From: Clostridia bacterium
GTDB lineage: Bacteria; Bacillota; Clostridia; CAKSNL01; HGM11501
Reading direction: 5' to 3'
Assembly: GCA_045545475.1 (NCBI GenBank)
Contig: JAZQAZ010000047.1
Span: forward strand, 55,269 to 119,268
Length of the DNA stretch: 64,000 nt
The translations under genes were made by a program, and so were the position numbers. This document shows positions 1-64,000 of this stretch, one piece after another (within the stretch, counting starts at the first letter, position 1; the number at the start of each line of letters is the position of its first letter). Below the pieces are notes generated by a model. The model did not search any database and had not been told where the DNA came from. It saw only the letters and a list, made by a program, of their open reading frames with translations.

Positions 1-120
1 GACCTCAAAGAAATAATAGATACCGATGGGCATGCTGAACTTAAATGTCATTTTTGCAGACGTAACTTTGACTTTTCAAAGGAGCAGCTTCTTGAAATAT
101 TAAATAAAGCACAACAGTAA
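1..120 (+). CDS. hslO: Hsp33 family chaperone, 3' end only
   Basis: Frame 1 reads DLKEIIDTDGHAELKCHFCRRNFDFSKEQLLEILNKAQQ*; the E-x-x-C-x-F-C...F tail matches the Hsp33 zinc-binding C-terminus. Confidence 0.8.
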   Translation, partial: DLKEIIDTDGHAELKCHFCRRNFDFSKEQLLEILNKAQQ

Positions 121-183
121 TTTTTTGCCGGATTTGACAGAAACTTGAAAAACAGGTATTATGTAAATCAAGAGGTGATTTGT

Positions 184-1272
184 ATGAAAAAAATACTTAC
201 CTTTATCGGAGCGTTTACTTTGACTTTTATGATGTTTGTTTTACCTTCGGAAGCGATAAGGATAACAAACAGTCCTGTATCTATGACAATGGCTGCAGAA
301 AGCGGAGAAGTGGTATTTACCATAAACGACGTGGAGATATATCCTTCGCTGTATTATGCTGAAGGCGGAAGTTGTGCAAAGAAGCTTGAAATATGGATAA
401 CCGAAAACCGTATTGCGGAAAACCCCGAGTTTTTAATCTATTGTTACGATAAGGACGGCAATCATATAGATTCAGAGTATATCACGATGAAATATGATAA
501 CAGATATTCTCAGTATTGCGGATGCGTTTATGCCGATGTAAACACTGCCAGCGTTGAAATTCAGCCTGCAAAGCCGGGAAGCTGGTTTAATTCTTATTAT
601 TATTGCCGCTATGAAGGAATATCTGCAGATGACGGCAGAAAACTTACTGTGCTTGACTTGCTTGTTCCCGATTACGAAGCTGTAGGATGGCACGGTGATG
701 TTAATCTTTACGCACTTGACGGAAGAGAGCTTAAGGTTGCGTACTGCGATGTGGCCGCCTACAAAGCTGTGGGGTGGTATGAATGGGAAGATATCAAGAT
801 GATAGAATTCAGAGACTACTTCAGTAAGGGAATTAACGACTGGGATTATGAATGTATACTTGAAAAAGTGGATACATTAAAAACTCTCATTAAAAATCCG
901 TCTTATTTGCAGGAGTTGTCGGACGCTCAGTGCAAAGCTATGGATAAGTGGAGAGTGGAGCTTAATGCTCCGATGGCCCTGGTTGACTATCATGTTTTGT
1001 ATAATGAGAAGGACGGCAAAGAATATCTGGCCATTGAACTTCGTAATGTTTCCTACGGAACGATTTTATCATACAAAGCCGGATTCGTATGCCACGATAA
1101 CGCAGGGACTATGATAAGAGAAGAAAATATATATTCTTCTGAAAGTACCGAACTTAATCCCGGAGAAAAGAAGATATTTTATTTTCAGTTGGATAATTAC
1201 AATACGGATTATATCAGCAATTTTACCGTCAGAAGTGTCGTATTTAGTGACGGAACTTCCTGGAACGGTTAA
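184..1272 (+). CDS. Exported hypothetical protein with two internal 29-aa repeats
   Basis: GAGGTG RBS before ATG 184; signal peptide MKKILTFIGAFTLTFMMFVLPSEA; repeats DGRxLxV...YxAVGW. Confidence 0.75.
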   Translation: MKKILTFIGAFTLTFMMFVLPSEAIRITNSPVSMTMAAESGEVVFTINDVEIYPSLYYAEGGSCAKKLEIWITENRIAENPEFLIYCYDKDGNHIDSEYITMKYDNRYSQYCGCVYADVNTASVEIQPAKPGSWFNSYYYCRYEGISADDGRKLTVLDLLVPDYEAVGWHGDVNLYALDGRELKVAYCDVAAYKAVGWYEWEDIKMIEFRDYFSKGINDWDYECILEKVDTLKTLIKNPSYLQELSDAQCKAMDKWRVELNAPMALVDYHVLYNEKDGKEYLAIELRNVSYGTILSYKAGFVCHDNAGTMIREENIYSSESTELNPGEKKIFYFQLDNYNTDYISNFTVRSVVFSDGTSWNG

Positions 1273-1273
1273 A

Positions 1274-1306
1274 AATACAGGTGCGGTTTTTCCGTACCTG
1301 TATTTT
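1274..1306 (+). terminator. Intrinsic terminator
   Basis: AAATACAGGTGCGG/CCGTACCTGTATTT hairpin right after the stop codon. Confidence 0.7.
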
Positions 1307-1352
1307 GAAAAAATGCTATGATAGAATTTTTATAAAAAACTTAAAAAAATGC

Positions 1353-1381
1353 TTGACAAAAGTGTGGGCATGTGTTATTAT
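1353..1381 (+). promoter_or_regulatory. Sigma-A promoter P1 of the tRNA operon
   Basis: TTGACA-17bp-TATTAT with A-rich upstream tract. Confidence 0.7.
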
Positions 1382-1456
1382 ATTCAAGCACACCAAGTGG
1401 TTACAGAGGCGAAAAACTTAATAAAAAACTTTTTTCAAAAAAATGAAAAAAAGTTC

Positions 1457-1485
1457 TTGACAAACGGTTCTGATTATGGTATAAT
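1457..1485 (+). promoter_or_regulatory. Sigma-A promoter P2 of the tRNA operon
   Basis: TTGACA-17bp-TATAAT, extended -10 (TGnTATAAT), A-rich UP element. Confidence 0.85.
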
Positions 1486-1509
1486 AAATTCTGTTGTTGA
1501 AAAAGAAAT

Positions 1510-1585
1510 GGGAGCATAGCTCAGTTGGGAGAGCATCTGCCTTACAAGCAGAGGGTCATAGGTTCGAGCCCTATTGTTCCCACCA
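1510..1585 (+). tRNA. tRNA-Val(TAC)
   Basis: Cloverleaf, anticodon loop CTTACAA, GTTCGA T-loop, encoded CCA. Confidence 0.97.
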
Positions 1586-1592
1586 TTTTTTT

Positions 1593-1669
1593 GGCCTGGT
1601 AGTTCAGCTGGTTAGAACGCTAGCCTGTCACGCTAGAGGTCGTGGGTTCGAGTCCCATCCAGGTCGCCA
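1593..1669 (+). tRNA. tRNA-Asp(GTC)
   Basis: Anticodon loop CTGTCAC, T-loop, encoded CCA. Confidence 0.97.
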
Positions 1670-1674
1670 TTTTT

Positions 1675-1750
1675 GCCTCTGTAGCTCAGTTGGTAGAGCA
1701 AAGGACTGAAAATCCTTGTGTCACTGGTTCGATTCCAGTCGGAGGCACCA
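1675..1750 (+). tRNA. tRNA-Phe(GAA)
   Basis: Anticodon loop CTGAAAA, T-loop, encoded CCA. Confidence 0.97.
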
Positions 1751-1757
1751 GGTAAAT

Positions 1758-1832
1758 GCGGGAGTGGCTCAGTGGTAGAGCGTCACCTTGCCAAGGTGAA
1801 CGTCGCGAGTTCGAATCTCGTCTTCCGCTCCA
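1758..1832 (+). tRNA. tRNA-Gly(GCC)
   Basis: Anticodon loop TTGCCAA, T-loop, TCCA end. Confidence 0.97.
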
Positions 1833-1880
1833 AAAACACAAAGGAGACGCGTCAGATTTGGTGCGTCGCTTTTGTTATAA

Positions 1881-1954
1881 GGCGCCATGGCCAAGTGGTA
1901 AGGCAAAGGTCTGCAACACCTATATCCCCAGTTCGAGTCTGGGTGGCGCCTCCA
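1881..1954 (+). tRNA. tRNA-Cys(GCA)
   Basis: Anticodon loop CTGCAAC, GTTCGA T-loop, TCCA end (U73). Confidence 0.96.
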
Positions 1955-1955
1955 G

Positions 1956-1988
1956 AAAAAAGACTTGTCAGTTGACAAGTCTTTTTTT
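1956..1988 (+). terminator. tRNA operon terminator
   Basis: AAAAAAGACTTGTCA-GT-TGACAAGTCTTTTTT inverted repeat with T tract. Confidence 0.85.
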
Positions 1989-2164
1989 AATGAAATTTGC
2001 CTGCGTCAAGTGAAATACGCTACGCGTATGAAATATTGCTTCGCAATGTGAAATATGCCTTGCGGCATATGAAAAGGCAAATTTTATTTCACATTTTTCT
2101 GTAAGAAAAATATTTCATAATCCGTAGGGTTATTTCATATCAACGAAGTTGATATTTCATTAAA
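1986..2164. repeat. Dyad-symmetric ladder of nested TGAAAT/ATTTCA repeats with intervening mini-hairpins
   Basis: TGAAAT at 1991, 2011, 2029, 2049; ATTTCA at 2086, 2112, 2132, 2154; 11-bp terminal inverted repeat TTTAATGAAAT/ATTTCATTAAA; seven small hairpins. Confidence 0.85.
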
Positions 2165-2166
2165 TA

Positions 2167-2195
2167 TTTACATATTGCTAATTCTATGTTAGAAT
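2167..2195 (+). promoter_or_regulatory. Putative sigma-A promoter of the four-helix-bundle gene
   Basis: TTTACA-17bp-TAGAAT with TG extension; RBS GAGGTG at 2203-2208. Confidence 0.55.
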
Positions 2196-2215
2196 GTTAG
2201 CAGAGGTGTTTAGTT

Positions 2216-2563
2216 ATGAAGGAAAACAAACTTATAGATTTATCTACGGATTTAGCAGTTAAAATTATAAAACTCTGTGAAACGATAAAAGGACATTATT
2301 CACTTGTAAATCAGTTAGAAAGAAGTTCTACATCAATCGGGGCAAACATTCACGAAGCTAACTATGCTCACGGAAAGAACGATTTTATTGCAAAATTACA
2401 GATTGCTTTGAAAGAATGTTATGAAACAGAATATTGGCTCGAGCTTTTTGTAAAGTCAGAAATTTTAGATAGAGAAACTGCGAAAAATTTATATAATCAA
2501 TGTGGTACAATTCGAAAAATGTTGATTTCTTCAATCAACACTGCAAAAAAGAACAGTAATTAG
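2216..2563 (+). CDS. Four-helix-bundle protein (TIGR02436 / 23S rRNA IVP family; Avd-like fold)
   Basis: Family motifs NQLERSSTSIGANIHEA and DFIAKLQIALKECYETEYWLELF. Confidence 0.9.
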   Translation: MKENKLIDLSTDLAVKIIKLCETIKGHYSLVNQLERSSTSIGANIHEANYAHGKNDFIAKLQIALKECYETEYWLELFVKSEILDRETAKNLYNQCGTIRKMLISSINTAKKNSN

Positions 2564-2583
2564 AGCTGGCATCTAAACCATTC

Positions 2584-2600
2584 GGCGCCGTCCAGAAAAA
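2584..2600 (+). repeat. Imperfect direct repeat of the tRNA-Cys 3' end (attR-like)
   Basis: GGCGCC(G)TCCAGAAAAA versus GGCGCCTCCAGAAAAA at 1945-1960. Confidence 0.55.
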
Positions 2601-2614
2601 CAAGCACCATAAAA

Positions 2615-2769
2615 CAGACTCGAACGAAGTCATAGGAAAAAATGCGGAGCATTTTGACGTAGTTTTTCAAAACTGCGTTTTGAAAAATCGAGTCTGGGTG
2701 GCAAACATCGCAAGGACTAAAAAGTCTGCTATAAAGTCATAGGCAAAAATGTAAAGCATTTTGCCGGAG
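2615..2769. repeat. Second structured repeat cluster
   Basis: CAGACTCGA/TCGAGTCTG inverted repeat (2615-2623, 2688-2696) encloses hairpins; 36-bp direct repeat at 2627-2662 and 2734-2769 (30/36 identical); 2688-2702 is identical to tRNA-Cys 1933-1947. Confidence 0.7.
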
Positions 2770-2980
2770 GTCAGTGGTTTGGTCAGGAAAATAAATAATG
2801 CGGGCATACAGAGAAGAGGTAGCATGATAGAGCACATCTTTCTGCGAAAGCAGAACTTTTGTTTTTAGAAGGTTGTATATAGAAAATCGTTTTACAATAA
2901 ATATTTTGCTTGTATCTATTTACTTTGATACTTAGGTGTGATATACTTGGAGAAAATAATATGATAAAGGGGATAAACAT

Positions 2981-3652
2981 ATGAAAAAAGCATTATTGAT
3001 ATTTATGATCAGTATCAGTTTGACTTTGACAGGCTGTTCGAACGTCTCTATTGTAGATAAGGATGTAGAAAAAGAATATATCCTTAATTCTGACACTGAA
3101 GTTATTACTGAAGTCGATCTGTCTAAATTGAACGATACTGAACTTAAATATGCTTATGAGGAAATTTTCGCAAGACACGGTAAGATATATACCGATACAA
3201 ATTACGAGAAGTACTTTAACTCTAAAGATTGGTATGTTCCGAATCCCTCCTATGATGAAGATGATTTGTCTGAACTGGAGAAGGAAAATTCTGAATATAT
3301 AAACGCCTATATCTTATCTAAAAAAACTGAAGACAATGGTGACTCAGAAAATAACGCTTCTAAATTTGATGAAGATTATTTCTTTGCAAATTATTCGGAT
3401 GACAATACATATATTATACCTGACAGTAGTGTGAGAAAATTGACGGTAAGCGAACTTTATAGCTATTCGTCAAGCGCTTTGGCTCTTATCCGTAATGAAA
3501 TTTATGCTAGAAACGGATATATCTTTACAAAGCAGAAATACAGTGACTATTTTAACTCAAAAAGGTGGTATTCGCCAAATCCGTATTTTAATGAAAGTTG
3601 GCTAAGCAGTACTGAGAAATATAATATACAACTTATAAAGAGTCTGGAATAG
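2981..3652 (+). CDS. Lipoprotein with two YARHG domains
   Basis: Lipobox LTGC; EIFARHG and EIYARNG motifs each followed by YF..K.WY.PNP. Confidence 0.9.
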   Translation: MKKALLIFMISISLTLTGCSNVSIVDKDVEKEYILNSDTEVITEVDLSKLNDTELKYAYEEIFARHGKIYTDTNYEKYFNSKDWYVPNPSYDEDDLSELEKENSEYINAYILSKKTEDNGDSENNASKFDEDYFFANYSDDNTYIIPDSSVRKLTVSELYSYSSSALALIRNEIYARNGYIFTKQKYSDYFNSKRWYSPNPYFNESWLSSTEKYNIQLIKSLE

Positions 3653-3656
3653 AATT

Positions 3657-4535
3657 ATGAATTTACAAGAACAAAGAAGATTGAGAAAAAAACAACGGAC
3701 CAAAATTATGGTTTTGGTGATTTTGGCATTGATTACCGGATTTGTTGCCGGGGTGTGTTGTACAATTGCATTTACTGATAAGTATTCGATTATAATAACA
3801 AAACCTAATGAAGAAAAAATAAAGCCGGAGTCTGACGAACCGAAAACCGAAAGTGAGTTTTCGGGAGAGGTTGAGACTGAAGAAATTGAAGACAAAAAAA
3901 TTTTTGCAAAAGCTAAAATAATTGCAATTGATGCAGGACATCAGAAAAACGGGAATTTTTCACAGGAGCCTATAGCTCCCGGGGCTACACAAACCAAAGC
4001 TAAGACTTCGGGAGGAACTACCGGAGTCGCTACAAAAATCCCCGAATATCAGGTGAATTTAGAAGTGGCTCTTTTGCTTGAGGAAGAATTGATATCAAGG
4101 GGATATGAAGTGATTATGATTCGAAGAAGCAATGACGTCGATATAAGTAACTCTCAAAGAGCCATGGTAGCGAATGATGCAAATGCAGATGCCTTTATTC
4201 GTATACATTGCAACGGAGCCGAAAACAGCAATGCTAAAGGAGCACTTACACTGTGTCAGACTTCGGAAAATCCTTATTGCGGAAATTTATATGATCAGAG
4301 TCGTTCTTTGTCTGAATTTGTGGTTGACGGATTGTGCGAAGAGACCGGGGCTGCCAACCTGGGAGTTACAGAGACGGATACTATGAGCGGCATTAATTGG
4401 TGCCAAGTTCCCGTTACAATTGTTGAAATGGGATTTATGACTAATTACGAAGAAGATATACTTCTTTGTGATACTTCTTATCAGAAGAAGCTTGCGATTG
4501 GAATAGCTAATGGAATTGATGATTTCTTTGCTTAG
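3657..4535 (+). CDS. N-acetylmuramoyl-L-alanine amidase (Amidase_3), membrane anchored
   Basis: IDAGH, E..VNL, FIRIHCN and VEMGFMTN motifs; N-terminal TM helix. Confidence 0.92.
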   Translation: MNLQEQRRLRKKQRTKIMVLVILALITGFVAGVCCTIAFTDKYSIIITKPNEEKIKPESDEPKTESEFSGEVETEEIEDKKIFAKAKIIAIDAGHQKNGNFSQEPIAPGATQTKAKTSGGTTGVATKIPEYQVNLEVALLLEEELISRGYEVIMIRRSNDVDISNSQRAMVANDANADAFIRIHCNGAENSNAKGALTLCQTSENPYCGNLYDQSRSLSEFVVDGLCEETGAANLGVTETDTMSGINWCQVPVTIVEMGFMTNYEEDILLCDTSYQKKLAIGIANGIDDFFA

Positions 4536-4739
4536 TAGAAAGAATCGCTGTTGTGAAGTAGCAAAATATAAGTAGTTACATGGTGGTTTTGGTATATGCT
4601 TTTGCTTGCTAAATTCATTTAGAAGGACTTTTCATCTTAACGCATTTCCTTTCCCGCCTGCAAAACACAATAGTATAATTGAAAGTGGCATACCTAAGAG
4701 TATAATACTTACATACATTTTGAAAGCGGATGATTTTTT

Positions 4740-6032
4740 ATGAAAAAGATGCTGGCACGCTACCCAAAGGGAAACCCGAGACGTAAGTGGAAGCAGGATA
4801 ATTTCGTGCTTTCTGTTACAAATGCCTCGCTCATGGGACTGGAATACGGAAGCGAGTCCGATTTGGAAAAGGCGAGACGTGGCATGAAAACTGCAAAAGA
4901 AGCAGGCTTTAATATGGTTGAACTTCTCTGGGCAAGTCCTGTTATGGGTATGGAATCGGTTAAAATGGCAGAGCAGATTTCCATGCCCCTCATATATCAG
5001 AATATGCTTCGCTTCGGTGGAATGGGATACAGAAAAGAGAAAAATATAAAGCCGGAAGATAACGACCTTGAAGGCGTAATAAAAGATACAGCACCCTGGA
5101 AATCGGTTGTCGGTCTTTGCGTTTATGATGAGCCGCTTGACACCGAACAGCGTGAGTTAGCCAGAAAGCTTATTGACCGTATGGAGGAAATCTGTCCCGA
5201 AAAGCTTCCCTTCGCCTGCACGGATGCGGGAAAAATTGACGAAATGGCTGATGAAGTTGATCCCGCACAGCTATCCTTTGACCAGTATGCCTTTGGCGGC
5301 TGGGCAGGAGGCGGTATGGACAGGGAAAATCAGATGGACAGATGTCTTGGATACTGGGATAAAATGGAGATTGCAAAAAATGCGGCAAAACGCATTGATG
5401 CACCATTCTGGTTTTACTATCAGGGACACGAGCTTTCCTATAATCCCGTTTATGACGATTATTCATTTGCTGCATCCCGTATGATGGCAAACGCCGCACT
5501 TCTTTACGGTGCAAAGGGCGTATCCTGCTATAATGAATTTGACGGTGCGTTTAATCCGGAAAACGGAGGACACGGCATTTATTTTGATGAGCAGCTTAAG
5601 CTTAATCATGAAATTGCAGCTCTCGGAAATACGCTTATGGCACTTAGGTGCGAGAGGGTTATTCACGACGAAAGCCTTAAAACAGAAAATGCGAAGGTTC
5701 ACTTTGCGACCATGGAGGAAAGCAAGCTCTTAAAAGGAAAACTTCCCAAACGAATTTCTATTTCCGAATTTTCGGATGATTACGGAAACGATTACCTTAT
5801 GGTATTAAACCGCGATTACAAATATGACAGGCGATATGTCCTTGACTTAAAGGAAGAAAGACGCGTATGGCGTGTAAGCAATACTGACGGAGAACAGCAT
5901 CTTGCCTTTGAAGGAGGTAAAAATAAGATAATGGGAACCCTTACACCGGGAAGTATTGCTCTCTACCGTTTGCAGAAGTTGGAAGAAGAGCCTTATGCGA
6001 TAGAGTATTATCTTGATAAAGGAACATTTTAG
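4740..6032 (+). CDS. Hypothetical protein, probable glycoside-hydrolase-like TIM barrel
   Basis: 430-aa ORF; AGFN, YDEP, SFDQY and ALLYGAKG segments. Confidence 0.55.
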   Translation: MKKMLARYPKGNPRRKWKQDNFVLSVTNASLMGLEYGSESDLEKARRGMKTAKEAGFNMVELLWASPVMGMESVKMAEQISMPLIYQNMLRFGGMGYRKEKNIKPEDNDLEGVIKDTAPWKSVVGLCVYDEPLDTEQRELARKLIDRMEEICPEKLPFACTDAGKIDEMADEVDPAQLSFDQYAFGGWAGGGMDRENQMDRCLGYWDKMEIAKNAAKRIDAPFWFYYQGHELSYNPVYDDYSFAASRMMANAALLYGAKGVSCYNEFDGAFNPENGGHGIYFDEQLKLNHEIAALGNTLMALRCERVIHDESLKTENAKVHFATMEESKLLKGKLPKRISISEFSDDYGNDYLMVLNRDYKYDRRYVLDLKEERRVWRVSNTDGEQHLAFEGGKNKIMGTLTPGSIALYRLQKLEEEPYAIEYYLDKGTF

Positions 6033-6067
6033 ACTTTAATTATTTACCTTTTATTTACAAATTCGCG

Positions 6068-6096
6068 TTGACAAACTTAAAGTAAAGTGATAAAAT
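6068..6096 (+). promoter_or_regulatory. Sigma-A promoter
   Basis: TTGACA-17bp-TAAAAT. Confidence 0.75.
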
Positions 6097-6102
6097 AAAA
6101 AC

Positions 6103-6228
6103 ATAAGGGAGTAGTCGGCACGGTATGTGCGATGAAGTCAACACCTTGTAAATCTGTATATAACAGATTTTCTGGTTTCATCTTAAATGACAAGACTTAT
6201 CTTAAAAGGATGGGTCTTGTCTTTTTTT
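6103..6228 (+). ncRNA. yybP-ykoY (Mn2+) riboswitch with overlapping terminator
   Basis: AAGGGAGTAG...GTCAACA...CAAGACTT aptamer hallmarks; terminator GACAAGACTTATC/GATGGGTCTTGTC plus T tract at 6189-6228; lies upstream of a P-type ATPase. Confidence 0.85.
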
Positions 6229-6300
6229 AATTTAAAATACCTTGCGGATGCATAAAGTATTCTGCGGGGAGAAATATAATTTCAGAAGGGAGATTTTCAA

Positions 6301-8910
6301 ATGAAGCATTTTTGTCAGGCAAAGGAATCGGTTATGGAATTTTTCAAAACCGATGAAAAGACGGGACTGAGTGAAGAAAGAGCAGAAAAACTTAAGGAAG
6401 AGTATGGTCTCAACAAATTAAAGGAAAAGAAAAAGAAAACAACAATGGAGCGTTTTCTTGACCAGTTCAAGGATGCAATGATACTTATTTTGATTGCTGC
6501 CGCAATTGTTTCATTCGTTGTAATTTGTGTCGAAAAAAACTGGGGAGAGCTTTTCGAGCCGGCACTTATCGTATTGATTGTTATCTTAAATGCGGTTATG
6601 GGCGTGTACCAAGAGGGTAAGGCAGAAAAGGCACTAGATGCACTTAAGAGTATGTCTGCACCCCACGCAAGAGTAATCCGTGGCGGCGAAGAAAAAATCA
6701 TTGATGCAAAGGACCTTGTGCCCGGGGATATAATCCGCCTTGAAGCGGGAGATTTTGTGCCTGCGGATGCAAGACTTCTTCACAGTGCAGGCTTAAAATC
6801 GGAAGAATCCGCTCTCACAGGAGAATCTGTTCCTTCGGAAAAGGATTATCTTGCAGAGGTTGGGGAAGATGCTCCCATTGGCGACAGATTAAATATGGTT
6901 TATTCCGGATGCAGCATTACTTACGGAACAGCGACTGCTGTTGTTACCGCAACTGGTATGGATACCGAAATGGGGATGATTGCAAATCTTCTTGATAACG
7001 AAGATGAGGGACAGACTCCGCTTCAGCAAAAACTTGCCCAGCTCGGTAAATATCTTGGAATTATGGCACTTGCAGCTTGTGCAATCATATTTTTTGTGGG
7101 GCTTACAAACGGAATAGCAGTACTTGAAATCTTTATGACTGCGGTTTCTCTTGCTGTATCGGCAATTCCTGAGGGACTTCCTGCCATTGTTACCATTGTG
7201 CTTTCAATCGGAGTACAGCGTATGGTAAAGAAAAATGCTCTTATCCGTAAGCTTCCTGCGGTTGAAACATTGGGCGGAGCATCTGTTATATGTTCGGATA
7301 AAACTGGAACGCTTACACAAAACCGTATGACTCTTACAAAGGCATATGTGGACGGCTTTTCTGAGACGGAAGGCATAAGCACTAACAACACCGAAGCGGT
7401 AAGAAAGCTTCTTATGTTAGGGGCACTTTGCTGTGACGGATCGGTTGTATTTGATGGTGATGAAGAAAAGCATATCGGCGACCCTACAGAAACTGCCATC
7501 GTTCTTGCGGCACATAAAAACGGTATGCCGAAGGAAAAAATTAATGAAAAGTTTCCTCGTCTTGCTGAAATTCCCTTTGACTCCGACAGAAAACTTATGT
7601 CAACCGTAAATCTCATGGACGGCAGAAAGATAGTAATCGTAAAGGGTGCCTTTGATATGATGGCAGAAAGGTGCGTAAAGGGAAATCTCAAAGCGGCGAA
7701 AAACTTCACAGAAGCTATGAGCAAAGACGCTTTAAGAGTTTTGGCAATAGGATATAAGGAAATTGACGAAGTACCCGAAAATCCCACATCCGAAGCTCTT
7801 GAAAACGGACTTACATTTATGGGACTCGTAGGTATGATTGACCCACCGAGACCCGAAGCGAAGGATGCGGTGGCACTGTGTAGAAGAGCCGGAATCAAGC
7901 CGGTTATGATTACAGGAGACCACGTTGTTACTGCCTCCGCAATCGCAAAAGAGCTTGGAATTCTTTCGGAGGGCGACAAGGCGATTACAGGAAGCGAACT
8001 TGACGCAATGACCGACAGAGAGCTGGATGAGCAGGTTGAAAACATTTCGGTTTATGCAAGAGTATCTCCCGAAAATAAAATAAGAATAGTTAAGGCGTGG
8101 CAGAGAAAAGATAAGGTTGTATCAATGACAGGTGATGGAGTAAACGATGCTCCTGCCCTTAAAGCTGCCGACATCGGCTGTGCTATGGGTATTACAGGCA
8201 CAGATGTTGCAAAGGGTGCATCGGATATGACTCTCACGGACGATAACTTTGCAACCATAGTTGATGCTGTGAGAGAGGGCAGAGGCATTTACGAAAACAT
8301 CAAAAAGGTTGTCGGATTTTTACTTGGGACCAATATCGGCGAGGTAATAACCGTGTTTATGGCAATGCTTTTGTGGCATAAAACACCCCTTCTTTCTATG
8401 CAGTTACTTTGGATAAACCTTGTTACAGACTCACTTCCCGCTATTGCTCTCGGGATGGAGGCTGTTGAAAGCGACGTAATGGATAAAGCACCCAAGCCGA
8501 AAAACGAAGGTATCTTTGCTGGCGGTCTTGGCATCCGTGTGATACTTCAAGGTATTATGTTTGCAGTTCTTACCCTTTTCGGATTTAAGATGGGAGAAAA
8601 TGTGACAGGAACATTGGAAGGCGGCCAGACAATGGCGTTTATGATACTTGCCCTTTCCCAGGTTGTTCAGAGCTTTAATATGAGGAGTGAACATTCTCTC
8701 TTTAATATCGGAATGTTTTCAAATAAAAAGTTAAACGGTGCGGCAATTGTCTCTGTACTCCTTGTGGCTCTTGTTTTATTCACTCCCTTGAGAGTGGCAT
8801 TCGGACTTGTGATACTTCCCTCTAAGCTTTACCTTATAGCAGTTGGTCTGATATTTGTTCCGCTTCTGGTTATTGAAATAACAAAGGCGTTAAGGCATAT
8901 TAAAAAATAA
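6301..8910 (+). CDS. P-type IIA cation-translocating ATPase (Ca2+/Mn2+, YoaB-like)
   Basis: TGES, PEGL, DKTGTLT, GDGVND and WINLVTD motifs. Confidence 0.95.
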   Translation: MKHFCQAKESVMEFFKTDEKTGLSEERAEKLKEEYGLNKLKEKKKKTTMERFLDQFKDAMILILIAAAIVSFVVICVEKNWGELFEPALIVLIVILNAVMGVYQEGKAEKALDALKSMSAPHARVIRGGEEKIIDAKDLVPGDIIRLEAGDFVPADARLLHSAGLKSEESALTGESVPSEKDYLAEVGEDAPIGDRLNMVYSGCSITYGTATAVVTATGMDTEMGMIANLLDNEDEGQTPLQQKLAQLGKYLGIMALAACAIIFFVGLTNGIAVLEIFMTAVSLAVSAIPEGLPAIVTIVLSIGVQRMVKKNALIRKLPAVETLGGASVICSDKTGTLTQNRMTLTKAYVDGFSETEGISTNNTEAVRKLLMLGALCCDGSVVFDGDEEKHIGDPTETAIVLAAHKNGMPKEKINEKFPRLAEIPFDSDRKLMSTVNLMDGRKIVIVKGAFDMMAERCVKGNLKAAKNFTEAMSKDALRVLAIGYKEIDEVPENPTSEALENGLTFMGLVGMIDPPRPEAKDAVALCRRAGIKPVMITGDHVVTASAIAKELGILSEGDKAITGSELDAMTDRELDEQVENISVYARVSPENKIRIVKAWQRKDKVVSMTGDGVNDAPALKAADIGCAMGITGTDVAKGASDMTLTDDNFATIVDAVREGRGIYENIKKVVGFLLGTNIGEVITVFMAMLLWHKTPLLSMQLLWINLVTDSLPAIALGMEAVESDVMDKAPKPKNEGIFAGGLGIRVILQGIMFAVLTLFGFKMGENVTGTLEGGQTMAFMILALSQVVQSFNMRSEHSLFNIGMFSNKKLNGAAIVSVLLVALVLFTPLRVAFGLVILPSKLYLIAVGLIFVPLLVIEITKALRHIKK

Positions 8911-9000
8911 TATTTTATATGTAAAAATTCCCGAAATGGTTGCAAAATCTTCCCTGTGGTACTATAATCCGGGTATAACATAAAAAAGGGAGATGTTTTT

Positions 9001-10134
9001 ATGAAAAAATTCAGAGTAGGCGTTGTAGGCTTAGGTCACAGAGGAAGACTTATGTTTGCTCTTGCAGCAGATTCCTTTGATTCGGTCATTCCTGCGGCAG
9101 CCTGCGACTTGTTTGAAAGAAACTTCTACGAAAAGCAGTGGCTTATGGATGATGCTATGTGTAATCTCTACCCCGAAACCGTGTTTTATAAGGACTATGA
9201 CGAGATGCTTGAAAAGGCGGATCTTGATGTTATAATAGTTGAAACGGGGGCTGACGTGCACTGCGATTTTTGCATAAAGGCTCTGGAAAAAAACATAAAT
9301 GTATTGACCGATATTCCTGTTGTTGCAAACCTTTCAGAGGCTGAAAGAATCTGGAAGGCGGCTGAAAAGTCAACTGCTATGATTTCTGTCGGTGCAAATC
9401 CCAACGAGCAGAAGTTTGCAGTTATGCTTCAGGAGTTTTCTAAGTCGGGAAGACTTGGAAAGCCCTACTGCATGGAGGCTGAATACATTCACTGGAGTAT
9501 GCCTAATTCCGAAGGACATAAGGCTCTTACCGAAAACGGCGACTGGAGAAAGCTTCTTTCTCCCATAAGATACTGCACCCATTCTCTTGGTCCTCTCCTT
9601 ACTGTTGTGGATGAAGAGCTTCGCTATGTAAGCTGCTTTGGAACAGGACCTCACGCCGATGATTATGACGGTAACAAGAAGGACGATATGGTTTGTGCAA
9701 ACTTTAAAACAGAATCCGGCATTGTTATCCGACTTATGAGAAACGGCCGCTGCCGTGCCGATATCGGACATCACAATTACAGAGTATTCGGAACGGAAGG
9801 GTATATGGAGCGAATTGACCGCTTCGGAAAGCCTATGATAAGATACAACTCCATGAAGGATGAAAATAATAAGCTTCAGGAAATAAGTGGCGAATTTACA
9901 CCTCCTGCATATAAGGATAACCCAAAGGCAAAGGGACACGACGGAATTGATTTTGCGATGCAGGATCATTTCTTCAAGGCACTTTCCGAAGGAGGGGTAG
10001 CTCCCATCACCCTTAAGGAAGGCCTTGAAATGACACTTCCCGGAATTTATGCAGAGGAATCCGCAAAGCGTGGCGGCGAGGTAATCCGTATGGTATATCC
10101 TTGGGAAGACGACTGGTCAACAGAAATAAAATAA
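9001..10134 (+). CDS. Gfo/Idh/MocA family oxidoreductase
   Basis: GVVGLGHRG Rossmann motif; YCTH and GHDGID segments. Confidence 0.88.
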   Translation: MKKFRVGVVGLGHRGRLMFALAADSFDSVIPAAACDLFERNFYEKQWLMDDAMCNLYPETVFYKDYDEMLEKADLDVIIVETGADVHCDFCIKALEKNINVLTDIPVVANLSEAERIWKAAEKSTAMISVGANPNEQKFAVMLQEFSKSGRLGKPYCMEAEYIHWSMPNSEGHKALTENGDWRKLLSPIRYCTHSLGPLLTVVDEELRYVSCFGTGPHADDYDGNKKDDMVCANFKTESGIVIRLMRNGRCRADIGHHNYRVFGTEGYMERIDRFGKPMIRYNSMKDENNKLQEISGEFTPPAYKDNPKAKGHDGIDFAMQDHFFKALSEGGVAPITLKEGLEMTLPGIYAEESAKRGGEVIRMVYPWEDDWSTEIK

Positions 10135-10146
10135 ATTAAAAAGTTC

Positions 10147-10175
10147 TTGACAAATAAAAAAAACGGTGGTATAAT
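10147..10175 (+). promoter_or_regulatory. Sigma-A promoter of the T-box leader
   Basis: TTGACA-17bp-TATAAT with extended -10. Confidence 0.85.
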
Positions 10176-10192
10176 CCTTTCAACATAAATAA

Positions 10193-10470
10193 ACAAACGC
10201 AGTGATGCGGAATAGTAAGTAAGGACTTCACCTTTCAAGAGAAATGCCGGTTGGTGCAAGGCATAAGGGAAAATTTACTGAACTCGCCGCGGAGCGGTTG
10301 CCGTGAAATGTAAAGAGTAATGGCAAACGGGAACTCCCGTTACAGAGTTAAGATGTGTTGGCATCTAAGGGCATCCTTTGGGATGAAAAAGAGTGGTACC
10401 GCGGAAATGTTTAAATTTTTACGTTTTCGTCTCTTTGGAAAAGCAAAGAGACGGAAACGTTTTTTTATTG
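10193..10470 (+). ncRNA. T-box riboswitch, leucine specifier (CTC)
   Basis: Stem I AGTA/AGAGA/GGTGCAA motifs; GAA-CTC specifier at 10283-10285; T-box AAGAGTGGTACCGCG at 10389-10403; terminator CGTCTCTTTG/CAAAGAGACG plus T tract. Confidence 0.92.
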
Positions 10471-10506
10471 AATCGCAAAAATATTTTGAAAGAAAAGAGG
10501 GTTTTT

Positions 10507-11895
10507 ATGAAAAAAATCAACATCACAGATATAACATTAAAGGAGCTTTCAAAGGACAGGGGAATTTCACTTTTATTCCGTGAAAAGACAGCTGTTTCCG
10601 CCTGTGCTGATTCTCTCGGAATCGATGCAATTGAGCTTGCCGGCGTTAAAAATGAAAGAGAAGATAAAATTATATATAAAACCATATCTCAGAACGTAAA
10701 GGAAAGCGTTGTTGCAATTCCGGTTGGCTTTACAAAGGAAGAAGTTGCACTTTCCTGGGAATGCATAAAGGAAGCAGCAAAGCCTCGCCTTCAGGTGGAA
10801 GTTCCCGTATCAACGGTGCAGATGGAATATATCTATCACATCAAGGAAGAAAAGATGCTTGAAAAAATTGCTGAGCTTACAAAGGAAGCAAAGACTATTT
10901 GCTCCGATGTTGAATTTTCTGCACTTGATGCAACAAGAGCAGACATTGCGTTCTTGGTTGCGGCGGCAAAAATTGCAGCCAAAAACGGTGCAACGGTAAT
11001 TTCCGTATCCGATGATGCAGGTGTATCCCTTCCTTCTGAAATCGGAGAAATTGTATCTTCAATAAAGGCAGAACTTGACATCCCCTTATATGTAAGAGTG
11101 TCAGATGCACTCGGAATGGCAAGCGCATCTGCAATAGAGGCAATTAAAAACGGGGCTGACGGAGTGAAGAGTGCAATGGCAGGAGAAAATATTTTATCCT
11201 CTGGCGTAATTTCCGATATCGTAAGTGCAAGAGGCGATGCCCTTGGCATAGAAACAAGCCTTAAAAATACAAAAATCCACAGAAGCATTGACGATCTGCT
11301 TCTGTCAATCAATCATGAAGTATACGACACTGACGGTACAGTAAGCGAAAAGAAAAAGATTTTACTCGATGCAGACAGCACCATTTTCCAGGTATCCCAG
11401 GCGGCAGAAGTACTGGGCTATGACCTGTCCGATGAGGATTTGGGAAATGTACTTCGGGCAATAGTGAACATATGTGAGAAGAAGGGCACCATTGGTGCAA
11501 AGGAGCTTGAAGCATTAATTGCCAGTGAAGCACAGAGAGTTCCTTCCACATATCATCTCGAAAGCTATACCACCACCTGCGGAAACAAAATGGATTCAAT
11601 GTCTCAGGTAATACTTAAATGCAATGATGAAATAATCTCCGGTGTAAGTGCAGGCGACGGTCCCATCGATTCGGTATTCCGTGCAATTGAACAGAGCATC
11701 GGCTTCCACTATGAGCTGGACGATTTCCAGATTCAGGCTGTAACAGAGGGTAAAGAGGCACTCGGTTCTGCCATTGTAAAGCTGAGAAACAACGGAAAGC
11801 TCTATTCCGGTAACGGAATTTCCGCCGACATCGTTGCGGCAAGTGTAAGAGCTTATATAAACGCACTTAACAAAATTGTCTTTGAGGAGAATTAA
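10507..11895 (+). CDS. 2-isopropylmalate synthase (LeuA) homologue with degenerate active site and intact regulatory domain
   Basis: HMGL-like barrel plus LeuA allosteric domain (GDGPIDS, QAVTEGKEALG, DIVAASVRAYINALN); DTTLRDGEQ and HxHND motifs absent. Confidence 0.85.
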   Translation: MKKINITDITLKELSKDRGISLLFREKTAVSACADSLGIDAIELAGVKNEREDKIIYKTISQNVKESVVAIPVGFTKEEVALSWECIKEAAKPRLQVEVPVSTVQMEYIYHIKEEKMLEKIAELTKEAKTICSDVEFSALDATRADIAFLVAAAKIAAKNGATVISVSDDAGVSLPSEIGEIVSSIKAELDIPLYVRVSDALGMASASAIEAIKNGADGVKSAMAGENILSSGVISDIVSARGDALGIETSLKNTKIHRSIDDLLLSINHEVYDTDGTVSEKKKILLDADSTIFQVSQAAEVLGYDLSDEDLGNVLRAIVNICEKKGTIGAKELEALIASEAQRVPSTYHLESYTTTCGNKMDSMSQVILKCNDEIISGVSAGDGPIDSVFRAIEQSIGFHYELDDFQIQAVTEGKEALGSAIVKLRNNGKLYSGNGISADIVAASVRAYINALNKIVFEEN

Positions 11896-11896
11896 C

Positions 11897-14353
11897 ATGA
11901 AAATCGTATTTTCGACAAAAAATGTAAGCCGCCCGTCTTTTCTGGACTTGTGCCGCTATGCATATGACTACGGATATTCGGGATTTGAAATTTACGATGC
12001 GACAAAAGAGAGAGCATCCCACTATGACAGCATTCTCCGTAATGACCGCACGGCAGATGCGAAAAGAAAGTTACTTAACAGAAGCCTTTCTGTTTCGGCA
12101 CTTCATTATCCCTACAGCATTGATTCGGATGAAGCAACGGGGGACGGCATATATAAATATGTAGTTATGGCACGCATTGCCGGCATTGAAAACGTAATAG
12201 TAAGAATCGAAAAGGAAACGGATAAGGCAGTGCTTTCAGAAAAGCTTGGCGAAGCTATAAAATGCGCCGAAAAGTCTGATGTAAGAATCCTTCTTGAAAC
12301 TGTCGGCTATCTTTCGGAAACTGAGCATGTAATTGATATAATAAACCATTTCTCATCAGCAGTGCTTGGTGCTTCCTGGAATATCAGAGGCACATACTTC
12401 GGTGCAGGAGAAAGTGCAGAAACCACCATAAAAAGCCTTGGTGCATATATAAAATATGTACGTCTGGGTGATATGGCGGACGGCAAAACCGTTTTAATAG
12501 GCGAGGGAACACTTCCTGTAGGCGAATTCATAAACGCCCTTACGAGCCTTAACTTTGACGGCTTTGTATGTGCTTCATGGAACGATGAAATCAACGATGC
12601 TGATATTGTACTCACTCACTTTGCAAACTATATTGCATCCCTTTCAAGGGATAAAAAGGAGCACGACAAGGTATATTACAACAGAGCAAAGACAGGTACC
12701 TTTGTATGGAAAAAGTATGACATCATCGACTATACCTTCTCCGAGGTGCTTGACACAATGGTAGAAAAGTACCCCGACCAGTATGCATTCAAGTACACAA
12801 CCCTTGACTATACAAGAACATACGCCCAGTTCCGCCGTGATGTGGATGAATGTGCCGCAGCTTTAATTTCCCTCGGCGTAAAAGCAGGAGACCACGTGGC
12901 TGTATGGGCAACAAACATCCCTGCCTGGTATATCACCTTCTGGGCAACCACGAAAATCGGTGCCGTATTGGTTACGGTAAACACCGCATACAAAATCCAC
13001 GAAATTGAATACCTCTTAAAGCAGTCGGATACCCATACTTTGGTTATGATAGATGAGTGCAAGGACATTAATTATAAGGAAATTATGGAGGAACTATGCC
13101 CTGAGCTTAAGACTATGAAACCCGGCGATGCACTCTATTCCAAAAACCTGCCCTTCCTTCGTAATATCGTAACAGTAGGCTTCTCTATGCAGGGGTGCCT
13201 TACCTGGGAAGAAATGTTAAAGAGAGCAGAAATGGTGCCCCGTGAAGAGGTAAGGCGACGTGCATCGCTTGTCAAGGCAGACGATGTATGTAATATGCAG
13301 TATACATCGGGAACTACAGGCTTCCCCAAGGGCGTAATGCTTACCCACAGAAACATTGTAAATAACGGTAAGACGATAGGCGACAGAATGGATTTATCCA
13401 CCGCTGACCGTATGATGATTCAGGTACCTATGTTCCACTGCTTTGGAATGGTGCTTTCAATGACATCAATGATGACTCACGGCGGAACACTTTGCCCCAT
13501 GCCTTATTTCTCACCGAAATCATCCCTTGCCTGCGTAAACGATGAGCATATCACCTGCTTTAACGGCGTCCCCACAATGTTTATCGCAATGTTTGCACAT
13601 AAGGACTTTGCAAAGACCGACTTTTCATATATGAGAACCGGGATTATGGCAGGTGCAAACTGCCCTGCGGACCTTATGAGACGTGCTGCGGACGAAATGA
13701 ATATGCGTGAGATTATCTCCGTTTACGGTCAGACCGAAGCATCACCGGGATGCACGATGGGTGAAGTAAATGAGGATATCGACCACAGAGTTGAAACAGT
13801 CGGTTCACCCTTCCCCGGCGTTGAGTGTAAGATAATCGATCCCGAAACAGGGGAAGAATTGCCCGACGGTGAAAGCGGCGAATTTGTGGCACGCGGATTT
13901 AACATAATGAAGGGCTATTATAAAATGCCCGAAGCAACCGCACAGACCATTGATAAAGACGGATGGCTTCACTCTGGCGACATCTGTTGCCGTACACCTG
14001 ACGGATATTTCAAGGTAACCGGCCGTCTTAAGGATATGATAATAAGAGGCGGTGAAAACCTTTATCCCAGAGAAATTGAAGAATTTTATCTTACCAATCC
14101 TAAGGTACGTGACGTTCAGGTTGTGGGTGTGCCGGATGAGCGTTACGGCGAGGAATGCTGTGCGTGGATAATTCTTCACAAGGGCGAGGAGGCAACCGAG
14201 GAAGAAATGAAGGAATTCGGTAACGCTTCCATTGCACGCCATAAAGTGCCTCGCTATTTCATTTTCGTGAAAGAATTCCCCATGAATGCGGCAGGTAAAA
14301 TATTAAAGTATAAAATGCGTGATGAATCCAAGGAAATACTTGGTCTTAAATAA
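11897..14353 (+). CDS. Fusion of xylose-isomerase-like TIM barrel and acyl-CoA synthetase (AMP-binding)
   Basis: N-terminal ~260 aa AP_endonuc_2-like; C-terminal YTSGTTGFPKG, YGQTE, SGD, GRLKDMIIRGGEN, GKI; RBS GAGGAG. Confidence 0.9.
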   Translation: MKIVFSTKNVSRPSFLDLCRYAYDYGYSGFEIYDATKERASHYDSILRNDRTADAKRKLLNRSLSVSALHYPYSIDSDEATGDGIYKYVVMARIAGIENVIVRIEKETDKAVLSEKLGEAIKCAEKSDVRILLETVGYLSETEHVIDIINHFSSAVLGASWNIRGTYFGAGESAETTIKSLGAYIKYVRLGDMADGKTVLIGEGTLPVGEFINALTSLNFDGFVCASWNDEINDADIVLTHFANYIASLSRDKKEHDKVYYNRAKTGTFVWKKYDIIDYTFSEVLDTMVEKYPDQYAFKYTTLDYTRTYAQFRRDVDECAAALISLGVKAGDHVAVWATNIPAWYITFWATTKIGAVLVTVNTAYKIHEIEYLLKQSDTHTLVMIDECKDINYKEIMEELCPELKTMKPGDALYSKNLPFLRNIVTVGFSMQGCLTWEEMLKRAEMVPREEVRRRASLVKADDVCNMQYTSGTTGFPKGVMLTHRNIVNNGKTIGDRMDLSTADRMMIQVPMFHCFGMVLSMTSMMTHGGTLCPMPYFSPKSSLACVNDEHITCFNGVPTMFIAMFAHKDFAKTDFSYMRTGIMAGANCPADLMRRAADEMNMREIISVYGQTEASPGCTMGEVNEDIDHRVETVGSPFPGVECKIIDPETGEELPDGESGEFVARGFNIMKGYYKMPEATAQTIDKDGWLHSGDICCRTPDGYFKVTGRLKDMIIRGGENLYPREIEEFYLTNPKVRDVQVVGVPDERYGEECCAWIILHKGEEATEEEMKEFGNASIARHKVPRYFIFVKEFPMNAAGKILKYKMRDESKEILGLK

Positions 14354-14357
14354 TTTT

Positions 14358-14387
14358 AATGCGGTAAGGGAAACCTTACCGCATTTT
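14358..14387 (+). terminator. Intrinsic terminator
   Basis: AATGCGGTAAGG-GAAA-CCTTACCGCATT plus T tract. Confidence 0.8.
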
Positions 14388-14475
14388 CTAAAGAATAATT
14401 GACGTAATCAAAAGATTGTGATATACTTAAAAATTAAAGATAGATTTTACACTTATCCTTAAGGAGGCTTTTTAT

Positions 14476-15663
14476 ATGGTATCTGAAAAAATGTATGAGC
14501 TCGGAAGCAAAAGAAGCGAAATCCGTGAGCTTTTCGAGTATGGATTAAAAAGAAAGGCAGAAATCGGAGCTGAAAATGTTTTCGATTTCAGCTTGGGTAA
14601 CCCCAGCGTTCCTGCACCCGAATGTGTAAAGGAAGCACTCGCTGATTTAGTACTTAACACAGACCCCGTGGCACTTCACGGCTACACCTCTGCCCAGGGT
14701 GCACCCGATGTAAGAAAAAGCTGTGCAGACTACGTAAATAAAACCTTTGGTACAAGCTATACAGGGGACAATTTCTATATGACGGTAGGTGCGGCGGCAT
14801 CCCTTACAATTTCCCTTTCCGCAATATCTGAAGAGGGAAGCGAGGTTATCGTTCTTGCACCCTTTTTCCCCGAATACACAGTATTCATAAAGCAGGCGGG
14901 AATGACGCCCGTAACAGTAAAGTGCCGCGAAGAGGACTTTCAAATTGACTTTGATGCACTCAAGTGTGCAATAGGAGACAAGACAAAGGCGATAATCATA
15001 AATTCACCAAACAATCCTTCAGGCGTTGTGTTCTCCGAGGATACAATCAAGCGCCTTGCCGAAGTTTTAGCCGAGGCGGAAGCAAAATATAACAAGGAAA
15101 TATACATAATTGCGGACGAGCCTTACCGTGAGCTTGTATACACAGATGGCGTAACCGTTCCTTTCATTCCTAACTATTACAACAACACAATAGTTTGCTA
15201 TTCCTTCAGTAAGTCACTTTCCCTTCCTGGTGAAAGAATCGGTTATATCTTAGTTCCAGACAAGGCAACCGACTGGAAAAAGGTTTACTTTGCGGTTTGC
15301 GGAGCAGGCAGAAGCCTTGGCTTTGTTTGTGCACCGTCCCTTTTCCAGAAGATTGTACCCAAATGCATAGGAAAAACAGCGGACATTTCAATCTACAAGA
15401 AAAACCGAGATATTTTATGCGATGCACTCACAAAATACGGCTACAAGGTGGCACAGCCCGATGGTGCGTTCTATCTTTTTGTAAAGGCAATGGAGTCTGA
15501 TTCCCACGCTTTTTGCGAAAAGGCTAAAAAGTATGAACTTCTCTTGGTGCCCGGTGACAGCTTCGGCTATCCCGGCTACATCAGAATTTCCTACTGCGTA
15601 TCAACTGAAATGATTGAAAAGTCACTTCCTTCATTTGAAAAACTTGCTGCGGAATATAAATAA
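14476..15663 (+). CDS. PLP-dependent class I/II aminotransferase (aspartate aminotransferase-like)
   Basis: NSPNNPSG, DEPY and SFSKSLSLPGERIG motifs. Confidence 0.92.
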   Translation: MVSEKMYELGSKRSEIRELFEYGLKRKAEIGAENVFDFSLGNPSVPAPECVKEALADLVLNTDPVALHGYTSAQGAPDVRKSCADYVNKTFGTSYTGDNFYMTVGAAASLTISLSAISEEGSEVIVLAPFFPEYTVFIKQAGMTPVTVKCREEDFQIDFDALKCAIGDKTKAIIINSPNNPSGVVFSEDTIKRLAEVLAEAEAKYNKEIYIIADEPYRELVYTDGVTVPFIPNYYNNTIVCYSFSKSLSLPGERIGYILVPDKATDWKKVYFAVCGAGRSLGFVCAPSLFQKIVPKCIGKTADISIYKKNRDILCDALTKYGYKVAQPDGAFYLFVKAMESDSHAFCEKAKKYELLLVPGDSFGYPGYIRISYCVSTEMIEKSLPSFEKLAAEYK

Positions 15664-15678
15664 GAAAGGAAAATAACT

Positions 15679-16212
15679 ATGTCAAATATATGGCATGACA
15701 TATCGCCAAAAAGAATAAAGCCGGAAGATTTCATCTGCGTAATTGAAATATCCAAGGGCAGTAAGAAAAAGTATGAGCTTGACAAGGAAACAGGCTATCT
15801 GATGCTGGACAGAATTCTTTATACCTCCACTCACTATCCTGCAAACTACGGCTTTATCCCGAGAACCTACGGTGACGATAATGACCCCCTTGACGTGCTT
15901 TTAATCTGCTCCGAGCAGATTGAGCCTATGACCTTGGTCCGTGCTTACCCAATAGGCGTTATTTCCATGATTGACAACGGCCGTAAGGATGAAAAAATCA
16001 TTGCAATTCCCTTTAACGACCCCAACTACAATATGTATAACGACATATCGGAGCTTCCAGGCCACGTATTTGCGGAAATGAAGCACTTTTTCACCGTTTA
16101 CAAAAATCTTGAAAACAAGGAAACGGCGGTTGATGAAGTAAGCGGCAAGGAAGAATCTGTAAAGATAATAAACGATGCTATAAGAAACTATATAAAGAAA
16201 TTCTGCGAATAA
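15679..16212 (+). CDS. ppa: Family I inorganic pyrophosphatase
   Basis: YPANYGFIPRT and DDNDPLDV motifs. Confidence 0.95.
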   Translation: MSNIWHDISPKRIKPEDFICVIEISKGSKKKYELDKETGYLMLDRILYTSTHYPANYGFIPRTYGDDNDPLDVLLICSEQIEPMTLVRAYPIGVISMIDNGRKDEKIIAIPFNDPNYNMYNDISELPGHVFAEMKHFFTVYKNLENKETAVDEVSGKEESVKIINDAIRNYIKKFCE

Positions 16213-16224
16213 AGGAATTTTCAT

Positions 16225-16809
16225 ATGTCTAAGAAAACTGAGAGAAATACTAAAGGCAAAATAATAAAAGCGGCGTGGGATTTATTCTACGAGCAGGGCT
16301 ATGACGATACCACCGTTGAGGAGATAATTGAGCGTTCGGGCACATCCAAGGGCTCATTTTATCACTATTTTGAGGGAAAGGATGCACTTTTTGAATCCCT
16401 TTCCTATATATTCGACGATGAGTACAGCCGCCTTCAGGAGAATATGCCGGAAGAACAAAACGCCTTTGATAAGCTTTTATACTTAAATGAAAAGCTTTTT
16501 TCCATGATTGAAAACAGAATAGATATTGAGCTTTTGAAAAGACTCTATTCCACACAGCTTGTAACAAAGGGGGAGAAGCACCTTCTTGACAGTAAGAGGG
16601 TTTACTATAAGCTTCTTAAAAAGATTGTGACAGATGGGCAGGAGAAAGGCGAACTTAAAGAAGATATGTCGGTAAACGAAATCGTAAAGCTTTATGCAAT
16701 GTGCGAAAGGGCACTTTTGTATGACTGGTGCCTCTGTAACGGAGAGTATTCATTAAAGCAATATGCTAAAAAAACAATGCCGATGTTTCTTAAGGAAATT
16801 AAAGTTTAA
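16225..16809 (+). CDS. TetR family transcriptional regulator
   Basis: N-terminal HTH GYDDTTVEEI...SKGSFYHYF. Confidence 0.92.
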   Translation: MSKKTERNTKGKIIKAAWDLFYEQGYDDTTVEEIIERSGTSKGSFYHYFEGKDALFESLSYIFDDEYSRLQENMPEEQNAFDKLLYLNEKLFSMIENRIDIELLKRLYSTQLVTKGEKHLLDSKRVYYKLLKKIVTDGQEKGELKEDMSVNEIVKLYAMCERALLYDWCLCNGEYSLKQYAKKTMPMFLKEIKV

Positions 16810-16996
16810 ATAAAAGTAAATTTTCAGTATTGTTTTTGGTACAGGTATATAAGCCTTGTACTGCAAGGAGTATATTGAATTTTAAGGGAACTTAGTATAG
16901 ACTGCAGTCTGTAATGAGTTCCCTATTGATTTTTATAAAAAAGTGTGTTATAATCCCAAGGTAGCTAAAATTGGAAATAAGAAAAGGAGAATGAAA

Positions 16997-18604
16997 ATGG
17001 ACATTTTAGCATTTGTACTTTACTTTGTTGCCATGATAGGCATAGGTTTGTTTTTCTTTATAAAATCAAAAGCTGTTACAGAAAAGGACTATTTCCTTGG
17101 CGGAAGAGCTATGGGCCCCTGGGTTACAGCAATGAGCGCTCAGGCATCAGATATGAGTGCCTGGCTTTTAATGGGTCTTCCCGGAAGCATCCTTGCCTTC
17201 GGCTTCGGTCAGGCGTGGATCGGTATTGGTCTTGCAATAGGTACTGCGGCTAACTGGATTTTGGTTGCAAAGCGTCTTCGTAAGTTTTCCAAGGCTTCCG
17301 GCGATGCAATCACACTTCCTCAGTATCTTTCCAACCGTTTCCTTGCAAAGAGCCATACTTTAAGCATCATCTGTGCAGTAGTGTTCCTTGTATGCTTCAC
17401 AATTTATGTTGCTTCTGCTTTTGTTGCAGGTGCAGGCGTATTTACAACACTTGTTCCCACACTTACAACAGAAACTGCAATGCTCATCTTTGCGGCAATC
17501 GTTTTGGTATATACCTTCCTTGGCGGCTTTAATGCCGTTTGCTGGACGGACTTTTTCCAGGGACTTTTGATGCTTGCTGCACTTTTGATCGTTCCCATTG
17601 CCATCGTTTTTGTAAAGGATCTTGATCCTGCCGCAATAAACACTGTATATTCCGGTCCCAACGGCGAACAGTTTACTTTTGTTGCTAACTTCTTCAATGC
17701 AAGCTGGCAGGATATTCTTTCCGGTCTCGGCTGGGGTCTCGGATATTTCGGTATGCCTCACATCATCGTAAGATTTATGGCTATTGAAAAGCCTTCTATG
17801 GTTAAAAAGAGTGCAACTGTTGCTATCATCTGGGTTGTACTTTCCCTTGCGGCAACAATTATGATAGGATATCTCGGAAGAATGTTTGTATATGCTGACG
17901 GAACAGACCTTTCAAAGGCACTTCTCGAAACAGGAAATCAGTCACTTATTTTCGTTGAACTTGCCCGTGATGTATTCCCCGCATTTATCGCAGGATTGTT
18001 GCTTGCGGCAATAATCGCGGCATCCATGTCAACTGCAGACTCTCAGCTTCTCGTTGCGGCATCTTCCTTCTCAAGCGATATCTATAAGCCCATCGTAAGA
18101 AAAAATGCATCCAACAAGGAAATGCTCTGGGTAAGCCGTATAATCGTTCTTGTAATTGCTGTTGTTGCATACTTTATCGCAAGCAGTGAAGGAAAAGCTG
18201 CTCAGGCTATTATGAACCTTGTGTCAAATGCATGGGGTATCTTCGGTGCGGCATTCGGACCTGCAGTGCTCTTATCTCTCTTCTGGAAGAGATTTACATA
18301 CAAGGGTGCTGTTGCCGGTATAATTACCGGTGCACTGGTAGATATGTGTTGGTTATGGATGCCTATTTTCAAAACTCAGACAATTAGTGCGAATATTCAC
18401 GGAATAAACGGAGTATCAGAAGGAACTATTGATGTACTTACTAATATCGGAACCTTGGGCTCTTTAACAGGAATTTACGAAATTATTCCCGGCTTTATCA
18501 TTGGCGGTTTGGTTGCTGTAATCGTTACATTAATCGATAAAAAGCCCTCTGCCGAGGTTGAAGCAATTTACGAAAAGGCAACAGATAATTCAATCGACGA
18601 CTAA
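16997..18604 (+). CDS. putP: Sodium:proline symporter (SSS family)
   Basis: DYFLGGR, ASDMSAWLLMGLPG, GYFGMPH and MSTADSQLL motifs; RBS AGGAG at 16985. Confidence 0.88.
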   Translation: MDILAFVLYFVAMIGIGLFFFIKSKAVTEKDYFLGGRAMGPWVTAMSAQASDMSAWLLMGLPGSILAFGFGQAWIGIGLAIGTAANWILVAKRLRKFSKASGDAITLPQYLSNRFLAKSHTLSIICAVVFLVCFTIYVASAFVAGAGVFTTLVPTLTTETAMLIFAAIVLVYTFLGGFNAVCWTDFFQGLLMLAALLIVPIAIVFVKDLDPAAINTVYSGPNGEQFTFVANFFNASWQDILSGLGWGLGYFGMPHIIVRFMAIEKPSMVKKSATVAIIWVVLSLAATIMIGYLGRMFVYADGTDLSKALLETGNQSLIFVELARDVFPAFIAGLLLAAIIAASMSTADSQLLVAASSFSSDIYKPIVRKNASNKEMLWVSRIIVLVIAVVAYFIASSEGKAAQAIMNLVSNAWGIFGAAFGPAVLLSLFWKRFTYKGAVAGIITGALVDMCWLWMPIFKTQTISANIHGINGVSEGTIDVLTNIGTLGSLTGIYEIIPGFIIGGLVAVIVTLIDKKPSAEVEAIYEKATDNSIDD

Positions 18605-18607
18605 AAT

Positions 18608-18639
18608 AAAGGCTGTCTTCGGACAGCCTTGTTTTTTTT
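18608..18639 (+). terminator. Intrinsic terminator
   Basis: AAGGCTGTC-TTCG-GACAGCCTT plus T tract. Confidence 0.85.
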
Positions 18640-18688
18640 ATAGATATATGGTATACTAATAATATCTTTTAATATTAAGGAGTATTTT

Positions 18689-19357
18689 ATGCTTTATCTT
18701 ATATCTTTTCTTGAAGGAATAATAACCTTTATATCGCCCTGTATGCTTCCGATGCTTCCGGTCTACGTTTCCTATTTTGCGGGAAACGATAAGGAAAAGG
18801 GAATGGGGAAAACATTTGTAAACGCCCTTGGCTTTGTTTTTGGCTTTACAGTGGTTTTCATCCTTATGGGTGCCTTTGCCGGTGCTGTGGGTGGCTTTTT
18901 AAGAAAATATCAGATTGCCGTAAATATTATAACCGGCCTCGTCGTAATATTTTTCGGGCTTAACTTTATGGGAGTATTTAAGCTTAATATCTTCCGCGGA
19001 ATGAGCGGAAGAATGGATAATAAGGAGCTGGGCTTTTTTTCATCCCTTCTTTTCGGAATAATCTTTTCCATAGGATGGACGCCCTGCGTCGGGACATTTT
19101 TAGGCTCTGCATTAATGATGGCATCAGGCTCCGGAAGCACGTCAAAGGGCATATTTATGCTTATAGCATACTCTCTCGGCCTTGGCATTCCCTTTATTGC
19201 AAGTGCCCTTTTAATTGATAAGCTTAAAGGTGCTTTTGATTTTATTAAAAGGCACTATAACATAATAAACATTGTTTCGGGAATCCTTTTAATAATAGTC
19301 GGTATTTTAATGATGACCGGGCTTATGGGAATATTTTTGGGAATGTTAGGTGATTGA
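18689..19357 (+). CDS. ccdA: CcdA/DsbD-family thiol:disulfide transporter
   Basis: SPCMLPMLP and WTPCVG motifs; multiple TM helices. Confidence 0.88.
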   Translation: MLYLISFLEGIITFISPCMLPMLPVYVSYFAGNDKEKGMGKTFVNALGFVFGFTVVFILMGAFAGAVGGFLRKYQIAVNIITGLVVIFFGLNFMGVFKLNIFRGMSGRMDNKELGFFSSLLFGIIFSIGWTPCVGTFLGSALMMASGSGSTSKGIFMLIAYSLGLGIPFIASALLIDKLKGAFDFIKRHYNIINIVSGILLIIVGILMMTGLMGIFLGMLGD

Positions 19358-19358
19358 T

Positions 19359-19943
19359 ATGAAAAAAGAATTAAAGTGGATAATTGCTGTACTGGTATTT
19401 GCACTTTTCATAGGCGGTGCATATCTTCTCTATGATAAGCTTGGGGAGAAATTTGCCCCCGACCGCCTGGCAGAAAGCACTCCGTCGGAGGAAACCACAA
19501 AAGAAGATTCCCTTCCGGAAGAAACTGAAAAAGCCCCGGACTTTACGGTGTATGACAGAGAAGGAAACGAGGTAACCCTCTACGGTATGAGAGGAAAGCC
19601 CACGGTTGTGAACTTTTGGGCAAGCTGGTGTCCGCCCTGCAAGGAGGAGCTTCCCGATTTTGAAAAGATGTATATTGAAATGGGCGATGAAGTTAACTTC
19701 ATGATGGTTGATATGACGGACGGCTATCAGGAAACAAGAGAAAAGGGCGAAGCATATATAGCTGAACAGGGCTTTACGTTTCCTTTGTATTTTGATCTCG
19801 ACCAGAATGCGGCATACACCTACGGAATACAAAGCCTTCCTACAACGGTTTTCTACGACAAAGAAGGAAATATGATAACCTATGCCATGGGAATGATAGA
19901 CTATGAAACCTTATTAAAGGGAATAAAAATGATAACGGAGTAA
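19359..19943 (+). CDS. TlpA/ResA-like thioredoxin-family disulfide reductase
   Basis: NFWASWCPPC motif; N-terminal TM anchor. Confidence 0.9.
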   Translation: MKKELKWIIAVLVFALFIGGAYLLYDKLGEKFAPDRLAESTPSEETTKEDSLPEETEKAPDFTVYDREGNEVTLYGMRGKPTVVNFWASWCPPCKEELPDFEKMYIEMGDEVNFMMVDMTDGYQETREKGEAYIAEQGFTFPLYFDLDQNAAYTYGIQSLPTTVFYDKEGNMITYAMGMIDYETLLKGIKMITE

Positions 19944-19949
19944 TCGGGA

Positions 19950-20348
19950 ATGAAAAAAATAAGTGTGATCGCTGCCTTAATGCCATTATTGGTGTGGTCC
20001 ATCTGGTTTCTTGCTGTAAGAGAAAGCTTAGATGTGCTGATACTTTCAGGTGCAAACAAGATGGCGTTTTTTATGAGTGTATTTTTTGCGATATTCAGTG
20101 CAGTTTTTATAAAAAAGTTAAAATGGTATTATCTGTGCAATTTGATTTTTATCACCACGCACGGAATCGGATTTTATAAAGCGACCACGGCGTATTTGCT
20201 GAGAGTCAATAATCAGATTCTTTTGGGAACACAGAAGGATGCTTCGCAGGCTGTTTTGGTATATACATTAATAATTATGTTGGTATGTGCCTTTGTAAAA
20301 ACTTATCTTGAGAGCTACGAATATATGTCAGGTGGGAAAAAGAAATAA
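19950..20348 (+). CDS. Hypothetical membrane protein
   Basis: 132-aa ORF with about four hydrophobic segments, in operon context. Confidence 0.65.
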   Translation: MKKISVIAALMPLLVWSIWFLAVRESLDVLILSGANKMAFFMSVFFAIFSAVFIKKLKWYYLCNLIFITTHGIGFYKATTAYLLRVNNQILLGTQKDASQAVLVYTLIIMLVCAFVKTYLESYEYMSGGKKK

Positions 20349-20380
20349 AATAAAAGGGCAAAAGCCCTTTTATTTTATTT
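20343..20380. terminator. Bidirectional terminator
   Basis: AAATAAAATAAAAGGGC-AAAA-GCCCTTTTATTTTATTT between convergent genes. Confidence 0.75.
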
Positions 20381-21152
20381 CTTTCATATATGCTTTAGGA
20401 GTTTTGCCAAACTCTGACTTAAAGCTTCTGTAAAAAGTCCTTATGGAATTAAAGCCTGAATCAAAGGCTGCTTCCGTAAGGCTTTTTCCTTCGTGCATTA
20501 AAATAAGAGCATTTTTAAGCCTCACGGTTGAAAGATATTTTGAAAAGCTTATCTTAAACGATGAAGAGAAATATCTTGAAAGATAGTTTTCGTTGTAGCC
20601 AAGGCTCTGGGAAAGATTTTTTAATGAGAGGTCCTCGCGAAAGTGGTCATAAATATGGGTTAAAATCATAGAGGAGAGGGAGGGATCCGTTGGGGAAGAG
20701 CCGCTGCAAAAGTCAATATTTTCTGCAACCAGCCCTAAAATTGTGTAAATATATCCCTTTTGCAGAATTTCGTTTTCTTTTGTGCCGTTTAATAATTTTA
20801 TATATCGTTTAATTTTTGAAACAGCCTTTTTCTCTGTAATGAAGGGATTTAAGGTTGTTTTGTTTTTTACAAATTCCGTAAATTCACCGCAAAGATAAAT
20901 TGGGATGATGAGTACGGATGATTTTGAATAGTCCTTTGTGGCATAAGCGTGGGAATCGAAGCTTAAAACAACGCACATTTCTCCCTTTTTAAGCTTTCTG
21001 TAGTGGGAGTTTACGGTAATGTCCATTTCACCGTCGTCCACAAAATAAAGCTCTAAATGGGAGTGAAACCCCGAAATAGAGGAATCGTTTTCATATTCTT
21101 TATAAAACAGAAAGTTCTGCTTTTCCCGTTCAATTCTGAAAATGGCGTCCAT
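20370..21152 (-). CDS. AraC family regulator (cupin sensor)
   Basis: FHSHLEL cupin; C-terminal SGFNSIRTFYRSFKSEFGKTP. Confidence 0.92.
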   Translation of the reverse strand: MDAIFRIEREKQNFLFYKEYENDSSISGFHSHLELYFVDDGEMDITVNSHYRKLKKGEMCVVLSFDSHAYATKDYSKSSVLIIPIYLCGEFTEFVKNKTTLNPFITEKKAVSKIKRYIKLLNGTKENEILQKGYIYTILGLVAENIDFCSGSSPTDPSLSSMILTHIYDHFREDLSLKNLSQSLGYNENYLSRYFSSSFKISFSKYLSTVRLKNALILMHEGKSLTEAAFDSGFNSIRTFYRSFKSEFGKTPKAYMKEIK

Positions 21153-21272
21153 AAAAAGCTCCTTTAGTAAGAAAGTGGCATAAAATAATAGTATTCTGGC
21201 AAGAAAGCGCCAAAAAATTACGCTATAATTATAGCCGATTGTTTGATTTAAGTCAAGGGAAGGGAGAAATTT

Positions 21273-22205
21273 ATGAGTTTTTTGGTTTTTCTTTGTGCTG
21301 TATTAAAAAATGCCATATACGGACTTTCGGTGTTTTTTGTGGGAGCATTAACTGATAATGTGGATGTTCTTGATGTTCTGGCATTAAGATACATTATAAG
21401 CTTTGCCGCGCTTTCGGTTTTAAGAGCCTTAAAAGTTATTAAAATAAAAGTAAGGCTTAAAGACTTTTTTGATAAAAGCTCCGGAGCATGCGATGTGCTT
21501 TTAGCCGGCTTGTTTGAGCCTTGTCTTTATATGTTTTTTGAAACCGTGGGCATATCTATGACAACGGGAATTACGGCAGGTGTAATTATTTCTTTAAGTC
21601 CGGTGGCAAACTGCTTTACCGAAGCCGTTGTTCTTAAAGTAAAAGCGGGAGCACTTAAAATATCCTTCCTTATCGTGGGGATTATCGGTGCTTTGTATAT
21701 TGCGATAAAGGGCGGAAGTGCCGGCGGAGAGGATAAACCGCTCGGTATCTTGTTTATGTTTCTTGCAATTATTGTGGGCGCATTTTTCTCATCCTTTTCA
21801 TCAAAATCTTCAAAAAGGTTTTCTTCAATTGAAATCACTTACATAACTGTTGCAATGGGGCTTATTCTCTTTAACGGCGTAAATGTGGTAAGACATCTGA
21901 TAGCAGGAAGCATAGAAAGCTATTTTGTACCGTACTTTACCCCTGAAAATATTAAAGGCTTTATTTTCCTCGGCATAATATCAACTTGCCTTGCAACCTT
22001 TATGAATAACTATGCCTTATCTAAAGTAACGCCTACCACAATGGCGGCATTTGGCGGAATTTCCACATTGGTAACAGTTCTTGGCGGAGTATTTTTAGCC
22101 GGAGAAAATATATATTACTATCATTATATAGGCTTTGCACTTATTCTTTTCAGAATGATTTCCGTAAGTGTGCTTGATATAAATAAAAGCCGTAAACATT
22201 CTTGA
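21273..22205 (+). CDS. DMT/EamA family transporter
   Basis: About 10 TM helices; EPCLYMFFETVG segment. Confidence 0.85.
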   Translation: MSFLVFLCAVLKNAIYGLSVFFVGALTDNVDVLDVLALRYIISFAALSVLRALKVIKIKVRLKDFFDKSSGACDVLLAGLFEPCLYMFFETVGISMTTGITAGVIISLSPVANCFTEAVVLKVKAGALKISFLIVGIIGALYIAIKGGSAGGEDKPLGILFMFLAIIVGAFFSSFSSKSSKRFSSIEITYITVAMGLILFNGVNVVRHLIAGSIESYFVPYFTPENIKGFIFLGIISTCLATFMNNYALSKVTPTTMAAFGGISTLVTVLGGVFLAGENIYYYHYIGFALILFRMISVSVLDINKSRKHS

Positions 22206-22258
22206 CTTTAAGGCTTTTCTGTGCTAAAATCGTAGAAAATATCAGAGGAGGTTTTTTT

Positions 22259-23866
22259 ATGAAAGCGGCAATCGTCCAGGCACCTTATTCAAGGGATTTA
22301 TCAAAGTCCGACGAATATTTTGATTATAAAATAAACTTACTTAAAGAAATGAAAGACGATGTTGACATCATCGTTTTGCCGGAGTATTCAGATGTACCCT
22401 GTGCAACCACTAATTTGGAGGAAACACTTTTTTATCACGATAAATATATTGACACTCTTTTATCGGAATGTGAAAAGACGGCAAAAAGATGTAATGCCCT
22501 CCTTTTCGTAAACGCTCTTTCAAAGGAAGAGGGCGGATATAGAAACACTACCTATGTTTACGGAAGAAGCGGAGAACTTCTCGGCAAATACTTTAAGAAG
22601 CACCTGCCTCCGCTGGAGCTTGAAACATTGGCACTTGACAGCGACTACACCTTTACATATTCCGAGCCTTTCACAATGGAAATCGAAGGCTTGCGCTATG
22701 CATTTTTAACCTGCTATGACTTTTATTTCTATGAGGCAACAGCTCGTATTGCAAGGGAAAATGTGGATGTTATTATCGGTTGTTCACTTCAGAGAAGCGA
22801 CACACATTCTGCCATAGAAATTATGTGCCGTCACCTTGCATATAACACCAACGCCTATGTGCTTCGTTCATCCGTAAGCTTTTCTGAGGATTCCGACATC
22901 TGCGGCGCAAGTATGGCGGTTACGCCCAAGGGGGATGTACTTCTTAATATGAAGGGCAAATTCGGCGTAGGCTATGCAGAGTTTGATCCTTCCGACAAAT
23001 ACTTAAAGCCTGCAGGCTTTGGTAGAGGGGATGCACCCCACTATGAGTATATCGAATACGGAAGAAAGCCCTGGCAGTACAGAAGCGGCGGAAGTGCCAT
23101 TGTTCCCTTTGAGGAATATATGCCCTATCCCAGAGTTTGTGCCCATCGTGGATTTTCCTTTGCTGCTCCCGAAAACACAATGCCTGCCTACGGTGCGGCA
23201 ATCGGTATGGGGGCGGACGAGATAGAGCTTGACCTCTGGCCCACAACAGACCACGAACTTATAAGCTGTCACGATAAATTCCTGCACAGAATTTCAAACG
23301 GAGAGGGCCCCGTTACGGATAAATCCCTTGCCGAGCTTAAGGCCCTTGATTTCGGTTGTAAGTTCAGCGACAGCTTCAAGGGCTTGAAGCTTGTTACCTT
23401 TGAGGAAATATTAAAGCATTTTTCCGGTCACACAATAATGAACGTTCACTTAAAGCCCATGAACGAAGAGGAATTCCCGGACTGGTATGTGGATAGACTT
23501 CTCTATTTAATAAGAAAATACGAGGCAGAACGCCACGTTTATCTGATGGTTGAAGAGGATAAGCAGATCGCACACTTCAAGCGCATCGCTCCCGAAATTC
23601 CCATCTGCGTGGGACACAATAAAAATGATCCATGGGGAATTGTTGACAGAGCAATAAGGCTTGGTGCAGAAAAAGTACAGTTCTATAGACCTTACATTAA
23701 TCAGGAAATGATAGATAAGGCCCGTGCCAACGGAATTATCTGTAACCTTTTCCATACAGACGACCCCGATGAAGCAATTGAATTTATTAAAATGGGAATT
23801 GACACAATCCTTACCAACAACTTCTGTATAGTGCAAAGGGCGGTAAACGATTATTTAGGTAAATAA
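22259..23866 (+). CDS. Fusion of carbon-nitrogen hydrolase and glycerophosphodiester phosphodiesterase
   Basis: Nitrilase triad LPEY / KKHL / TCYD; GDPD motifs AHRG, PENT, IELD, CHD; RBS GAGGAGG. Confidence 0.88.
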   Translation: MKAAIVQAPYSRDLSKSDEYFDYKINLLKEMKDDVDIIVLPEYSDVPCATTNLEETLFYHDKYIDTLLSECEKTAKRCNALLFVNALSKEEGGYRNTTYVYGRSGELLGKYFKKHLPPLELETLALDSDYTFTYSEPFTMEIEGLRYAFLTCYDFYFYEATARIARENVDVIIGCSLQRSDTHSAIEIMCRHLAYNTNAYVLRSSVSFSEDSDICGASMAVTPKGDVLLNMKGKFGVGYAEFDPSDKYLKPAGFGRGDAPHYEYIEYGRKPWQYRSGGSAIVPFEEYMPYPRVCAHRGFSFAAPENTMPAYGAAIGMGADEIELDLWPTTDHELISCHDKFLHRISNGEGPVTDKSLAELKALDFGCKFSDSFKGLKLVTFEEILKHFSGHTIMNVHLKPMNEEEFPDWYVDRLLYLIRKYEAERHVYLMVEEDKQIAHFKRIAPEIPICVGHNKNDPWGIVDRAIRLGAEKVQFYRPYINQEMIDKARANGIICNLFHTDDPDEAIEFIKMGIDTILTNNFCIVQRAVNDYLGK

Positions 23867-23886
23867 AAAAATCCGTGAGTGAAAGC

Positions 23887-24765
23887 TCACGGGTTTCTTT
23901 TATTTCTGAATTTAAGCGGTGTTTTGCCGAAGCGTTTTTTAAATGCCGTTGAAAAATAGTCAACATTATGAAAGCCTGAATCAAGGGCGATATAGCGGAC
24001 GGAATGATTGGTGTCCCTTAAAAGCTCTGCGGCACGCTCTAAACGGCACTCTCTTATTTCCTCCGAAATGCCGATGCCCTTGACCTTTATAAAAAGATGC
24101 TGAAGGTATGAAATGCTTAAATGGCAATGGTCGGCAATATCGGAAAGGGTAATATCTTCGGTAAAATGTTCCTTTATATAGTCTATGGCATCAAAGATAT
24201 AAGGACTCATATTCTCACGGGCAAAAAGGGCGCTTATGGCGTTTTCATAATGAGGCGATGTTGTTATATGTTCTTTTAAGAGAGCGGATAAAACCTTAAG
24301 AAAGGTTTTAAGGGATGCTTCTTCGTCATCGGTTATATGTAAGAGTGCGTCATTATGAAGCGAGGGTATATCGGTTTTGAGCCTTTTTGATAAAAGCGAT
24401 GCGGTTTTTTCTCTTAAAGTCCCCTTTATGCCGGTAACGGAAACGATGGAAAAAAGCGTGTTTTCTATAAAAATCGGCAAGGATATTTCCGTGACTCCCG
24501 CATAGCAGGTGACCTTTTGTATTTCACCGTCATTTTTCATTTCTGCTTGATATTTGTTTTTAAGATAAACGCACCTTCTCTGAAGCCCCCGGTTTTTCTT
24601 TATGGCAAGGCAGTAGGGGTTTTTGTGCCACTTCCTTATTTCCGGGAGCTTAAGTTCACTATCCGTGCAAAGCAGGTTATAGCGGTCATATATTATAATA
24701 TCCCATTGACGGCTTTTTTTAATATCTTCTATATATTCTTTTATTAAAACGGCACAATCTTTCAT
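23887..24765 (-). CDS. AraC family regulator with PocR-like sensory domain
   Basis: HKNPYC...C and CYAGVTE PocR-like motifs; C-terminal AraC HTH. Confidence 0.88.
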   Translation of the reverse strand: MKDCAVLIKEYIEDIKKSRQWDIIIYDRYNLLCTDSELKLPEIRKWHKNPYCLAIKKNRGLQRRCVYLKNKYQAEMKNDGEIQKVTCYAGVTEISLPIFIENTLFSIVSVTGIKGTLREKTASLLSKRLKTDIPSLHNDALLHITDDEEASLKTFLKVLSALLKEHITTSPHYENAISALFARENMSPYIFDAIDYIKEHFTEDITLSDIADHCHLSISYLQHLFIKVKGIGISEEIRECRLERAAELLRDTNHSVRYIALDSGFHNVDYFSTAFKKRFGKTPLKFRNKRNP

Positions 24766-24874
24766 AAATACCTCATAAAAACTAAAAAATAAAGCATAAA
24801 ATCAAAGTTTTTTCTCTATTATAATGCTATACTGAATTTAAGTCAAGAAAAATTAATCGAAAGAAGGGTGTTTT

Positions 24875-27100
24875 ATGGAAAGTATATGGATTGATGCAGT
24901 AGAATTTAATACAAAAGGTGGATGGAAAAAGGAAAGTCAGTTTGTAAGGGAAATGGGAAGCTCATACCTTGTTGCAAATGACGTTCCGGGAACTCCCGCT
25001 GCCGATGCTGAAACTGAATTTACAGTTACCGAGGAGGGCTGGTACAGAATTTTTGCCCGCACAAAAAACTGGAAATATCCCGAAGCACCCGGTCAGTTTA
25101 CCGTAAAGGTCGACGGGGAAGAGACGGCACACACTCTTGGTAAAATGCCCATTTTATATTGGTACTGGGATCTGGCGGGTGATGTTTACTTAAAAAGCGG
25201 CAAACACAAAATCGCTCTTTCTGATAAAACCGGATGGCTTTCAAGATGTGCTGCTATAATCATAACAAACGATTTTGATTATACCCCTTCTCCCGAGGAA
25301 AAAAGATGGCAGAAAGACAGAGCGGAGATGAAGGGCATATCATTAAAAACAAAGGATTACGGAAGCTTTGATTTTGCGGTTGTGGGTGCAGGCCCCGGCG
25401 GTATTCCTGCGGCGATAAGTGCCGCGCGCCACGGACTTTCCGTTGCACTTATTTCAGGCCGTCCCACAATAGGCGGTAACGCCAGTGACGAAGGCTCCAT
25501 CGGCTTGGACGGTGCAGGCTCCCATATCAAGGGCTATCACGAAACGGGAATTGCCAACGAGATAAAAAGAGTTTACGAGGAATTTCCCGATTTTACATAT
25601 CAGTCCGCCCTTGAATACCTTGTGGAAAAGGAAAAAAACATTACCGTTTTCTTAAATGAAATCTGCATTGATGCAGAAAGTGAAAACGGCATAATTAAAA
25701 ACATAACTTTGGTTAATGCTGAAACTCTCTGCCGACATACCCTTTCTGCACCTTACTTCTGCGACTCTACGGGTGACGGATGGGTTGGTTATTTTGCAGG
25801 TGCGAAATACCGTGTGGGAAGAGAGGCAAAGCACGAATACGACGAGAATTTTGCCCATGAAGCACCTGACCTTTTAACCATGAGCGGATGTAACTGTGCT
25901 CCAGGTGTTGTAAGAAACTTTGCAGCAGAGGATACAGGCTCTCCCGTGGAATTCGTCGCTCCCGACTGGGCCATAAAGTTCCCGAAGGAGCTTTACAGAA
26001 AACCTCAGTATAAGCACACCACAGAGTGGTGGCTTGAAAACTCCAACGATTATGACGATTTGTGGGACAGCGAATTTACCCGTGATGCAATGGTGCGTCT
26101 TGGTATAGGCTATTTTGACTGGAGAAAAAATCTCTACGAAGAAAAAGAAATTTTCGCAAATTATCGTCTTACAGAACTTGCCCTTCACTTATCAAAGCGT
26201 GAAAACCGCCGTATCATAGGTGACTATGTTTTAAGCCAGAAGGACTATACCGAGCAGACCGAGTTTCCCGATGCCATAGGCTATCACGGCTGGGGAATTG
26301 ACATACACCACGTTAAAGGTATATTCTCAGGGGCAGAGGGTGCGTTTGACAGAGATAAGGGCGTTGGCGTTCCACCAAGTCCCATCCCTTACAGGTGTCT
26401 TTATTCCGTTAATATCAGAAATCTTTTCACCGCATCACGCTGCAGCTCATTTACCCATATGGCATTAGGCTCAACAAGAGTAGAATCCACCCTTGCACTA
26501 TGCGGTCAGGCTGTCGGAGCAGCGGCATATCTTTGCAAAAAGTATGAAGTATTGCCGAGGGACATTTACCTTTTCTATATAAAGGAATTACAGCAGACAT
26601 TAATATGCGATGACCAGACGATTTTGGGAGTTAAGGGCGAGGATGAAGCGGACAAGGCAAGATGTGCAACTGTTACAGCAACCAGTTTTGATAAAGAAGA
26701 GGCGGCTTTCCCCGAAAATGTTATAAACGGAGAAATCCGCTCAATCGAAAAAAATAACGCCTGGATTTCGGACAAGACAAAGGGGCTTCCTCAGAGTATT
26801 ACCCTTGAATTGCCGAAGGACGAGAAAATATCTGAAATTCACATTACTGCAGATACGGACCTTACACTTCCCAGGCACTCCTACTGGCCCGTTGAAGTAC
26901 CCTTCCTTCACACCTTAAAGGATGCGGACATTGAAATTCTTAAAGACGGCGAATGGAAAAAGATAGGCGAAATAAGAGGAAACTTTATAAGAAAAAATAA
27001 GATTGTCTTTGCACCTGAAATTGCAAAGGCGGTAAGAGTAACTGTTCTTTCTGCAAGTGGGGAAGATGTGGCAAAGATAAACGAAATAAGAATTTATTAA
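24875..27100 (+). CDS. FAD-dependent oxidoreductase with N- and C-terminal beta-sandwich domains
   Basis: VVGAGPGG...AAR, GGNAS, DSTGDG, KRENRRIIGDY and IPYRCL motifs; discoidin-like C-terminus. Confidence 0.88.
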   Translation: MESIWIDAVEFNTKGGWKKESQFVREMGSSYLVANDVPGTPAADAETEFTVTEEGWYRIFARTKNWKYPEAPGQFTVKVDGEETAHTLGKMPILYWYWDLAGDVYLKSGKHKIALSDKTGWLSRCAAIIITNDFDYTPSPEEKRWQKDRAEMKGISLKTKDYGSFDFAVVGAGPGGIPAAISAARHGLSVALISGRPTIGGNASDEGSIGLDGAGSHIKGYHETGIANEIKRVYEEFPDFTYQSALEYLVEKEKNITVFLNEICIDAESENGIIKNITLVNAETLCRHTLSAPYFCDSTGDGWVGYFAGAKYRVGREAKHEYDENFAHEAPDLLTMSGCNCAPGVVRNFAAEDTGSPVEFVAPDWAIKFPKELYRKPQYKHTTEWWLENSNDYDDLWDSEFTRDAMVRLGIGYFDWRKNLYEEKEIFANYRLTELALHLSKRENRRIIGDYVLSQKDYTEQTEFPDAIGYHGWGIDIHHVKGIFSGAEGAFDRDKGVGVPPSPIPYRCLYSVNIRNLFTASRCSSFTHMALGSTRVESTLALCGQAVGAAAYLCKKYEVLPRDIYLFYIKELQQTLICDDQTILGVKGEDEADKARCATVTATSFDKEEAAFPENVINGEIRSIEKNNAWISDKTKGLPQSITLELPKDEKISEIHITADTDLTLPRHSYWPVEVPFLHTLKDADIEILKDGEWKKIGEIRGNFIRKNKIVFAPEIAKAVRVTVLSASGEDVAKINEIRIY

Positions 27101-27103
27101 TAA

Positions 27104-27134
27104 TAAAAAAGTCAGGCACTGCCTGACTTTTTTA
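27104..27134 (+). terminator. Intrinsic terminator
   Basis: AAAAAAGTCAGGCA-C-TGCCTGACTTTTTT inverted repeat. Confidence 0.8.
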
Positions 27135-27184
27135 TTGCAATTTATACGTATTGTGCTATAATTAATAAAAAAGGGGGAATAACA

Positions 27185-27877
27185 ATGTTTGACGGAAAAA
27201 TGAAAGCGTTAACCTTCAGCTATGATGACGGTGTTACACAGGACATCCGTCTGGTTGAAATTTTCAACAAATACAACTTGAAGTGTACCTTTAACTTAAA
27301 TTCCGACTGTCTGGGAATGGAAGGAAGGCTCGAACGCCCGGAATATAATGTAAACCACACCAAGGTAAAGCCGGAGGATGTAGGGCACATCTATTCGGGG
27401 CACGAGGTGGCGGTGCACACTCTTACACATCCGAATTTGACCATTCTCTCTGATGATGAAGTAATCCGCCAGGTGGAAGAGGACAGAGTGAAGCTTTCTT
27501 ATCTTTGTGGCTACGAAGTGGTTGGTATGGCATATCCGGGCGGTCATTTTGACGACCGTGTGGTTTCTTTAATCGAAAACCATACCGGCGTTAAGTATTC
27601 AAGAGAGGTGCAAAGGACAAAAAGCTTTGAGCCCTTTACAGACCTTTACCGCTATAAGGGAACGCTTTATCATCACGTTGACTGGGATGAACTTTTTACT
27701 ATGGGTGAGGAATTTATAAACTTAAAGGCAGATACCCCGAAGGTATTTTACATCTGGGGACACGCCTATGAATTTGACATTCATCCCGAAAGATGGGAGC
27801 AGTTTGACGAGTTCTGCCGTATGATTTCAGGTAAGAGCGACATTTTCTACGGCACAAACAAAGAAATTCTTCTGTGA
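27185..27877 (+). CDS. Polysaccharide deacetylase (CE4-like)
   Basis: SYDDG, HTLTH, AYPGG and WGHAYE motifs. Confidence 0.9.
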   Translation: MFDGKMKALTFSYDDGVTQDIRLVEIFNKYNLKCTFNLNSDCLGMEGRLERPEYNVNHTKVKPEDVGHIYSGHEVAVHTLTHPNLTILSDDEVIRQVEEDRVKLSYLCGYEVVGMAYPGGHFDDRVVSLIENHTGVKYSREVQRTKSFEPFTDLYRYKGTLYHHVDWDELFTMGEEFINLKADTPKVFYIWGHAYEFDIHPERWEQFDEFCRMISGKSDIFYGTNKEILL

Positions 27878-27884
27878 GGTTACT

Positions 27885-28109
27885 ATGGAAATAAAAAAAG
27901 GAATATATAAACACTTCAAAGGAAATATGTATGAAGTTCTTGGAATGGCACTTCATTCCGAAACGGTAGAGGAAATGGTTATATATAAGGCACTCTACGG
28001 CGAAGGGAAGACCTGGGTGCGTCCTGCATCCATGTGGGATGAAGAAGTGGAATACGAGGGGAAGAAAGTAAAGCGGTTTGAGTTTATCGGAGATAAATGT
28101 GCTTTATGA
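27885..28109 (+). CDS. DUF1653 domain protein
   Basis: YKHFKG..YEV...ALHSET...VIYKALYG...WVRP. Confidence 0.92.
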   Translation: MEIKKGIYKHFKGNMYEVLGMALHSETVEEMVIYKALYGEGKTWVRPASMWDEEVEYEGKKVKRFEFIGDKCAL

Positions 28110-28126
28110 AAACGGGAAAAGAGATA

Positions 28127-28164
28127 ACAAAAAAGAAGTAAGCTAAGCTTACTTCTTTTTTGTT
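28127..28164. terminator. Bidirectional terminator
   Basis: AACAAAAAAGAAGTAAGC-TAA-GCTTACTTCTTTTTTGTT. Confidence 0.8.
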
Positions 28165-28257
28165 CGAAAGGCTTACGATTTACAAGATGATTTCTAAGTA
28201 TTATAACGGACTTCTTTAAGTCCTTATGGGCTTTTGTTTTTTATCATATGCTTCTTA

Positions 28258-29205
28258 TTACTGGAAATGATAGCCTACAGATAAGGGCCTGAAAGCGGCA
28301 CCGTTTCTTAAGATGGAACCGTCCTTAATAGAATAAGTACTGCTTGAAACTATTACCTTGCCGCTCCAGTTACCTTCGGCGGTTCTTAAAGAGTTACCGT
28401 TTCTTGAAAGAACAACAAACCAGTGTGTGGAATTGCTTACGATGATTACGTCGCCTGCTCTTATTTCATCGGGATTGTAGAAGGCGCTGCCTCCTCTGGG
28501 AGAGCTTTTGCCGAATACATACTTTACGAAGTCGGCAGCATAGGCAGCACACCCCTTGGAGCCGTAACTGGAAATTTTAGGTCTCTGGGATGCTGACCAG
28601 GTAGTGCCGTTGCTGAATCCGGCTTTGTTTATAAATTCGTTTACCTTTGCGTTGTAGGAAGAAGAACCTGAGGAAACCGCAGTGTTTGCAGTATTGTTGG
28701 AAGAAGTTTTCTTTTTAACAAGACGGATTCTTATTGCCTCAATCGCTCTGCTCTTGCCGACAGTTCCTGCGATCTGGTCTTCGCCTACAAAATTGTGCCA
28801 TCCTTCATAAGCAACGTGAACGGAATATTCAACCGTGTAGTACTTGGCGATTTCGCCCTTAAGACGGATTTTTATCGCCTCTAAACGAAGGCTCTTGCCG
28901 GAAGAACCGCCCATTTCATAGTTGGAGCGATAGCGGGTATCCCAACCACGGTTCTGAATGTGAGTGTTATATTCGATGGAACCGCTCATACCGGAAATCT
29001 TTATCCAGATGGCTTCCATTCTGAGTCCCTGACCTGTGGTACCGCATATTGCACCGTTTTTTACTTCGGGCAATGTTCCTTTGTTCTGTACGTGAGCTTT
29101 ATAGGTTACAGAGGGAGTTGCAGCATCTGCCACTGAGGGGAGTGCACATACGGAAAGTATGGTTGCGATTGTTAAAACAAGGGATATGATTTTCTTTAAT
29201 TTCAT
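28258..29205 (-). CDS. Secreted protein with ChW (clostridial hydrophobic W) repeats and CHAP-like C-terminal domain
   Basis: Signal peptide; three Y..HVQN.GW...G.G..LEAI.I repeats; GCAAYA...GD...HW...AEGN. Confidence 0.82.
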   Translation of the reverse strand: MKLKKIISLVLTIATILSVCALPSVADAATPSVTYKAHVQNKGTLPEVKNGAICGTTGQGLRMEAIWIKISGMSGSIEYNTHIQNRGWDTRYRSNYEMGGSSGKSLRLEAIKIRLKGEIAKYYTVEYSVHVAYEGWHNFVGEDQIAGTVGKSRAIEAIRIRLVKKKTSSNNTANTAVSSGSSSYNAKVNEFINKAGFSNGTTWSASQRPKISSYGSKGCAAYAADFVKYVFGKSSPRGGSAFYNPDEIRAGDVIIVSNSTHWFVVLSRNGNSLRTAEGNWSGKVIVSSSTYSIKDGSILRNGAAFRPLSVGYHFQ

Positions 29206-29350
29206 TTTTTTTACCTCTTTCTTTTTGATTTTTTAATTTTTTATATTTTTGACTGTGAGTAAATGTTTCGGTGGGCAGCCGATTAAGCCCCGATCATTCC
29301 TTTGCTGTTTATTTTTATGGGGAAGATTCATGAAAGACTGATTTTATTTC

Positions 29351-32300
29351 TCAGGAAGGGTGACTTCCTCCTTTCTTTGAAGCAAACTTCTTGAAAAAGT
29401 CTCTTAATCTGTATACACTTTTTATACAAGGGGAAAGCTCCGTTTGCTTTCCTAAAAGATATGAGATATATTCGCGCTCGGAAGAAAGCCGTTTGGTTGT
29501 GCGAGCCTTTTCTCCGTAAATCTCTTTTGCAAGGATTATGGCTTCGGAGAAATAAGCAGAAGCTTCTTCTAAATTTCCGATTTTTCTGGAAACATCGCCA
29601 AGAGAACTCAAAATGGAGAGCATACGCTTTTTGTTTTTCGATGAGTATGCTTTTTCAGTTTCCTTTGCTTTGAGATAGTAGGATTTTGCGGATTTAAGTG
29701 AGCCTTCGTCTTCTGCGATTCTTCCGAGATAAATAAGTACACATGCTGTGCGGCTGTTTAGTTTGCCGTATAGATTATATACATAGAGAGCGGAAGCAAA
29801 ATAATCCTTGGCGTAGGCGGGATTGCTCTGGTAAACCTGAATTTTGCCCCAGGCAAAATCCAGGTCAGCCAGAATAAGGTGCAATCCCGGTTTTATGGTG
29901 GAAAAACCCTTAGAAGCTTTATTAAGAAATGTTGCTCCACGGCCACAATCTCCGGAATCAATCAGTGCTTCTCCGAGTCTTAAGGCGGATAAAGCGGTGA
30001 GATAATCGTATGGACCGAAAAGAGCTTTCCTTACGGTGTATGCGGAAGTGAAGTGCTCTGCGGCAGCAGTATGCCTTCCGTTAATTGAGCAAAGCCGTCC
30101 CAGTATGTGTTCTGCTTCGGCAACGGTTTTGCTTTTGCTGCCGTAAAGATTTTTTGAAATGTCAAGGTGCCTGCGAATATATTTTATGGCAAGTGAAATG
30201 TCGCCTTCGCCTTTTTTTAGAAGGGCAATGTTTTTATATACTGTAGATAATAAGGGAAGACTTAGATGCGAAAGTCGTAATATCTTTTCTGCATCAAAAA
30301 GATATTTGCAAGCTTTTTCAAATAGCGTCAGTTTAACTGCACTTTCGCCTGCCACATTAAGAGCAGCTGCAAAGAGTAGGGTGGGTACTGCACCCGGTGC
30401 ATTAAGTATCTTTACGGCATATGAGCTTGCGTTGAAGGACTCCTCGTAATTACCCGAAGCTGAAAGGAATTTTGCAAAATTTAATAGTATTTCGGCACTG
30501 TCTGCTGTTTTTGGTTCCAACTTTTTTAATGAATAAGACAAGGAAGCAATGACGGTAGCAATGGAATTTGTACGGTAGCCGTCTGTGAAAACGAAGTCTG
30601 ACATTCCTCTTGAAACAGATAAAAGCATAGGAAGAATAAGCATTTCCTTGTTTTGCTGGGCATCAAGGATGTACTCTTTGACTGAGGAGGATAAGGTAAG
30701 AAGGTAATTTTGGGGGTTTGAAGAAATGATACCTTTGGAAATGAGTGCTTTGATAGAAGAAAAGTTTTCGAGGGAAAGCTTTTCAGAAAGAAGATCGGGT
30801 AAAATGCCTGTTTTTCCGAAAAGTGATAGATTGAGAAGAATGTATTTCTCGTTATCTGTGAGTGGAAAAACCTTAAAAAATGCTTTGTGAAAATTTCTTC
30901 CGGTATCCGTCAGGCTGTTTATAATCTCATTGAAAATTACACTGGGGGTTCTTTTGGATGCAGATACTGCCTTGCCGAGTATTACGGCTGATTCTGCAAG
31001 ATTATCTACCATGGAAAAAATTACTCGTAAAGAAGTCTCTTCATCCTTAGACAAAGTCTTTTCATAATAATGATAAAATATGTCGACAAGTGAAGCTGTT
31101 TCTCTTATCGGGGGAAGCTCATAGCTGAAAAAGTCAGGCATATCTTTGGGATTTTCACCTGTTATGATGATTTTTGCAGGTAATGATAAGAGAAAGGACA
31201 AATCATCACTCTCATGAAGATTCTCTTTGTCAATAATTATTATAGTATCAGAGTCAGCTTTCTGAGCAATCATCTTCTTTTTGCGGGCAAGATAATCCGA
31301 GGTGTTCTCGTGCTCAAAAGGTGATATGCCGCTTATCGGAAAAATTTTATCATCCCTTAAATCCATGGTTAGAGGTGCTGCTGAATTTACATATATTACA
31401 GCGTTGTATAAATTTCGATAAGCCTTTACATAAGAGAGTAGTAGAGAGGTTTTGCCTTCTCCTTTTTTACCGTAAAGGTAAATCTTATTGTGCATTTTGA
31501 AAAGTTCATGGATCACGGAAATTTCATTGTCTCGACCTGTATGAAAATCTGTGAAGTCAGGCTCAGAAGAAAGCAGGTGAAAATCCTTTGGATTTAAATA
31601 GGCGAGAATTTTATCTATCTGGCTTATAAGTTCTCCGACAGTTTTGTAACGATCTTCGGGATTTGCAGCCAGGGTTTTGGTGAAAAGCTCTGAGATCAAA
31701 GGAAAAGACTTTGGGTCGGCATCCTTGAAAATGGGCAAGTCGGCAAAGGTATAAACTGAGAAGCGGTGCCTTTCGGAAGGAAGAGAATGGCGGGATAACA
31801 TTTTGTAAAATATTATTTCGCCAAGGGAAAATATGTCGCACTCTGCTCCTAACTTTTTTGCCTCCTCCGGAAGCAACATTTCAGGTGCCCTAAAGGCACT
31901 GCTTACGGAAGAGAGGGAAGAAAGCAGTACGTTTTCTTTCAAAGAGATACTGTCGGTTTCAAAAATCATCACGACATCGGGATTTTCTGGAAGAGTCATA
32001 ATACATTCAGGTTTTAATCCCAGGTGTAAAAGCCCTTTGAAATGGAAACGCTCCAAAGAAAGAGCAATGGATTTTGCACGTCTCATAAGGTCGTAAAGAG
32101 AATTTTCGCTTATTCTGTCATAGGTTAGGCCTCCGATACATGACATTCCTCTGTACATTGTACCGTTTGAAGAAAATGTTTTTTCTTCCCGAGAGAATGC
32201 TTTGCTGTTAAGTTTTAAAAGAAAGCTTTGCTTCTGCTTTTCTGTAAAGCTTCTCATGCCTTCTCTAAAGTCCTGAGCATCGCTTTTGTCAATGGGAAAT

Positions 32301-32503
32301 AGTGTGCCTTCGCTGTTTCTTGAAAGAATAAGTGAATCAGGATTATATTCCTTTAATAAATACTTCTTCTTTTCTCCGTTTTCGTTATATTCTGCAAAAT
32401 ATAAAACGCAGGATAAATCGATTCCGGCGAGGGATTTTATTTCGTAAAATCCTTTTGAATTTTTGGGGCGAACAATATCGCCCGGCTTTAAGTATCTGTC
32501 CAT
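29351..32503 (-). CDS. Pseudokinase + P-loop (NB-ARC/STAND-like) NTPase + TPR-repeat protein
   Basis: Kinase fold (LLKEY, HLGLKPEC, APE, DIFSLG); Walker A GKKGEGKT; C-terminal ~42-aa TPR-like repeats. Confidence 0.8.
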   Translation of the reverse strand: MDRYLKPGDIVRPKNSKGFYEIKSLAGIDLSCVLYFAEYNENGEKKKYLLKEYNPDSLILSRNSEGTLFPIDKSDAQDFREGMRSFTEKQKQSFLLKLNSKAFSREEKTFSSNGTMYRGMSCIGGLTYDRISENSLYDLMRRAKSIALSLERFHFKGLLHLGLKPECIMTLPENPDVVMIFETDSISLKENVLLSSLSSVSSAFRAPEMLLPEEAKKLGAECDIFSLGEIIFYKMLSRHSLPSERHRFSVYTFADLPIFKDADPKSFPLISELFTKTLAANPEDRYKTVGELISQIDKILAYLNPKDFHLLSSEPDFTDFHTGRDNEISVIHELFKMHNKIYLYGKKGEGKTSLLLSYVKAYRNLYNAVIYVNSAAPLTMDLRDDKIFPISGISPFEHENTSDYLARKKKMIAQKADSDTIIIIDKENLHESDDLSFLLSLPAKIIITGENPKDMPDFFSYELPPIRETASLVDIFYHYYEKTLSKDEETSLRVIFSMVDNLAESAVILGKAVSASKRTPSVIFNEIINSLTDTGRNFHKAFFKVFPLTDNEKYILLNLSLFGKTGILPDLLSEKLSLENFSSIKALISKGIISSNPQNYLLTLSSSVKEYILDAQQNKEMLILPMLLSVSRGMSDFVFTDGYRTNSIATVIASLSYSLKKLEPKTADSAEILLNFAKFLSASGNYEESFNASSYAVKILNAPGAVPTLLFAAALNVAGESAVKLTLFEKACKYLFDAEKILRLSHLSLPLLSTVYKNIALLKKGEGDISLAIKYIRRHLDISKNLYGSKSKTVAEAEHILGRLCSINGRHTAAAEHFTSAYTVRKALFGPYDYLTALSALRLGEALIDSGDCGRGATFLNKASKGFSTIKPGLHLILADLDFAWGKIQVYQSNPAYAKDYFASALYVYNLYGKLNSRTACVLIYLGRIAEDEGSLKSAKSYYLKAKETEKAYSSKNKKRMLSILSSLGDVSRKIGNLEEASAYFSEAIILAKEIYGEKARTTKRLSSEREYISYLLGKQTELSPCIKSVYRLRDFFKKFASKKGGSHPS

Positions 32504-32642
32504 TTTTGTTAACCTCCTTTTTTAGTTTACACTGATTTTTTACCATAAAAGGGACTATAAGTACAGGTATCGAAAAAAACACCTCTGAAACGTCGATGGT
32601 TTGATGTTTCAAAGGTGTTTTTTAAAAATTATAATAAAATAT

Positions 32643-32671
32643 AAAAGCCGGTGAAATTCACCGGCTTTTTT
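32643..32671 (-). terminator. Intrinsic terminator
   Basis: AAAAGCCGGTGA/TCACCGGCTTTT inverted repeat after the 32673 stop. Confidence 0.75.
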
Positions 32672-32672
32672 G

Positions 32673-33905
32673 TTATCTTTTTCTTCTTATTGTGTACTTG
32701 TGGTCTTCGCCGTGTACTCTCTTTAACCATTCACCGTTTGTAAAGTCGGGAATGCCAACTGCGTGACCTGTTGCAATGGATTCTTCGGAAAGTGCGGATA
32801 TGCACATTACGGAAGCAGCATCGTAAACGTCAATGGGGCTTTCCCATCCGTTCTGAACACAGTTTACGAATGCGGAGAAAACAAGACCGTCAATTCCGCC
32901 GTGACCGCCTGATATGTTGGCGGGATCCTGCCAGAGGGGATGATCGCTTTCGCCGTTATACTGCTCGGCGTTTCTTAAAAGACCTTTAGAGCTCCATTCG
33001 CACTTATGGTGTTCAGGGTTATTGTCAAAGTAGAACAAGTCACCGTTTTCGGTGTAATAAGCCTTTGTTCCGTGAACGGCAAAGTCTCTTGAATAGCAAC
33101 GCGGAAGGGTTGTTTCAAGGTTAAGTGTAATTGTTTCGCCGTGAGCACACTTGATAATTGTTGTAACAACGTCGCCCTGCATAACATCGTGACCGATAAT
33201 AGAATCAGCACCGTGACCGGTTTCTTCGGAATAAGCACGAAGACCTTTAGCGCAGGATGCAACGGAAACAAGGCTTACCATACGGTTTCCGTCGTTAACT
33301 CCTAAAATTTTGCAGATGGGAAGAAGTTCGTGTGTTGGGTAGTTATCGCAGTTACGGTTAAGGTAATTACGGAGACGATAATGACCAAGCTCCTTACCTC
33401 TTGCGATTTCGTTACGAAGGTCGTGACGGTAACCGCCTTCACAGTGAACAACTTCACCGAAAAGTCCCTTGTTAACCATATCGAGAAGCATAAGCTCACG
33501 ACGGCCGTAACAGCAGTTTTCCATCATCATAAAGAATGTGCCTGTCTCTTCCTGGGTATGTACAAGTCTGAAGCATTCGTCAACAGAGTATGCACCGCCA
33601 ACCTCCATTGCTGTGGGCTTTCCTGCCTTCATTGCATCAATTGCAATTGTTGCATGGGATTCCCATGCGGAAGCAATCATAACTGCCTCAACTTCGGGAT
33701 CGTTTAATATTTCGTGATAGTCTGTGGTAGACTTAGGAACGGGACGATTTCTTTCGGTAAGAATTCTCTCCATTTTTTCTATCTTCTTAGGATCGATGTC
33801 GCACATTGCAACAATTTCAACATCGTCACGTCCGGGTAAGTTGTGTCCAACCCATCCTTCGCCTCGGAGACCAAGTCCGATAAAACCAAGTTTTAATTTA
33901 GCCAT
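32673..33905 (-). CDS. Gfo/Idh/MocA family, GH109-like NAD-dependent alpha-N-acetylgalactosaminidase
   Basis: GFIGLGLRG, MEVGGA, ENCCY, YPTH and GGHGGID motifs. Confidence 0.85.
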   Translation of the reverse strand: MAKLKLGFIGLGLRGEGWVGHNLPGRDDVEIVAMCDIDPKKIEKMERILTERNRPVPKSTTDYHEILNDPEVEAVMIASAWESHATIAIDAMKAGKPTAMEVGGAYSVDECFRLVHTQEETGTFFMMMENCCYGRRELMLLDMVNKGLFGEVVHCEGGYRHDLRNEIARGKELGHYRLRNYLNRNCDNYPTHELLPICKILGVNDGNRMVSLVSVASCAKGLRAYSEETGHGADSIIGHDVMQGDVVTTIIKCAHGETITLNLETTLPRCYSRDFAVHGTKAYYTENGDLFYFDNNPEHHKCEWSSKGLLRNAEQYNGESDHPLWQDPANISGGHGGIDGLVFSAFVNCVQNGWESPIDVYDAASVMCISALSEESIATGHAVGIPDFTNGEWLKRVHGEDHKYTIRRKR

Positions 33906-34013
33906 TTATATCAATCCTTTCATGTAAACTATGATTTACAAATCCTATTATATATGATAAATTTCTTTATTGCAATACGAAATCGGATAAAAACCTATGA
34001 TTTTGGCTACTTT

Positions 34014-35234
34014 TTATAAACTGTAAAGCGTTTTTTCTTTTTCTTTACGGCAAAGCCATATGCCGTTTGTAAAGTCGGGGATACCTACGGGCATGCCTGT
34101 TGCAATGGATTCATCCGAAAGTGCGGTAATGCACATTGCAGATGCCGCATCGTAAACGTCAACGGGACTTTCCCAACCGTTTTTTATAGACTGGGCAAAA
34201 GCGGATAAAACAAGACCGTCCATACCGCCGTGACCGCCCGTGAGACCTTCTTTTAGTGTTTTTTTCCAGAGAGGATGGTCATATTCAGAGTAAAAGTCTT
34301 CTATATTGCCGTAAAAATCCTTATGAGCTTCGGATTTGTGATGCTCCGGGATGTTATCAAAATAGAATGAATCGCCGTTTTCCGTAAATATTCCCTTTGT
34401 TCCGTGAACGGAAAGGTCACGGCTGTAAAAACGGGGAAGGGTTGTTTCAAGGTTAAGATGTATTGTTTCACCGTGGGCACACTTTATAATTGTTGTAACA
34501 ACGTCGCCGTGCATAGCACCGTAAGGAAGAATATCTTCTGTGCCAAAGCCGGTTTCTTTTGAATAATGTATAAGCCCCTTGGCAGGAGATGCCGCGGAAT
34601 AAAGACTTACCATACGGTTACCGTTATTTATGTCCAAAAGCTTGAATATGGGGATAAGTGCGTGGGTGGGATAAGTATCGCAGTTGCGGTTTAAGTAGTT
34701 GCGGAGGCGGTAATGCTTTAATTCACGGGCACGCGCCAGGGAATTACGAAGGTCGTGACAGTACCCACCGGAGCAATGAACAATATCTCCGAAAAGGTTT
34801 TGCCTCGCCATATTAAGAAGTATCATTTCGGTTCTTCCGTAGCAACAGTTTTCAAGCATCATAAAAAATGTGCCTGTTTCTTCCCAAGTATGTACTAATC
34901 TAAAGCAGTCATTTACGCTGTATGCACCGCCCACTTCAAGACCGACGGGCATACCTGCCTTCATGCATTCTATTGCGATGGGAATGTGTGATTCCCAGTC
35001 GGTTGAAATGATAACAGCTTCAACTTCGCTATCCTTTAATATATCGTGGAAATCTGTGGTCGCCTTCGGGTTAAAGCCCTTTGCACCTATTTTTGCCGAA
35101 GCGGCTTCGAGCTTTTCTGAATCAATATCGCATATCCAGCGAAGGGAAACATCCTCACGGGCAAGTATGCATCCGTGAAGCCAGTAGTCACCACGCCTTC
35201 CCATTCCGATAAAGCCGATTTTAAATTTATCCAT
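34014..35234 (-). CDS. Gfo/Idh/MocA family, GH109-like (tandem paralogue)
   Basis: Same motifs (ENCCY, YPTH, GGHGGMD); long peptide blocks identical to the neighbour. Confidence 0.85.
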   Translation of the reverse strand: MDKFKIGFIGMGRRGDYWLHGCILAREDVSLRWICDIDSEKLEAASAKIGAKGFNPKATTDFHDILKDSEVEAVIISTDWESHIPIAIECMKAGMPVGLEVGGAYSVNDCFRLVHTWEETGTFFMMLENCCYGRTEMILLNMARQNLFGDIVHCSGGYCHDLRNSLARARELKHYRLRNYLNRNCDTYPTHALIPIFKLLDINNGNRMVSLYSAASPAKGLIHYSKETGFGTEDILPYGAMHGDVVTTIIKCAHGETIHLNLETTLPRFYSRDLSVHGTKGIFTENGDSFYFDNIPEHHKSEAHKDFYGNIEDFYSEYDHPLWKKTLKEGLTGGHGGMDGLVLSAFAQSIKNGWESPVDVYDAASAMCITALSDESIATGMPVGIPDFTNGIWLCRKEKEKTLYSL

Positions 35235-35310
35235 AAATAACAGCCCTTTCGTACCTTTTTATTAATTATAGGTTAAAGGTATAAAGTTTGCAACAGTAAA
35301 AATTCGTGTT

Positions 35311-36057
35311 TTAATCTATAAAATTAATTTCGGTGATTTCAGAAGCACTTTCAGAATCAATATATAAAAGGAAGTCGGGATGAGTCTTTAAAAGTGTTGC
35401 GGGCACCATATTGGAAACTTCCTTTGCAGCAAGGGTCTTTGCGATAGCTTCGCTCTTTACCTTATAGGGAACGCAGGAAATTATCTTTTTGCAGAGCATA
35501 ATTTGATAAGCGGTCATTGAAACAGCCTGCTTCGGCACATCGTCAATTGTGGCAAACCAGCCTTCGCCCATCTGCTGAGCCTTGCAACGCTCATTTAAGT
35601 CAACAACGATATAAGCTTCCTTTGTATCAAAGTCTGCAGGGGGATCGTTGAAGGCGATGTGGCCGTTTTCGCCGATTCCGATGAGGCCTAAATCAATGGG
35701 AGCTTTTCTTATTTCCTCTGTAAGGTGGGGGATTCCCTCCGGCGTTCCGTCAACAAAGTGAGCAGCCTTTAAGGGGCCAACCTTTTCTACGAAACGTTCC
35801 TTTAAATATTTTCTGAAGCTTGCACCGTGAGTTTCGGGGAGGTTTACATATTCATCCAAGTGGAACATTTCAACCTTTGTCCAGTCAATTCCTTCTATCT
35901 TTGTCAAAGCATCAAGTGTGTCAAACTGGGAAGCACCTGTTGAAAGAGCAATTCTTGCCGAGCCCTTTTCCTCAATACACTTCTTTATTATTTCAGCCGA
36001 TTCCTTTGCCGCGCTCTTTCCAAGCTCATAGCGGTCTTTTGCAATTCTTATTTCCAT
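35311..36057 (-). CDS. nagB: Glucosamine/galactosamine-6-phosphate deaminase family
   Basis: STGASQ, FHLDEY and GIGENGHIAFND motifs. Confidence 0.8.
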   Translation of the reverse strand: MEIRIAKDRYELGKSAAKESAEIIKKCIEEKGSARIALSTGASQFDTLDALTKIEGIDWTKVEMFHLDEYVNLPETHGASFRKYLKERFVEKVGPLKAAHFVDGTPEGIPHLTEEIRKAPIDLGLIGIGENGHIAFNDPPADFDTKEAYIVVDLNERCKAQQMGEGWFATIDDVPKQAVSMTAYQIMLCKKIISCVPYKVKSEAIAKTLAAKEVSNMVPATLLKTHPDFLLYIDSESASEITEINFID

Positions 36058-36058
36058 T

Positions 36059-37225
36059 TCAGTCAAGTTCCTTTCCTTCTATTATTACTTTCTTTATATT
36101 TATGCCCTCGTCAAAAAAGACAAGGTCTGCATAATATCCTTCTTTTATTTCGCCGCGGTTTTTAAGATTCATAACTCTTGCAGGGTTTACGGTAAGCATT
36201 CTTACCGCACTGCAAAGGGGAATGTCCGCTTCTTTTACCGCAACACGCAAAAGCCTGTCGCATGTTGCAACGCTTCCGGCGTATGCACTTTTGTCGGTGA
36301 GATAGGCAACGCTTCCGTCACTTACGGTTAAAAGTCCGTCGTCTTTACGCCCTAAAATATATTCGCCTTCTGGCATTCCGGCACCTCGCATAGAGTCTGT
36401 GATAAGGCACATTCTTCTCTGACCTTTAATTTTGTAGATAAGGCTTAAAAGCTCCTTCGGAAGATGGATTCCGTCTGCTATCACCTCGACAAAAACCGCA
36501 TCCTCAAGGTATGATGTATCAACGGCACCGAGTTTCCTTGAAAGATTTCTTCTTGTAACCTGGTTCATACCCGAATAAAGGTGGGTAGCAAGGGTGCAGC
36601 CTTCATCAATCAAAGGTTTTAATTCTTCGTATACAGCATCGGTGTGACCGAAGGAGGATGTTATGCCCTTTTCTTTGAGGAAACTGTTAAGCTCTCTGCT
36701 TCCTTTAAGCTCCGGTGCAAAACTTATTCTTCTTAAAGTGCCGCAGCCTTTTTTATAAAATTCCTCATACTCGGCCCTGTCGGGATTTTTTATGTATGCG
36801 GGGTTCTGTGCGCCGCACATTGAGTGGGAAAAATAAGGCCCTTCAAGATGGCTTCCTGCAATATTGGGTTTTCCCGGTGCATTTTCTGCCATAACCTCTT
36901 TCACGTTTTCGATGAATTTTAATGTGTCCGTAAATGAGGAGGATGTGCAGGTGGGATAAATTGTTGTTGCACCGTGCTTTGCACTTACATAGGCGGCTTT
37001 TCTTACTGCATCTTTATCCCCGTCGGCATAATCGAATCCGCCCGCACCGTGGGTGTGAATGTCGATAAAGCCTGATGAAACATAAAGGCCTTCTGCATCA
37101 ATTTCTTCGTCAAAGGGAAGATTGTCTTCCGTAACTTTAGAAATTTTTCCGTCTTCTATGTAGATGTATCTTCCTTTGAGAAGAAAAGAGGAAACGATAA
37201 CCGCATTTTTTATTCTTATTATCAT
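36059..37225 (-). CDS. nagA: N-acetylglucosamine-6-phosphate deacetylase
   Basis: GFIDIHTHG, HLEGPY, GHTDA, THLYSGM, ADGIH and ITD motifs. Confidence 0.92.
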   Translation of the reverse strand: MIIRIKNAVIVSSFLLKGRYIYIEDGKISKVTEDNLPFDEEIDAEGLYVSSGFIDIHTHGAGGFDYADGDKDAVRKAAYVSAKHGATTIYPTCTSSSFTDTLKFIENVKEVMAENAPGKPNIAGSHLEGPYFSHSMCGAQNPAYIKNPDRAEYEEFYKKGCGTLRRISFAPELKGSRELNSFLKEKGITSSFGHTDAVYEELKPLIDEGCTLATHLYSGMNQVTRRNLSRKLGAVDTSYLEDAVFVEVIADGIHLPKELLSLIYKIKGQRRMCLITDSMRGAGMPEGEYILGRKDDGLLTVSDGSVAYLTDKSAYAGSVATCDRLLRVAVKEADIPLCSAVRMLTVNPARVMNLKNRGEIKEGYYADLVFFDEGINIKKVIIEGKELD

Positions 37226-37392
37226 AAAAACACTCCTTTCTTGACAATTTTATTATAATGTGATATTATCAAACAGTCAATAGACTAAATTAACTTATTT
37301 TGTACAAAATTATATTTTTATATATAATTAAATGCGATAAATAAGGATTAAATTATAATATATATAACAAAATATGATTGTGGGGTGGGAAA

Positions 37393-38208
37393 ATGCAGAG
37401 CTTTGACAGAAATCTTCCCGAAATGAATTGCTTTTCGCTTGAAGTTAAGGATATAGCCTTCCACGTTCCGCCCATTAAATGGAACGGGGACATACTGGGG
37501 CATATCGGGATAAACGATGTGTTCTTTTTCGTTCTTTCCGGTGAATGCTATATGAAAATAGAGGATGATTGCTTCATTGTGAAAAGTGGTCAGATTGCAT
37601 ATTTACCCAAAGGGAAAATGCGGGCATATACCCGTGTTACCGAAAATTTTGTGATGTACGAAATTGCTTTTGATATAAAGGCGGACGGGAAAGAACTTTT
37701 TCCTTTAATCGGCCTTGATAAAGGAGAATATGCCGTTGATACAGAAAATCCTGACGCCATTAAAGCATTGTTTGAGGGTGCATCCAGATACGAATTTAAC
37801 AGAAGCGGATTTTTCGACATAGCGGCATCGGCAAAATGCTTTGAAATAATATCGGAGTATGCCAGGTTAAGATTGCTTACTGAAGGAAAGAAACAACCGT
37901 TTTCGGAGGTTATCGGCTATATGAAAAAGCACATAGGGGAGACTATATGCCTTGAAGAGCTTTCGAATGTGGCATTTATGCAGAAAAACTATTTCGTAAA
38001 AAAATTCCGCGAGGCTTATATGACTCCCCCTATGGAATATTTTGCCCGCCTTAAAATTTATGAGGCGATGAAGTATCTTTCCGGAGGAGATATGAGAATT
38101 GACGAAACCGCAAAAATGGTGGGGATTTCAGACAGTGCATATTTTTCGAGATTTTTCAAAAAACATACGGGACTTACTCCGGCCGATTACAGAAAGTTAT
38201 TTAAATAA
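37393..38208 (+). CDS. AraC family regulator, divergent from the nag operon
   Basis: C-terminal SDSAYFSRFFKKHTGLTPADYR. Confidence 0.9.
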   Translation: MQSFDRNLPEMNCFSLEVKDIAFHVPPIKWNGDILGHIGINDVFFFVLSGECYMKIEDDCFIVKSGQIAYLPKGKMRAYTRVTENFVMYEIAFDIKADGKELFPLIGLDKGEYAVDTENPDAIKALFEGASRYEFNRSGFFDIAASAKCFEIISEYARLRLLTEGKKQPFSEVIGYMKKHIGETICLEELSNVAFMQKNYFVKKFREAYMTPPMEYFARLKIYEAMKYLSGGDMRIDETAKMVGISDSAYFSRFFKKHTGLTPADYRKLFK

Positions 38209-38280
38209 TAAATATTTCCTATTGCAAAAGCTTGGGTTTTGATGTAAAATAAGATAATGCACAAAAAAGGAGAATGAGTT

Positions 38281-39969
38281 ATGGATTTTAAGTCATATAT
38301 TGCAGAAAAAATAGCTGTGGCAGCCGAGGGAGATAAGGAAGCAATCCTTGCTTTAATCGAAAAGCCGAAGGACGAAACTATGGGAGATGCGGCGTTTCCC
38401 TGCTTTTCGCTTTCCAAGGTTTTAAGAAAAGCTCCCAATATGATTGCGGCGGACCTTGCTGAAAAAATCGCATCCGACGATGTGATTGGCGAAGTATCTG
38501 CTGTCGGCGGCTATCTTAATTTCTTTTTTAATAAAAAGTTTTTTGTAGCGGATCTTGCAGAAAAAATTATAAAAGAGGGCGACTCCTACGGAAAGAGCAT
38601 CGATGGCGAAGGGAAAACCGTTGTAATCGACTTTTCCTCTCCAAACATTGTAAAGCCCTTCCACGTAGGTCATTTGTTCTCCACAGCTGTCGGAAACTCT
38701 TTGTCCAGAATATATGATTTTCTTGGTTATAAGGTGGAAAAGCTTAATTACCTTGGGGACTGGGGAACTCAGTTCGGCAAGGTAATTACCGCATATAAAA
38801 TGTGGGGAGATAAAGAAATTGTTGAAAAAGACCCCATAAACGAACTCAATAAGCTTTATGTGAGATTCCACGAGGAAGCGGAAAAGGATTCTTCCTTGGA
38901 GGACAGAGCAAGAAGTGAATTTCATCTTCTTGAAACAGGAGACGAAGAAAACTACGGACTCTGGAACTGGTTCCGTGAGGTTAGTATAGAAGAATTCAAA
39001 AAGGTGTATGACAAAATGGGTATCACCTTTGATTCCTATAACGGCGAAGCATTTTTTGCAAAGAGGACAGACTCAATTGTAGGCGAGCTTAAGGAGAAAA
39101 ATCTTCTTACCTTAAGTGAAGGTGCATATATAGTTGAGTTTCCCGATATGCCTCCTGCAATCGTGCTGAAGCAGGACGGCTCCACAATTTATACCACCCG
39201 TGACCTGGCATCTGCCGAATACAGAGCAAATACATACAATTTTGATAAGAACATCTACGTTGTGGGACTTCCTCAGAGTCTTCACTTCAAGCAGATTTTT
39301 GCAACACTTGAAAAGCTCGGCAAGGACTATGCGGAAAAATGTACCCATGTCGGTTTCGGAACGGTTAAGTTTGCAACCGGTGCTATGTCGACAAGAAGCG
39401 GAAATGTTGTACTTCTTGAAACAGTTTTATCCGAGGCAATAAACAAAACTGCCGAGATTATGCGTGCCAACGGAAACAGTGAGGAAGATATTGCTGATGC
39501 TGCAAATAAGGTGGGGATCGGTGCAATTTTCTACACCTTCCTTAAAAACAGCCGTGAAAAGGACATCATCTTTGACTGGGATGATATTCTGGACTTCAAC
39601 GGCGAGTCAGGTCCTTATGTACAGTACAGCTATGCAAGAGGAAAGAGCGTAATGCGTAAGGCTGAAATAAAAGATTATTCCGGTGCAAGCTTTGACTACG
39701 ATATAACCCCCGAAGAATACTCTCTTTGCAAGCTGCTTTCGGAATTTTCCGACACAGTAAGAGCGGCGGCCGAAAAGAACGAGCCTTTCTACATCAACCG
39801 TTATGTGACAAATGTTGCAAAGGCATTCAATAAATTCTACAATACAACTCCCATATTAAAGGGAGATGAAAACACGATGAAGGCAAGATTGTTACTTACA
39901 GAGGCAACCACAATCTGCATAAAGAACGCTCTTGCACTTCTCGGAATAAACACAGTTGAAAGAATGTAA
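38281..39969 (+). CDS. argS: Arginine--tRNA ligase
   Basis: FSSPNIVKPFHVGH, GDWGTQFG, MSTRSG and GPYVQYSYAR motifs. Confidence 0.97.
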   Translation: MDFKSYIAEKIAVAAEGDKEAILALIEKPKDETMGDAAFPCFSLSKVLRKAPNMIAADLAEKIASDDVIGEVSAVGGYLNFFFNKKFFVADLAEKIIKEGDSYGKSIDGEGKTVVIDFSSPNIVKPFHVGHLFSTAVGNSLSRIYDFLGYKVEKLNYLGDWGTQFGKVITAYKMWGDKEIVEKDPINELNKLYVRFHEEAEKDSSLEDRARSEFHLLETGDEENYGLWNWFREVSIEEFKKVYDKMGITFDSYNGEAFFAKRTDSIVGELKEKNLLTLSEGAYIVEFPDMPPAIVLKQDGSTIYTTRDLASAEYRANTYNFDKNIYVVGLPQSLHFKQIFATLEKLGKDYAEKCTHVGFGTVKFATGAMSTRSGNVVLLETVLSEAINKTAEIMRANGNSEEDIADAANKVGIGAIFYTFLKNSREKDIIFDWDDILDFNGESGPYVQYSYARGKSVMRKAEIKDYSGASFDYDITPEEYSLCKLLSEFSDTVRAAAEKNEPFYINRYVTNVAKAFNKFYNTTPILKGDENTMKARLLLTEATTICIKNALALLGINTVERM

Positions 39970-39975
39970 GCTATA

Positions 39976-40006
39976 AAGCCGAGGGGAATCGACTCCCCTC
40001 GGCTTA
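39976..40006 (+). terminator. Hairpin between argS and the helD-like gene
   Basis: AAGCCGAGGGGA/TCCCCTCGGCTT; weak T tract. Confidence 0.5.
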
Positions 40007-40025
40007 CAAAAGGAGGTGAGTACCC

Positions 40026-42146
40026 ATGAGTATAGAAGAAAAAGACTTTTTGGAAGAACAGGAATATCTTGACACTGTCATGGATGTGCTCGCACACCTT
40101 CTCGACAAAAGGCGTCAGGCTCTTGAAAAATCTAAAAGAGAGGTAATAGAGCTTAACAAGACAATGATGGATGACATCGGAAACGATGTGCAGTCCTTGG
40201 GTAAGTTTGTTGATGCCTATTCCTACCTTGTGGAAATTGACAGCCGTGCAGGAGCAATGCATGACAGTGAGGTGGAATATGCAAGGCTTCTTACAATGCA
40301 GAATACACCTTATTTTGCAAGGATGGATTTTAAGCTTAAGGACTCATGTCCGATGAAAATTTACATCGGAATAAACAGCCTTATAGACGAAGAAAAGCTT
40401 GACTTTTATGTGTTTGACTGGCGAAGCCCTATAGCGGGAATGTACTATGATTTTGAGCTTGGAGATGCAAAGTATTCTTCTCCCGGCGGTGAGGTTTCGG
40501 GCGAAGTAACGTTAAAAAGACAGTTTAAGATATGGAAGGGCGAAATCCTTTCTGCATACGACAGCTCAATTGCCATCGAGGATGATGTGTTGTCCGAAGC
40601 ACTCTCAAAAAGTGCTGATTCCAAAATGAGAGATATTGTCTGCACAATACAGCGTGAACAGAATCAGATTATAAGGGATAAAGAAAGCAAATACTTAATT
40701 GCTTTCGGTCCTGCGGGAAGTGGAAAAACCTCCGTTGCAATGCAAAGGGCGGCGTTTTTCCTTTACGCTTACAGAGACTCTGTCACAAGCGGAAACCTTA
40801 TGATATTTTCTCCGAATAACGTATTTGGTGACTACATTTCCGAGGTTTTACCACGCCTTGGTGAAGAGAATATAAAAAGTACTCCATTTAACGAATATGC
40901 GTCGGAGCTTTTCGGGGGTAAATATAAATTTTTGCCGGCATCCGAATTTCTTGACTTTTCGGTAAATGGTGACGGGATAAGAAAGAAAGCGGCAAAAATA
41001 AAAACCTCGGCACGCCTTGCGGATGCTTTGAGTGAGCATATAAGAAGGATTTCAGGCAAAAGTCCCGCTTTCCCAGATATGATATATGCAGGAAAATGCC
41101 TTATAAAGGGCAGCGAAATGGACAGGCTCTATACAAATGACTTTTCCTACCTTTCCATTCAAGCGAGAATGAACAAGCTTTTTGCAAGAGTGTCTGTTTT
41201 TGCAAAGGATGAATATAAGAGAATTAAAAAGGCGGCAGTTGAGGCCTTTGGAGAAGAGTATGACGAGAATGATGCAAAAGAAAAGCTTACGGAGCTTAAG
41301 TGGAAGATAAGGGAAGAATACCGTGCCTTTTTATCCTTTGCTGAAAAGACGCTTTCGGCTGACCCTGAAAGGATTTACCTCGATGTGCTTTCCGAAATTG
41401 ATAAGGAAGTCTGCTCTTATACTGCGGAAAATCTTGCTCTGGGAATTGTGCAGAGCGAAGATGCCGCACCGCTTACCTATATTCTTTCTGCTACAAGAGA
41501 AATTAAAAATGAAGTAAAATATCTGATTGTGGACGAGGCACAGGATTATACCAGACTTCACTTTGAAGCAATGAAAAATTGCTTCAGAAAGGCAAGCATT
41601 ACTTTTTTAGGTGATACTAATCAGTCTGTTTGCCCCATGTCTCCGTTGGTAACAGGAGAAAACATAGCATCTGTATTTCCTGATGCAAGCGTTAAATACC
41701 TTACAAAAAGCTACAGAAGTACAGCAGAGATAAGCGATTTTTGCGGAAAGATACTTGGCCTTTCCAATGTGGATTACATGAAACGAAGCGGAGAGGCGGT
41801 CAGCATGACAACTCTCCATTCTAAAGAGGATTATTTAAAAAGCCTTGTGAATCAGGCTCTTAACTGGCAAAGGGAAGGTAGAACTTGTGCCATAATTTTC
41901 CCAACACTATCTGAATGTCAGTCGCTTTTCGATAAATATGGAAAAGATGTAGGACTTACTCTGGTCACTGATAGCGATAAAAAGTTTAAAACCGGCAGTG
42001 TTATTATACCGTCGTATATGGCTAAGGGTCTGGAGTTTGATGCGGTGGCAATTCCCTATAACAGCTTTTCGGGAGAGGAATTAAAGCATCTTTTCTACAC
42101 CGCATCTACACGAGCACTTCATGTACTGAAGCTTTTTAAATATTAA
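40026..42146 (+). CDS. helD: HelD-like RNA polymerase recycling ATPase (UvrD superfamily)
   Basis: PYFARMDF, DWRSPIA, TIQREQNQII, GPAGSGKT, VDEAQD and KGLEFD motifs. Confidence 0.85.
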   Translation: MSIEEKDFLEEQEYLDTVMDVLAHLLDKRRQALEKSKREVIELNKTMMDDIGNDVQSLGKFVDAYSYLVEIDSRAGAMHDSEVEYARLLTMQNTPYFARMDFKLKDSCPMKIYIGINSLIDEEKLDFYVFDWRSPIAGMYYDFELGDAKYSSPGGEVSGEVTLKRQFKIWKGEILSAYDSSIAIEDDVLSEALSKSADSKMRDIVCTIQREQNQIIRDKESKYLIAFGPAGSGKTSVAMQRAAFFLYAYRDSVTSGNLMIFSPNNVFGDYISEVLPRLGEENIKSTPFNEYASELFGGKYKFLPASEFLDFSVNGDGIRKKAAKIKTSARLADALSEHIRRISGKSPAFPDMIYAGKCLIKGSEMDRLYTNDFSYLSIQARMNKLFARVSVFAKDEYKRIKKAAVEAFGEEYDENDAKEKLTELKWKIREEYRAFLSFAEKTLSADPERIYLDVLSEIDKEVCSYTAENLALGIVQSEDAAPLTYILSATREIKNEVKYLIVDEAQDYTRLHFEAMKNCFRKASITFLGDTNQSVCPMSPLVTGENIASVFPDASVKYLTKSYRSTAEISDFCGKILGLSNVDYMKRSGEAVSMTTLHSKEDYLKSLVNQALNWQREGRTCAIIFPTLSECQSLFDKYGKDVGLTLVTDSDKKFKTGSVIIPSYMAKGLEFDAVAIPYNSFSGEELKHLFYTASTRALHVLKLFKY

Positions 42147-42176
42147 AGGGAAATAATTTATAAAGGATATGACTAT

Positions 42177-43505
42177 ATGAAAAAATTGGTGGCATTTACC
42201 ATATTGTTTACTATGCTTTTAAGTTTTTGCTCCTTCGGTGCAAAAATTGACGGCGAGGAGATTGAAAGCACATTGCTTAACGGAACCACAATGGTTCCTC
42301 TTGAGGATCTGGCAAGAATTCTTGACCTTGATTTCATGCCCTCAAGTGAGCAGTATGCGGTTGCGGAAAAAAACGACACTCCGAGAATGCTTAACTTTCC
42401 CAATGAAAGTCCTGAAAAGGTATATTCGCAGAATTATATAAGACAAAATGACGGAGGACTTAAACTTACCTATGAGCAGGAGATGCTTCTTCCCGAAAGT
42501 ACGGTGAGAATTGACGGAAAGCTCTATGTTCCTTTCCGCTTTGTGGCAGAGTATTTTGGTGCAAAGGTTTACTGGTCCGAAGAAAAAGGAGCCTGGGCTT
42601 ACAGAACCTCCTATGGCGAAATAGCTGTTATAAGGACGGACGGAAACATCAGGGAAAGAGTGGCACTTTCCGGAAGCGTTGACAGTGCAGTTATGGTCTC
42701 TGATTATCTTGTTATAGTAAGAGGAAATGAACTTATCAGGGTGAGCCTTAAGGACGGAAGCGAAAAGGTGATGGGAGAAGGCGGCAAGATACACGCAGAA
42801 GGGGATAAAGTTTTTGTTCTGGGAAGCGGAAAAGTGACGCTTTTCGACGTGGAAAGCTGTGAAAGCAAAACCATCACTGAGAATGTTGTCATGGTCGGCT
42901 ATATTGAAGGCGGAGGAGTATGGTGTGACAAAGGCGATTATGCCGCTGTTTACGATACGGAAGGAAATCACGTGACTGACGTTACCGGAGAATTCCAGAA
43001 TCCATGGGAATATCAGGGTGGATATGTATATTATCTTACTTCCAGGATGGAAATGAGACGTGCAAAACCTGACGGCTCGGAAGATGAAGAACTTATAAAA
43101 ATAGCACTTTATCCCGAGTGGGTTGACGGATATATCTATTACAGCGACAGTGCAATGAATTACAGAAGATTTGACGTTGAAACAGGCGAAGATATTATGG
43201 TTTACGGACTTAATCTTGAGCATGTTATGTGCTATAAGGAGAAGTATCTTTTCAATTTCTATTCCGACAGCATAAGAAGGATGTTTATTTCAAATCCCGA
43301 CGGAACGGATTTTAAGCCCTTCGGAAGTGAAAATCTTGTTGTGGAAGAACCGCCTGTTCTGTATAAGGACGGCATAGCGGCAAAAGGACTTGACGATAAT
43401 TTTATGTACTATGTAAATGAGAACGGAGCATTAAAGCTTACGGACGATGAAGCGTCTGTATTCTTAGGTGTGTACGAAGGTTTTGTATATTATACTATAG
43501 AATAG
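42177..43505 (+). CDS. Secreted protein with copper-amine-oxidase-like N-terminal domain and beta-propeller (DUF5050-like)
   Basis: Signal peptide; YVPFRFVAEYFGAKVYW; repeated GYVYY/GYIYY...DGS blades. Confidence 0.75.
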   Translation: MKKLVAFTILFTMLLSFCSFGAKIDGEEIESTLLNGTTMVPLEDLARILDLDFMPSSEQYAVAEKNDTPRMLNFPNESPEKVYSQNYIRQNDGGLKLTYEQEMLLPESTVRIDGKLYVPFRFVAEYFGAKVYWSEEKGAWAYRTSYGEIAVIRTDGNIRERVALSGSVDSAVMVSDYLVIVRGNELIRVSLKDGSEKVMGEGGKIHAEGDKVFVLGSGKVTLFDVESCESKTITENVVMVGYIEGGGVWCDKGDYAAVYDTEGNHVTDVTGEFQNPWEYQGGYVYYLTSRMEMRRAKPDGSEDEELIKIALYPEWVDGYIYYSDSAMNYRRFDVETGEDIMVYGLNLEHVMCYKEKYLFNFYSDSIRRMFISNPDGTDFKPFGSENLVVEEPPVLYKDGIAAKGLDDNFMYYVNENGALKLTDDEASVFLGVYEGFVYYTIE

Positions 43506-43627
43506 AAAGGAACGGAAGGCATTGCCTTCCGCTCTTTTCTATTGACACAGTCCGGATGTTGTGTTAAAATATAATTGGTAGAATGTCAGTGTTTATATGA
43601 AGCTTTATTTGCTTTGGAGGAATAAAA

Positions 43628-45016
43628 ATGAACTTATTTAAGAAGATAACAGCATTATTTACGATTCTGGTTGTTGTTCTCGCAATGCCGCATCTTGCAG
43701 CGGCGGAGGAATATGAGGCAGAGGATATCGAAGCATTCATGGGAGAAATTGAAGAAGAGGCGGAAGAAAAGGAATATATTGTTTACTTCAATGATTCCGT
43801 TGTATCCCTCTATGCAGATGAAGGTAAGGACTACGCTTTAATGAACGAGGAAGAACTTGCTTCCTGCTTGGAATCGGACATTGTTGAATTTTACGAAGAA
43901 AATGCATATGTTTATCTTTATGGGGACTATTCTGAATACGATCCTATGCAGGTAAAATATAAGTGGGATCTTAAACTTATAAATGCCGATTACGCTCTTG
44001 ATAAAGGCTATACAGGTGACGGGGTTAAGGTAGCGGTTATTGACTCCGGCTGTAACATAACCGGAGACCTTTCTGAAAATATACTGGAAGGATATAATCT
44101 TGTAGATGAAAGTAAGGATGTTACAGATACCGTATATCATGGCACTATGGTTTCTGCTCAGATTGCGGCTGAAATGAATAGTGTGGGATTCCGCGGTGTT
44201 GCACCTGAGGCAAAGATTGTTCCACTTAAAATATTTGATGACAATCAAAAAAAGGCAAAGGTAAGCCTTGTTGCAGATGCAATAAAAATGGCTGTTGACG
44301 ATTACGATTGTGACATAATAAATATGAGTCTTGGCACAGGAAGCGATTCTGAGACTTTGAAGGCAGCGGTTCAGTATGCTGCAAGTAAAAATGTATTGAT
44401 GGTTGCGGCAATGGGCAATAACGGAACGGATGAATACTCCTATCCTGCGGCATACGACGGGGTTATTGCTGTCGGTGCTGTTGACTATAAAAAAACAGTG
44501 TGCGACTATTCTCAGTACAATGACGGAATTGACGTGTGTGCACCCGGCGGATGTGATGACGCTAAGATTGCGTGCCTTTCTCCCAATCCGGATAACAATA
44601 AATATTTCCAGAGTAAGGGTACAAGCTTTGCTGCACCTACTGTTTCGGGAATTGCGGCACTTTTTCGTGAGATAGATGCGGATTTTTCACATAATGATTT
44701 TATGGAAGTAATTGAAAATGCATCGGAAGACAGGGGAAAGACAGGTTACGATGTATATTATGGCTATGGTATGGTAAATGTTGAGGATTATCTCAGCTAT
44801 TATCTTGCTCCCATGGGTGATAACGATATTGACGGAAAGGTAACGGCAAACGATGCACTTAATATTGTTAACTACATTACAGGAATGACAAACGGCTTTG
44901 CAAAGGAAAAGGCGGTTGATGTTGATAAGGACGGAAAAATCACACTTATGGATGCAATTTTGGTTGCACGTTATGCGGCCGGATGGGACGGCTACGAAAT
45001 GCCGGATTATGAATGA
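43628..45016 (+). CDS. S8 subtilase with C-terminal dockerin
   Basis: VIDSG, HGT and GTSFAAP triad; GDNDIDGKVTANDA...DVDKDGKITLMDA duplicated Ca-binding loops. Confidence 0.9.
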   Translation: MNLFKKITALFTILVVVLAMPHLAAAEEYEAEDIEAFMGEIEEEAEEKEYIVYFNDSVVSLYADEGKDYALMNEEELASCLESDIVEFYEENAYVYLYGDYSEYDPMQVKYKWDLKLINADYALDKGYTGDGVKVAVIDSGCNITGDLSENILEGYNLVDESKDVTDTVYHGTMVSAQIAAEMNSVGFRGVAPEAKIVPLKIFDDNQKKAKVSLVADAIKMAVDDYDCDIINMSLGTGSDSETLKAAVQYAASKNVLMVAAMGNNGTDEYSYPAAYDGVIAVGAVDYKKTVCDYSQYNDGIDVCAPGGCDDAKIACLSPNPDNNKYFQSKGTSFAAPTVSGIAALFREIDADFSHNDFMEVIENASEDRGKTGYDVYYGYGMVNVEDYLSYYLAPMGDNDIDGKVTANDALNIVNYITGMTNGFAKEKAVDVDKDGKITLMDAILVARYAAGWDGYEMPDYE

Positions 45017-45079
45017 TGATAATACGCAGGCCCAGCCTGCGTATTAATTTTAATTATGATTTTTAAAGGAGGAGTTATC

Positions 45080-46105
45080 ATGCTGTCATTTGAAAGTGAT
45101 TACACAGAAGGTGCTCATATAAAAATACTCGAAAGGTTTATGGAAACCAATTATGAACAGCTTTCGGGATACGGCCATGACAAGTATACCGATTCTGCCA
45201 AGAAAAAAATAAAAAAGGCATGCAACAAAGATGATGCAGAGGTGTTTTTGTTAACAGGCGGAACACAGACAAATCAGATTGTGATTGATACCGTTCTTCC
45301 TGCCTATGCAGGCGTAATAAGTGCGGATACGGGACACGTAAGTGCTCACGAAGCAGGGGCAATAGAGTTTACAGGGCATAAGGTTTTAACCATTCCTCAC
45401 GAAAACGGAAAGCTTAAAGCGGATCTGGTTGAAAATTACATAAAAACCTTTTATGCCGATGCAAATTTCGAGCATATGGTATTCCCGGGAATGGTATATA
45501 TTTCACATCCCACCGAATACGGAACGCTTTACACAAAAGAGGAGCTTACGGCTTTGTCTAAGGTGTGCAGAAAATATGAAATTCCGCTTTATATGGATGG
45601 GGCAAGACTTGGCTACGGCCTTATGAGCGAAGGAAGCGACCTTACTCTTTCGGATGTTGCCAACCTTACTGATGTCTTCTATATCGGCGGAACAAAGGTG
45701 GGTGCTCTTTGCGGTGAGGCTGTTGTGTTTACTCATAACAATGCACCGAAACACTTTTTTACAGAAATCAAGCAGCACGGAGCACTTATTGCCAAGGGAA
45801 GACTTCTTGGGGTGCAGTTCGATACTCTATTTACCGATGATTTATATTTTGAAATAAGTCGCCATGCCATAAAAATGGCAGATAAAATGAGAGCGATCTT
45901 CAGAGAAAAGGGCTATCGCTTCTTTATGGAGACTGTCACAAATCAGATATTTATAATTCTTGAAAATAAGAAAATGGAAGAGCTTAAAGAAAAAGTGGCT
46001 TTTGGTTTCTGGGAAAAATATGATGATGACCATACCGTGGTACGTTTTGCGTCAAGCTGGGCGACAACTGAGGAAGCGGTCGGCAGGCTTTCTGAGCTTT
46101 TATAA
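45080..46105 (+). CDS. Low-specificity L-threonine aldolase
   Basis: SFESDY, GGTQTN, HEAGA, DGARL and GGTK motifs; RBS AGGAGG. Confidence 0.9.
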   Translation: MLSFESDYTEGAHIKILERFMETNYEQLSGYGHDKYTDSAKKKIKKACNKDDAEVFLLTGGTQTNQIVIDTVLPAYAGVISADTGHVSAHEAGAIEFTGHKVLTIPHENGKLKADLVENYIKTFYADANFEHMVFPGMVYISHPTEYGTLYTKEELTALSKVCRKYEIPLYMDGARLGYGLMSEGSDLTLSDVANLTDVFYIGGTKVGALCGEAVVFTHNNAPKHFFTEIKQHGALIAKGRLLGVQFDTLFTDDLYFEISRHAIKMADKMRAIFREKGYRFFMETVTNQIFIILENKKMEELKEKVAFGFWEKYDDDHTVVRFASSWATTEEAVGRLSELL

Positions 46106-46261
46106 AAAATATCAAATTTTTTAATGGGTGAAAAAGGTTTTTTTATAAAATTTGAAAATCCTCAGGCATAACGGAAAGAAAAATATGCAATAATACTTGA
46201 AATTTTTGCGTTTTTGTGCTATTATTATGGAAAAATAAAATTGTGCATGGGAGGAATTAAA

Positions 46262-47263
46262 ATGGATTCAAATAAAAGACCCGATACAATGGCACGCATT
46301 ACCACAAAGGAACTGGCGGACAGTTTTATAGAAGAACAGGTGGCACTTGTTCGTGAGCAGGTTGGCGACAAAAAGGTACTCCTTGCCTTATCCGGCGGAG
46401 TTGACTCTTCTGTTGTTGCAGCACTTTTAATTAAAGCTATAGGAAAACAGCTTTACTGTGTACACGTTAATCACGGACTTATGCGTAAGGATGAGTCTGA
46501 AAACGTAATCAAAGTTTTTAAGGACGAGCTTGATGCAAACCTTATCTATGTTGATGCGACAGACCGTTTCTTAAATCTTCTTGCAGGCGTGGCAGAGCCC
46601 GAAAGAAAGAGAAAAATCATCGGTGCGGAGTTCATTAATGTATTTGCCGACGAAGCAAGAAAGCTTGAAGGTATTTCATTCCTTGCCCAGGGCACAATTT
46701 ATCCCGATATACTTGAAAGTGTAAAGCAGGCAGAAGGCAAGAAGGCAGTAAAGAGCCATCATAATGTTGGCGGTCTTCCCGAGGACTTGAAGTTCAGCTT
46801 AGTTGAGCCCTTAAAGCTTCTTTTCAAGGACGAGGTAAGAGTGGTTGGTGAGGCACTCGGTCTTCCGCATGCTATGGTTTACCGTCAGCCGTTCCCCGGC
46901 CCCGGTCTCGGCGTAAGATGCTTAGGTGCAATCACCCGTGACAGATTGGCTGCTCTTCGTGAAGCCGATGCAATTTTAAGAGACGAATTTGACAAGTGCG
47001 GACTTGCTGAAAAGGTATGGCAGTATTTCGTGGTTGTTCCCGATATGACAAGTGTCGGAGTAAAGGATGAAAGCCGCTACGAAGGATGGCCTGCAATTAT
47101 CCGTGCCGTAAATACAAAGGATGCTATGACAGCAACAATCGAAGAAATTCCTTACAGCGTTCTTCATAAGATAACAGAAAGAATCACATCCGAAGTACCC
47201 GGTATCAACCGTGTGCTTATGGACCTCACTCCCAAGCCCACAGGCACAATCGAGTGGGAATAA
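46262..47263 (+). CDS. guaA: GMP synthase, ATP-pyrophosphatase subunit only (no glutaminase domain)
   Basis: SGGVDSSV, QGTIYPD, KSHHNVGG, QPFPGPGL and KPTGTIEWE motifs; begins without the GATase domain. Confidence 0.9.
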   Translation: MDSNKRPDTMARITTKELADSFIEEQVALVREQVGDKKVLLALSGGVDSSVVAALLIKAIGKQLYCVHVNHGLMRKDESENVIKVFKDELDANLIYVDATDRFLNLLAGVAEPERKRKIIGAEFINVFADEARKLEGISFLAQGTIYPDILESVKQAEGKKAVKSHHNVGGLPEDLKFSLVEPLKLLFKDEVRVVGEALGLPHAMVYRQPFPGPGLGVRCLGAITRDRLAALREADAILRDEFDKCGLAEKVWQYFVVVPDMTSVGVKDESRYEGWPAIIRAVNTKDAMTATIEEIPYSVLHKITERITSEVPGINRVLMDLTPKPTGTIEWE

Positions 47264-47363
47264 TCCGAAACACTCGAAAAAGCCTTATTTTATAGGGCTT
47301 TCGGTGATGTGAAAGGTATTTTGACAACACTCCATTTTGGCTGATACAACTTGATATTAAACG

Positions 47364-47398
47364 AAAATGCTCTGCTTTTTAAGGCAGAGCATTTTTTA
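47364..47398. terminator. Bidirectional terminator
   Basis: AAAATGCTCTGC/GCAGAGCATTTT inverted repeat. Confidence 0.7.
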
Positions 47399-47411
47399 TC
47401 GGTATCAAGGT

Positions 47412-47755
47412 TTAGTCTTTTATCTTCGCAATCAGTTCAACCAGATATGTGATGTTTTCGAGTACATCATCTTCCTGCCCTATATGTTCGATTCTTTTTA
47501 GTTCCTCTGTCAGTTCCGTTAGATACTGACAGAGGATTTTTAGAATACGACTATTAGGGTGAATTGTGATGTCCTCACACATCAAGAGTTAAGCTGTTTT
47601 CGTCAACAGCATTCCAATTAGCAGATTTGTTCTCAATGATCCGTAGGATTTCTTTTCGTTCGAATGCATCTAAAATGGATATTTTTTCTGCAATAAGAAC
47701 TGCAAATTCTTGTTCTGACATATCCTCTAAATTATCTACAGTATCCAAGGCTTTT
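47412..47755 (-). pseudogene. Probable gene remnant(s): two short overlapping helical ORFs
   Basis: 56-aa ORF 47582-47412 (MCEDITIHPNSRILKILCQYL...) overlaps the stop of an ORF fragment ending at 47575 that has no good start. Confidence 0.35.
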
Positions 47756-48784
47756 TTATACCATACTATTAAAGACTTTATAGCTTTTTTCAGCATAAAA
47801 TTTATGTCCGTGTTCACCCACAACGTGAGCAATGTTTTCCGGGCAGCCGGCACATTCGTAAAGCTTTTTAGCAATAGCCATAGATTCCTCAGCACCTTCT
47901 ATTAAAAAACCGAAATCCAGTTGACCGGATACGGCCACGAGTTTTCTTGGAGCAATCAATCCAGCCAGATCGCCCATATCGAAATATCTTGCAATCCCCT
48001 GAATATAATTGCAGGGGCAGTGCTTTAGTCCGATTGTGGAATGACGGAATGTGCAGACAGCACAGGAAGGCATAACAGCCTTTATACGTTCGTCCATACA
48101 GGCTGAATAAAATGCCGCAGTCCCTCCGCCTGAGTGGCCCATGAGGCAAACATTCTCCATATCAAGAAATGGGAACTCTGCTTCTAAAACATCAATTAAT
48201 CTTGAAACATCCCACACTCTTTCGCCTATGGCAGTTCTTCCTAAAGCAAGGTAGGATAAAACTGACATTTTATATTCGGCACTCCAGTCAGTGTGACAGC
48301 CGGGACCTTTATCCGTTCCTCCGCATTCACCCATAAAGCGTTGTTCCATTAAAACGGGGCAGTAGCCGTTATCAAGAGCGTACTTTGCGAGGTATTGCTC
48401 GTCATGGCCGATTAAAGCATCATCCATAGGGTATTTTGAAATGCCGAGGGAAATATGCATTCCGGTGGAATGCCCCTGAAGGCATATCATGGGCTTTATT
48501 TTTCCTTCTATACAGTGGGGAACTCTTATGACACAAAGGGGATAATACCCATCCTCGCTTTGAAAAGAAAAGCGTATTTCTTTATAGTTATCTGTTTCCT
48601 TTTCGTCTTCAATAAGAAAATCCGGGTCACATTTTTTCATAAGATTAAGACCTAAAAGCTCTGAAAGCTTATCTTTTGCTCTTTTCTGCCAAAGGAAAAA
48701 ATTCTCCTTTCCGTCATATCGCATTTCCGGAATGGCGGATTCCGCAAGACGCATATAATGAACCTTAGGGTTGTGATTTCTCAT
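47756..48784 (-). CDS. Alpha/beta hydrolase (acetyl-xylan esterase / dienelactone hydrolase-like)
   Basis: CLQGH, GERVWD, GHSGGG nucleophile elbow, LIAPR and GH.F motifs. Confidence 0.88.
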   Translation of the reverse strand: MRNHNPKVHYMRLAESAIPEMRYDGKENFFLWQKRAKDKLSELLGLNLMKKCDPDFLIEDEKETDNYKEIRFSFQSEDGYYPLCVIRVPHCIEGKIKPMICLQGHSTGMHISLGISKYPMDDALIGHDEQYLAKYALDNGYCPVLMEQRFMGECGGTDKGPGCHTDWSAEYKMSVLSYLALGRTAIGERVWDVSRLIDVLEAEFPFLDMENVCLMGHSGGGTAAFYSACMDERIKAVMPSCAVCTFRHSTIGLKHCPCNYIQGIARYFDMGDLAGLIAPRKLVAVSGQLDFGFLIEGAEESMAIAKKLYECAGCPENIAHVVGEHGHKFYAEKSYKVFNSMV

Positions 48785-48843
48785 AATAATTCTCCTTTCT
48801 GCAATATAACTACTGATTAGGTTAGCATAAAAAAATTTGGTTG

Positions 48844-49545
48844 TCAATGATTTTTGCGATATTCCGCAGGAGAGGCTCCGAAGTGTTTCTTGAATGCTTC
48901 GGAAAAGCGGCTTTGACTTGAAAATCCCACAGCCAGAGCGATGTCCATAATGCTTTTGTTATCATCTTTCATAAGCAATTCGGCTTTTTCCATGCGATGA
49001 ATGTTTATGTGTGATGCCAGCGACGTTCCGTAAACATTCTTGAATGTTTCTTTAAGCGTGGTTTGGTTTATCAGGAAAATTTTTGAAAGGGTTTCAATAG
49101 TAATGCGTTCGTTGAGATGCTTAATAAGATATTCGTGAACATCTTCTGCTATTTCCTCAGGTGATTTTTCGGATAAGTTTTTTTCAGAGGGGCAGGTTGT
49201 TTTAAGCATCTTTTCCGTAATCTTATGAAGAGAGCGGCTTATTTCCGTATCGGCTGCTTTATAATAAACTTCTTTTCCGTGCCGGTGGCTTTCAATAAGT
49301 CCCGCCTTTTTCAGTATTACAAGATGATGGGAAACGGCAGGGCTGGACATAGAAGTTAAGGCGGATATATTTATCACACATTCTTCACGATGAAATAAAA
49401 GCCATAGAATTTTAAGGCGGGAAGAGTCTGACAGAATCTTGAAAATCTCCGATGAGGAAATGAATTTACTGCTGTTGGAAAGTTCGGAATGTATTTTGGC
49501 GATATTTCCGCTTTTTCCGTGATCGTGGGGGAGATTAAATGACAT
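48844..49545 (-). CDS. ArsR/SmtB-AraC HTH fusion regulator
   Basis: FKILSDSSRLKIL...CV...SPAVSHHL...GKEVYY followed by AraC-type VGFSSQSRFSEAFKKHFG. Confidence 0.85.
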   Translation of the reverse strand: MSFNLPHDHGKSGNIAKIHSELSNSSKFISSSEIFKILSDSSRLKILWLLFHREECVINISALTSMSSPAVSHHLVILKKAGLIESHRHGKEVYYKAADTEISRSLHKITEKMLKTTCPSEKNLSEKSPEEIAEDVHEYLIKHLNERITIETLSKIFLINQTTLKETFKNVYGTSLASHINIHRMEKAELLMKDDNKSIMDIALAVGFSSQSRFSEAFKKHFGASPAEYRKNH

Positions 49546-49640
49546 ATCGCTTTCTCCTTTTTGGAAATTTTATTTGCTTAATCGGACGTAAAGTCTCAGG
49601 TTGTATTGATTTTATCCTGTAAATAGTATATTATAAAATA

Positions 49641-49666
49641 AACAATTAAGCAAGTATTTAATTGTT
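49641..49666. promoter_or_regulatory. Putative ArsR/CadC-type operator
   Basis: AACAATTAA-GCAAGTAT-TTAATTGTT palindrome just before the RBS of the metal-efflux genes. Confidence 0.6.
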
Positions 49667-49682
49667 AAAAAGGAGGATTAGT

Positions 49683-49901
49683 ATGAAAAAAATATACGAA
49701 ATCGAAGTGGACTGTGCTAATTGTGCGGCTTTGGTGGAAGAAGCGTCAGGAAAAGTGGAAGGCGTGAAAGAATGTACGGTAAATTTTATAACACAGAAAA
49801 TGACAGTTGAATTCATGGACGGTGCGGACGAAAAAAAGGTGATGAAGGCCATATTAAAGGCAGCAAGAAAGGTCGAACCGGATTGCGAAATAGAATTTTA
49901 A
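49683..49901 (+). CDS. Heavy-metal-associated (HMA) domain protein
   Basis: VDCANCA motif, 72 aa; RBS AGGAGG. Confidence 0.9.
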   Translation: MKKIYEIEVDCANCAALVEEASGKVEGVKECTVNFITQKMTVEFMDGADEKKVMKAILKAARKVEPDCEIEF

Positions 49902-49914
49902 GCGGGGCGAAGAC

Positions 49915-51792
49915 ATGAAGAAAAAACATAAGAAAATGCTTATGAGAATCTTGCTTTCTGCAATTTTGACGGTAATTCTGAATATAGTGCCTGTTGATGG
50001 GACACTCAGACTTATTCTCTTTTTGGGAATTTACATTCTGATAAGTTATGATATCCTGAGAAAATGTTTCAAAGGAATGCTGAACGGAAGATTCATGGAT
50101 GAAAACTTTCTTATGACTGTGGCAACGCTTGGAGCATTTGCCATTGCACTTTATGAAAAAAGCGGAGATTATAACGAGGCAATTGCTGTTATGCTTCTTT
50201 ATCAGACGGGAGAACTTTTTCAGGCCATGGCGGTTGCAAAAAGCAGGAAGAGCATAGGGGAACTTATGGATATCCGCCCCGACGTTGCAAACATGGGAAA
50301 AGACGGTGAATATATTAAAGTATCTCCGGAAGAGGTTAGCCCCGGAAGTATTATAACGGTTTTCCCGGGAGAGAAAATTCCCCTTGACGGAGTTATACAA
50401 GAAGGTAAAAGTGAAATTGATACAAAAGCTTTAACCGGAGAGAGTTTGCCTAAAGGCGTATCGACCGGAGATGAAGTGGTAAGCGGATGCATAAACCTTA
50501 CCGGAGTATTAAAAATCCGCACAACAAAAAGTTTTGGAGAATCCACTGTTTCCAAAATTCTTGAATTGGTGGAAAATGCGTCAATGAGAAAGGCTAAAAC
50601 GGAAAAATTTATATCAAAGTTTGCGAAAATCTATACTCCGATAGTTTGTATTTCGGCACTTTTGCTTGGCGTTTTACCGCCTGTGGTTATATTTCTTACG
50701 AAGGGAAGCACGGATTTTATAACATGGATTTACAGAGCACTTACCTTTCTTGTAATAAGCTGCCCCTGTGCTCTTGTGATAAGTGTTCCTCTTAGCTTTT
50801 TTGCGGGAATAGGAGGAGCAAGCCGAGAGGGGATACTTGTAAAGGGTGCTTCGTTTATTGAAAGCATTGCTAAAATAAAGTATGTGGTTTTCGATAAAAC
50901 AGGAACATTGACAGAAGGGAAATTTTTCGTGACCGAAATAGTGGCGAAGGGCATAGAAGAAAATATGCTGACAGAATGTGCGGCCCATGCAGAAAGCTTT
51001 TCCAATCACCCTATAGCAAAAAGCATAGTATCCCGATATGAAAGTGAAATAGATTTGTCTCGTATAAGCAATGTATCGGAGATAACCGGGGAAGGAATAA
51101 CGGCTGTATTTGACGGTCATGAGGTTGCTTTCGGAAACAGTCGGCTTGCAAAAAGACTTGGGATAGAAATTGATGAATCAAAGGACGGTAAAACAACGGT
51201 ATATGCTTTTATAGACGGCAGGTACAAAGGTGCGTTTTATGTAGCAGATTGCCTTAAGGATACGGCCAAAGAAGCAATCTTGAGCCTAAGGAAGCTTGGA
51301 GTCAAAAAGTGTATTATGCTGACAGGCGACCGTGAAACGGAGGCAAAGGAAATTGCTAATGAAGCATCTCTTGACCACTATGAAAGCGAGCTTTTGCCTG
51401 ATGACAAGGTTGATTTTGTCGGAAAGATTATTTCTCTGGTAAAGAAAGACGAGAAGGTTGCCTTTGTCGGAGACGGAATAAATGATGCACCGGTTTTATC
51501 CATGGCAGATATTGGCATTGCCATGGGAGCAATGGGAAGCGATGCGGCAATTGAAGCTTCGGATGTTGTCATCATGGATGATGATCCTTTGAAGATTTCG
51601 CGGGCCATGAAAATAGCTAAAAAATGCATAAGGATAGTTAAAGAAAACATAGTGTTTTCGCTTTCGGTAAAACTTTTGTGCCTTGTTTTTGTGGCATTTG
51701 GTTTTGCTGATATGTGGCTTGGAATCTTTGCCGATGTGGGCGTAATGGTACTGGCGGTTCTTAACTCCATAAGGGCATTTAAAGTGAAATAA
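49915..51792 (+). CDS. cadA: Cd/Zn-translocating P1B-type ATPase
   Basis: TGES, SCPCAL, DKTGT, SNHP, GDGIND and FADVG motifs. Confidence 0.92.
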   Translation: MKKKHKKMLMRILLSAILTVILNIVPVDGTLRLILFLGIYILISYDILRKCFKGMLNGRFMDENFLMTVATLGAFAIALYEKSGDYNEAIAVMLLYQTGELFQAMAVAKSRKSIGELMDIRPDVANMGKDGEYIKVSPEEVSPGSIITVFPGEKIPLDGVIQEGKSEIDTKALTGESLPKGVSTGDEVVSGCINLTGVLKIRTTKSFGESTVSKILELVENASMRKAKTEKFISKFAKIYTPIVCISALLLGVLPPVVIFLTKGSTDFITWIYRALTFLVISCPCALVISVPLSFFAGIGGASREGILVKGASFIESIAKIKYVVFDKTGTLTEGKFFVTEIVAKGIEENMLTECAAHAESFSNHPIAKSIVSRYESEIDLSRISNVSEITGEGITAVFDGHEVAFGNSRLAKRLGIEIDESKDGKTTVYAFIDGRYKGAFYVADCLKDTAKEAILSLRKLGVKKCIMLTGDRETEAKEIANEASLDHYESELLPDDKVDFVGKIISLVKKDEKVAFVGDGINDAPVLSMADIGIAMGAMGSDAAIEASDVVIMDDDPLKISRAMKIAKKCIRIVKENIVFSLSVKLLCLVFVAFGFADMWLGIFADVGVMVLAVLNSIRAFKVK

Positions 51793-51799
51793 TAATTTT

Positions 51800-51840
51800 A
51801 TAGTACAAAAACCCATAGATGGTTTTTGTACTATTTTTTT
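51800..51840 (+). terminator. Intrinsic terminator
   Basis: ATAGTACAAAAACC/GGTTTTTGTACTAT plus T tract. Confidence 0.75.
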
Positions 51841-51881
51841 AAAGTATGCATAGTATTTAAATGAATAAAGGAGGAATCAGA

Positions 51882-52166
51882 ATGGAAGAAAAAAGAGTAA
51901 TGCAAAAGGTAAGTCATAATGTAATAATGGAAGGACGTAAAAAACTTTCTGTAAGTGCAGTGGAAGAAGTGGGAGCTTTTGACGACAGCTCTGTAACATT
52001 AAAAACCGCCATGGGAACGCTTACGGTAAAAGGCGGAAAGCTAAAAATTAATAAGCTGAGCGTGGAAACAGGTGACGTGGATATAGAAGGAGAAATTAAT
52101 TCATGCTCATACAAGGCGGAGGAAACGGACAGCACGAAAGGATTTTTCGGAAAGATATTCAAGTGA
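51882..52166 (+). CDS. yabP: Sporulation protein YabP
   Basis: HNVIMEGRKKLSVSAV.EV..FD...T.MG.L.VKG..L.I..L; gene order with yabQ and divIC. Confidence 0.9.
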   Translation: MEEKRVMQKVSHNVIMEGRKKLSVSAVEEVGAFDDSSVTLKTAMGTLTVKGGKLKINKLSVETGDVDIEGEINSCSYKAEETDSTKGFFGKIFK

Positions 52167-52172
52167 TAAAAA

Positions 52173-52661
52173 ATGAGTGACAGAGAAGGCTTTGTATTTG
52201 CAAATTGTCTTTTATCCGGAGTAGGCTCCGGATTACTTTTTGATATTTTTAGAATAATAAGAAAAAGCTTTAAGAAAGAACGCTATATAACAAACTTTTG
52301 CGACGGACTATTTTGGACAGTATATACAGTGTTGTTCATATGGTGGATATTTGATGTAAACGACGGACAACTTCGTTGGTATATCTTTGCGGGAATGATT
52401 TTCGGGGGAACTGTATACTTTGCGATATTTAGCCGTTTTTTTGTTCCGGTGGGAGTGTTTTTGCTGAAAGTAATCGGAAAAACGGTTAAAATATCTGTTT
52501 TAATACTTCTGTTTCCCTTAAAGTTTATATTAAAATTTACCGGTAGCTTTTTCATAGTTGTGTTCACGCCTCTGAGTAAACTGATTAAAAAAATTAATAT
52601 GTTGGGTCGTTTTACGGCACGTATCAGAAAAAAAGAACAAATTTTATGTAAAAAAATATAA
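52173..52661 (+). CDS. yabQ: Spore cortex protein YabQ
   Basis: GLLFDIFRIIR, D.LFW and NDGQLRWY motifs. Confidence 0.88.
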   Translation: MSDREGFVFANCLLSGVGSGLLFDIFRIIRKSFKKERYITNFCDGLFWTVYTVLFIWWIFDVNDGQLRWYIFAGMIFGGTVYFAIFSRFFVPVGVFLLKVIGKTVKISVLILLFPLKFILKFTGSFFIVVFTPLSKLIKKINMLGRFTARIRKKEQILCKKI

Positions 52662-52745
52662 AAAAACTTAAAAAAAGGCTTTACAAGAAGCTTTGAGTGG
52701 TATATAATATTTTAAAATATGCAAAATTTTTACTGAGGAGAAAAT

Positions 52746-53015
52746 ATGAAAAAGCGCTTGTTTATATATATCCTGACAGGTCTTTTGCTTGTATATTTTG
52801 TCGGAATGCTTATTTCACAGCAGATTAAAATAAATGAGAGAGAAAAAGAAATTGGCATACTCCAGTCGGAGATAGACGAAATTAAAGAAGAAAGCGAAAA
52901 ACTAAGGAAAGAAATTGAAAATGCTGAAAGTAGGGAAACCATTGAAGCCATTGCCAGAGAGGAACTGGGGTTGGTTTATCCTGATGAAAGAAAGTTTGTT
53001 GATTCAAACGGCTGA
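52746..53015 (+). CDS. divIC: Septum formation initiator (DivIC/FtsB)
   Basis: TM helix plus coiled coil plus IEAIAREELGLVYPDE. Confidence 0.85.
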   Translation: MKKRLFIYILTGLLLVYFVGMLISQQIKINEREKEIGILQSEIDEIKEESEKLRKEIENAESRETIEAIAREELGLVYPDERKFVDSNG

Positions 53016-53059
53016 TGTCGTTTATATACATGAGATAATTTATGGGAGGAGCAGTTTCC

Positions 53060-53488
53060 GTGGAGTTGGAATTGGGGAAAATAGTAGATGGCAAGGTATC
53101 AGGTATCACTGCATTCGGAGCTTTTGTTGAGCTTCCGGGCGGAAAGTCGGGACTTGTACATATTTCAGAGGTTTCAAGAGATTATGTAAAGGACATTAAC
53201 GAGCATCTTAAGGTAGGAGATGCCGTAAGGGTGAAAATCACCAACATTGATCCTAACGGAAAAATAGGATTGTCCATCAAAAAGGCACAGGAAGAAGAAA
53301 GAAAGAAAAAGTATGTGTTTTCCGGAGTGCCCGCAGAGTTTTCTTTTGGTGCGGATAAGGGAGAGGACTTGTCCTTCGAAGATAAGCTTGCAAAATTTAA
53401 GCAGGATTCCACAGACCGTATGCAGGATGTAAAAAAAGCGGCAGAGAACAGAAGGACGGGATATAAAAAGCCCTCAGGCAATTATTGA
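53060..53488 (+). CDS. S1 RNA-binding domain protein (YabR-like)
   Basis: GKVSGITAFGAFVEL...GLVHISEV; GTG start after GGAGGA. Confidence 0.9.
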   Translation: MELELGKIVDGKVSGITAFGAFVELPGGKSGLVHISEVSRDYVKDINEHLKVGDAVRVKITNIDPNGKIGLSIKKAQEEERKKKYVFSGVPAEFSFGADKGEDLSFEDKLAKFKQDSTDRMQDVKKAAENRRTGYKKPSGNY

Positions 53489-53633
53489 TAATGATTTACA
53501 TAGGACGTGCAGATAAAATGCACGTCTTTTTTTGTATTTTATTCTAATTTATTATTGACTTAAGAGTTTTTTTATGTTAAAATTCATATAAGCGATTATG
53601 CTGATATTAAAGAAATTTTTAGGAGGTATCATC

Positions 53634-54647
53634 ATGAAAAAGTTTTTGGCAATCGTATTAACAGTAGCAATGCTTTTCGCTATGGGTGCAGCAGTACTCG
53701 CAGCTGAAGAGGCTAAGGCTGATGCAGCAAAGCCCGCAGTTGTAGAACCCGGCGAAGGCGAAGAAACAAAGCGTCCTAACGACTCTGCTTCAGTAGTTCA
53801 GTACTTCCAGGGTAAGGACAAGAGAATGTGGGCTTACTTTGAAGCTGAAGACGCAGAAGTTATCGACGGTGCAAAGGTTAATTCCGACCATGAAGGCTAT
53901 AACGGCACAGGTTGCGTAGCTATGACATGCTGGAAGACAAACCCCGAAGCAACACCCGGTATCAAATTTACCGTAAATGCAGTTGTTGCAGGTGCACAGG
54001 ATATTTACATAGGTTATGACAACGGTCACGCATGGGCACAGAGTGCAAACCTTACAGTTAACGGTGCTGCTGCACAGAAGATTTACTTCCCCACAGTTAA
54101 GAAGGATGTTTGGGCAGCTTACGGCATGATTAAGTTAAACGTTACACTTAATGCAGGTGAAAACACAATTGTACTTCAGTATGACAAGGCTGACTATCCC
54201 TCCAGCTTCAACATTGACTTTGTTGCAGTTTCCAAGGGCGACACATGGAAGGACGAAGCAAGTGCGATTAAGCTTACAATCGGCAGCAAGACAATTACAA
54301 AGGTAACCGAAAACGGCGAAGTTCCCGTTGAATTTGACGTTGCTCCCATCATTAAGGATGACCGTACTTTCGTTCCTGTAAGAGGTATCTTTGAAATTGC
54401 CGGAGCTACAATCGAGTGGAATGGCGATACAAGAGCCGCTACTGTAAAAACAGACGCTGCAACAGTTGTTGTTACAATCGACAACAAGCAGGCTCGTGTA
54501 AACGGCAGACGTGTTATGATGGATGCACCTCCCTTCATTCAGGATGGAAGAACCTTAATTCCCTTAAGATTCATCTCTGAAAACCTTGGTTACAAGGTTG
54601 ATTGGGACGGTACTACACAGACAGTTACAATTAATCTCTTTGACTAA
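53634..54647 (+). CDS. Secreted CBM35/CBM6-like plus copper-amine-oxidase N-terminal domain protein
   Basis: Signal peptide; FEAEDA...HEGYNGTG...LNAGENTI...NID; RTFVPVR / RTLIPLRFISENLGYKVDW. Confidence 0.8.
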   Translation: MKKFLAIVLTVAMLFAMGAAVLAAEEAKADAAKPAVVEPGEGEETKRPNDSASVVQYFQGKDKRMWAYFEAEDAEVIDGAKVNSDHEGYNGTGCVAMTCWKTNPEATPGIKFTVNAVVAGAQDIYIGYDNGHAWAQSANLTVNGAAAQKIYFPTVKKDVWAAYGMIKLNVTLNAGENTIVLQYDKADYPSSFNIDFVAVSKGDTWKDEASAIKLTIGSKTITKVTENGEVPVEFDVAPIIKDDRTFVPVRGIFEIAGATIEWNGDTRAATVKTDAATVVVTIDNKQARVNGRRVMMDAPPFIQDGRTLIPLRFISENLGYKVDWDGTTQTVTINLFD

Positions 54648-54656
54648 TTGACAGAT

Positions 54657-54691
54657 AAAAAACCGACAGGCAAAGCCTGTCGGTTTTTTTT
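54657..54691 (+). terminator. Intrinsic terminator
   Basis: AAAAAACCGACAGGC-AAA-GCCTGTCGGTTTTTT. Confidence 0.85.
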
Positions 54692-54766
54692 GCTCTCTGC
54701 CTTGACTTTTTTCCTTGATAGTTATATAATAACTTATTATGAAAATAAAAAGAAGGACTGATTTTT

Positions 54767-55918
54767 ATGGCAAAGGTAGATATATTTTCGGGTTTCTTAG
54801 GTGCGGGTAAAACCACACTTATAAAAAAGCTCATAAAGGAAGCTTACAATGGCGAAAAAGTTGTTTTAATAGAAAACGAATTTGGCGAAATCGGAATTGA
54901 CGGTGGTTTTCTTAAAGAAGCAGGAATTGAAATCACCGAAATGAATTCAGGCTGCATCTGCTGTTCTCTGGTGGGCGATTTCAGCGAAGCACTTGTCAAG
55001 GTGGTAAATGAATTTCATCCCGACAGAATTTTAATCGAGCCCTCAGGCGTTGGCAAACTTTCCGACGTTATAAAGGCTGTTGAAGGAGCAGAATGCGAAG
55101 AGCTTCAGCTTAATGCATTTACCACGGTTGCCGATGTTAAAAAGTGCAAGATGTATATGAAAAACTTCGGTGAGTTTTATAATGACCAGATTAGAAATGC
55201 ACTTTGCATTATCTTAAGCCACACTCAGAGTGCAACTGAAGAAAAAATTGCAGAAAGCATTGCACTCCTCCGTGAGCACAACAAGGATGCGGTTATCGTA
55301 ACAACACCCTGGGATGAACTTACGGGTGAAGCTATTCTCTCTGCGATGGAACATGAAAACACCTTAGAGGCTGCACTTGAAAAGCTTACAAAAGAGGATG
55401 AGTGTCCTGTATGTGGACATCATCACCATCACGAGCACGATGAAGACTGCGAATGCGGATGCCACGACCATGACGAACACGAGCATCATCACGAGCATCA
55501 CCACGACCACGAAGAACACGAGCATCATCATGAGCATCACCACGGCCACGAAGAACACGAACATCATCATGAGCACGGAGAAGATTGCACCTGCGGATGC
55601 CATGACCATGAACACGGACACCACCATCACCATCACGCCGATGAAGTATTCACAAGCTGGGGTGCAGAGACCGGAAGAAAATATACCAAGGAAGAGATTG
55701 AAAACGCTCTTTCATCACTTTCAGATGAAGAACGTTACGGTATAATTCTAAGAGCAAAAGGTATAGTGGCAGGAGAAAACTCCTGGATTCACTACGACTA
55801 TATACCGGGCGAAAGCGACGTAAGAGAAGGCGGAGCGGATATCATCGGAAGAATCTGTGTTATCGGTTCAAATATCAACAAAAAAGCCCTTGCAGAGCTT
55901 TTCAAAGTTAAGGAGTAA
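54767..55918 (+). CDS. CobW/COG0523 metallochaperone GTPase with His-rich insert
   Basis: GFLGAGKTT, ENEFG, GCICC and IEPSG motifs; long His/Glu/Cys tract. Confidence 0.93.
   Translation: MAKVDIFSGFLGAGKTTLIKKLIKEAYNGEKVVLIENEFGEIGIDGGFLKEAGIEITEMNSGCICCSLVGDFSEALVKVVNEFHPDRILIEPSGVGKLSDVIKAVEGAECEELQLNAFTTVADVKKCKMYMKNFGEFYNDQIRNALCIILSHTQSATEEKIAESIALLREHNKDAVIVTTPWDELTGEAILSAMEHENTLEAALEKLTKEDECPVCGHHHHHEHDEDCECGCHDHDEHEHHHEHHHDHEEHEHHHEHHHGHEEHEHHHEHGEDCTCGCHDHEHGHHHHHHADEVFTSWGAETGRKYTKEEIENALSSLSDEERYGIILRAKGIVAGENSWIHYDYIPGESDVREGGADIIGRICVIGSNINKKALAELFKVKE
55478..55576 (+). repeat. 39-bp coding tandem repeat (~2.5 copies; HEHHHEHHHxHEE)
   Basis: CACGAGCATCATCACGAGCATCACCACGACCACGAAGAA repeated with few substitutions. 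Confidence 0.8.
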
Positions 55919-55922
55919 GAGT

Positions 55923-56876
55923 ATGCTTAGGAAAAAAGAAATACCTGTTTATCTTTTTACGGGATTTTTGGAATCGGGTAAAACTCAGTTTATTCAGGGA
56001 ACACTTGAGGATGAAAAATTCAATCCGAAGGAAAGAACACTCCTTTTGGTTTGTGAAGAGGGAGAAGAGGAGTATAACAAGGACAAATTCGTTATTGAAA
56101 ACGTGTTTATGGAAATTGTAAACTCTCCCGACGAGCTTAAAAAGAACACCCTTTCCAAGGTTGCAAGAATGCACAAGGTTGATCGTGTTGTAATAGAATA
56201 TAACGGAATGTGGAACTTAACGGACCTTTACGAAAACCTTCCCGACAACTGGATTATCTATCAGCAGATTATGTTTGCCGACAGCGAAACCTTCATTACC
56301 TATAACGCCAATATGCGTCAGCTTATGGTGGACAAGTTAACCGATTGTGAGCTTGTGGCAATAAACCGTGTGACGGATAAAACCGACAAGGAGCAGATTC
56401 ATAAAATCATCCGCGGTACAAACCGCCGTACGCAGATAATTTACGAATATATAAACGGAGAGCTTGAGTATGATAACATAGAAGACCCCCTGCCCTTTGA
56501 TATAAACGCTCCCGTCATTGAAATAGAGGACAAGGATTATGCCCTCTGGTATCGTGATATGATGGAGGAACCGGGAAAATATGAAGGCAAAACAGTTAAG
56601 TTTAAGGGCATGGTTGCACGCCCGAAAGAGCTTGACGAAAAGGGACTTCTTATCGGACGCAAGGTAATGACCTGCTGTGCTGACGATATTGCCTTCCGTC
56701 CCATCGCCTGCGAATCGGATAAGGCGATAGAGGCAGAAAATGCCCTATGGTACACTCTTACCGCAAAAATAATAATGAAACAGCATAAGCTTTATACCCA
56801 GAAGGCTCCCGTATTGGTGCTTAAAGAAATTGAAAAGGCAGAAGCACCCGTCGAGGAAGTAGCCACATTTTATTGA
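55923..56876 (+). CDS. CobW-like GTPase domain fused to a TIGR03943-like C-terminal domain
   Basis: GFLESGKT, CEEGEEEY and IEYNGMW motifs; GRKVMTCCADD. Confidence 0.8.
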   Translation: MLRKKEIPVYLFTGFLESGKTQFIQGTLEDEKFNPKERTLLLVCEEGEEEYNKDKFVIENVFMEIVNSPDELKKNTLSKVARMHKVDRVVIEYNGMWNLTDLYENLPDNWIIYQQIMFADSETFITYNANMRQLMVDKLTDCELVAINRVTDKTDKEQIHKIIRGTNRRTQIIYEYINGELEYDNIEDPLPFDINAPVIEIEDKDYALWYRDMMEEPGKYEGKTVKFKGMVARPKELDEKGLLIGRKVMTCCADDIAFRPIACESDKAIEAENALWYTLTAKIIMKQHKLYTQKAPVLVLKEIEKAEAPVEEVATFY

Positions 56877-57067
56877 TTGAAATATTGCACTTTTATAAAA
56901 AGTGCAATATTTTTGCATTTTAGGCAAAAAAGCGTAATAATTCCATTGAAAAAAATAAAATAATAGGCTATTATGTAAATTAGCGGAAAGTTGTTATAAA
57001 AACACTTTATAATGATAGACAGCTTTTGATTTTTATTGTATTATAAAGAAAAAACGGAGGGATTTTT

Positions 57068-60000
57068 ATGTTTGAATTTAAAAATTACGAATTTAAGGTT
57101 CCCGGCGAAATTGTAAAAAAAGTAGATAGCGATGCCGTTCGCTATATAATCGACGGTAAGCCCCTTATGCACAGAGAATTTACTTTGGATGGCGAAAGCG
57201 AAATAGAGCTTGACGACTATGTTGTTATGGAATATTCCGCTCCCGACCTTCAGAGATTTTTTATGCTCCGCCAGAATGTACTTCTTGGCATAACTGACGG
57301 TGAGGACGGTAACGAGGTTGAAAAGGGCATCCTTGCCGCAAACGAAATGATGACGGACGGCTTGGTACACAGAATTATTGCAAAGTGCGAAAAGGGCAAG
57401 TATAAGAGACTTCGCCTTCGCCTCAGAAGCAAAGCACCCCACGTTGAATTTAATATATATAAGCTTTACACCTGCTCCTATGATGAGCTTCCGAAGAGAT
57501 TTACAGAAACTTCTGTAGCGGAAGATGGCTTTAAGACAATTGACCTTTCTGCTTATGTAAACGACATTTACGCCGATGAGCCCGGAAAGGTTGACGGCGG
57601 CGTTGGATCTCTTGACGGAACATTCGGCGTAGAGGGAATTCCTTTTGCACTTACAGGTAAAATCATTCGTCCCACACCTCCGCCTAAGGAAAATGAGGAC
57701 TTAATCACTAACTTTAATAAAGAGGGCGTAAAGAGACAGCTCTGCCGTCCCGAAAGCCGCGAAAGCCGCTTTGAAATACCCGTAAATTCTGAAGCGAAGG
57801 AAATTTACTTCGTTTTATATATGGATAAGAAAATCCACGAGCGCTGGGGCTTCTGTGCACCCGATCCCACCATTCTCGGCGGAAGCCAGGGTGAGGTTAT
57901 GATGCCCATAAAGATTAACGATATCGAGCGCTATGCTGTTTATATCAATTATGAGGACGGCACCGTAGACGAGTGCTTCCCTGAAAATATCAGAAATCAC
58001 CGCCACGAAATCACGGGCGAAACCGGCGTTTACGGCGTAAGAACCAACGGCAAGAAAATAAAGAGCATCGGCTTTGAGGACAGACTGATTGAAACCGACC
58101 TTTCCCTTTGCGCTCTTACATTAAATACAGATGCTCCGCTTTTAACAGGAGAAGCCTTCCCCGAGCGTAACAAGGGTCACGAAGCAGACTTTAATTATGA
58201 AGGGAAAATCACCCTTGAGGGCGACATTTTAAAGGTGGAAAACGGCGGATTTTATGCCGAGTTCAACACAAAAGGCGGTCTCTTTACAGAGAAGGTAATC
58301 TCCGCATATTCCGAAGCCATGACAATTAAGGGCGCTCTTCTTAAGGTAAGAGAGGGAGATTCTTTAATCGAAAACTTTGAAAGATTTGATATCTCCGTTT
58401 CCAATGAAGCAAAAATTACCTATCGCCATAAGGACCTTTACATAACCGTTAAAATTTCCCTTGACCAGAAGGACGGAATAAAGCTTAATATGCAGGCTGA
58501 AAATAAGGGTGAGGAAATAACCCTTGGCATACTTTTCCCCGTAATTTCCGACATTAAGTACGGAACGAGTGAAGACACCTGGTACTTCCTTCCCAAATAT
58601 CAGAACACCGAAAGTAACGGTTCCTGCTATGTTTATGAAGAATCCGCACCTTCATATCCCATGCAGTTTATGGATATTTTCTCACCTGTAAAGGGTGCAG
58701 GATTTGCCCTTAACACCCGTGAGCGTGACCTTAAGGTAAGAAAATATGCTCTTATAAAGCAAAACGGCAGAACAGATGCCTTTGTTGAGTATCCTTCAAT
58801 GTATGTAAAGATTAAAAACGATTCCTTGTTCAAGGGTACTGAAACCGTGCTTTACGTTCATAAGGGTGACTGGCACGCATCCTACAAGAGCTATAAAGAG
58901 TGGCTTGATTCCTGGTATGAGCCTTATAAGTGCCAGAATAAGAAATGGTACAGACAGAAGTTCTGGCTGGTTGCAGAAATTCCCGACTTTATAGAAACAA
59001 GACTTATCTATAAATTCCCCGTATGGTATGAAAAGGAAAATAACAAGTACAACTTCCGTATGATTATGGATGAAATGACAAAGATATACGGAGAAACTCC
59101 CGACATTCTCCATATGTGGGCGTGGACCTGGTCTGAAGAATACCATCATATGCTCTGGGGTAACTTCGGTCAGTATGACTATGACAGACTTGGCGGACTT
59201 GAAAATTTCAAGGCGGCATTAAAGGATGTATCCGACGCAACAGGTGCTGAAATTTCCCTTTATATGCATCCCACACTCTTGTCTGAGGTTTATCCCGAGG
59301 CAAAGGAATATTTCCCAACACTCCGTGTGCAGAATGCCGCAGGAAGATTTATCGGAATAAGAAACGATTCTTTCAGAATGTGTCACGCCAATAAAACCTG
59401 GAGAGACCACGCTCTTAAGATGTATCCCAGAGTACACGAGGAAACAGGCGTAAGACTTTTATATGTTGACGAATTCAGCTTAAGGGTTGATAACCGCTGC
59501 TATGCAGACGGTCACGGTCACGAAATTCCTTCAAACCTCTTAAAGACCGACAGAACATTTATATCCGAGCTTAAGGATACTGTTCCCGAGGATGTAGTTC
59601 TCTACGGCGAATACTATGCGGCTGACATCAACGCCCGCTATATTGACTGTAACATCAGCTATTATATTTTGGATTCCATCAACGATATGATTGAGCAGGG
59701 AAGACACTCCGAGGACGGATCGGACATTTACGGCAGAGTGTTTACGGATATTTACCGTTTTGCATTCCCGAAAATTGTTCAGCTCATTCTTCCTATGGCT
59801 ATGCGTCACCTTTCCTGGCAGCCCTTAAAGGCAACCTTCTTCAACGGTGAAGCGATTTACGACTCCTTCTGGGATGTGGAGGAATCAAGAGGAAGACGCT
59901 TTATGGCAAAATCCTTCCACATAAAGAAAGAATATGCAGACTGCTTCTCATCGGATTATCCCGAAACAATGATTGAGTCAGGTCACGATTCTGTTTGTGT

Positions 60001-60223
60001 AAATAAATACCCCGGTGACGGAAGATGTATGTATACAATCTTTAACAGAGGCTATCACACTTACGAAGGAACCGTACTTAAAGTTCCCTACAAGGAAGGC
60101 ACAAAGTTCTACGATGTTTGGAATGAATGTGATGCTCCCTTTACCGTAAAGGACGGCTATGCATATGTTGAATCAAGAATAATTGCACAGAGCACAGGTG
60201 CAATCGTTGAAATATACGGATAA
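57068..60223 (+). CDS. Large hypothetical protein, probable glycoside-hydrolase-like (DUF6259-like) C-terminal barrel
   Basis: 1051-aa ORF; YPMQF, GDWH...YKEW, YVDEF and LYGEY segments. Confidence 0.6.
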   Translation: MFEFKNYEFKVPGEIVKKVDSDAVRYIIDGKPLMHREFTLDGESEIELDDYVVMEYSAPDLQRFFMLRQNVLLGITDGEDGNEVEKGILAANEMMTDGLVHRIIAKCEKGKYKRLRLRLRSKAPHVEFNIYKLYTCSYDELPKRFTETSVAEDGFKTIDLSAYVNDIYADEPGKVDGGVGSLDGTFGVEGIPFALTGKIIRPTPPPKENEDLITNFNKEGVKRQLCRPESRESRFEIPVNSEAKEIYFVLYMDKKIHERWGFCAPDPTILGGSQGEVMMPIKINDIERYAVYINYEDGTVDECFPENIRNHRHEITGETGVYGVRTNGKKIKSIGFEDRLIETDLSLCALTLNTDAPLLTGEAFPERNKGHEADFNYEGKITLEGDILKVENGGFYAEFNTKGGLFTEKVISAYSEAMTIKGALLKVREGDSLIENFERFDISVSNEAKITYRHKDLYITVKISLDQKDGIKLNMQAENKGEEITLGILFPVISDIKYGTSEDTWYFLPKYQNTESNGSCYVYEESAPSYPMQFMDIFSPVKGAGFALNTRERDLKVRKYALIKQNGRTDAFVEYPSMYVKIKNDSLFKGTETVLYVHKGDWHASYKSYKEWLDSWYEPYKCQNKKWYRQKFWLVAEIPDFIETRLIYKFPVWYEKENNKYNFRMIMDEMTKIYGETPDILHMWAWTWSEEYHHMLWGNFGQYDYDRLGGLENFKAALKDVSDATGAEISLYMHPTLLSEVYPEAKEYFPTLRVQNAAGRFIGIRNDSFRMCHANKTWRDHALKMYPRVHEETGVRLLYVDEFSLRVDNRCYADGHGHEIPSNLLKTDRTFISELKDTVPEDVVLYGEYYAADINARYIDCNISYYILDSINDMIEQGRHSEDGSDIYGRVFTDIYRFAFPKIVQLILPMAMRHLSWQPLKATFFNGEAIYDSFWDVEESRGRRFMAKSFHIKKEYADCFSSDYPETMIESGHDSVCVNKYPGDGRCMYTIFNRGYHTYEGTVLKVPYKEGTKFYDVWNECDAPFTVKDGYAYVESRIIAQSTGAIVEIYG

Positions 60224-60252
60224 CTACTGTCACGCTACTTTTGCACTGAATG

Positions 60253-60281
60253 TTGACAAAATGAATAAAAAAATGTATAAT
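60253..60281 (+). promoter_or_regulatory. Sigma-A promoter
   Basis: TTGACA-17bp-TATAAT. Confidence 0.85.
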
Positions 60282-60295
60282 GAGATAATCTAAGG

Positions 60296-60366
60296 TGTGG
60301 GAGACTCCTTCGCCGAAGTGCATTTCATGTGCCCTTTAGGCGGTGAGTCTGAAGGGCACTTTTTTT
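60296..60366 (+). ncRNA. Candidate cis-regulatory leader (attenuator/riboswitch)
   Basis: 13-bp terminator 60329-60359 plus T7, mutually exclusive with an AGACTC/GAGTCT and CGCC/GGCG structure. Confidence 0.6.
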
Positions 60367-60392
60367 ATAAATTAAAAAACAGGAGAATTTTT

Positions 60393-60638
60393 ATGGAAAC
60401 AAGAGTTGCAATTGTAAGTATTATCGTTGAAAACGGAGAAAAGGTGGATGAAATAAACTCCATTCTTCATGCCTATGCTCCTTATATCATAGGAAGAATG
60501 GGCCTTCCCTATAGAGAAAAAAACATATGCATCATAAGCATTGCGATGGATGCACCCGAGGATGAAATAAGTGCGCTTTCGGGAAAAATAGGAAGACTCA
60601 GCGGTATAAGCACAAAAACCGCTTATGCAAAGATATGA
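60393..60638 (+). CDS. TM1266-family putative [FeFe]-hydrogenase system regulator
   Basis: RVAIVSIIVE...IIGRMGLPY...ISALSGKIGRLSG; RBS AGGAG. Confidence 0.9.
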   Translation: METRVAIVSIIVENGEKVDEINSILHAYAPYIIGRMGLPYREKNICIISIAMDAPEDEISALSGKIGRLSGISTKTAYAKI

Positions 60639-61675
60639 AAAAGCTGATTGATAATCTTTATAATGGAGAAAGGGCAGAACTTTCTGCCCTTACGGCTCTT
60701 TTATCAGGTTTTAACGATGAGGTAAGAGCTTATGCCGCAAAAAAAGCATGCGAGGCAAGGAATAAAACTTACGGAAATAAAGTATATCTCAGAGGGCTTA
60801 TCGAAATTGGAAATGTTTGCAAAAATGACTGCTTTTACTGTGGGCTGAGAAAAGGTAATAAAAACTTAAGTCGTTACAGTTTAAGTACCGATGATGTTTT
60901 GTCTGCCTGCGATAGAGGAAAAAGGCTGGGATTTTCCACATTTGTGCTTCAAAGCGGAGAGGTGGATAACGATGAAGAAATGATAAAAACCGTGGCAAGG
61001 ATTAAGGAGCTTTATCCCGCTTGTGCAGTTACTCTTTCTTTAGGGGAAAAAAGCCGTGAGATTTATAAACGCTATAAAGATGCAGGGGCGGACAGATATC
61101 TTCTTCGCCACGAAACCTGCGACAAGGAACATTACGGGAAAATTCATCCGGAATCACTATCCTTTGATAACCGCATACGTTGTCTTTATGACCTGAAGGA
61201 TTTGGGTTTCCAGGTGGGTTGCGGCTTTATGGTGGGAAGTCCTTACCAGACAGACGAATATCTTGCAAGGGAGCTTTTGTTCATAAAAGAGTTTAACCCA
61301 CATATGGTGGGGATAGGCCCGTTTTTGCCACACAAGGATACGCCATTTGGCTTTTTCGGCAAAGGAAGCGTGGAAAAAACTCTTATGATGCTTTCTTTGA
61401 TAAGAATAATGAATAAGGAGGTACTGCTTCCGGCTACAACTGCTTTGGCAACGGCATCGGGAGACGGAAGAATTGCAGGAATAAGGGCGGGGGCAAACGT
61501 AGTTATGCCAAACCTTTCGCCTGCTTCTGTAAGGGATAAATACTCTCTTTACGACAATAAGGCACATAGCGGTGCCGAAAGTGCAGAAGGGCTTGATATG
61601 CTGGAAAAATGCGTAATCGACGCAGGATGCACTATTGATATGGGTAGAGGCGACAGCCTGGTTAAAGGAGAATAG
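60635..61675 (+). CDS. hydE: [FeFe]-hydrogenase maturase HydE (radical SAM)
   Basis: RGLIE, CKNDCFYCG, YLLRHET, GIGPF, PATTAL, GANVVMPN and YSLYDNK motifs. Confidence 0.92.
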   Translation: MKKLIDNLYNGERAELSALTALLSGFNDEVRAYAAKKACEARNKTYGNKVYLRGLIEIGNVCKNDCFYCGLRKGNKNLSRYSLSTDDVLSACDRGKRLGFSTFVLQSGEVDNDEEMIKTVARIKELYPACAVTLSLGEKSREIYKRYKDAGADRYLLRHETCDKEHYGKIHPESLSFDNRIRCLYDLKDLGFQVGCGFMVGSPYQTDEYLARELLFIKEFNPHMVGIGPFLPHKDTPFGFFGKGSVEKTLMMLSLIRIMNKEVLLPATTALATASGDGRIAGIRAGANVVMPNLSPASVRDKYSLYDNKAHSGAESAEGLDMLEKCVIDAGCTIDMGRGDSLVKGE

Positions 61676-61676
61676 T

Positions 61677-62849
61677 ATGGGACTTAACAGTGTGCCTTCG
61701 GGCGAAAGAATACATATAGGATTTTTCGGAAAGCGTAATGCGGGAAAATCCAGTCTTGTAAATATGTTTACAAATCAAAAGCTTTCCGTTGTGTCGGATG
61801 TTCCGGGAACAACCACGGACCCGGTTAAAAAGGCAATGGAAATTCTGCCCCTCGGCCCCGTGGTTATAATAGATACCCCGGGCTTTGATGATGAGGGGGA
61901 GCTTGGTGCTTTAAGGGTGGAGCAGACCAAAAAGGTGCTTAACGAATGTGATATCGCAATTCTTGCAATAGACCCAGATAAAGGTATAACCGAAACGGAG
62001 AAGGAGCTGATTGCTCTTTTCAATGAAAAGGGAACAAAGTATATTGAAGTGTTTACCAAAGCCGATATTAAAAAGGCAGACGGGCTTTCGGTTAGCTCTG
62101 TAACCGGCGAGGGATTGGAACTTTTAAAAGAAAAAATCGCCTCCCTTGCAAAAAAAGACAGCGAAGATAAAAGAATAATAGGCGATATATTATATCCGGG
62201 AGACAGGGTTATTCTGGTTATGCCCATAGACGAATCTGCCCCAAAAGGACGAATCATTCTTCCACAGCAGCAGGTTATAAGGGATGTGCTTGAAGCAGGA
62301 GCCCATGCAATTTGCGTAAGGGATTCTGAATATGCCGATACCCTTGAAAAAAGCGGAGACGTCCGTCTTGTAATAACTGATAGTCAGGTGTTTGGGAAAA
62401 TTCAAAAAGAAACCCCCGAAAGTATACCTCTTACATCTTTTTCCATACTTATGGCAAGATATAAGGGAACGCTAAAAGATGCTGTTTCCGGTGCGAAAGA
62501 GCTTTCTCTTCTTAAAGACGGGGACAATATTTTAATATGCGAAGCCTGCACCCACAAAAGACAGTGTAAGGATATAGGAACAGTTAAACTTCCCGGTTGG
62601 GTAAAAGAATTTACAGGAAAAGATATTGGTTTTACCCACACTCAAGGAAAGGATTTCCCCGAAGATTTATCAAACTATAAACTTATCATTCACTGCGGAG
62701 GTTGCATGGCAACGGAACACGAAATGACGGTAAGGCTTGAATCGGCAAAAAAACAAAATGTGCCGATGACTAACTACGGAACGGCAATTGCCTATATGAA
62801 CGGAATTCTTAAAAGGAGCCTTGAACCGCTTCCGGAATTTAAGGAGTAA
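61677..62849 (+). CDS. hydF: [FeFe]-hydrogenase maturation GTPase HydF
   Basis: GKRNAGKSS, GTTTD, DTPG, APKGRIILPQ and CTH...HCGGC motifs. Confidence 0.95.
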   Translation: MGLNSVPSGERIHIGFFGKRNAGKSSLVNMFTNQKLSVVSDVPGTTTDPVKKAMEILPLGPVVIIDTPGFDDEGELGALRVEQTKKVLNECDIAILAIDPDKGITETEKELIALFNEKGTKYIEVFTKADIKKADGLSVSSVTGEGLELLKEKIASLAKKDSEDKRIIGDILYPGDRVILVMPIDESAPKGRIILPQQQVIRDVLEAGAHAICVRDSEYADTLEKSGDVRLVITDSQVFGKIQKETPESIPLTSFSILMARYKGTLKDAVSGAKELSLLKDGDNILICEACTHKRQCKDIGTVKLPGWVKEFTGKDIGFTHTQGKDFPEDLSNYKLIIHCGGCMATEHEMTVRLESAKKQNVPMTNYGTAIAYMNGILKRSLEPLPEFKE

Positions 62850-62852
62850 AAT

Positions 62853-63860
62853 ATGAAAAAGGTGTGCATTATTTATACAGGCGGCACCATTGGAATGACA
62901 AAAACAAATAAGGGTTATGCTCCTAAGGAAGGTTACTTTAAGGGAGCGTTGGAAGAAATTGCCGACCTCAAAAGAGAGGAACTTCCGTCATTTGAACTTG
63001 TGGAAATGCATCCCCTTCTTGATTCATCAAATATGACGTTGCGGGAGTGGAATAAAATTTCTGAGAAAATTGAAAAACGGTATGACGATTTTGACGGATT
63101 TGTCATCCTTCACGGAACAGATACCATGGCGTATACAGCCTCGGCGTTGTCCTTCTCACTTGAAAATCTTTCAAAGCCTGTTGTTCTCACCGGTTCGCAG
63201 ATACCGCTTTGTGAAATAAGAAGTGACGGAAGGGATAACTTGATTACTTCCTTGATGATAGCCGCAGGCGGCATTATAAACGAGGTATGCCTGTATTTCG
63301 GCGGAAAGCTTATGCGTGGAAACCGTGCCACAAAATATTCCTCGGACGGACTGATTGCCTTTAAATCTCCAAACTTTCCCCTTTTGGCGGAAGCGGGAAT
63401 AGGTATAAAGTATAATCAGGCGTTAAGTGAAAACTTCAATCATGGGGAATTTAAGGCGTGTCGCTTTAAGCCTGTGCCCATAGGAGTTATAAAGGTTTTT
63501 CCCGGAATTCAGTTTGAGCTGTTTGAGTCAATCATGACGGAAAAATTAAGAGGAATAGTTATAGAAACCTTCGGAGCGGGAAATATTCCTGCATCGGAGA
63601 ACGAACTTTTACCGATAATCAGGAAAGCATTCGAATCGGGAACCGTAATTACGGTATGCTCCCAGTGTCCCGAAGGAAGCGTGGCTCTCGGAACCTATGA
63701 AACCAGCAGTGCCCTAAAAGGTGCAGGTGCTGTAAGCGGACATGACATAACAACCGAGGCGGCGGTCTGTAAGCTTTATTATCTATTCAGCAAGGGTTAT
63801 GACGCAGCTACGGTTAAAAATTTAATGGAAGAAAATTTAAGAGGCGAAATGAGCATATAA
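62853..63860 (+). CDS. ansA: Type I L-asparaginase
   Basis: YTGGTIGM, LDSS, HGTDTMAY and TGSQ motifs. Confidence 0.93.
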   Translation: MKKVCIIYTGGTIGMTKTNKGYAPKEGYFKGALEEIADLKREELPSFELVEMHPLLDSSNMTLREWNKISEKIEKRYDDFDGFVILHGTDTMAYTASALSFSLENLSKPVVLTGSQIPLCEIRSDGRDNLITSLMIAAGGIINEVCLYFGGKLMRGNRATKYSSDGLIAFKSPNFPLLAEAGIGIKYNQALSENFNHGEFKACRFKPVPIGVIKVFPGIQFELFESIMTEKLRGIVIETFGAGNIPASENELLPIIRKAFESGTVITVCSQCPEGSVALGTYETSSALKGAGAVSGHDITTEAAVCKLYYLFSKGYDAATVKNLMEENLRGEMSI

Positions 63861-64000
63861 AAAAGGAGATGTAAAAAAAGTCCAGACCGCAAAAAGGCAA
63901 ATAAATTAGTGGATTGGGCAAAGTTACAAACTCTATGTTGTAAAATAGTGTTGAAAAATCGCATTCCTGCGATTTTTCTTCATTTTAAGCCTTTTTGCTA

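Follow-up and report, generated by a model that had tools for sequence, protein, structure and literature searches.

A convergent pair of Gut-1 (RF01706) motifs between tRNA-Cys and a PF05635 gene in a Clostridia bacterium

Features of the locus

The window analysed here is a stretch of 64,000 nucleotides from a Clostridia bacterium (assembly GCA_045545475.1, contig JAZQAZ010000047.1, positions 55,269 to 119,268 of the forward strand); positions are counted from its first letter. The features considered are:

1881..1954, plus strand: tRNA-Cys, last gene of a Val-Asp-Phe-Gly-Cys cluster and upstream anchor (ARAGORN; Rfam tRNA, 61.4 bits)
1956..1987, plus strand: hairpin with A-tract and T-tract flanks, terminator-like both ways, just before the first box (inverted repeat I3)
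1989-2088, plus strand: left arm, a Gut-1 domain in which helix P1 is predicted to enclose the hairpins at 2017-2027, 2035-2047 and 2055-2068 with their TGAAAT linkers (RF01706; inverted repeat I8)
2086-2164, predicted to fold on the plus strand: right arm, four ATTTCA boxes between three hairpins with GTA, GTA and GAA loops (sequence; wobbles in homologs)
2167..2195, plus strand: sigma-70-like promoter, TTTACA, 17 nt, TAGAAT, with TG before the -10 hexamer (consensus scan)
2216..2563, plus strand: gene for a PF05635/TIGR02436 four-helix-bundle protein of 115 aa (23S rRNA intervening-sequence protein, Avd-like; profile matches)
2584..2702, plus strand: tRNA-Cys debris downstream of the gene (repeats D5 and I16), of uncertain membership in the element
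2584-2600: inexact copy of the 3' end of the tRNA together with its A-tract (repeat search)
2615-2625: inverted T-arm copy (repeat search)
2688-2702: exact 15-nt direct tRNA copy (repeat search)

Within the two arms the following boxes and hairpins were read from the plus strand:

1991-1996, 2011-2016, 2029-2034 and 2049-2054, plus strand: TGAAAT boxes
2070-2075, plus strand: variant box, TGAAAA
2086-2091, 2112-2117, 2132-2137 and 2154-2159, plus strand: ATTTCA boxes
1997-2009, plus strand: left-arm hairpin H1, TTGCC-TGC-GTCAA, local and degenerate, with a C·T mismatch
2017-2027, plus strand: left-arm hairpin ACGC-TAC-GCGT
2035-2047, plus strand: left-arm hairpin ATTGC-TTC-GCAAT
2055-2068, plus strand: left-arm hairpin ATGCC-TTGC-GGCAT
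2093-2111, plus strand: right-arm hairpin ATTTTTCT-GTA-AGAAAAAT
2119-2131, plus strand: right-arm hairpin AATCC-GTA-GGGTT, with one T·G pair
2139-2153, plus strand: right-arm hairpin ATCAAC-GAA-GTTGAT

A first-pass annotation had described a set of TGAAAT boxes opposite a set of ATTTCA boxes, the intervals being occupied by hairpins with unrelated stems, an arrangement that the sequence and a repeat search confirm. The nested complementary arms were likewise recovered, three of them (1986-1996/2154-2164, 2027-2037/2109-2119 and 2045-2055/2085-2095) as 11-nt inverted repeats with 100% identity and the fourth, 2010-2017/2131-2138, matched by eye at 7 of 8 positions. Every loop listed by that annotation is present; its first left-arm hairpin (1997-2009) contains the C·T mismatch. 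The promoter that it had placed at 2167 was recovered by the consensus scan. Folding of 1980-2170 was compared with that of shuffled sequences, giving z = -6.6 (DNA, plus strand), -5.2 (RNA, plus strand) and -6.1 (RNA, minus strand), and none of 200 shuffles folded as well in any of the three settings.

The hairpin at 1956-1987 has 15-nt arms with 100% identity; it was not called by a simple terminator scan, and the same A/T-flanked hairpin precedes other arrays. The hexamer GCATCT was considered as a general boundary, since it follows arrays or the gene in this genome, and was rejected on finding it after the stop codon at only one of 78 related loci.

Gut-1 identity and folding of the two arms

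Covariance-model searches matched the Rfam family Gut-1 (RF01706, gathering score 50 bits) to the left arm at 2008-2080 on the plus strand (66.3 bits) and to the right arm at 2081-2162 on the minus strand (50.3 bits), and both the model alignment and the sequence contain the three variable-stem hairpins joined by UGAAAU linkers that define the family. The region 1986-2164 is one complete Gut-1 locus in its natural two-part form: the hairpin ladder consists of two inverted copies of a motif already catalogued, and forms no new class. The first-pass annotation had offered the element as new unless it matched a described Rfam family exactly; RF01706 matches both arms at or above its gathering score, and novelty is therefore not supported. 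Right-arm scores lie at or below the cut-off (50.3 here, 42-50.7 at the other loci of this genome).

Homologous copies, which that annotation had proposed to look for, are present in the same genome and in many relatives, which are gut Clostridia. The convergent pair is found at four loci of this genome and also in relatives, and is the usual form of the motif. Gut-1 is described by Weinberg et al. (2010, Genome Biol 11:R31) as occurring solely in human gut sequences, with function unknown, and is rated there as a likely noncoding RNA. A full-text literature search covering articles outside that paper's supplement, which may note some of what is reported here, returned the original description and one benchmarking paper only.

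The left arm is closed by helix P1, in which 1989-2002 pairs with 2075-2088 (inverted repeat I8), and the local hairpin H1 competes with it. An alignment of P1 was made from loci with at least seven Watson-Crick P1 pairs, a filter passed by 49 of 80; the short loci L179, L193 and L196 were left out and the window sequence was added, giving 47 sequences. In these 98.2% of cells are paired, a figure inflated by the filter and the omitted loci, and 105 cells are doubly changed, a covariation that the selection does not inflate and that none of 500 shuffles reached. The homologs contain 65 distinct P1 helices, and the wobbles outside the boxes favour the plus strand (T·G 6 vs A·C 1). The left arm would be a tRNA-sized domain, closed by P1, whose three variable hairpins are connected through TGAAAT linkers left single-stranded. 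P1 is topologically incompatible with the nested box-to-box ladder. The ladder and its stacked four-way junctions, as first drawn, conflict with this strongly covarying helix, which takes up the first box region and the dyad centre; moreover, in the GTKNTAT variant some of the left boxes fail to match their right-arm partners. As RNA the P1-closed and the arm-to-arm folds are close in energy (-49.3 and -52.1 kcal/mol).

The right arm appears to be an open row of three hairpins separated by ATTTCA boxes complementary to those of the left arm. An A·C clash in Rfam's minus-strand alignment of this arm is a T·G wobble on the plus strand, and internal mismatches across the homologs on that strand are G·T in 13 cases and A·C in one; this tolerance of G·T on the plus strand speaks against the minus-strand call of Rfam.

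Other strand signals are less uniform. The strand-specific polarity of the loops, claimed from this one locus, holds among 584 distinct hairpins at homologous positions, where the ATTTCA strand reads GNA in 160 and TNC in 5; the same hairpins bear out the claim that the stems vary while the architecture is kept. C-GNA-G triloops are a signature of very stable DNA mini-hairpins. The closing pair is C-G in 151 of 179 loops of the left arm and in 103 of 146 of the right, and GNA loops closed in this way fit single-stranded DNA. For the left arm the minus strand gives the more stable hairpins (107 vs 39 with RNA parameters, 119 vs 23 with DNA parameters), and right-arm hairpins favour the plus strand under DNA parameters (121 vs 18). 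Internal mismatches of the left arm on the plus strand are A·C in 17 cases and G·T in 5, about half of the A·C cases falling, on hand reading of the lists, in H1, the rival of P1; the asymmetry mirrors that of the right arm about the centre (combined Fisher p = 8e-5). The left arm is thus mixed, P1 and the box-adjacent wobbles favouring the plus strand, loops and stem mismatches the minus strand. The box-adjacent closing pattern 'AT-stem-GT' places T·G on the TGAAAT strand in 79 left-arm units, and 68 units of the right arm show its mirror image. Where the TGAAAT strand has tetraloops, they read as complements of GNRA and not as UNCG. Loop-loop (kissing) complementarity within arrays is at chance (37 vs 34.1 ± 4.1).

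PF05635 genes and the surroundings of the arrays

The product of 2216-2563 matches Pfam PF05635 (E=4.2e-27), NCBIfam TIGR02436 (E=2.2e-30) and PDB entry 2RLD (E=1.7e-23), which has five chains; PADLOC gave no defence-system match for this 115-aa protein. An array lies directly 5' of all four PF05635 genes of this genome (contigs C18, C24, C47 and C48), and hand reading of 19 further genes in the family found clear arrays at 15, a variant at three and none at one. Units were also counted with a box-flanked detector at the 74 related loci that have at least 250 nt upstream: at least three box+hairpin units precede the gene at 73 of these (8 of 75 downstream controls), and at least four at 70 (1 of 75). 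Most often the motif stands 3' of the terminator of a tRNA or tmRNA. A same-strand tRNA or tmRNA gene, of many identities, is found within 420 nt upstream at 48 of the 74 loci; counted by array, 32 of 92 have such a gene within 100 nt, and at two loci the upstream gene was confirmed as a tmRNA. Arrays that lack a neighbouring PF05635 gene are numerous, and many are followed by neither gene nor promoter. Different loci use different, lineage-specific box types, yet at any one locus the two arms share a single type and change together; complementarity between the arms holds in every box type seen. Proteins next to TGAAAT-type arrays are 61-80% identical to the window protein and those next to other box types 39-57%, a tracking of protein clade by box type that could be simple co-inheritance.

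Elsewhere in the Bacillota, PF05635 ORFs were found inside 23S rRNA (two loci) and inside RNase P RNA (two loci), and a 6-mer in at least four copies stands upstream at 9 of 27 loci, compared with 5 of 78 control windows. Short repeats inside an rRNA gene can act only as RNA. Candidate Gut-1-type arrays outside this Clostridia group, with at least three units at 5 of the 27 loci, proved by eye to be plain tandem repeats. In an empty-site comparison with 13 other genomes of the bacterial family, the downstream genes gave no DNA match beyond one 52-nt stretch.

In the window a gap of 3 nt separates the last box of the array from the -35 hexamer. Promoters directly after or overlapping the last box recur at related loci, the last box in many relatives abutting or overlapping TTGAAA-17-TGnTATAAT, and most related loci have a strong promoter after the array. 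With a terminator-like hairpin before it and a strong promoter after it, the array lies outside the gene's own mRNA in the window and at most related loci. At about 10 of 72 loci a ribosome-binding site directly follows the last box, and at GCTAAAT-type loci a promoter stands just upstream of the array; in these cases the array must be in the transcript. A consensus scan found no sigma-70-like promoter inside the array, including minus-strand or divergent ones. Metatranscriptome contigs (two runs of one study, both with a low share of matching words; 90% likeness) cover the tRNAs and, at low depth, 1960-2061 and 2237-2481, the latter within the gene and with 14 differences; the contigs are strandless and probably come from relatives, and stretches without cover carry no meaning.

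Possible function and comparison with known systems

The reading that we tentatively prefer, while holding it at somewhat below an even chance, is that the element is a plus-strand structured RNA leader with a candidate role as partner of the PF05635 protein. Three observations incline towards RNA, namely the fixed orientation between tRNA and downstream gene, P1, and the rRNA and RNase P setting in which related PF05635 genes occur. The plus-strand RNA would arise when transcription of the stable-RNA operon continues into the array or, at some loci, would start at the promoter just upstream. The array would then be the putative cis partner of the protein, its lineage-specific boxes, displayed between stable hairpins, serving as candidate binding sites for an oligomeric PF05635 protein, and it may switch between the P1-closed and the arm-to-arm folds. 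Module and gene together would behave like the intervening-sequence (IVS) elements of 23S rRNA, as a small selfish unit in or behind stable-RNA genes.

A rather unlikely competitor, and the reading favoured by the first-pass annotation, is a single-stranded DNA element, whose hairpins would form on the strand reading ATTTCA and GNA, the right arm on the plus and the left on the minus strand, when exposed in replication, transcription or transfer, and would be a substrate for recombination, priming or mobility. The loop polarity, the C-G closing pairs, the strand preferences of both arms under DNA parameters and the mirrored mismatches are all as it would predict, although the left-arm asymmetry weakens on hand reading when the H1 cases are set aside. 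The lack of a sigma-70-like promoter within the array agrees with it, and so do the arrays standing behind many different tRNAs and tmRNA, the breaking of contigs at arrays (end of C48, start of C31) and a locus (L034) where a 230-bp unit, which includes a tRNA-Cys 3' fragment, is repeated three times in tandem. The genome also encodes one weak Y1 (IS200/RAYT-like) transposase match, on C30. Against this reading, that Y1-like gene is not flanked by arrays, neither a recombinase nor a HUH gene adjoins the locus, and direct copies of the tRNA 3' end follow the arrays at only 7 of 40 loci, there with a different insert of about 200 nt. No match to 1955-2215 was found by blastn in phage and plasmid collections, and among the 80 listed loci from at least 118 viral stretches with the three-box pattern none had hairpins between the boxes (the same scan recovered 24 of 50 pattern-bearing Gut-1 loci as a positive control). 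The fixed orientation to both neighbours, the asymmetric P1 domain and the related PF05635 modules inside rRNA and RNase P RNA genes also argue against DNA and for the preferred plus-strand RNA.

A double-stranded operator, in which the boxes bind a regulator, possibly the PF05635 protein itself, controlling the promoter at 2167-2195, is improbable. The 3-nt gap to the -35 hexamer, the overlap of last box and promoter in many relatives and the agreement of box type with protein clade would suit it, but variable and yet always palindromic spacers and a covarying P1 are meaningless for duplex binding, many arrays lack a following gene or promoter, and the IVS and RNase P contexts offer no promoter to regulate. 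The boxes are not helically phased either, as their spacing runs from 16 to 25 nt in the left arm and 18 to 28 nt in the right, and the phased protein-binding array once suggested as an alternative is not supported. We give equally little weight to two convergent small RNAs as called by Rfam, with Gut-1 RNA from the plus strand (left arm) and another from the minus strand (right arm). The orientations of the covariance-model matches, the mirrored 'AT-stem-GT' wobbles and the likely-noncoding-RNA rating by Weinberg et al. (2010) are set against the G·T wobbles of the right arm on the plus strand, its scores at or below the cut-off, TGAAAT-strand tetraloops that are GNRA complements, and a consensus scan without a minus-strand promoter. 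Least probable of all is the nested ladder taken as a single long imperfect hairpin, the stem of which would be processed in RNase III fashion and would part the tRNA transcript from the downstream mRNA, as in rRNA IVSs. Unconstrained minimum-energy folds do pair the arms, whose boxes are complementary in every type seen, and IVS elements are excised by RNase III according to PMC4990558; the rungs, however, are merely 7-11 bp long and topologically incompatible with the P1 covariation, degenerate GTKNTAT-type left boxes fail to pair with their partners, and loop-loop complementarity is at chance.

In a wider proposal, the boxes would be recognised by the oligomeric Avd-like PF05635 protein, and the array may be a two-state nucleic-acid platform (P1-closed or arm-to-arm) read by it, within a selfish ribonucleoprotein module that would colonise 23S rRNA, RNase P RNA and tRNA/tmRNA 3' flanks with lineage-coevolved repeats. 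This proposal is rather unlikely as it stands; if true, both the orphan Gut-1 and the large uncharacterised PF05635 family outside diversity-generating retroelements (DGRs) would gain a function. The analysis also brings together three subjects so far treated apart: the IVS proteins of rRNA, the Avd of retroelements and an RNA motif without a partner. Gut-1 has been in Rfam since 2010 without function, organism or partner, and PF05635 is a testable candidate partner. The locus and its relatives place the motif in named lineages of gut Clostridia and give it a constant context, flanked on the 5' side by a stable-RNA gene and on the 3' side by a gene for an Avd-like PF05635 protein. They also suggest a fuller structure, with a paired arrangement, closing helix P1 and variants with other boxes, and raise the possibility that Rfam assigns one arm of each pair to the wrong strand.

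REP and BIME sequences are multi-copy extragenic hairpins that alternate in orientation, follow terminators and have a short conserved motif beside the hairpin, all of which the arrays share. In REP elements the stem sequence itself is conserved, but in the present arrays the stems vary and conservation is confined to the boxes; with 584 distinct stems, and with the Y1-like gene on C30 standing apart from any array, the element does not belong to the REP/RAYT class. In the TRAP/trp leader and CsrA/CsrB systems an oligomeric protein reads many copies of a short single-stranded motif along a leader or decoy RNA. The likeness to these would be one of working, without homology, the binding here being proposed; a further difference is that stable hairpins space the motif copies, which are followed by a second series of boxes complementary to the first. 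Integron attC sites, single imperfect palindromes with R''/L''-L'/R' core sites that adjoin an integron integrase and cassettes, do not resemble the architecture seen here, in which mini-hairpins alternate with 7-nt boxes. The targets of DGRs depend on a DNA hairpin or cruciform close by, the loop of which is GNRA-like. No reverse transcriptase adjoins the PF05635 gene of the window, and the only RVT_1 match in the genome (C10:141866-142417) lies on another contig than the PF05635 genes on C18, C24, C47 and C48, so that in this respect the locus is unlike a DGR. PF05635 is nonetheless reported to resemble Avd (PMC10053308).

The 23S rRNA IVS with a PF05635 (S23p) ORF, described in PMC4990558 as a selfish element excised by RNase III and represented in our phylum sample by loci L346 and L347, has the same protein family, and both are small units that reside where a stable RNA is transcribed and have a dyad or repeats 5' of the ORF. 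The present unit has the PF05635 ORF but stands 3' of tRNA-Cys, behind its terminator, instead of inside helix 25 or 45 of 23S rRNA, and the window has no rRNA match; the dyad precedes the ORF with both its halves, the boxes are set apart by hairpins and the gene has its own promoter. With Gut-1 (RF01706) it shares the three variable hairpins between conserved UGAAAU linkers. Compared with the catalogued motif there is in addition an inverted pair and the closing helix P1, sister arrays share the architecture but use other box sequences, the right arm seems to fold on the strand other than the one called by Rfam, and the neighbours are constant, with tRNA or tmRNA upstream and PF05635 downstream.

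The array between tRNA-Cys and the PF05635 gene

This part of the window is organized as follows:

1881-1954, tRNA-Cys gene, the last of a Val-Asp-Phe-Gly-Cys cluster
1956-1987, perfect 15-bp hairpin between an A-tract and a T-tract, directly 3' of tRNA-Cys
1986-2164, box+hairpin array, between tRNA-Cys and a 115-aa ORF
2216-2563, the 115-aa ORF, a PF05635/TIGR02436 four-helix-bundle protein (nearest solved structure 2RLD)

Four TGAAAT boxes, one TGAAAA and four ATTTCA boxes follow one another in the array, the gaps being short hairpins of unrelated sequence; a box with its hairpin is termed a unit, and the TGAAAT and ATTTCA halves the left and right arm. The region is more stable than its dinucleotide shuffles (z -5.2 to -6.6; 0/200 equal). 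The first-pass observation at 1986-2164 is confirmed: a repeat search recovered the inverted repeats in their nested order, at the stated coordinates and with the stated loops, the one exception being the first left hairpin, which is imperfect. Elsewhere in the window a T-box leader lies at 10193-10437 (+; 134.9 bits).

A cmscan against Rfam 15 (gathering score 50) gives two Gut-1 (RF01706) matches, one of 66.3 bits on the + strand at 2008-2080 and the other of 50.3 bits on the minus strand at 2081-2162. The Gut-1 model, three hairpins with UGAAAU linkers, is identical to the "box plus hairpin" unit. Since both arms match a described Rfam family, which the first-pass annotation had itself named as grounds for dropping its claim of a new class, that claim is refuted, and the region adds one more locus to a motif already catalogued yet functionally unexplained. 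In the available text of Weinberg et al. 2010, Gut-1 is a probable noncoding RNA whose source is human-gut sequence only; beyond that paper our full-text literature search found only one 2026 structure-prediction benchmark.

The homologous copies expected in this genome and its relatives do exist. The genome holds 14 Gut-1 matches, with a + match followed within ca. 20 nt by a minus match at four loci (contigs C47, which carries the window, C48, C4 and C31), and matches occur in all but one of the family's 14 genomes and in 27/151 sampled genomes of the class (E ≤ 1e-6). A parse of 130 loci, fetched or from this genome, gave 92 arrays with at least three units and enough upstream sequence; 67 of these possess both arms, so that the inverted pair is the rule. 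The end of C48 (54511-54611) and the start of C31 (1-217) bear identical array sequence, which places an assembly break within an array; many matches in other genomes likewise lie at contig ends. One related locus (L034; G009 C10:49000-50700) is a tandem triplication with a period of 230 bp, every copy comprising a tRNA-Cys 3' fragment, terminator hairpin, complete dyad array and two more hairpins.

The architecture is retained with other boxes. In this genome GCTAAAT/ATTTAGC (C18) and (A)ATGATG/CATCAT (C24) arrays are built identically, and C20 has a third variant, GTTATAT/ATATCAC; across the class we found GTGAAGT/ACTTCAC, GCGATAT/ATATCGC, ATGATAT/ATATCAT and GATGAAATC/GATTTCATC. The arms of one locus always bear complementary versions of one box. 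Identity to the window protein is 61-80% for proteins beside TGAAAT-type arrays and 39-57% for those beside other types; box type follows protein similarity, which fits specific recognition and equally plain co-inheritance.

Genomic neighbours and mobility

An array stands directly 5' of all four PF05635 genes in this genome. Read by eye, the upstream regions of 19 further family PF05635 genes contain 15 clear arrays, three variant dyads and, in one case, none. An alignment scan of species-representative genomes yielded 80 PF05635 loci, mostly from Clostridia metagenome-assembled genomes, of which 74 have at least 250 nt upstream. At least three units are present upstream in 73/74 and at least four in 70/74, versus 8/75 and 1/75 of the control regions downstream of the ORF. 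A same-strand tRNA or tmRNA gene, of many identities, lies within 420 nt upstream in 48 of the 74 loci, and 32 of the 92 arrays are within 100 nt of one; Rfam confirms two tmRNA cases. Orientation is constant, with the stable-RNA gene on the left-arm side and the ORF on the right-arm side. The motif can now be given a constant setting in the genome and a candidate partner protein; we did not find these points in print, and the supplement to Weinberg et al. 2010 may touch on them. Variant AT-rich dyads (C42:2840-2970 in this genome; loci L022, L032 and L363) also follow tRNA terminators and precede PF05635 genes, their boxes (e.g. TATTCAC/GTGAATA) lying almost end to end, hairpin spacers few or absent, and the modules seemingly in swapped rather than nested order.

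Mobility of the array is not established. No copy was found in phage and plasmid collections or viral contigs. The single weak Y1 (IS200/RAYT-like) transposase match of the genome (C30:129759-130073) adjoins neither arrays nor a PF05635 gene, and its only reverse-transcriptase match (C10:141866-142417; open frame 337 aa) is beside neither. Direct repeats of tRNA ends occur at few loci, as part of a different insert. This insert, of ca. 200 nt, lies between tRNA and array at C4:20305-20545 and at related loci L105, L109, L113, L085, L075, L077 and L118. It has a complete tRNA and terminator on its 5' side and a direct copy of that tRNA's 3' end (17-24 nt, up to CCA) on its 3' side, after which come another terminator and then the array; it starts with an inverted copy of its tRNA's T arm and its core is conserved. 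Rfam returned no family at gathering score, only chance hairpin matches at E ≤ 1. From its sequence it looks like a small element targeting tRNA 3' ends. In the window, downstream of the PF05635 gene, there are a near copy of the tRNA-Cys 3' end plus A-tract (2584-2600), an inverted copy of its T arm (2615-2625), an exact 15-nt direct copy of a tRNA-Cys fragment (2688-2702) and a 51-nt imperfect direct repeat (2612-2662/2719-2769), which suggest past insertions at tRNA-Cys.

Helix P1 and the folding strand

The inter-box segments are hairpins of 584 distinct sequences, with a loop-closing C-G in 151/179 left-arm and 103/146 right-arm cases. A further helix, P1, pairs the first box and the 5' half of the first left hairpin (H1) with the dyad centre (1989-2002 with 2075-2088 in the window). 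We counted 65 distinct P1 helices (8-17 bp). P1 is the sole helix that RNAalifold predicts for 47 left arms aligned, unfitted, with MAFFT. In these 47 sequences 98.2% of cells are paired and 105 are changed on both sides, which none of 500 shuffles reaches; preselection for at least seven pairs inflates the pairing figure and not the covariation. Slid controls lower the paired share to 29-63%. P1 makes the left arm a closed junction the size of a tRNA, its three hairpins linked by the boxes. Since P1 pairs the first box with the dyad centre it is incompatible with coexisting nested box-to-box rungs, and in GTKNTAT-type arrays, where the left boxes are degenerate, the rungs are not kept; the nested ladder originally proposed is therefore disfavoured. 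Box spacings of 16-25 nt (left) and 18-28 nt (right) argue against the other proposal, a helically phased duplex array. Because the arm-to-arm and P1-closed RNA folds of the window are close in energy (-52.1 vs -49.3 kcal/mol) and H1 and P1 compete, a two-state element is conceivable. Kissing between the arms is unsupported (37 loop matches vs 34.1 ± 4.1 expected).

Every single internal mismatch was handled identically, in a first set and in an independent one oriented by gene. On the + strand, left-arm hairpins have 2 G·T and 10 A·C (independent set: 3 and 7), and right-arm hairpins 8 and 0 (5 and 1); the combined Fisher p, ignoring relatedness, is 8e-5. Energies favour the minus strand for left hairpins (RNA 107 vs 39, DNA 119 vs 23) and the + strand for right hairpins (RNA 113 vs 25, DNA 121 vs 18). 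Left-arm loops are complements of right-arm loops; on the ATTTCA-reading strand 160 hairpins have GNA, 87 GNRA tetraloops and five TNC. Against a simple mirror, in which each arm folds on that strand, are the roughly half of left A·C mismatches (read by eye) that fall in H1, which P1 replaces, the non-box wobbles of P1 (T·G 6 vs A·C 1 on the + strand), and the box-adjacent closing pair, which in 79 left units is T·G when read along the TGAAAT strand. Judged by these counts, assignment of the right arm to the + strand appears firm, opposite to Rfam's weak minus-strand matches; for the left arm the signals conflict and its folding strand is ambiguous.

RNA, DNA and the wider PF05635 family

PF05635 occurs in 30/151 sampled genomes of the phylum, at whose PF05635 loci Gut-1-type arrays were not found. 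A 6-mer with at least four copies in the ca. 255 nt upstream of the ORF is present at 9/27 loci versus 5/78 control windows; by eye, these repeats are short, lineage-specific and often reach the start codon (CAGGAG ×18, CTAGTA ×9, GATGTTR ×4). Such repeats, including GGCATCA ×3, stand directly 5' of the ORF in other Bacillota (L343, L335, L345, L338, L340, L346, L347, L362), L362 having a dyad of tandem boxes. Two PF05635 ORFs lie within 23S rRNA genes and are true intervening sequences (IVS), the GATGTTR ×4 repeat standing inside such elements. Two more, in two genomes of one genus (L352, L355), lie within an RNase P RNA gene of class A, where the 367-nt Rfam model is spread over 775 nt. Repeats inside these genes can act only as RNA.

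This wider context, the fixed orientation to both neighbours, the asymmetric P1 domain, the ribosome-binding site directly after the last box at ca. 10 of 72 loci and the promoter immediately upstream of GCTAAAT-type arrays lead us to lean towards a + strand RNA partnering the PF05635 protein, a candidate that we hold tentatively. Action as single-stranded DNA ranks after it as the less likely reading, with several features in its favour: C-GNA-G triloops, classic ultra-stable DNA mini-hairpins, are present, a terminator-like hairpin stands before the array, a strong promoter separates array and ORF in the window and most related loci, and a promoter scan saw no internal promoter.

Two published descriptions also stand on the RNA side. 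PF05635 is likened to Avd of diversity-generating retroelements (PMC10053308), and IVS elements are described as selfish and excised by RNase III (PMC4990558). The PF05635 insertion in RNase P RNA is an intervening sequence analogous to those of 23S rRNA.

Follow-up and report, generated by a model that had tools for sequence, protein, structure and literature searches.

Why would a leucine-specific leader RNA control a LeuA-like protein stripped of its catalytic residues together with an acyl-CoA synthetase? We addressed this question in a 64,000-nucleotide stretch of DNA from a Clostridia bacterium (GCA_045545475.1, JAZQAZ010000047.1:55269-119268; hereafter the window), with positions counted from its first base and all features on the + strand. 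On balance, we favor the view that this is a leucine-starvation operon that would build leucine from a preformed branched acid.

A preliminary description of the window had proposed a T-box with a Leu specifier, and the leader RNA agrees with it. cmscan places an RF00230 T-box at 10193-10437 (134.9 bits versus a gathering threshold of 93, E 7.7e-30), which covers the full model (positions 1-219 of 219) and scores highest among the seven T-boxes of the host genome. The specifier-loop string of the model, 'GAA a uuc a', corresponds to 'GAA-CUC-G' here, which makes the specifier codon CUC (Leu; 10283-10285); a purine lies directly 3' of it. The tRNA-acceptor-binding bulge, UGGU at 10394-10397, is complementary to the ACCA end of all five tRNA-Leu genes found in the host genome, among which no GAG anticodon was found and AAG is present. 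The leader is of the full-length, transcription-attenuation type, with specifier, UGGN bulge and intrinsic terminator, the 'off' state being a 17-pair hairpin (10421-10460) plus T-run that ends at 10467. Upstream, at 10147-10175, lies a putative sigma-70-type promoter (TTGACA-17-TATAAT, TG-extended), which is a consensus match only (12 of 12 hexamer positions), and the region shows no overall excess of promoter-like sites (9, against 12.8 expected).

The layout of the operon is also as first described, with two genes 1 bp apart and then a terminator. Gene 1 occupies 10507-11895 and gene 2 occupies 11897-14353, which leaves one base between stop and ATG. The hairpin at 14358-14385, followed by UUUUCU, is the likely terminator of the two-gene operon (dG -19.9 kcal/mol, z -6.66), and none of 200 shuffles folds equally well. 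One scan enters this hairpin on the - strand. In close relatives, parts of the operon are represented in contigs from three gut metatranscriptome runs, all from one study, and two of these contigs span the gene 1/gene 2 junction. The operon contains no transporter gene for the acid. Downstream lies a class-I/II PLP aminotransferase gene (14476-15663; NF005305, 556.7 bits versus 376), which had been thought to be separately transcribed and possibly involved. It does have its own promoter-like site, at 14399-14427 between the terminator hairpin and the gene, but its partnership is unconserved: of 80 related loci, just two close relatives (L004 and L005) have a class-I aminotransferase next to the pair, and the recurrent aminotransferase neighbor is IlvE. 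A role for the class-I enzyme as partner of the pair is possible.

What does gene 1 encode? Catalysis by LeuA depends on a substrate-binding Arg, a metal-binding Asp and His-x-His, and a catalytic Glu. The 462-residue gene 1 product joins a degenerate HMGL-like/LeuA TIM barrel (approximately residues 1-270; PF00682, 96 bits) to a LeuA regulatory domain (approximately residues 330-460; PF08502, 108.6 bits, profile positions 4-130 of 131). It falls below every LeuA cut-off tried, including NF002086/TIGR00973 (263.7 versus 532 and 234.8 versus 598.7). In alignments with the LeuA structures 3ewb and 3rmj, RDGEQ becomes KELSK, ED becomes LD, DTVG becomes DDAG and HxH becomes RVS, changes that replace the Arg, the metal-binding Asp, the catalytic Glu, the DTVG Thr and both His. 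Asp is missing from metal-ligand position 13 in all 76 relatives, and no His occurs in the HxH stretch of the 21 sequences listed or, over the whole set of 76, at either of the two positions counted. The predicted structure (pLDDT 88) has the LeuA fold: by Foldseek, the barrel matches Listeria LeuA 3ewb with a TM score of 0.90 and an rmsd of 1.9 Å, and the whole model aligns to the leucine-bound M. tuberculosis LeuA 3fig. Judged by its sequence and predicted fold, gene 1 is a genuine pseudo-LeuA, with the LeuA fold and regulatory domain and without the catalytic set, and the earlier label of a 'dead LeuA' is upheld across its relatives.

Gene 2, by contrast with its earlier description, is more than a plain acyl-CoA synthetase. 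The C-terminal part (12722-14353) is an AMP-forming acyl-CoA synthetase (ACS) of the ANL superfamily (PF00501, 320.4 bits; PF13193, 60.9 bits), but an N-terminal xylose-isomerase-like TIM barrel (11897-12721) is fused to it, with PF01261 matching residues 20-231 (50.4 bits versus a gathering threshold of 31.1). Among NCBIfam models and PDB relatives, the ACS matches no named ANL subfamily or known substrate. The best NCBIfam model, NF009233, names no substrate and gives 672.9 bits against a cut-off of 832; the nearest PDB relatives (274 bits) cover about two-thirds of the domain, and no solved close relative among the PDB matches fixes the acyl pocket. No part of the operon is better conserved than the ACS, at 69-98% identity over 80 loci. 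The TIM-domain model (pLDDT 91.3) has eight β/α units, and its top Foldseek matches are ketose 3-epimerases, UlaE and AsbF (E 2e-13 to 1e-11, TM 0.64-0.77), to which it is about 14% identical. Of the Glu/Asp/His/Glu metal site of this fold, only E134 is kept in gene 2, the ligand positions having been placed from the sequence alignment and the ends of the strands rather than by residue-level structural superposition. In the window clade, SWN, YVRLGD and CAS----W replace the LWD, HVHxKD and SLEW of intact-site homologues, so that N, R and S stand in for the D, H and E ligands, alongside a four-residue deletion.

Could the host make leucine by the standard route? We searched its assembly (2.74 Mb, 95.03% complete) for leuA, leuB, leuC and ilvC. 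The best leuB match scores 29.3 bits against a cut-off of 353.2, the best leuC match 117.3 against 560.25 (in a 659-aa frame), ilvC has zero matches, and the sole LeuA-like gene is the pseudo-LeuA in the window. The absence of leuBCD first noted for the window extends, for leuB and leuC, to the whole assembly, and gene content supports the conclusion that the isopropylmalate route is missing from the host genome. The 2-oxoacid:ferredoxin oxidoreductase on which the proposed route would depend is present, as a VorB-family alpha gene (574 bits versus 399) with beta and gamma genes and a P-loop homologue directly upstream. IlvE (471 bits versus 307), IorAB and a PFOR are also encoded.

The association of the two genes is not peculiar to this genome. 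Pseudo-LeuA is followed directly by the TIM-ACS fusion in 77 of 80 related loci, and the remaining three stop at a contig edge. Among 399 Clostridia genomes, 77 of the 78 with pseudo-LeuA have a TIM-domain match, the exception lying at a contig end. The carriers are gut and rumen Oscillospirales-type MAGs; pseudo-LeuA hits are 41-95% identical among the loci, and the genome sample adds a few of 32-37%. With an HMM that was built from these same loci, a T-box is detected directly upstream in 54 of the 75 related loci that have at least 330 nt of upstream DNA, and cmscan confirms those of L070 and L083. The specifiers are CTC in 50, CTG in three and CCC in one (L041). Retention of a Leu specifier in 53 of 54 T-boxes supports the view that the operon would answer to uncharged tRNA-Leu. 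In 20 of the 21 loci that lack a T-box, a short leader ORF encodes an Ile/Leu run; a C-terminal motif is conserved among 19 of these ORFs, and the loci inspected show a hairpin and T-run 3' of the leader ORF.

Gene neighborhoods point to what the pair may do. Sixteen of the 80 loci read, in order, pseudo-LeuA, TIM-ACS, IlvE (506 bits), P-loop, VorB-type alpha (544 bits) and beta, and in these the putative activating enzyme is genetically linked to VOR and BCAT. The arrangement occurs in both deep clades (e.g., L016 and L073), and three loci (L019, L042 and L073) combine it with a T-box. In raw counts that ignore shared ancestry, leuB is above cut-off in 8 of 78 pseudo-LeuA-positive versus 201 of 321 negative genomes, and a VorB-family match is found in 75 of 78 versus 212 of 321.

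We hypothesize that, when tRNA-Leu is uncharged, the CUC T-box would read through its terminator and pseudo-LeuA and TIM-ACS would be expressed. The synthetase would spend ATP, with AMP and PPi as by-products, to convert isovalerate to isovaleryl-CoA; the VorB-family oxidoreductase would reductively carboxylate isovaleryl-CoA to 2-ketoisocaproate; and IlvE or the neighboring aminotransferase would convert this to leucine. If true, the isovalerate route stands in for the missing leuABCD/ilvC route. A salvage role for the synthetase is likely, and isovalerate as the acid appears well supported by genomic inference. Counting against the salvage model are the 8 of 78 pseudo-LeuA genomes that also have leuB, as well as the ACS score below the NF009233 cut-off, the CCC specifier of L041 and the absence of an acid transporter from the operon.

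The same isovaleryl-CoA could instead prime iso-branched fatty acids, the ACS acting on external isovalerate and sparing leucine, as MbcS does. A short-chain ACS of S. aureus is described as feeding branched-chain fatty-acid synthesis from branched acids (PMC10026030, PMC11167679), and IlvE and VOR neighbors would suit either pathway direction. However, induction of ilvE and vor with the ACS on leucine starvation, as predicted for L019, L042 and L073, suits synthesis and not breakdown, and the pair is concentrated where leuB is missing. Parallel T-box systems bear on this point as well. In the host genome, an HTH-cupin-ACS follows an Ile (AUC) T-box, and a Tyr (UAC) T-box precedes genes for a symporter, an AMP-ligase and a PLP enzyme; in related loci, a second HTH-cupin paralogue follows a Val (GUA) T-box, and a Phe (UUC) T-box precedes genes for a PaaK-like ligase and an ACT protein. 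The Phe and Tyr members drive ligases of aryl-acid type, which have no lipid-primer role. We consider primer supply very unlikely.

Many genomes hold the TIM-ACS family without pseudo-LeuA, and these provide a view of what the TIM domain may once have done. A CUC T-box lies upstream of such fusions in nine of the ten loci examined, so pseudo-LeuA is, by gene content, accessory and dispensable to the family rather than core to the TIM-ACS system. Among pseudo-LeuA-less loci, L105 also has P-loop and vor genes. The E/D/H/E metal site is intact in the pseudo-LeuA-less fusions and in distant pseudo-LeuA-linked ones, which suggests an additional catalytic reaction, one that the isovalerate model neither needs nor explains. 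The ancestral TIM metal enzyme might convert some other leucine-related compound, with the ACS activating the product; isovalerate would then not be the physiological substrate, and the step would have been lost in the window clade. In line with this, members of the pseudo-LeuA-less subfamily from genera such as Petroclostridium, Hydrogenispora and Dehalobacter share 84-88% identity over 843 aa, which suggests a constrained, active TIM domain. Yet the window clade lost three of four ligands while its ACS conservation, T-box and vor/ilvE context persist, which argues that ACS function is independent of TIM catalysis there, and the data suggest no nameable candidate substrate for the extra step. 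For the operon as a whole, we regard such two-step chemistry as improbable and retain isovalerate salvage.

What, then, would pseudo-LeuA contribute to isovalerate salvage? It may serve as a catalytically inert partner, detecting leucine with its regulatory domain and restraining the synthetase, and would probably dock on the equally degenerate TIM domain. Pseudo-LeuA distances track TIM-domain distances beyond the effect of the ACS (partial r 0.64, versus 0.14 and -0.02), a hint of possible contact between the two. A Leu-sensing role is plausible by analogy, although we hold the identification of pseudo-LeuA as the leucine sensor only tentatively. The protein might rather be a scaffold or channelling partner, for instance one that links the ACS with the oxidoreductase or binds a 2-oxoacid or CoA ester, or else a slowly decaying leuA relic. 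Its barrel retains invariant LeuA-scaffold residues (D8, E26, K27, M106-E107-Y108, E136, R144 and D169), and the family manages without it in many genomes, as either alternative would allow. Nevertheless, the regulatory domain, with PF08502 matched over 127 of 131 positions, is its best-conserved stretch (mean distance 0.33 versus 0.46 for the barrel), and we regard a non-sensor role as unlikely. Decay in particular is hard to reconcile with this conservation, a length of about 460 aa throughout, a fixed position and a frame intact in nearly all full-length matches; one genome match, among those listed, contains a TGA.

Rumen anaerobes reportedly carboxylate isovalerate reductively to leucine, as Allison, Bryant and co-workers are said to have established by labelling and physiology in the 1960s. 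The route proposed here shares that chemistry (acyl-CoA, ferredoxin-dependent carboxylation, transamination) and habitat, but is proposed from genes. In our literature search, we came across no paper that assigned the isovalerate-activating enzyme or described its control by a T-box or a partner resembling LeuA. T-boxes of Firmicutes control genes for aminoacyl-tRNA synthetases and for amino-acid biosynthesis and transport, whereas the cargo here is an acyl-CoA synthetase plus a pseudoenzyme. The main text of a comparative paper on T-box and riboswitch regulons (PMC3766115) contains no instance of 'CoA ligase', 'acyl-CoA', 'CoA synthetase' or 'isopropylmalate'.

The individual proteins also have known counterparts. 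The TIM domain shares the PF01261 fold of ketose 3-epimerases, UlaE and AsbF, but its metal site is degraded in the window clade, and those enzymes are not known to be fused to an ACS. MbcS, the AMP-forming methylbutyryl-CoA synthetase of S. aureus, salvages external branched acids and feeds fatty-acid primers (PMC10026030); going by that description, MbcS lacks a TIM fusion, a T-box and a LeuA-like partner. Pseudo-LeuA shares the two-domain fold and PF08502 with LeuA, but has lost the catalytic set family-wide. In this respect it resembles HisZ, an inactive HisRS paralogue described as the histidine-sensing regulatory subunit of the ATP-PRT HisG(S) (PMC9734150). Each is a dead paralogue of an enzyme from the metabolism of the amino acid concerned and is encoded with a target enzyme, putative in our case, but the target of HisZ is a phosphoribosyltransferase, whereas that of pseudo-LeuA would be an ANL ligase.

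A full-length T-box leader occupies 10193-10437 on the plus strand (cmscan, 134.9 bits; gathering score 93) and is the top-scoring of the seven T-boxes in its own genome. Its specifier loop aligns as GAA-CUC-G, so the specifier codon at 10283-10285 is CUC, for leucine. The acceptor-binding bulge reads UGGU (10394-10397), and each of the five tRNA-Leu genes that the assembly yielded ends in ACCA. A promoter matching the consensus, a perfect TTGACA-17-TATAAT with an extended TG, lies at 10147-10175 on the plus strand, and the leader terminator (10421-10467) consists of a 17-pair hairpin and a T-run. Two co-oriented plus-strand genes follow, separated by one base: gene 1 (10507-11895) encodes the 462-aa pseudo-LeuA, and gene 2 (11897-14353) encodes TIM-ACS, an 818-aa fusion of a TIM barrel and an acyl-CoA synthetase (ACS). 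Past gene 2 come a hairpin with UUUUCU behind it (14358-14385; dG -19.9 kcal/mol, z -6.66) and a promoter-like site (14399-14427) ahead of the aminotransferase gene. With the T-box, the CUC specifier, the gene spacing, and the downstream hairpin all found, the layout in the preliminary description (a Leu T-box, a gene pair 1 bp apart, and a terminator) is confirmed as written.

The tRNA-Leu genes of the assembly carry the anticodons AAG, CAG, TAG, TAA, and CAA (G000:C47:10899-10982 and four other contigs). None with GAG is among the 35 tRNAs found in the assembly, where one may be unassembled, and the CUC specifier, like CUC codons generally, would therefore be read by the AAG tRNA, possibly inosine-modified. 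In three runs of one gut metatranscriptome study, 8-12% of sampled words are present. The contigs derive from relatives at 92-99% identity and span portions of the operon, bins without coverage carrying no meaning, and we read from them no expression level, transcript end, or habitat; two cross the gene junction, which is compatible with co-transcription of the pair and is no proof of it. Elsewhere in the window, a five-tRNA cluster (1510-1951) is followed by two adjoining Gut-1 RNA matches, one on each strand (2008-2080, plus, 66.3 bits; 2081-2162, minus, 50.3 bits). An inorganic pyrophosphatase gene (15679-16212) sits two genes 3' of the PPi-releasing synthetase, perhaps by coincidence; fragments related to it lie just past the operon in the related locus L041 (91% identical) and upstream of it in L065 (45% identical).

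The gene 1 product has an HMGL-like domain (96 bits) and a LeuA regulatory domain (PF08502, 108.6 bits over 127 of 131 profile positions), and its scores are far short of all LeuA cut-offs, as in 263.7 where 532 is required. The residues of the RDGEQ, ED, DTVG, and HxH motifs are those that we take, after published LeuA structures, to be catalytic. In HMMER alignments to 3ewb and 3rmj, these motifs have become KELSK, LD, DDAG, and RVS, respectively. Asp is found at the metal-ligand position in none of the 76 pseudo-LeuA family members, and His is absent from the HxH stretch in the 21 sequences printed and from the two positions counted over all 76. The AlphaFold model, built on a 59-sequence alignment, has the LeuA fold (pLDDT 88.0): its barrel superposes on LeuA 3ewb (TM 0.90, rmsd 1.9 Å), and the full model chain aligns with leucine-bound M. 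tuberculosis LeuA. Invariant columns concentrate in the C-terminal regulatory domain. Because the fold and the regulatory domain are those of LeuA and the catalytic motifs are replaced, 'pseudo-LeuA' is a fair name. An HMG-CoA-lyase-like or aldolase-like enzyme is ruled out, since the metal ligands common to that superfamily are missing.

Gene 2 had been called an acyl-CoA synthetase. This holds for residues 288-801, an AMP-forming enzyme matching PF00501 (320.4 bits) and PF13193 (60.9 bits), but it overlooked a xylose-isomerase-like TIM barrel at residues 20-231 (PF01261, 50.4 bits). The nearest NCBIfam model, NF009233 'fatty acid CoA ligase family protein', scores 672.9 bits against a cut-off of 832. 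The TIM domain is modeled as a confident fold (pLDDT 91.3) similar to those of UlaE, AsbF, and ketose 3-epimerases, with sequence identity near 14%, and a PDB sequence search with it returned one weak match only (4kw2, E 0.012).

The pair is conserved among relatives. A scan of one genome per species gave 80 loci with a pseudo-LeuA relative (41-95% identity), all from gut or rumen MAGs and labeled Clostridia, Oscillospiraceae, Acutalibacteraceae, Ruminococcus, Lachnospiraceae, or Solobacterium. TIM-ACS directly follows pseudo-LeuA in 77 of them, and the remaining loci (L040, L077, and L082) stop at a contig edge. The ACS part is 69-98% identical across loci, whereas pseudo-LeuA and the TIM domain change much faster: the ACS has a mean pairwise distance of 0.16, the TIM domain one of 0.42, and the two pseudo-LeuA halves 0.46 and 0.33 (n = 61, the window plus 60 loci).

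Control of the pair appears to be conserved as well, in two forms. Among the 75 loci with at least 330 nt of upstream sequence, 54 have a T-box directly upstream, as detected by nhmmer with a profile made from the same leaders. Their specifier columns read CTC in 50, CTG in three, and CCC in one, and cmscan confirms the CUC T-box of L070 and L083. The CCC (Pro) specifier belongs to the L041 T-box (2580-2864) and may reflect a true change, or else faulty assembly or alignment. Among the 21 T-box-less loci, 20 have a short ORF upstream that contains an Ile/Leu codon run (L016:5795-5905 and 19 further loci). It is 32-43 codons long and lies between a promoter-like site and, in the loci inspected, a hairpin with a T-run; 19 loci share the motif ..ILLL.AIIIL.. 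ending in ..SA(V/I)CR... We infer that this ORF is a candidate leader-peptide attenuator in place of the T-box.

The window's own assembly (2.74 Mb, 95.03% complete, 0.4% contaminated) yielded no true leuA and no ilvC. It yielded neither leuB nor leuC either, the top matches scoring 29.3 and 117.3 bits, the second within a 659-aa frame. It does encode the alpha, beta, and gamma subunits of a 2-oxoacid:ferredoxin oxidoreductase (VOR), of which alpha is of the VorB family (574 bits against 399), as well as IorAB and a class-II branched-chain aminotransferase, IlvE (471 bits against 307); a 1181-aa frame with a POR_N domain is taken to be PFOR. In an evenly drawn sample of 399 scored Clostridia genomes, 78 have a pseudo-LeuA orthologue (best match at E <= 1e-70; nearly all full-length, a few cut by contig ends). 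A leuB over its cut-off is found in eight of these 78 versus 201 of the 321 genomes without pseudo-LeuA (Fisher p 8e-18, uncorrected and with relatives not independent). By hand count, a VorB-family match (E <= 1e-100) is present in 75 of the 78 versus 212 of the 321, and the three pseudo-LeuA genomes without one are 78-87% complete. Within the window's GTDB family, leuB occurs in none of seven pseudo-LeuA carriers and in two of seven genomes without pseudo-LeuA.

Behind the pair, 16 of the 80 loci have, in this order, an ilvE gene (506 bits), a gene for a P-loop protein of 229 aa, and genes for VorB-type subunits, alpha (544 bits) and then beta. Both deep branches of the family contribute such loci (L016 and L073 are examples), and three of the 16 (L019, L042, and L073) are headed by a CUC T-box. 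Immediately 5' of the vor genes in the window's own genome lies a gene for a P-loop homologue with 44% identity. As an observation in its own right, this 212-229-aa protein is kept directly 5' of VorB-type genes at 44-55% identity (L099:2647-3282 on the genome's own contig C18, L016:10939-11625, and L105:4111-4779). Its weak Pfam matches, to ParA/NUBPL and CbiA, are under gathering, it has no NCBIfam model, and it may serve as an ATPase in an accessory or maturation role.

The proposed role of the operon in isovalerate salvage, put forward in the preliminary description, is well supported by comparative genomics. Uncharged tRNA-Leu would stabilize the antiterminator, and the ACS would then convert isovalerate to isovaleryl-CoA. 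VOR with reduced ferredoxin would carboxylate isovaleryl-CoA to 2-ketoisocaproate, from which IlvE would yield leucine.

TIM-ACS is not confined to loci with pseudo-LeuA. The TIM domain matches 193 of the 399 Clostridia genomes (E <= 1e-12), and almost all of the best 150 matches lie in 820-936-aa frames; by these counts the fusion is far commoner than pseudo-LeuA, and between about one third and one half of the sampled Clostridia species carry the core by itself. We examined ten fusions without pseudo-LeuA (L103:5798-8326 and L104-L112). They form a subfamily 84-88% identical over 843 aa across distant genera, which include Petroclostridium, Hydrogenispora, and Dehalobacter; database names for it are generic only, and the Protein Atlas gives domain-derived names only. 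Nine of the ten have a CUC-specifier T-box, three by cmscan (L103, L104, and L106; 103-114 bits) and six by our own profile. The tenth, L105, has no T-box and no convincing Leu-rich leader ORF in 650 nt upstream, and P-loop and vor genes come after its TIM-ACS.

The TIM domains of this subfamily retain an intact Glu/Asp/His/Glu site (LLIETN, LWDVHHP, YVHVKD, SLEW), as do distant pseudo-LeuA-linked members, whereas the window's clade reads LLETVG, SWNIRG, YVRLGD, and CAS----W at these motifs. Both partners of the window's synthetase domain, pseudo-LeuA and the TIM barrel, are therefore degenerate. Elsewhere the TIM domain probably still catalyzes something outside the isovalerate model, and a domain that is 84-88% identical over distant genera with its site intact is an unexplained enzyme domain of interest by itself. 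In a FastTree analysis of TIM-ACS, the pseudo-LeuA-less proteins fall among intact-site pseudo-LeuA-linked ones; this tree is rooted on one distant ACS through a very long branch, so we draw from it no order of gain and loss.

Acyl-CoA ligases stand behind three of the seven T-boxes of the window's own genome: Leu, Ile, and Tyr. Behind the Ile (AUC) T-box (96.2 bits), on the minus strand, comes a fusion protein of 751 aa that joins HTH_3/HTH_19, Cupin_2, and ACS (L102:1806-4365, contig C41 of the assembly). The Tyr (UAC) T-box (103.8 bits) heads an operon at L101:234-4892 (= G000:C9:10733-15391) that encodes a 534-aa sodium:solute symporter, a 544-aa AMP-binding ligase, and a PLP enzyme of the PALP family (310 aa), and that may serve salvage of the 4-hydroxyphenylacetate type. 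In 19 related loci, an Ile T-box with HTH-cupin-ACS comes after the Leu operon. A Val T-box with a second HTH-cupin paralogue comes next; it reads GUA in L070 by cmscan, and in L066 and L048 it is called by our own nhmmer profile only. L048 has no T-box at gathering score by cmscan and did match that profile, so its Val (GUC) and Ile assignments depend on the weaker of the two methods. L029, L045, and L083 have, upstream, a Phe (UUC) T-box together with an ACT-pair protein and a PaaK-like ligase that scores 517 bits, short of the 646 required for PaaK. Separately, a Trp (UGG) T-box-like leader (G000:C6:22487-22711, minus strand; 68.9 bits, below gathering; specifier read by eye) precedes a stand-alone 406-aa TrpB-like protein, which suggests indole salvage.

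A small-molecule-binding module accompanies each ligase, whether a LeuA regulatory domain, a cupin, or an ACT domain, and by analogy this is the main argument for pseudo-LeuA as a sensor. It is plausible that pseudo-LeuA is a leucine-sensing regulatory subunit, which would bind leucine and damp the ACS. Pseudo-LeuA distances follow those of the TIM domain beyond the effect of the ACS (partial r 0.64, against 0.14 and -0.02), although slow ACS evolution and saturation could produce the same correlation; it hints, weakly, at the TIM domain as the docking site. A joint reading, which we put forward tentatively and consider rather doubtful as a whole, is that pseudo-LeuA is an exapted LeuA remnant, a HisZ-like leucine sensor docked on a degenerate TIM domain. 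The operon would then be one module of an undescribed Clostridia network in which Leu, Ile, Val, Phe, and Tyr T-boxes each induce an acyl-CoA ligase with its own small-molecule-binding module (LeuA regulatory domain, cupin, or ACT), and amino acids would be rebuilt from fermentation acids by ferredoxin-driven carboxylation.

We found nothing on the window's operon in the literature, where supplementary tables of T-box regulons could carry the gene under a generic name; the literature searched leaves the activating enzymes for branched and aryl acid salvage, and their control, without assignment. Within that literature, three elements appear to be new: the assignment of activation to a TIM-ACS under T-box control, the grouping of this fusion with ilvE and vor, and the pseudoenzyme partner derived from LeuA. 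The locus supplies concrete candidate genes: a Leu-T-box TIM-ACS, often with ilvE and vor, and sister ligases for Ile, Val, Phe, and Tyr. If the model is true, genome-based 'leucine auxotroph' calls would be wrong in many gut species not yet cultured, isoacid feed additives would have a molecular basis for their benefit, and pseudo-LeuA would be another case of a biosynthetic enzyme turned pseudoenzyme partner.

Rumen and gut anaerobes need or use branched and aryl fermentation acids for amino-acid building, and the conversion of isovalerate to leucine is a classical rumen route. The chemistry proposed for the window's operon is that of this route, and for its regulatory RNA it has an ordinary T-box. 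For branched-acid salvage, the closest functional analogue is MbcS of Staphylococcus aureus (PMC10026030). For a dead paralogue as an amino-acid sensor, the closest is HisZ with HisG (PMC9734150).
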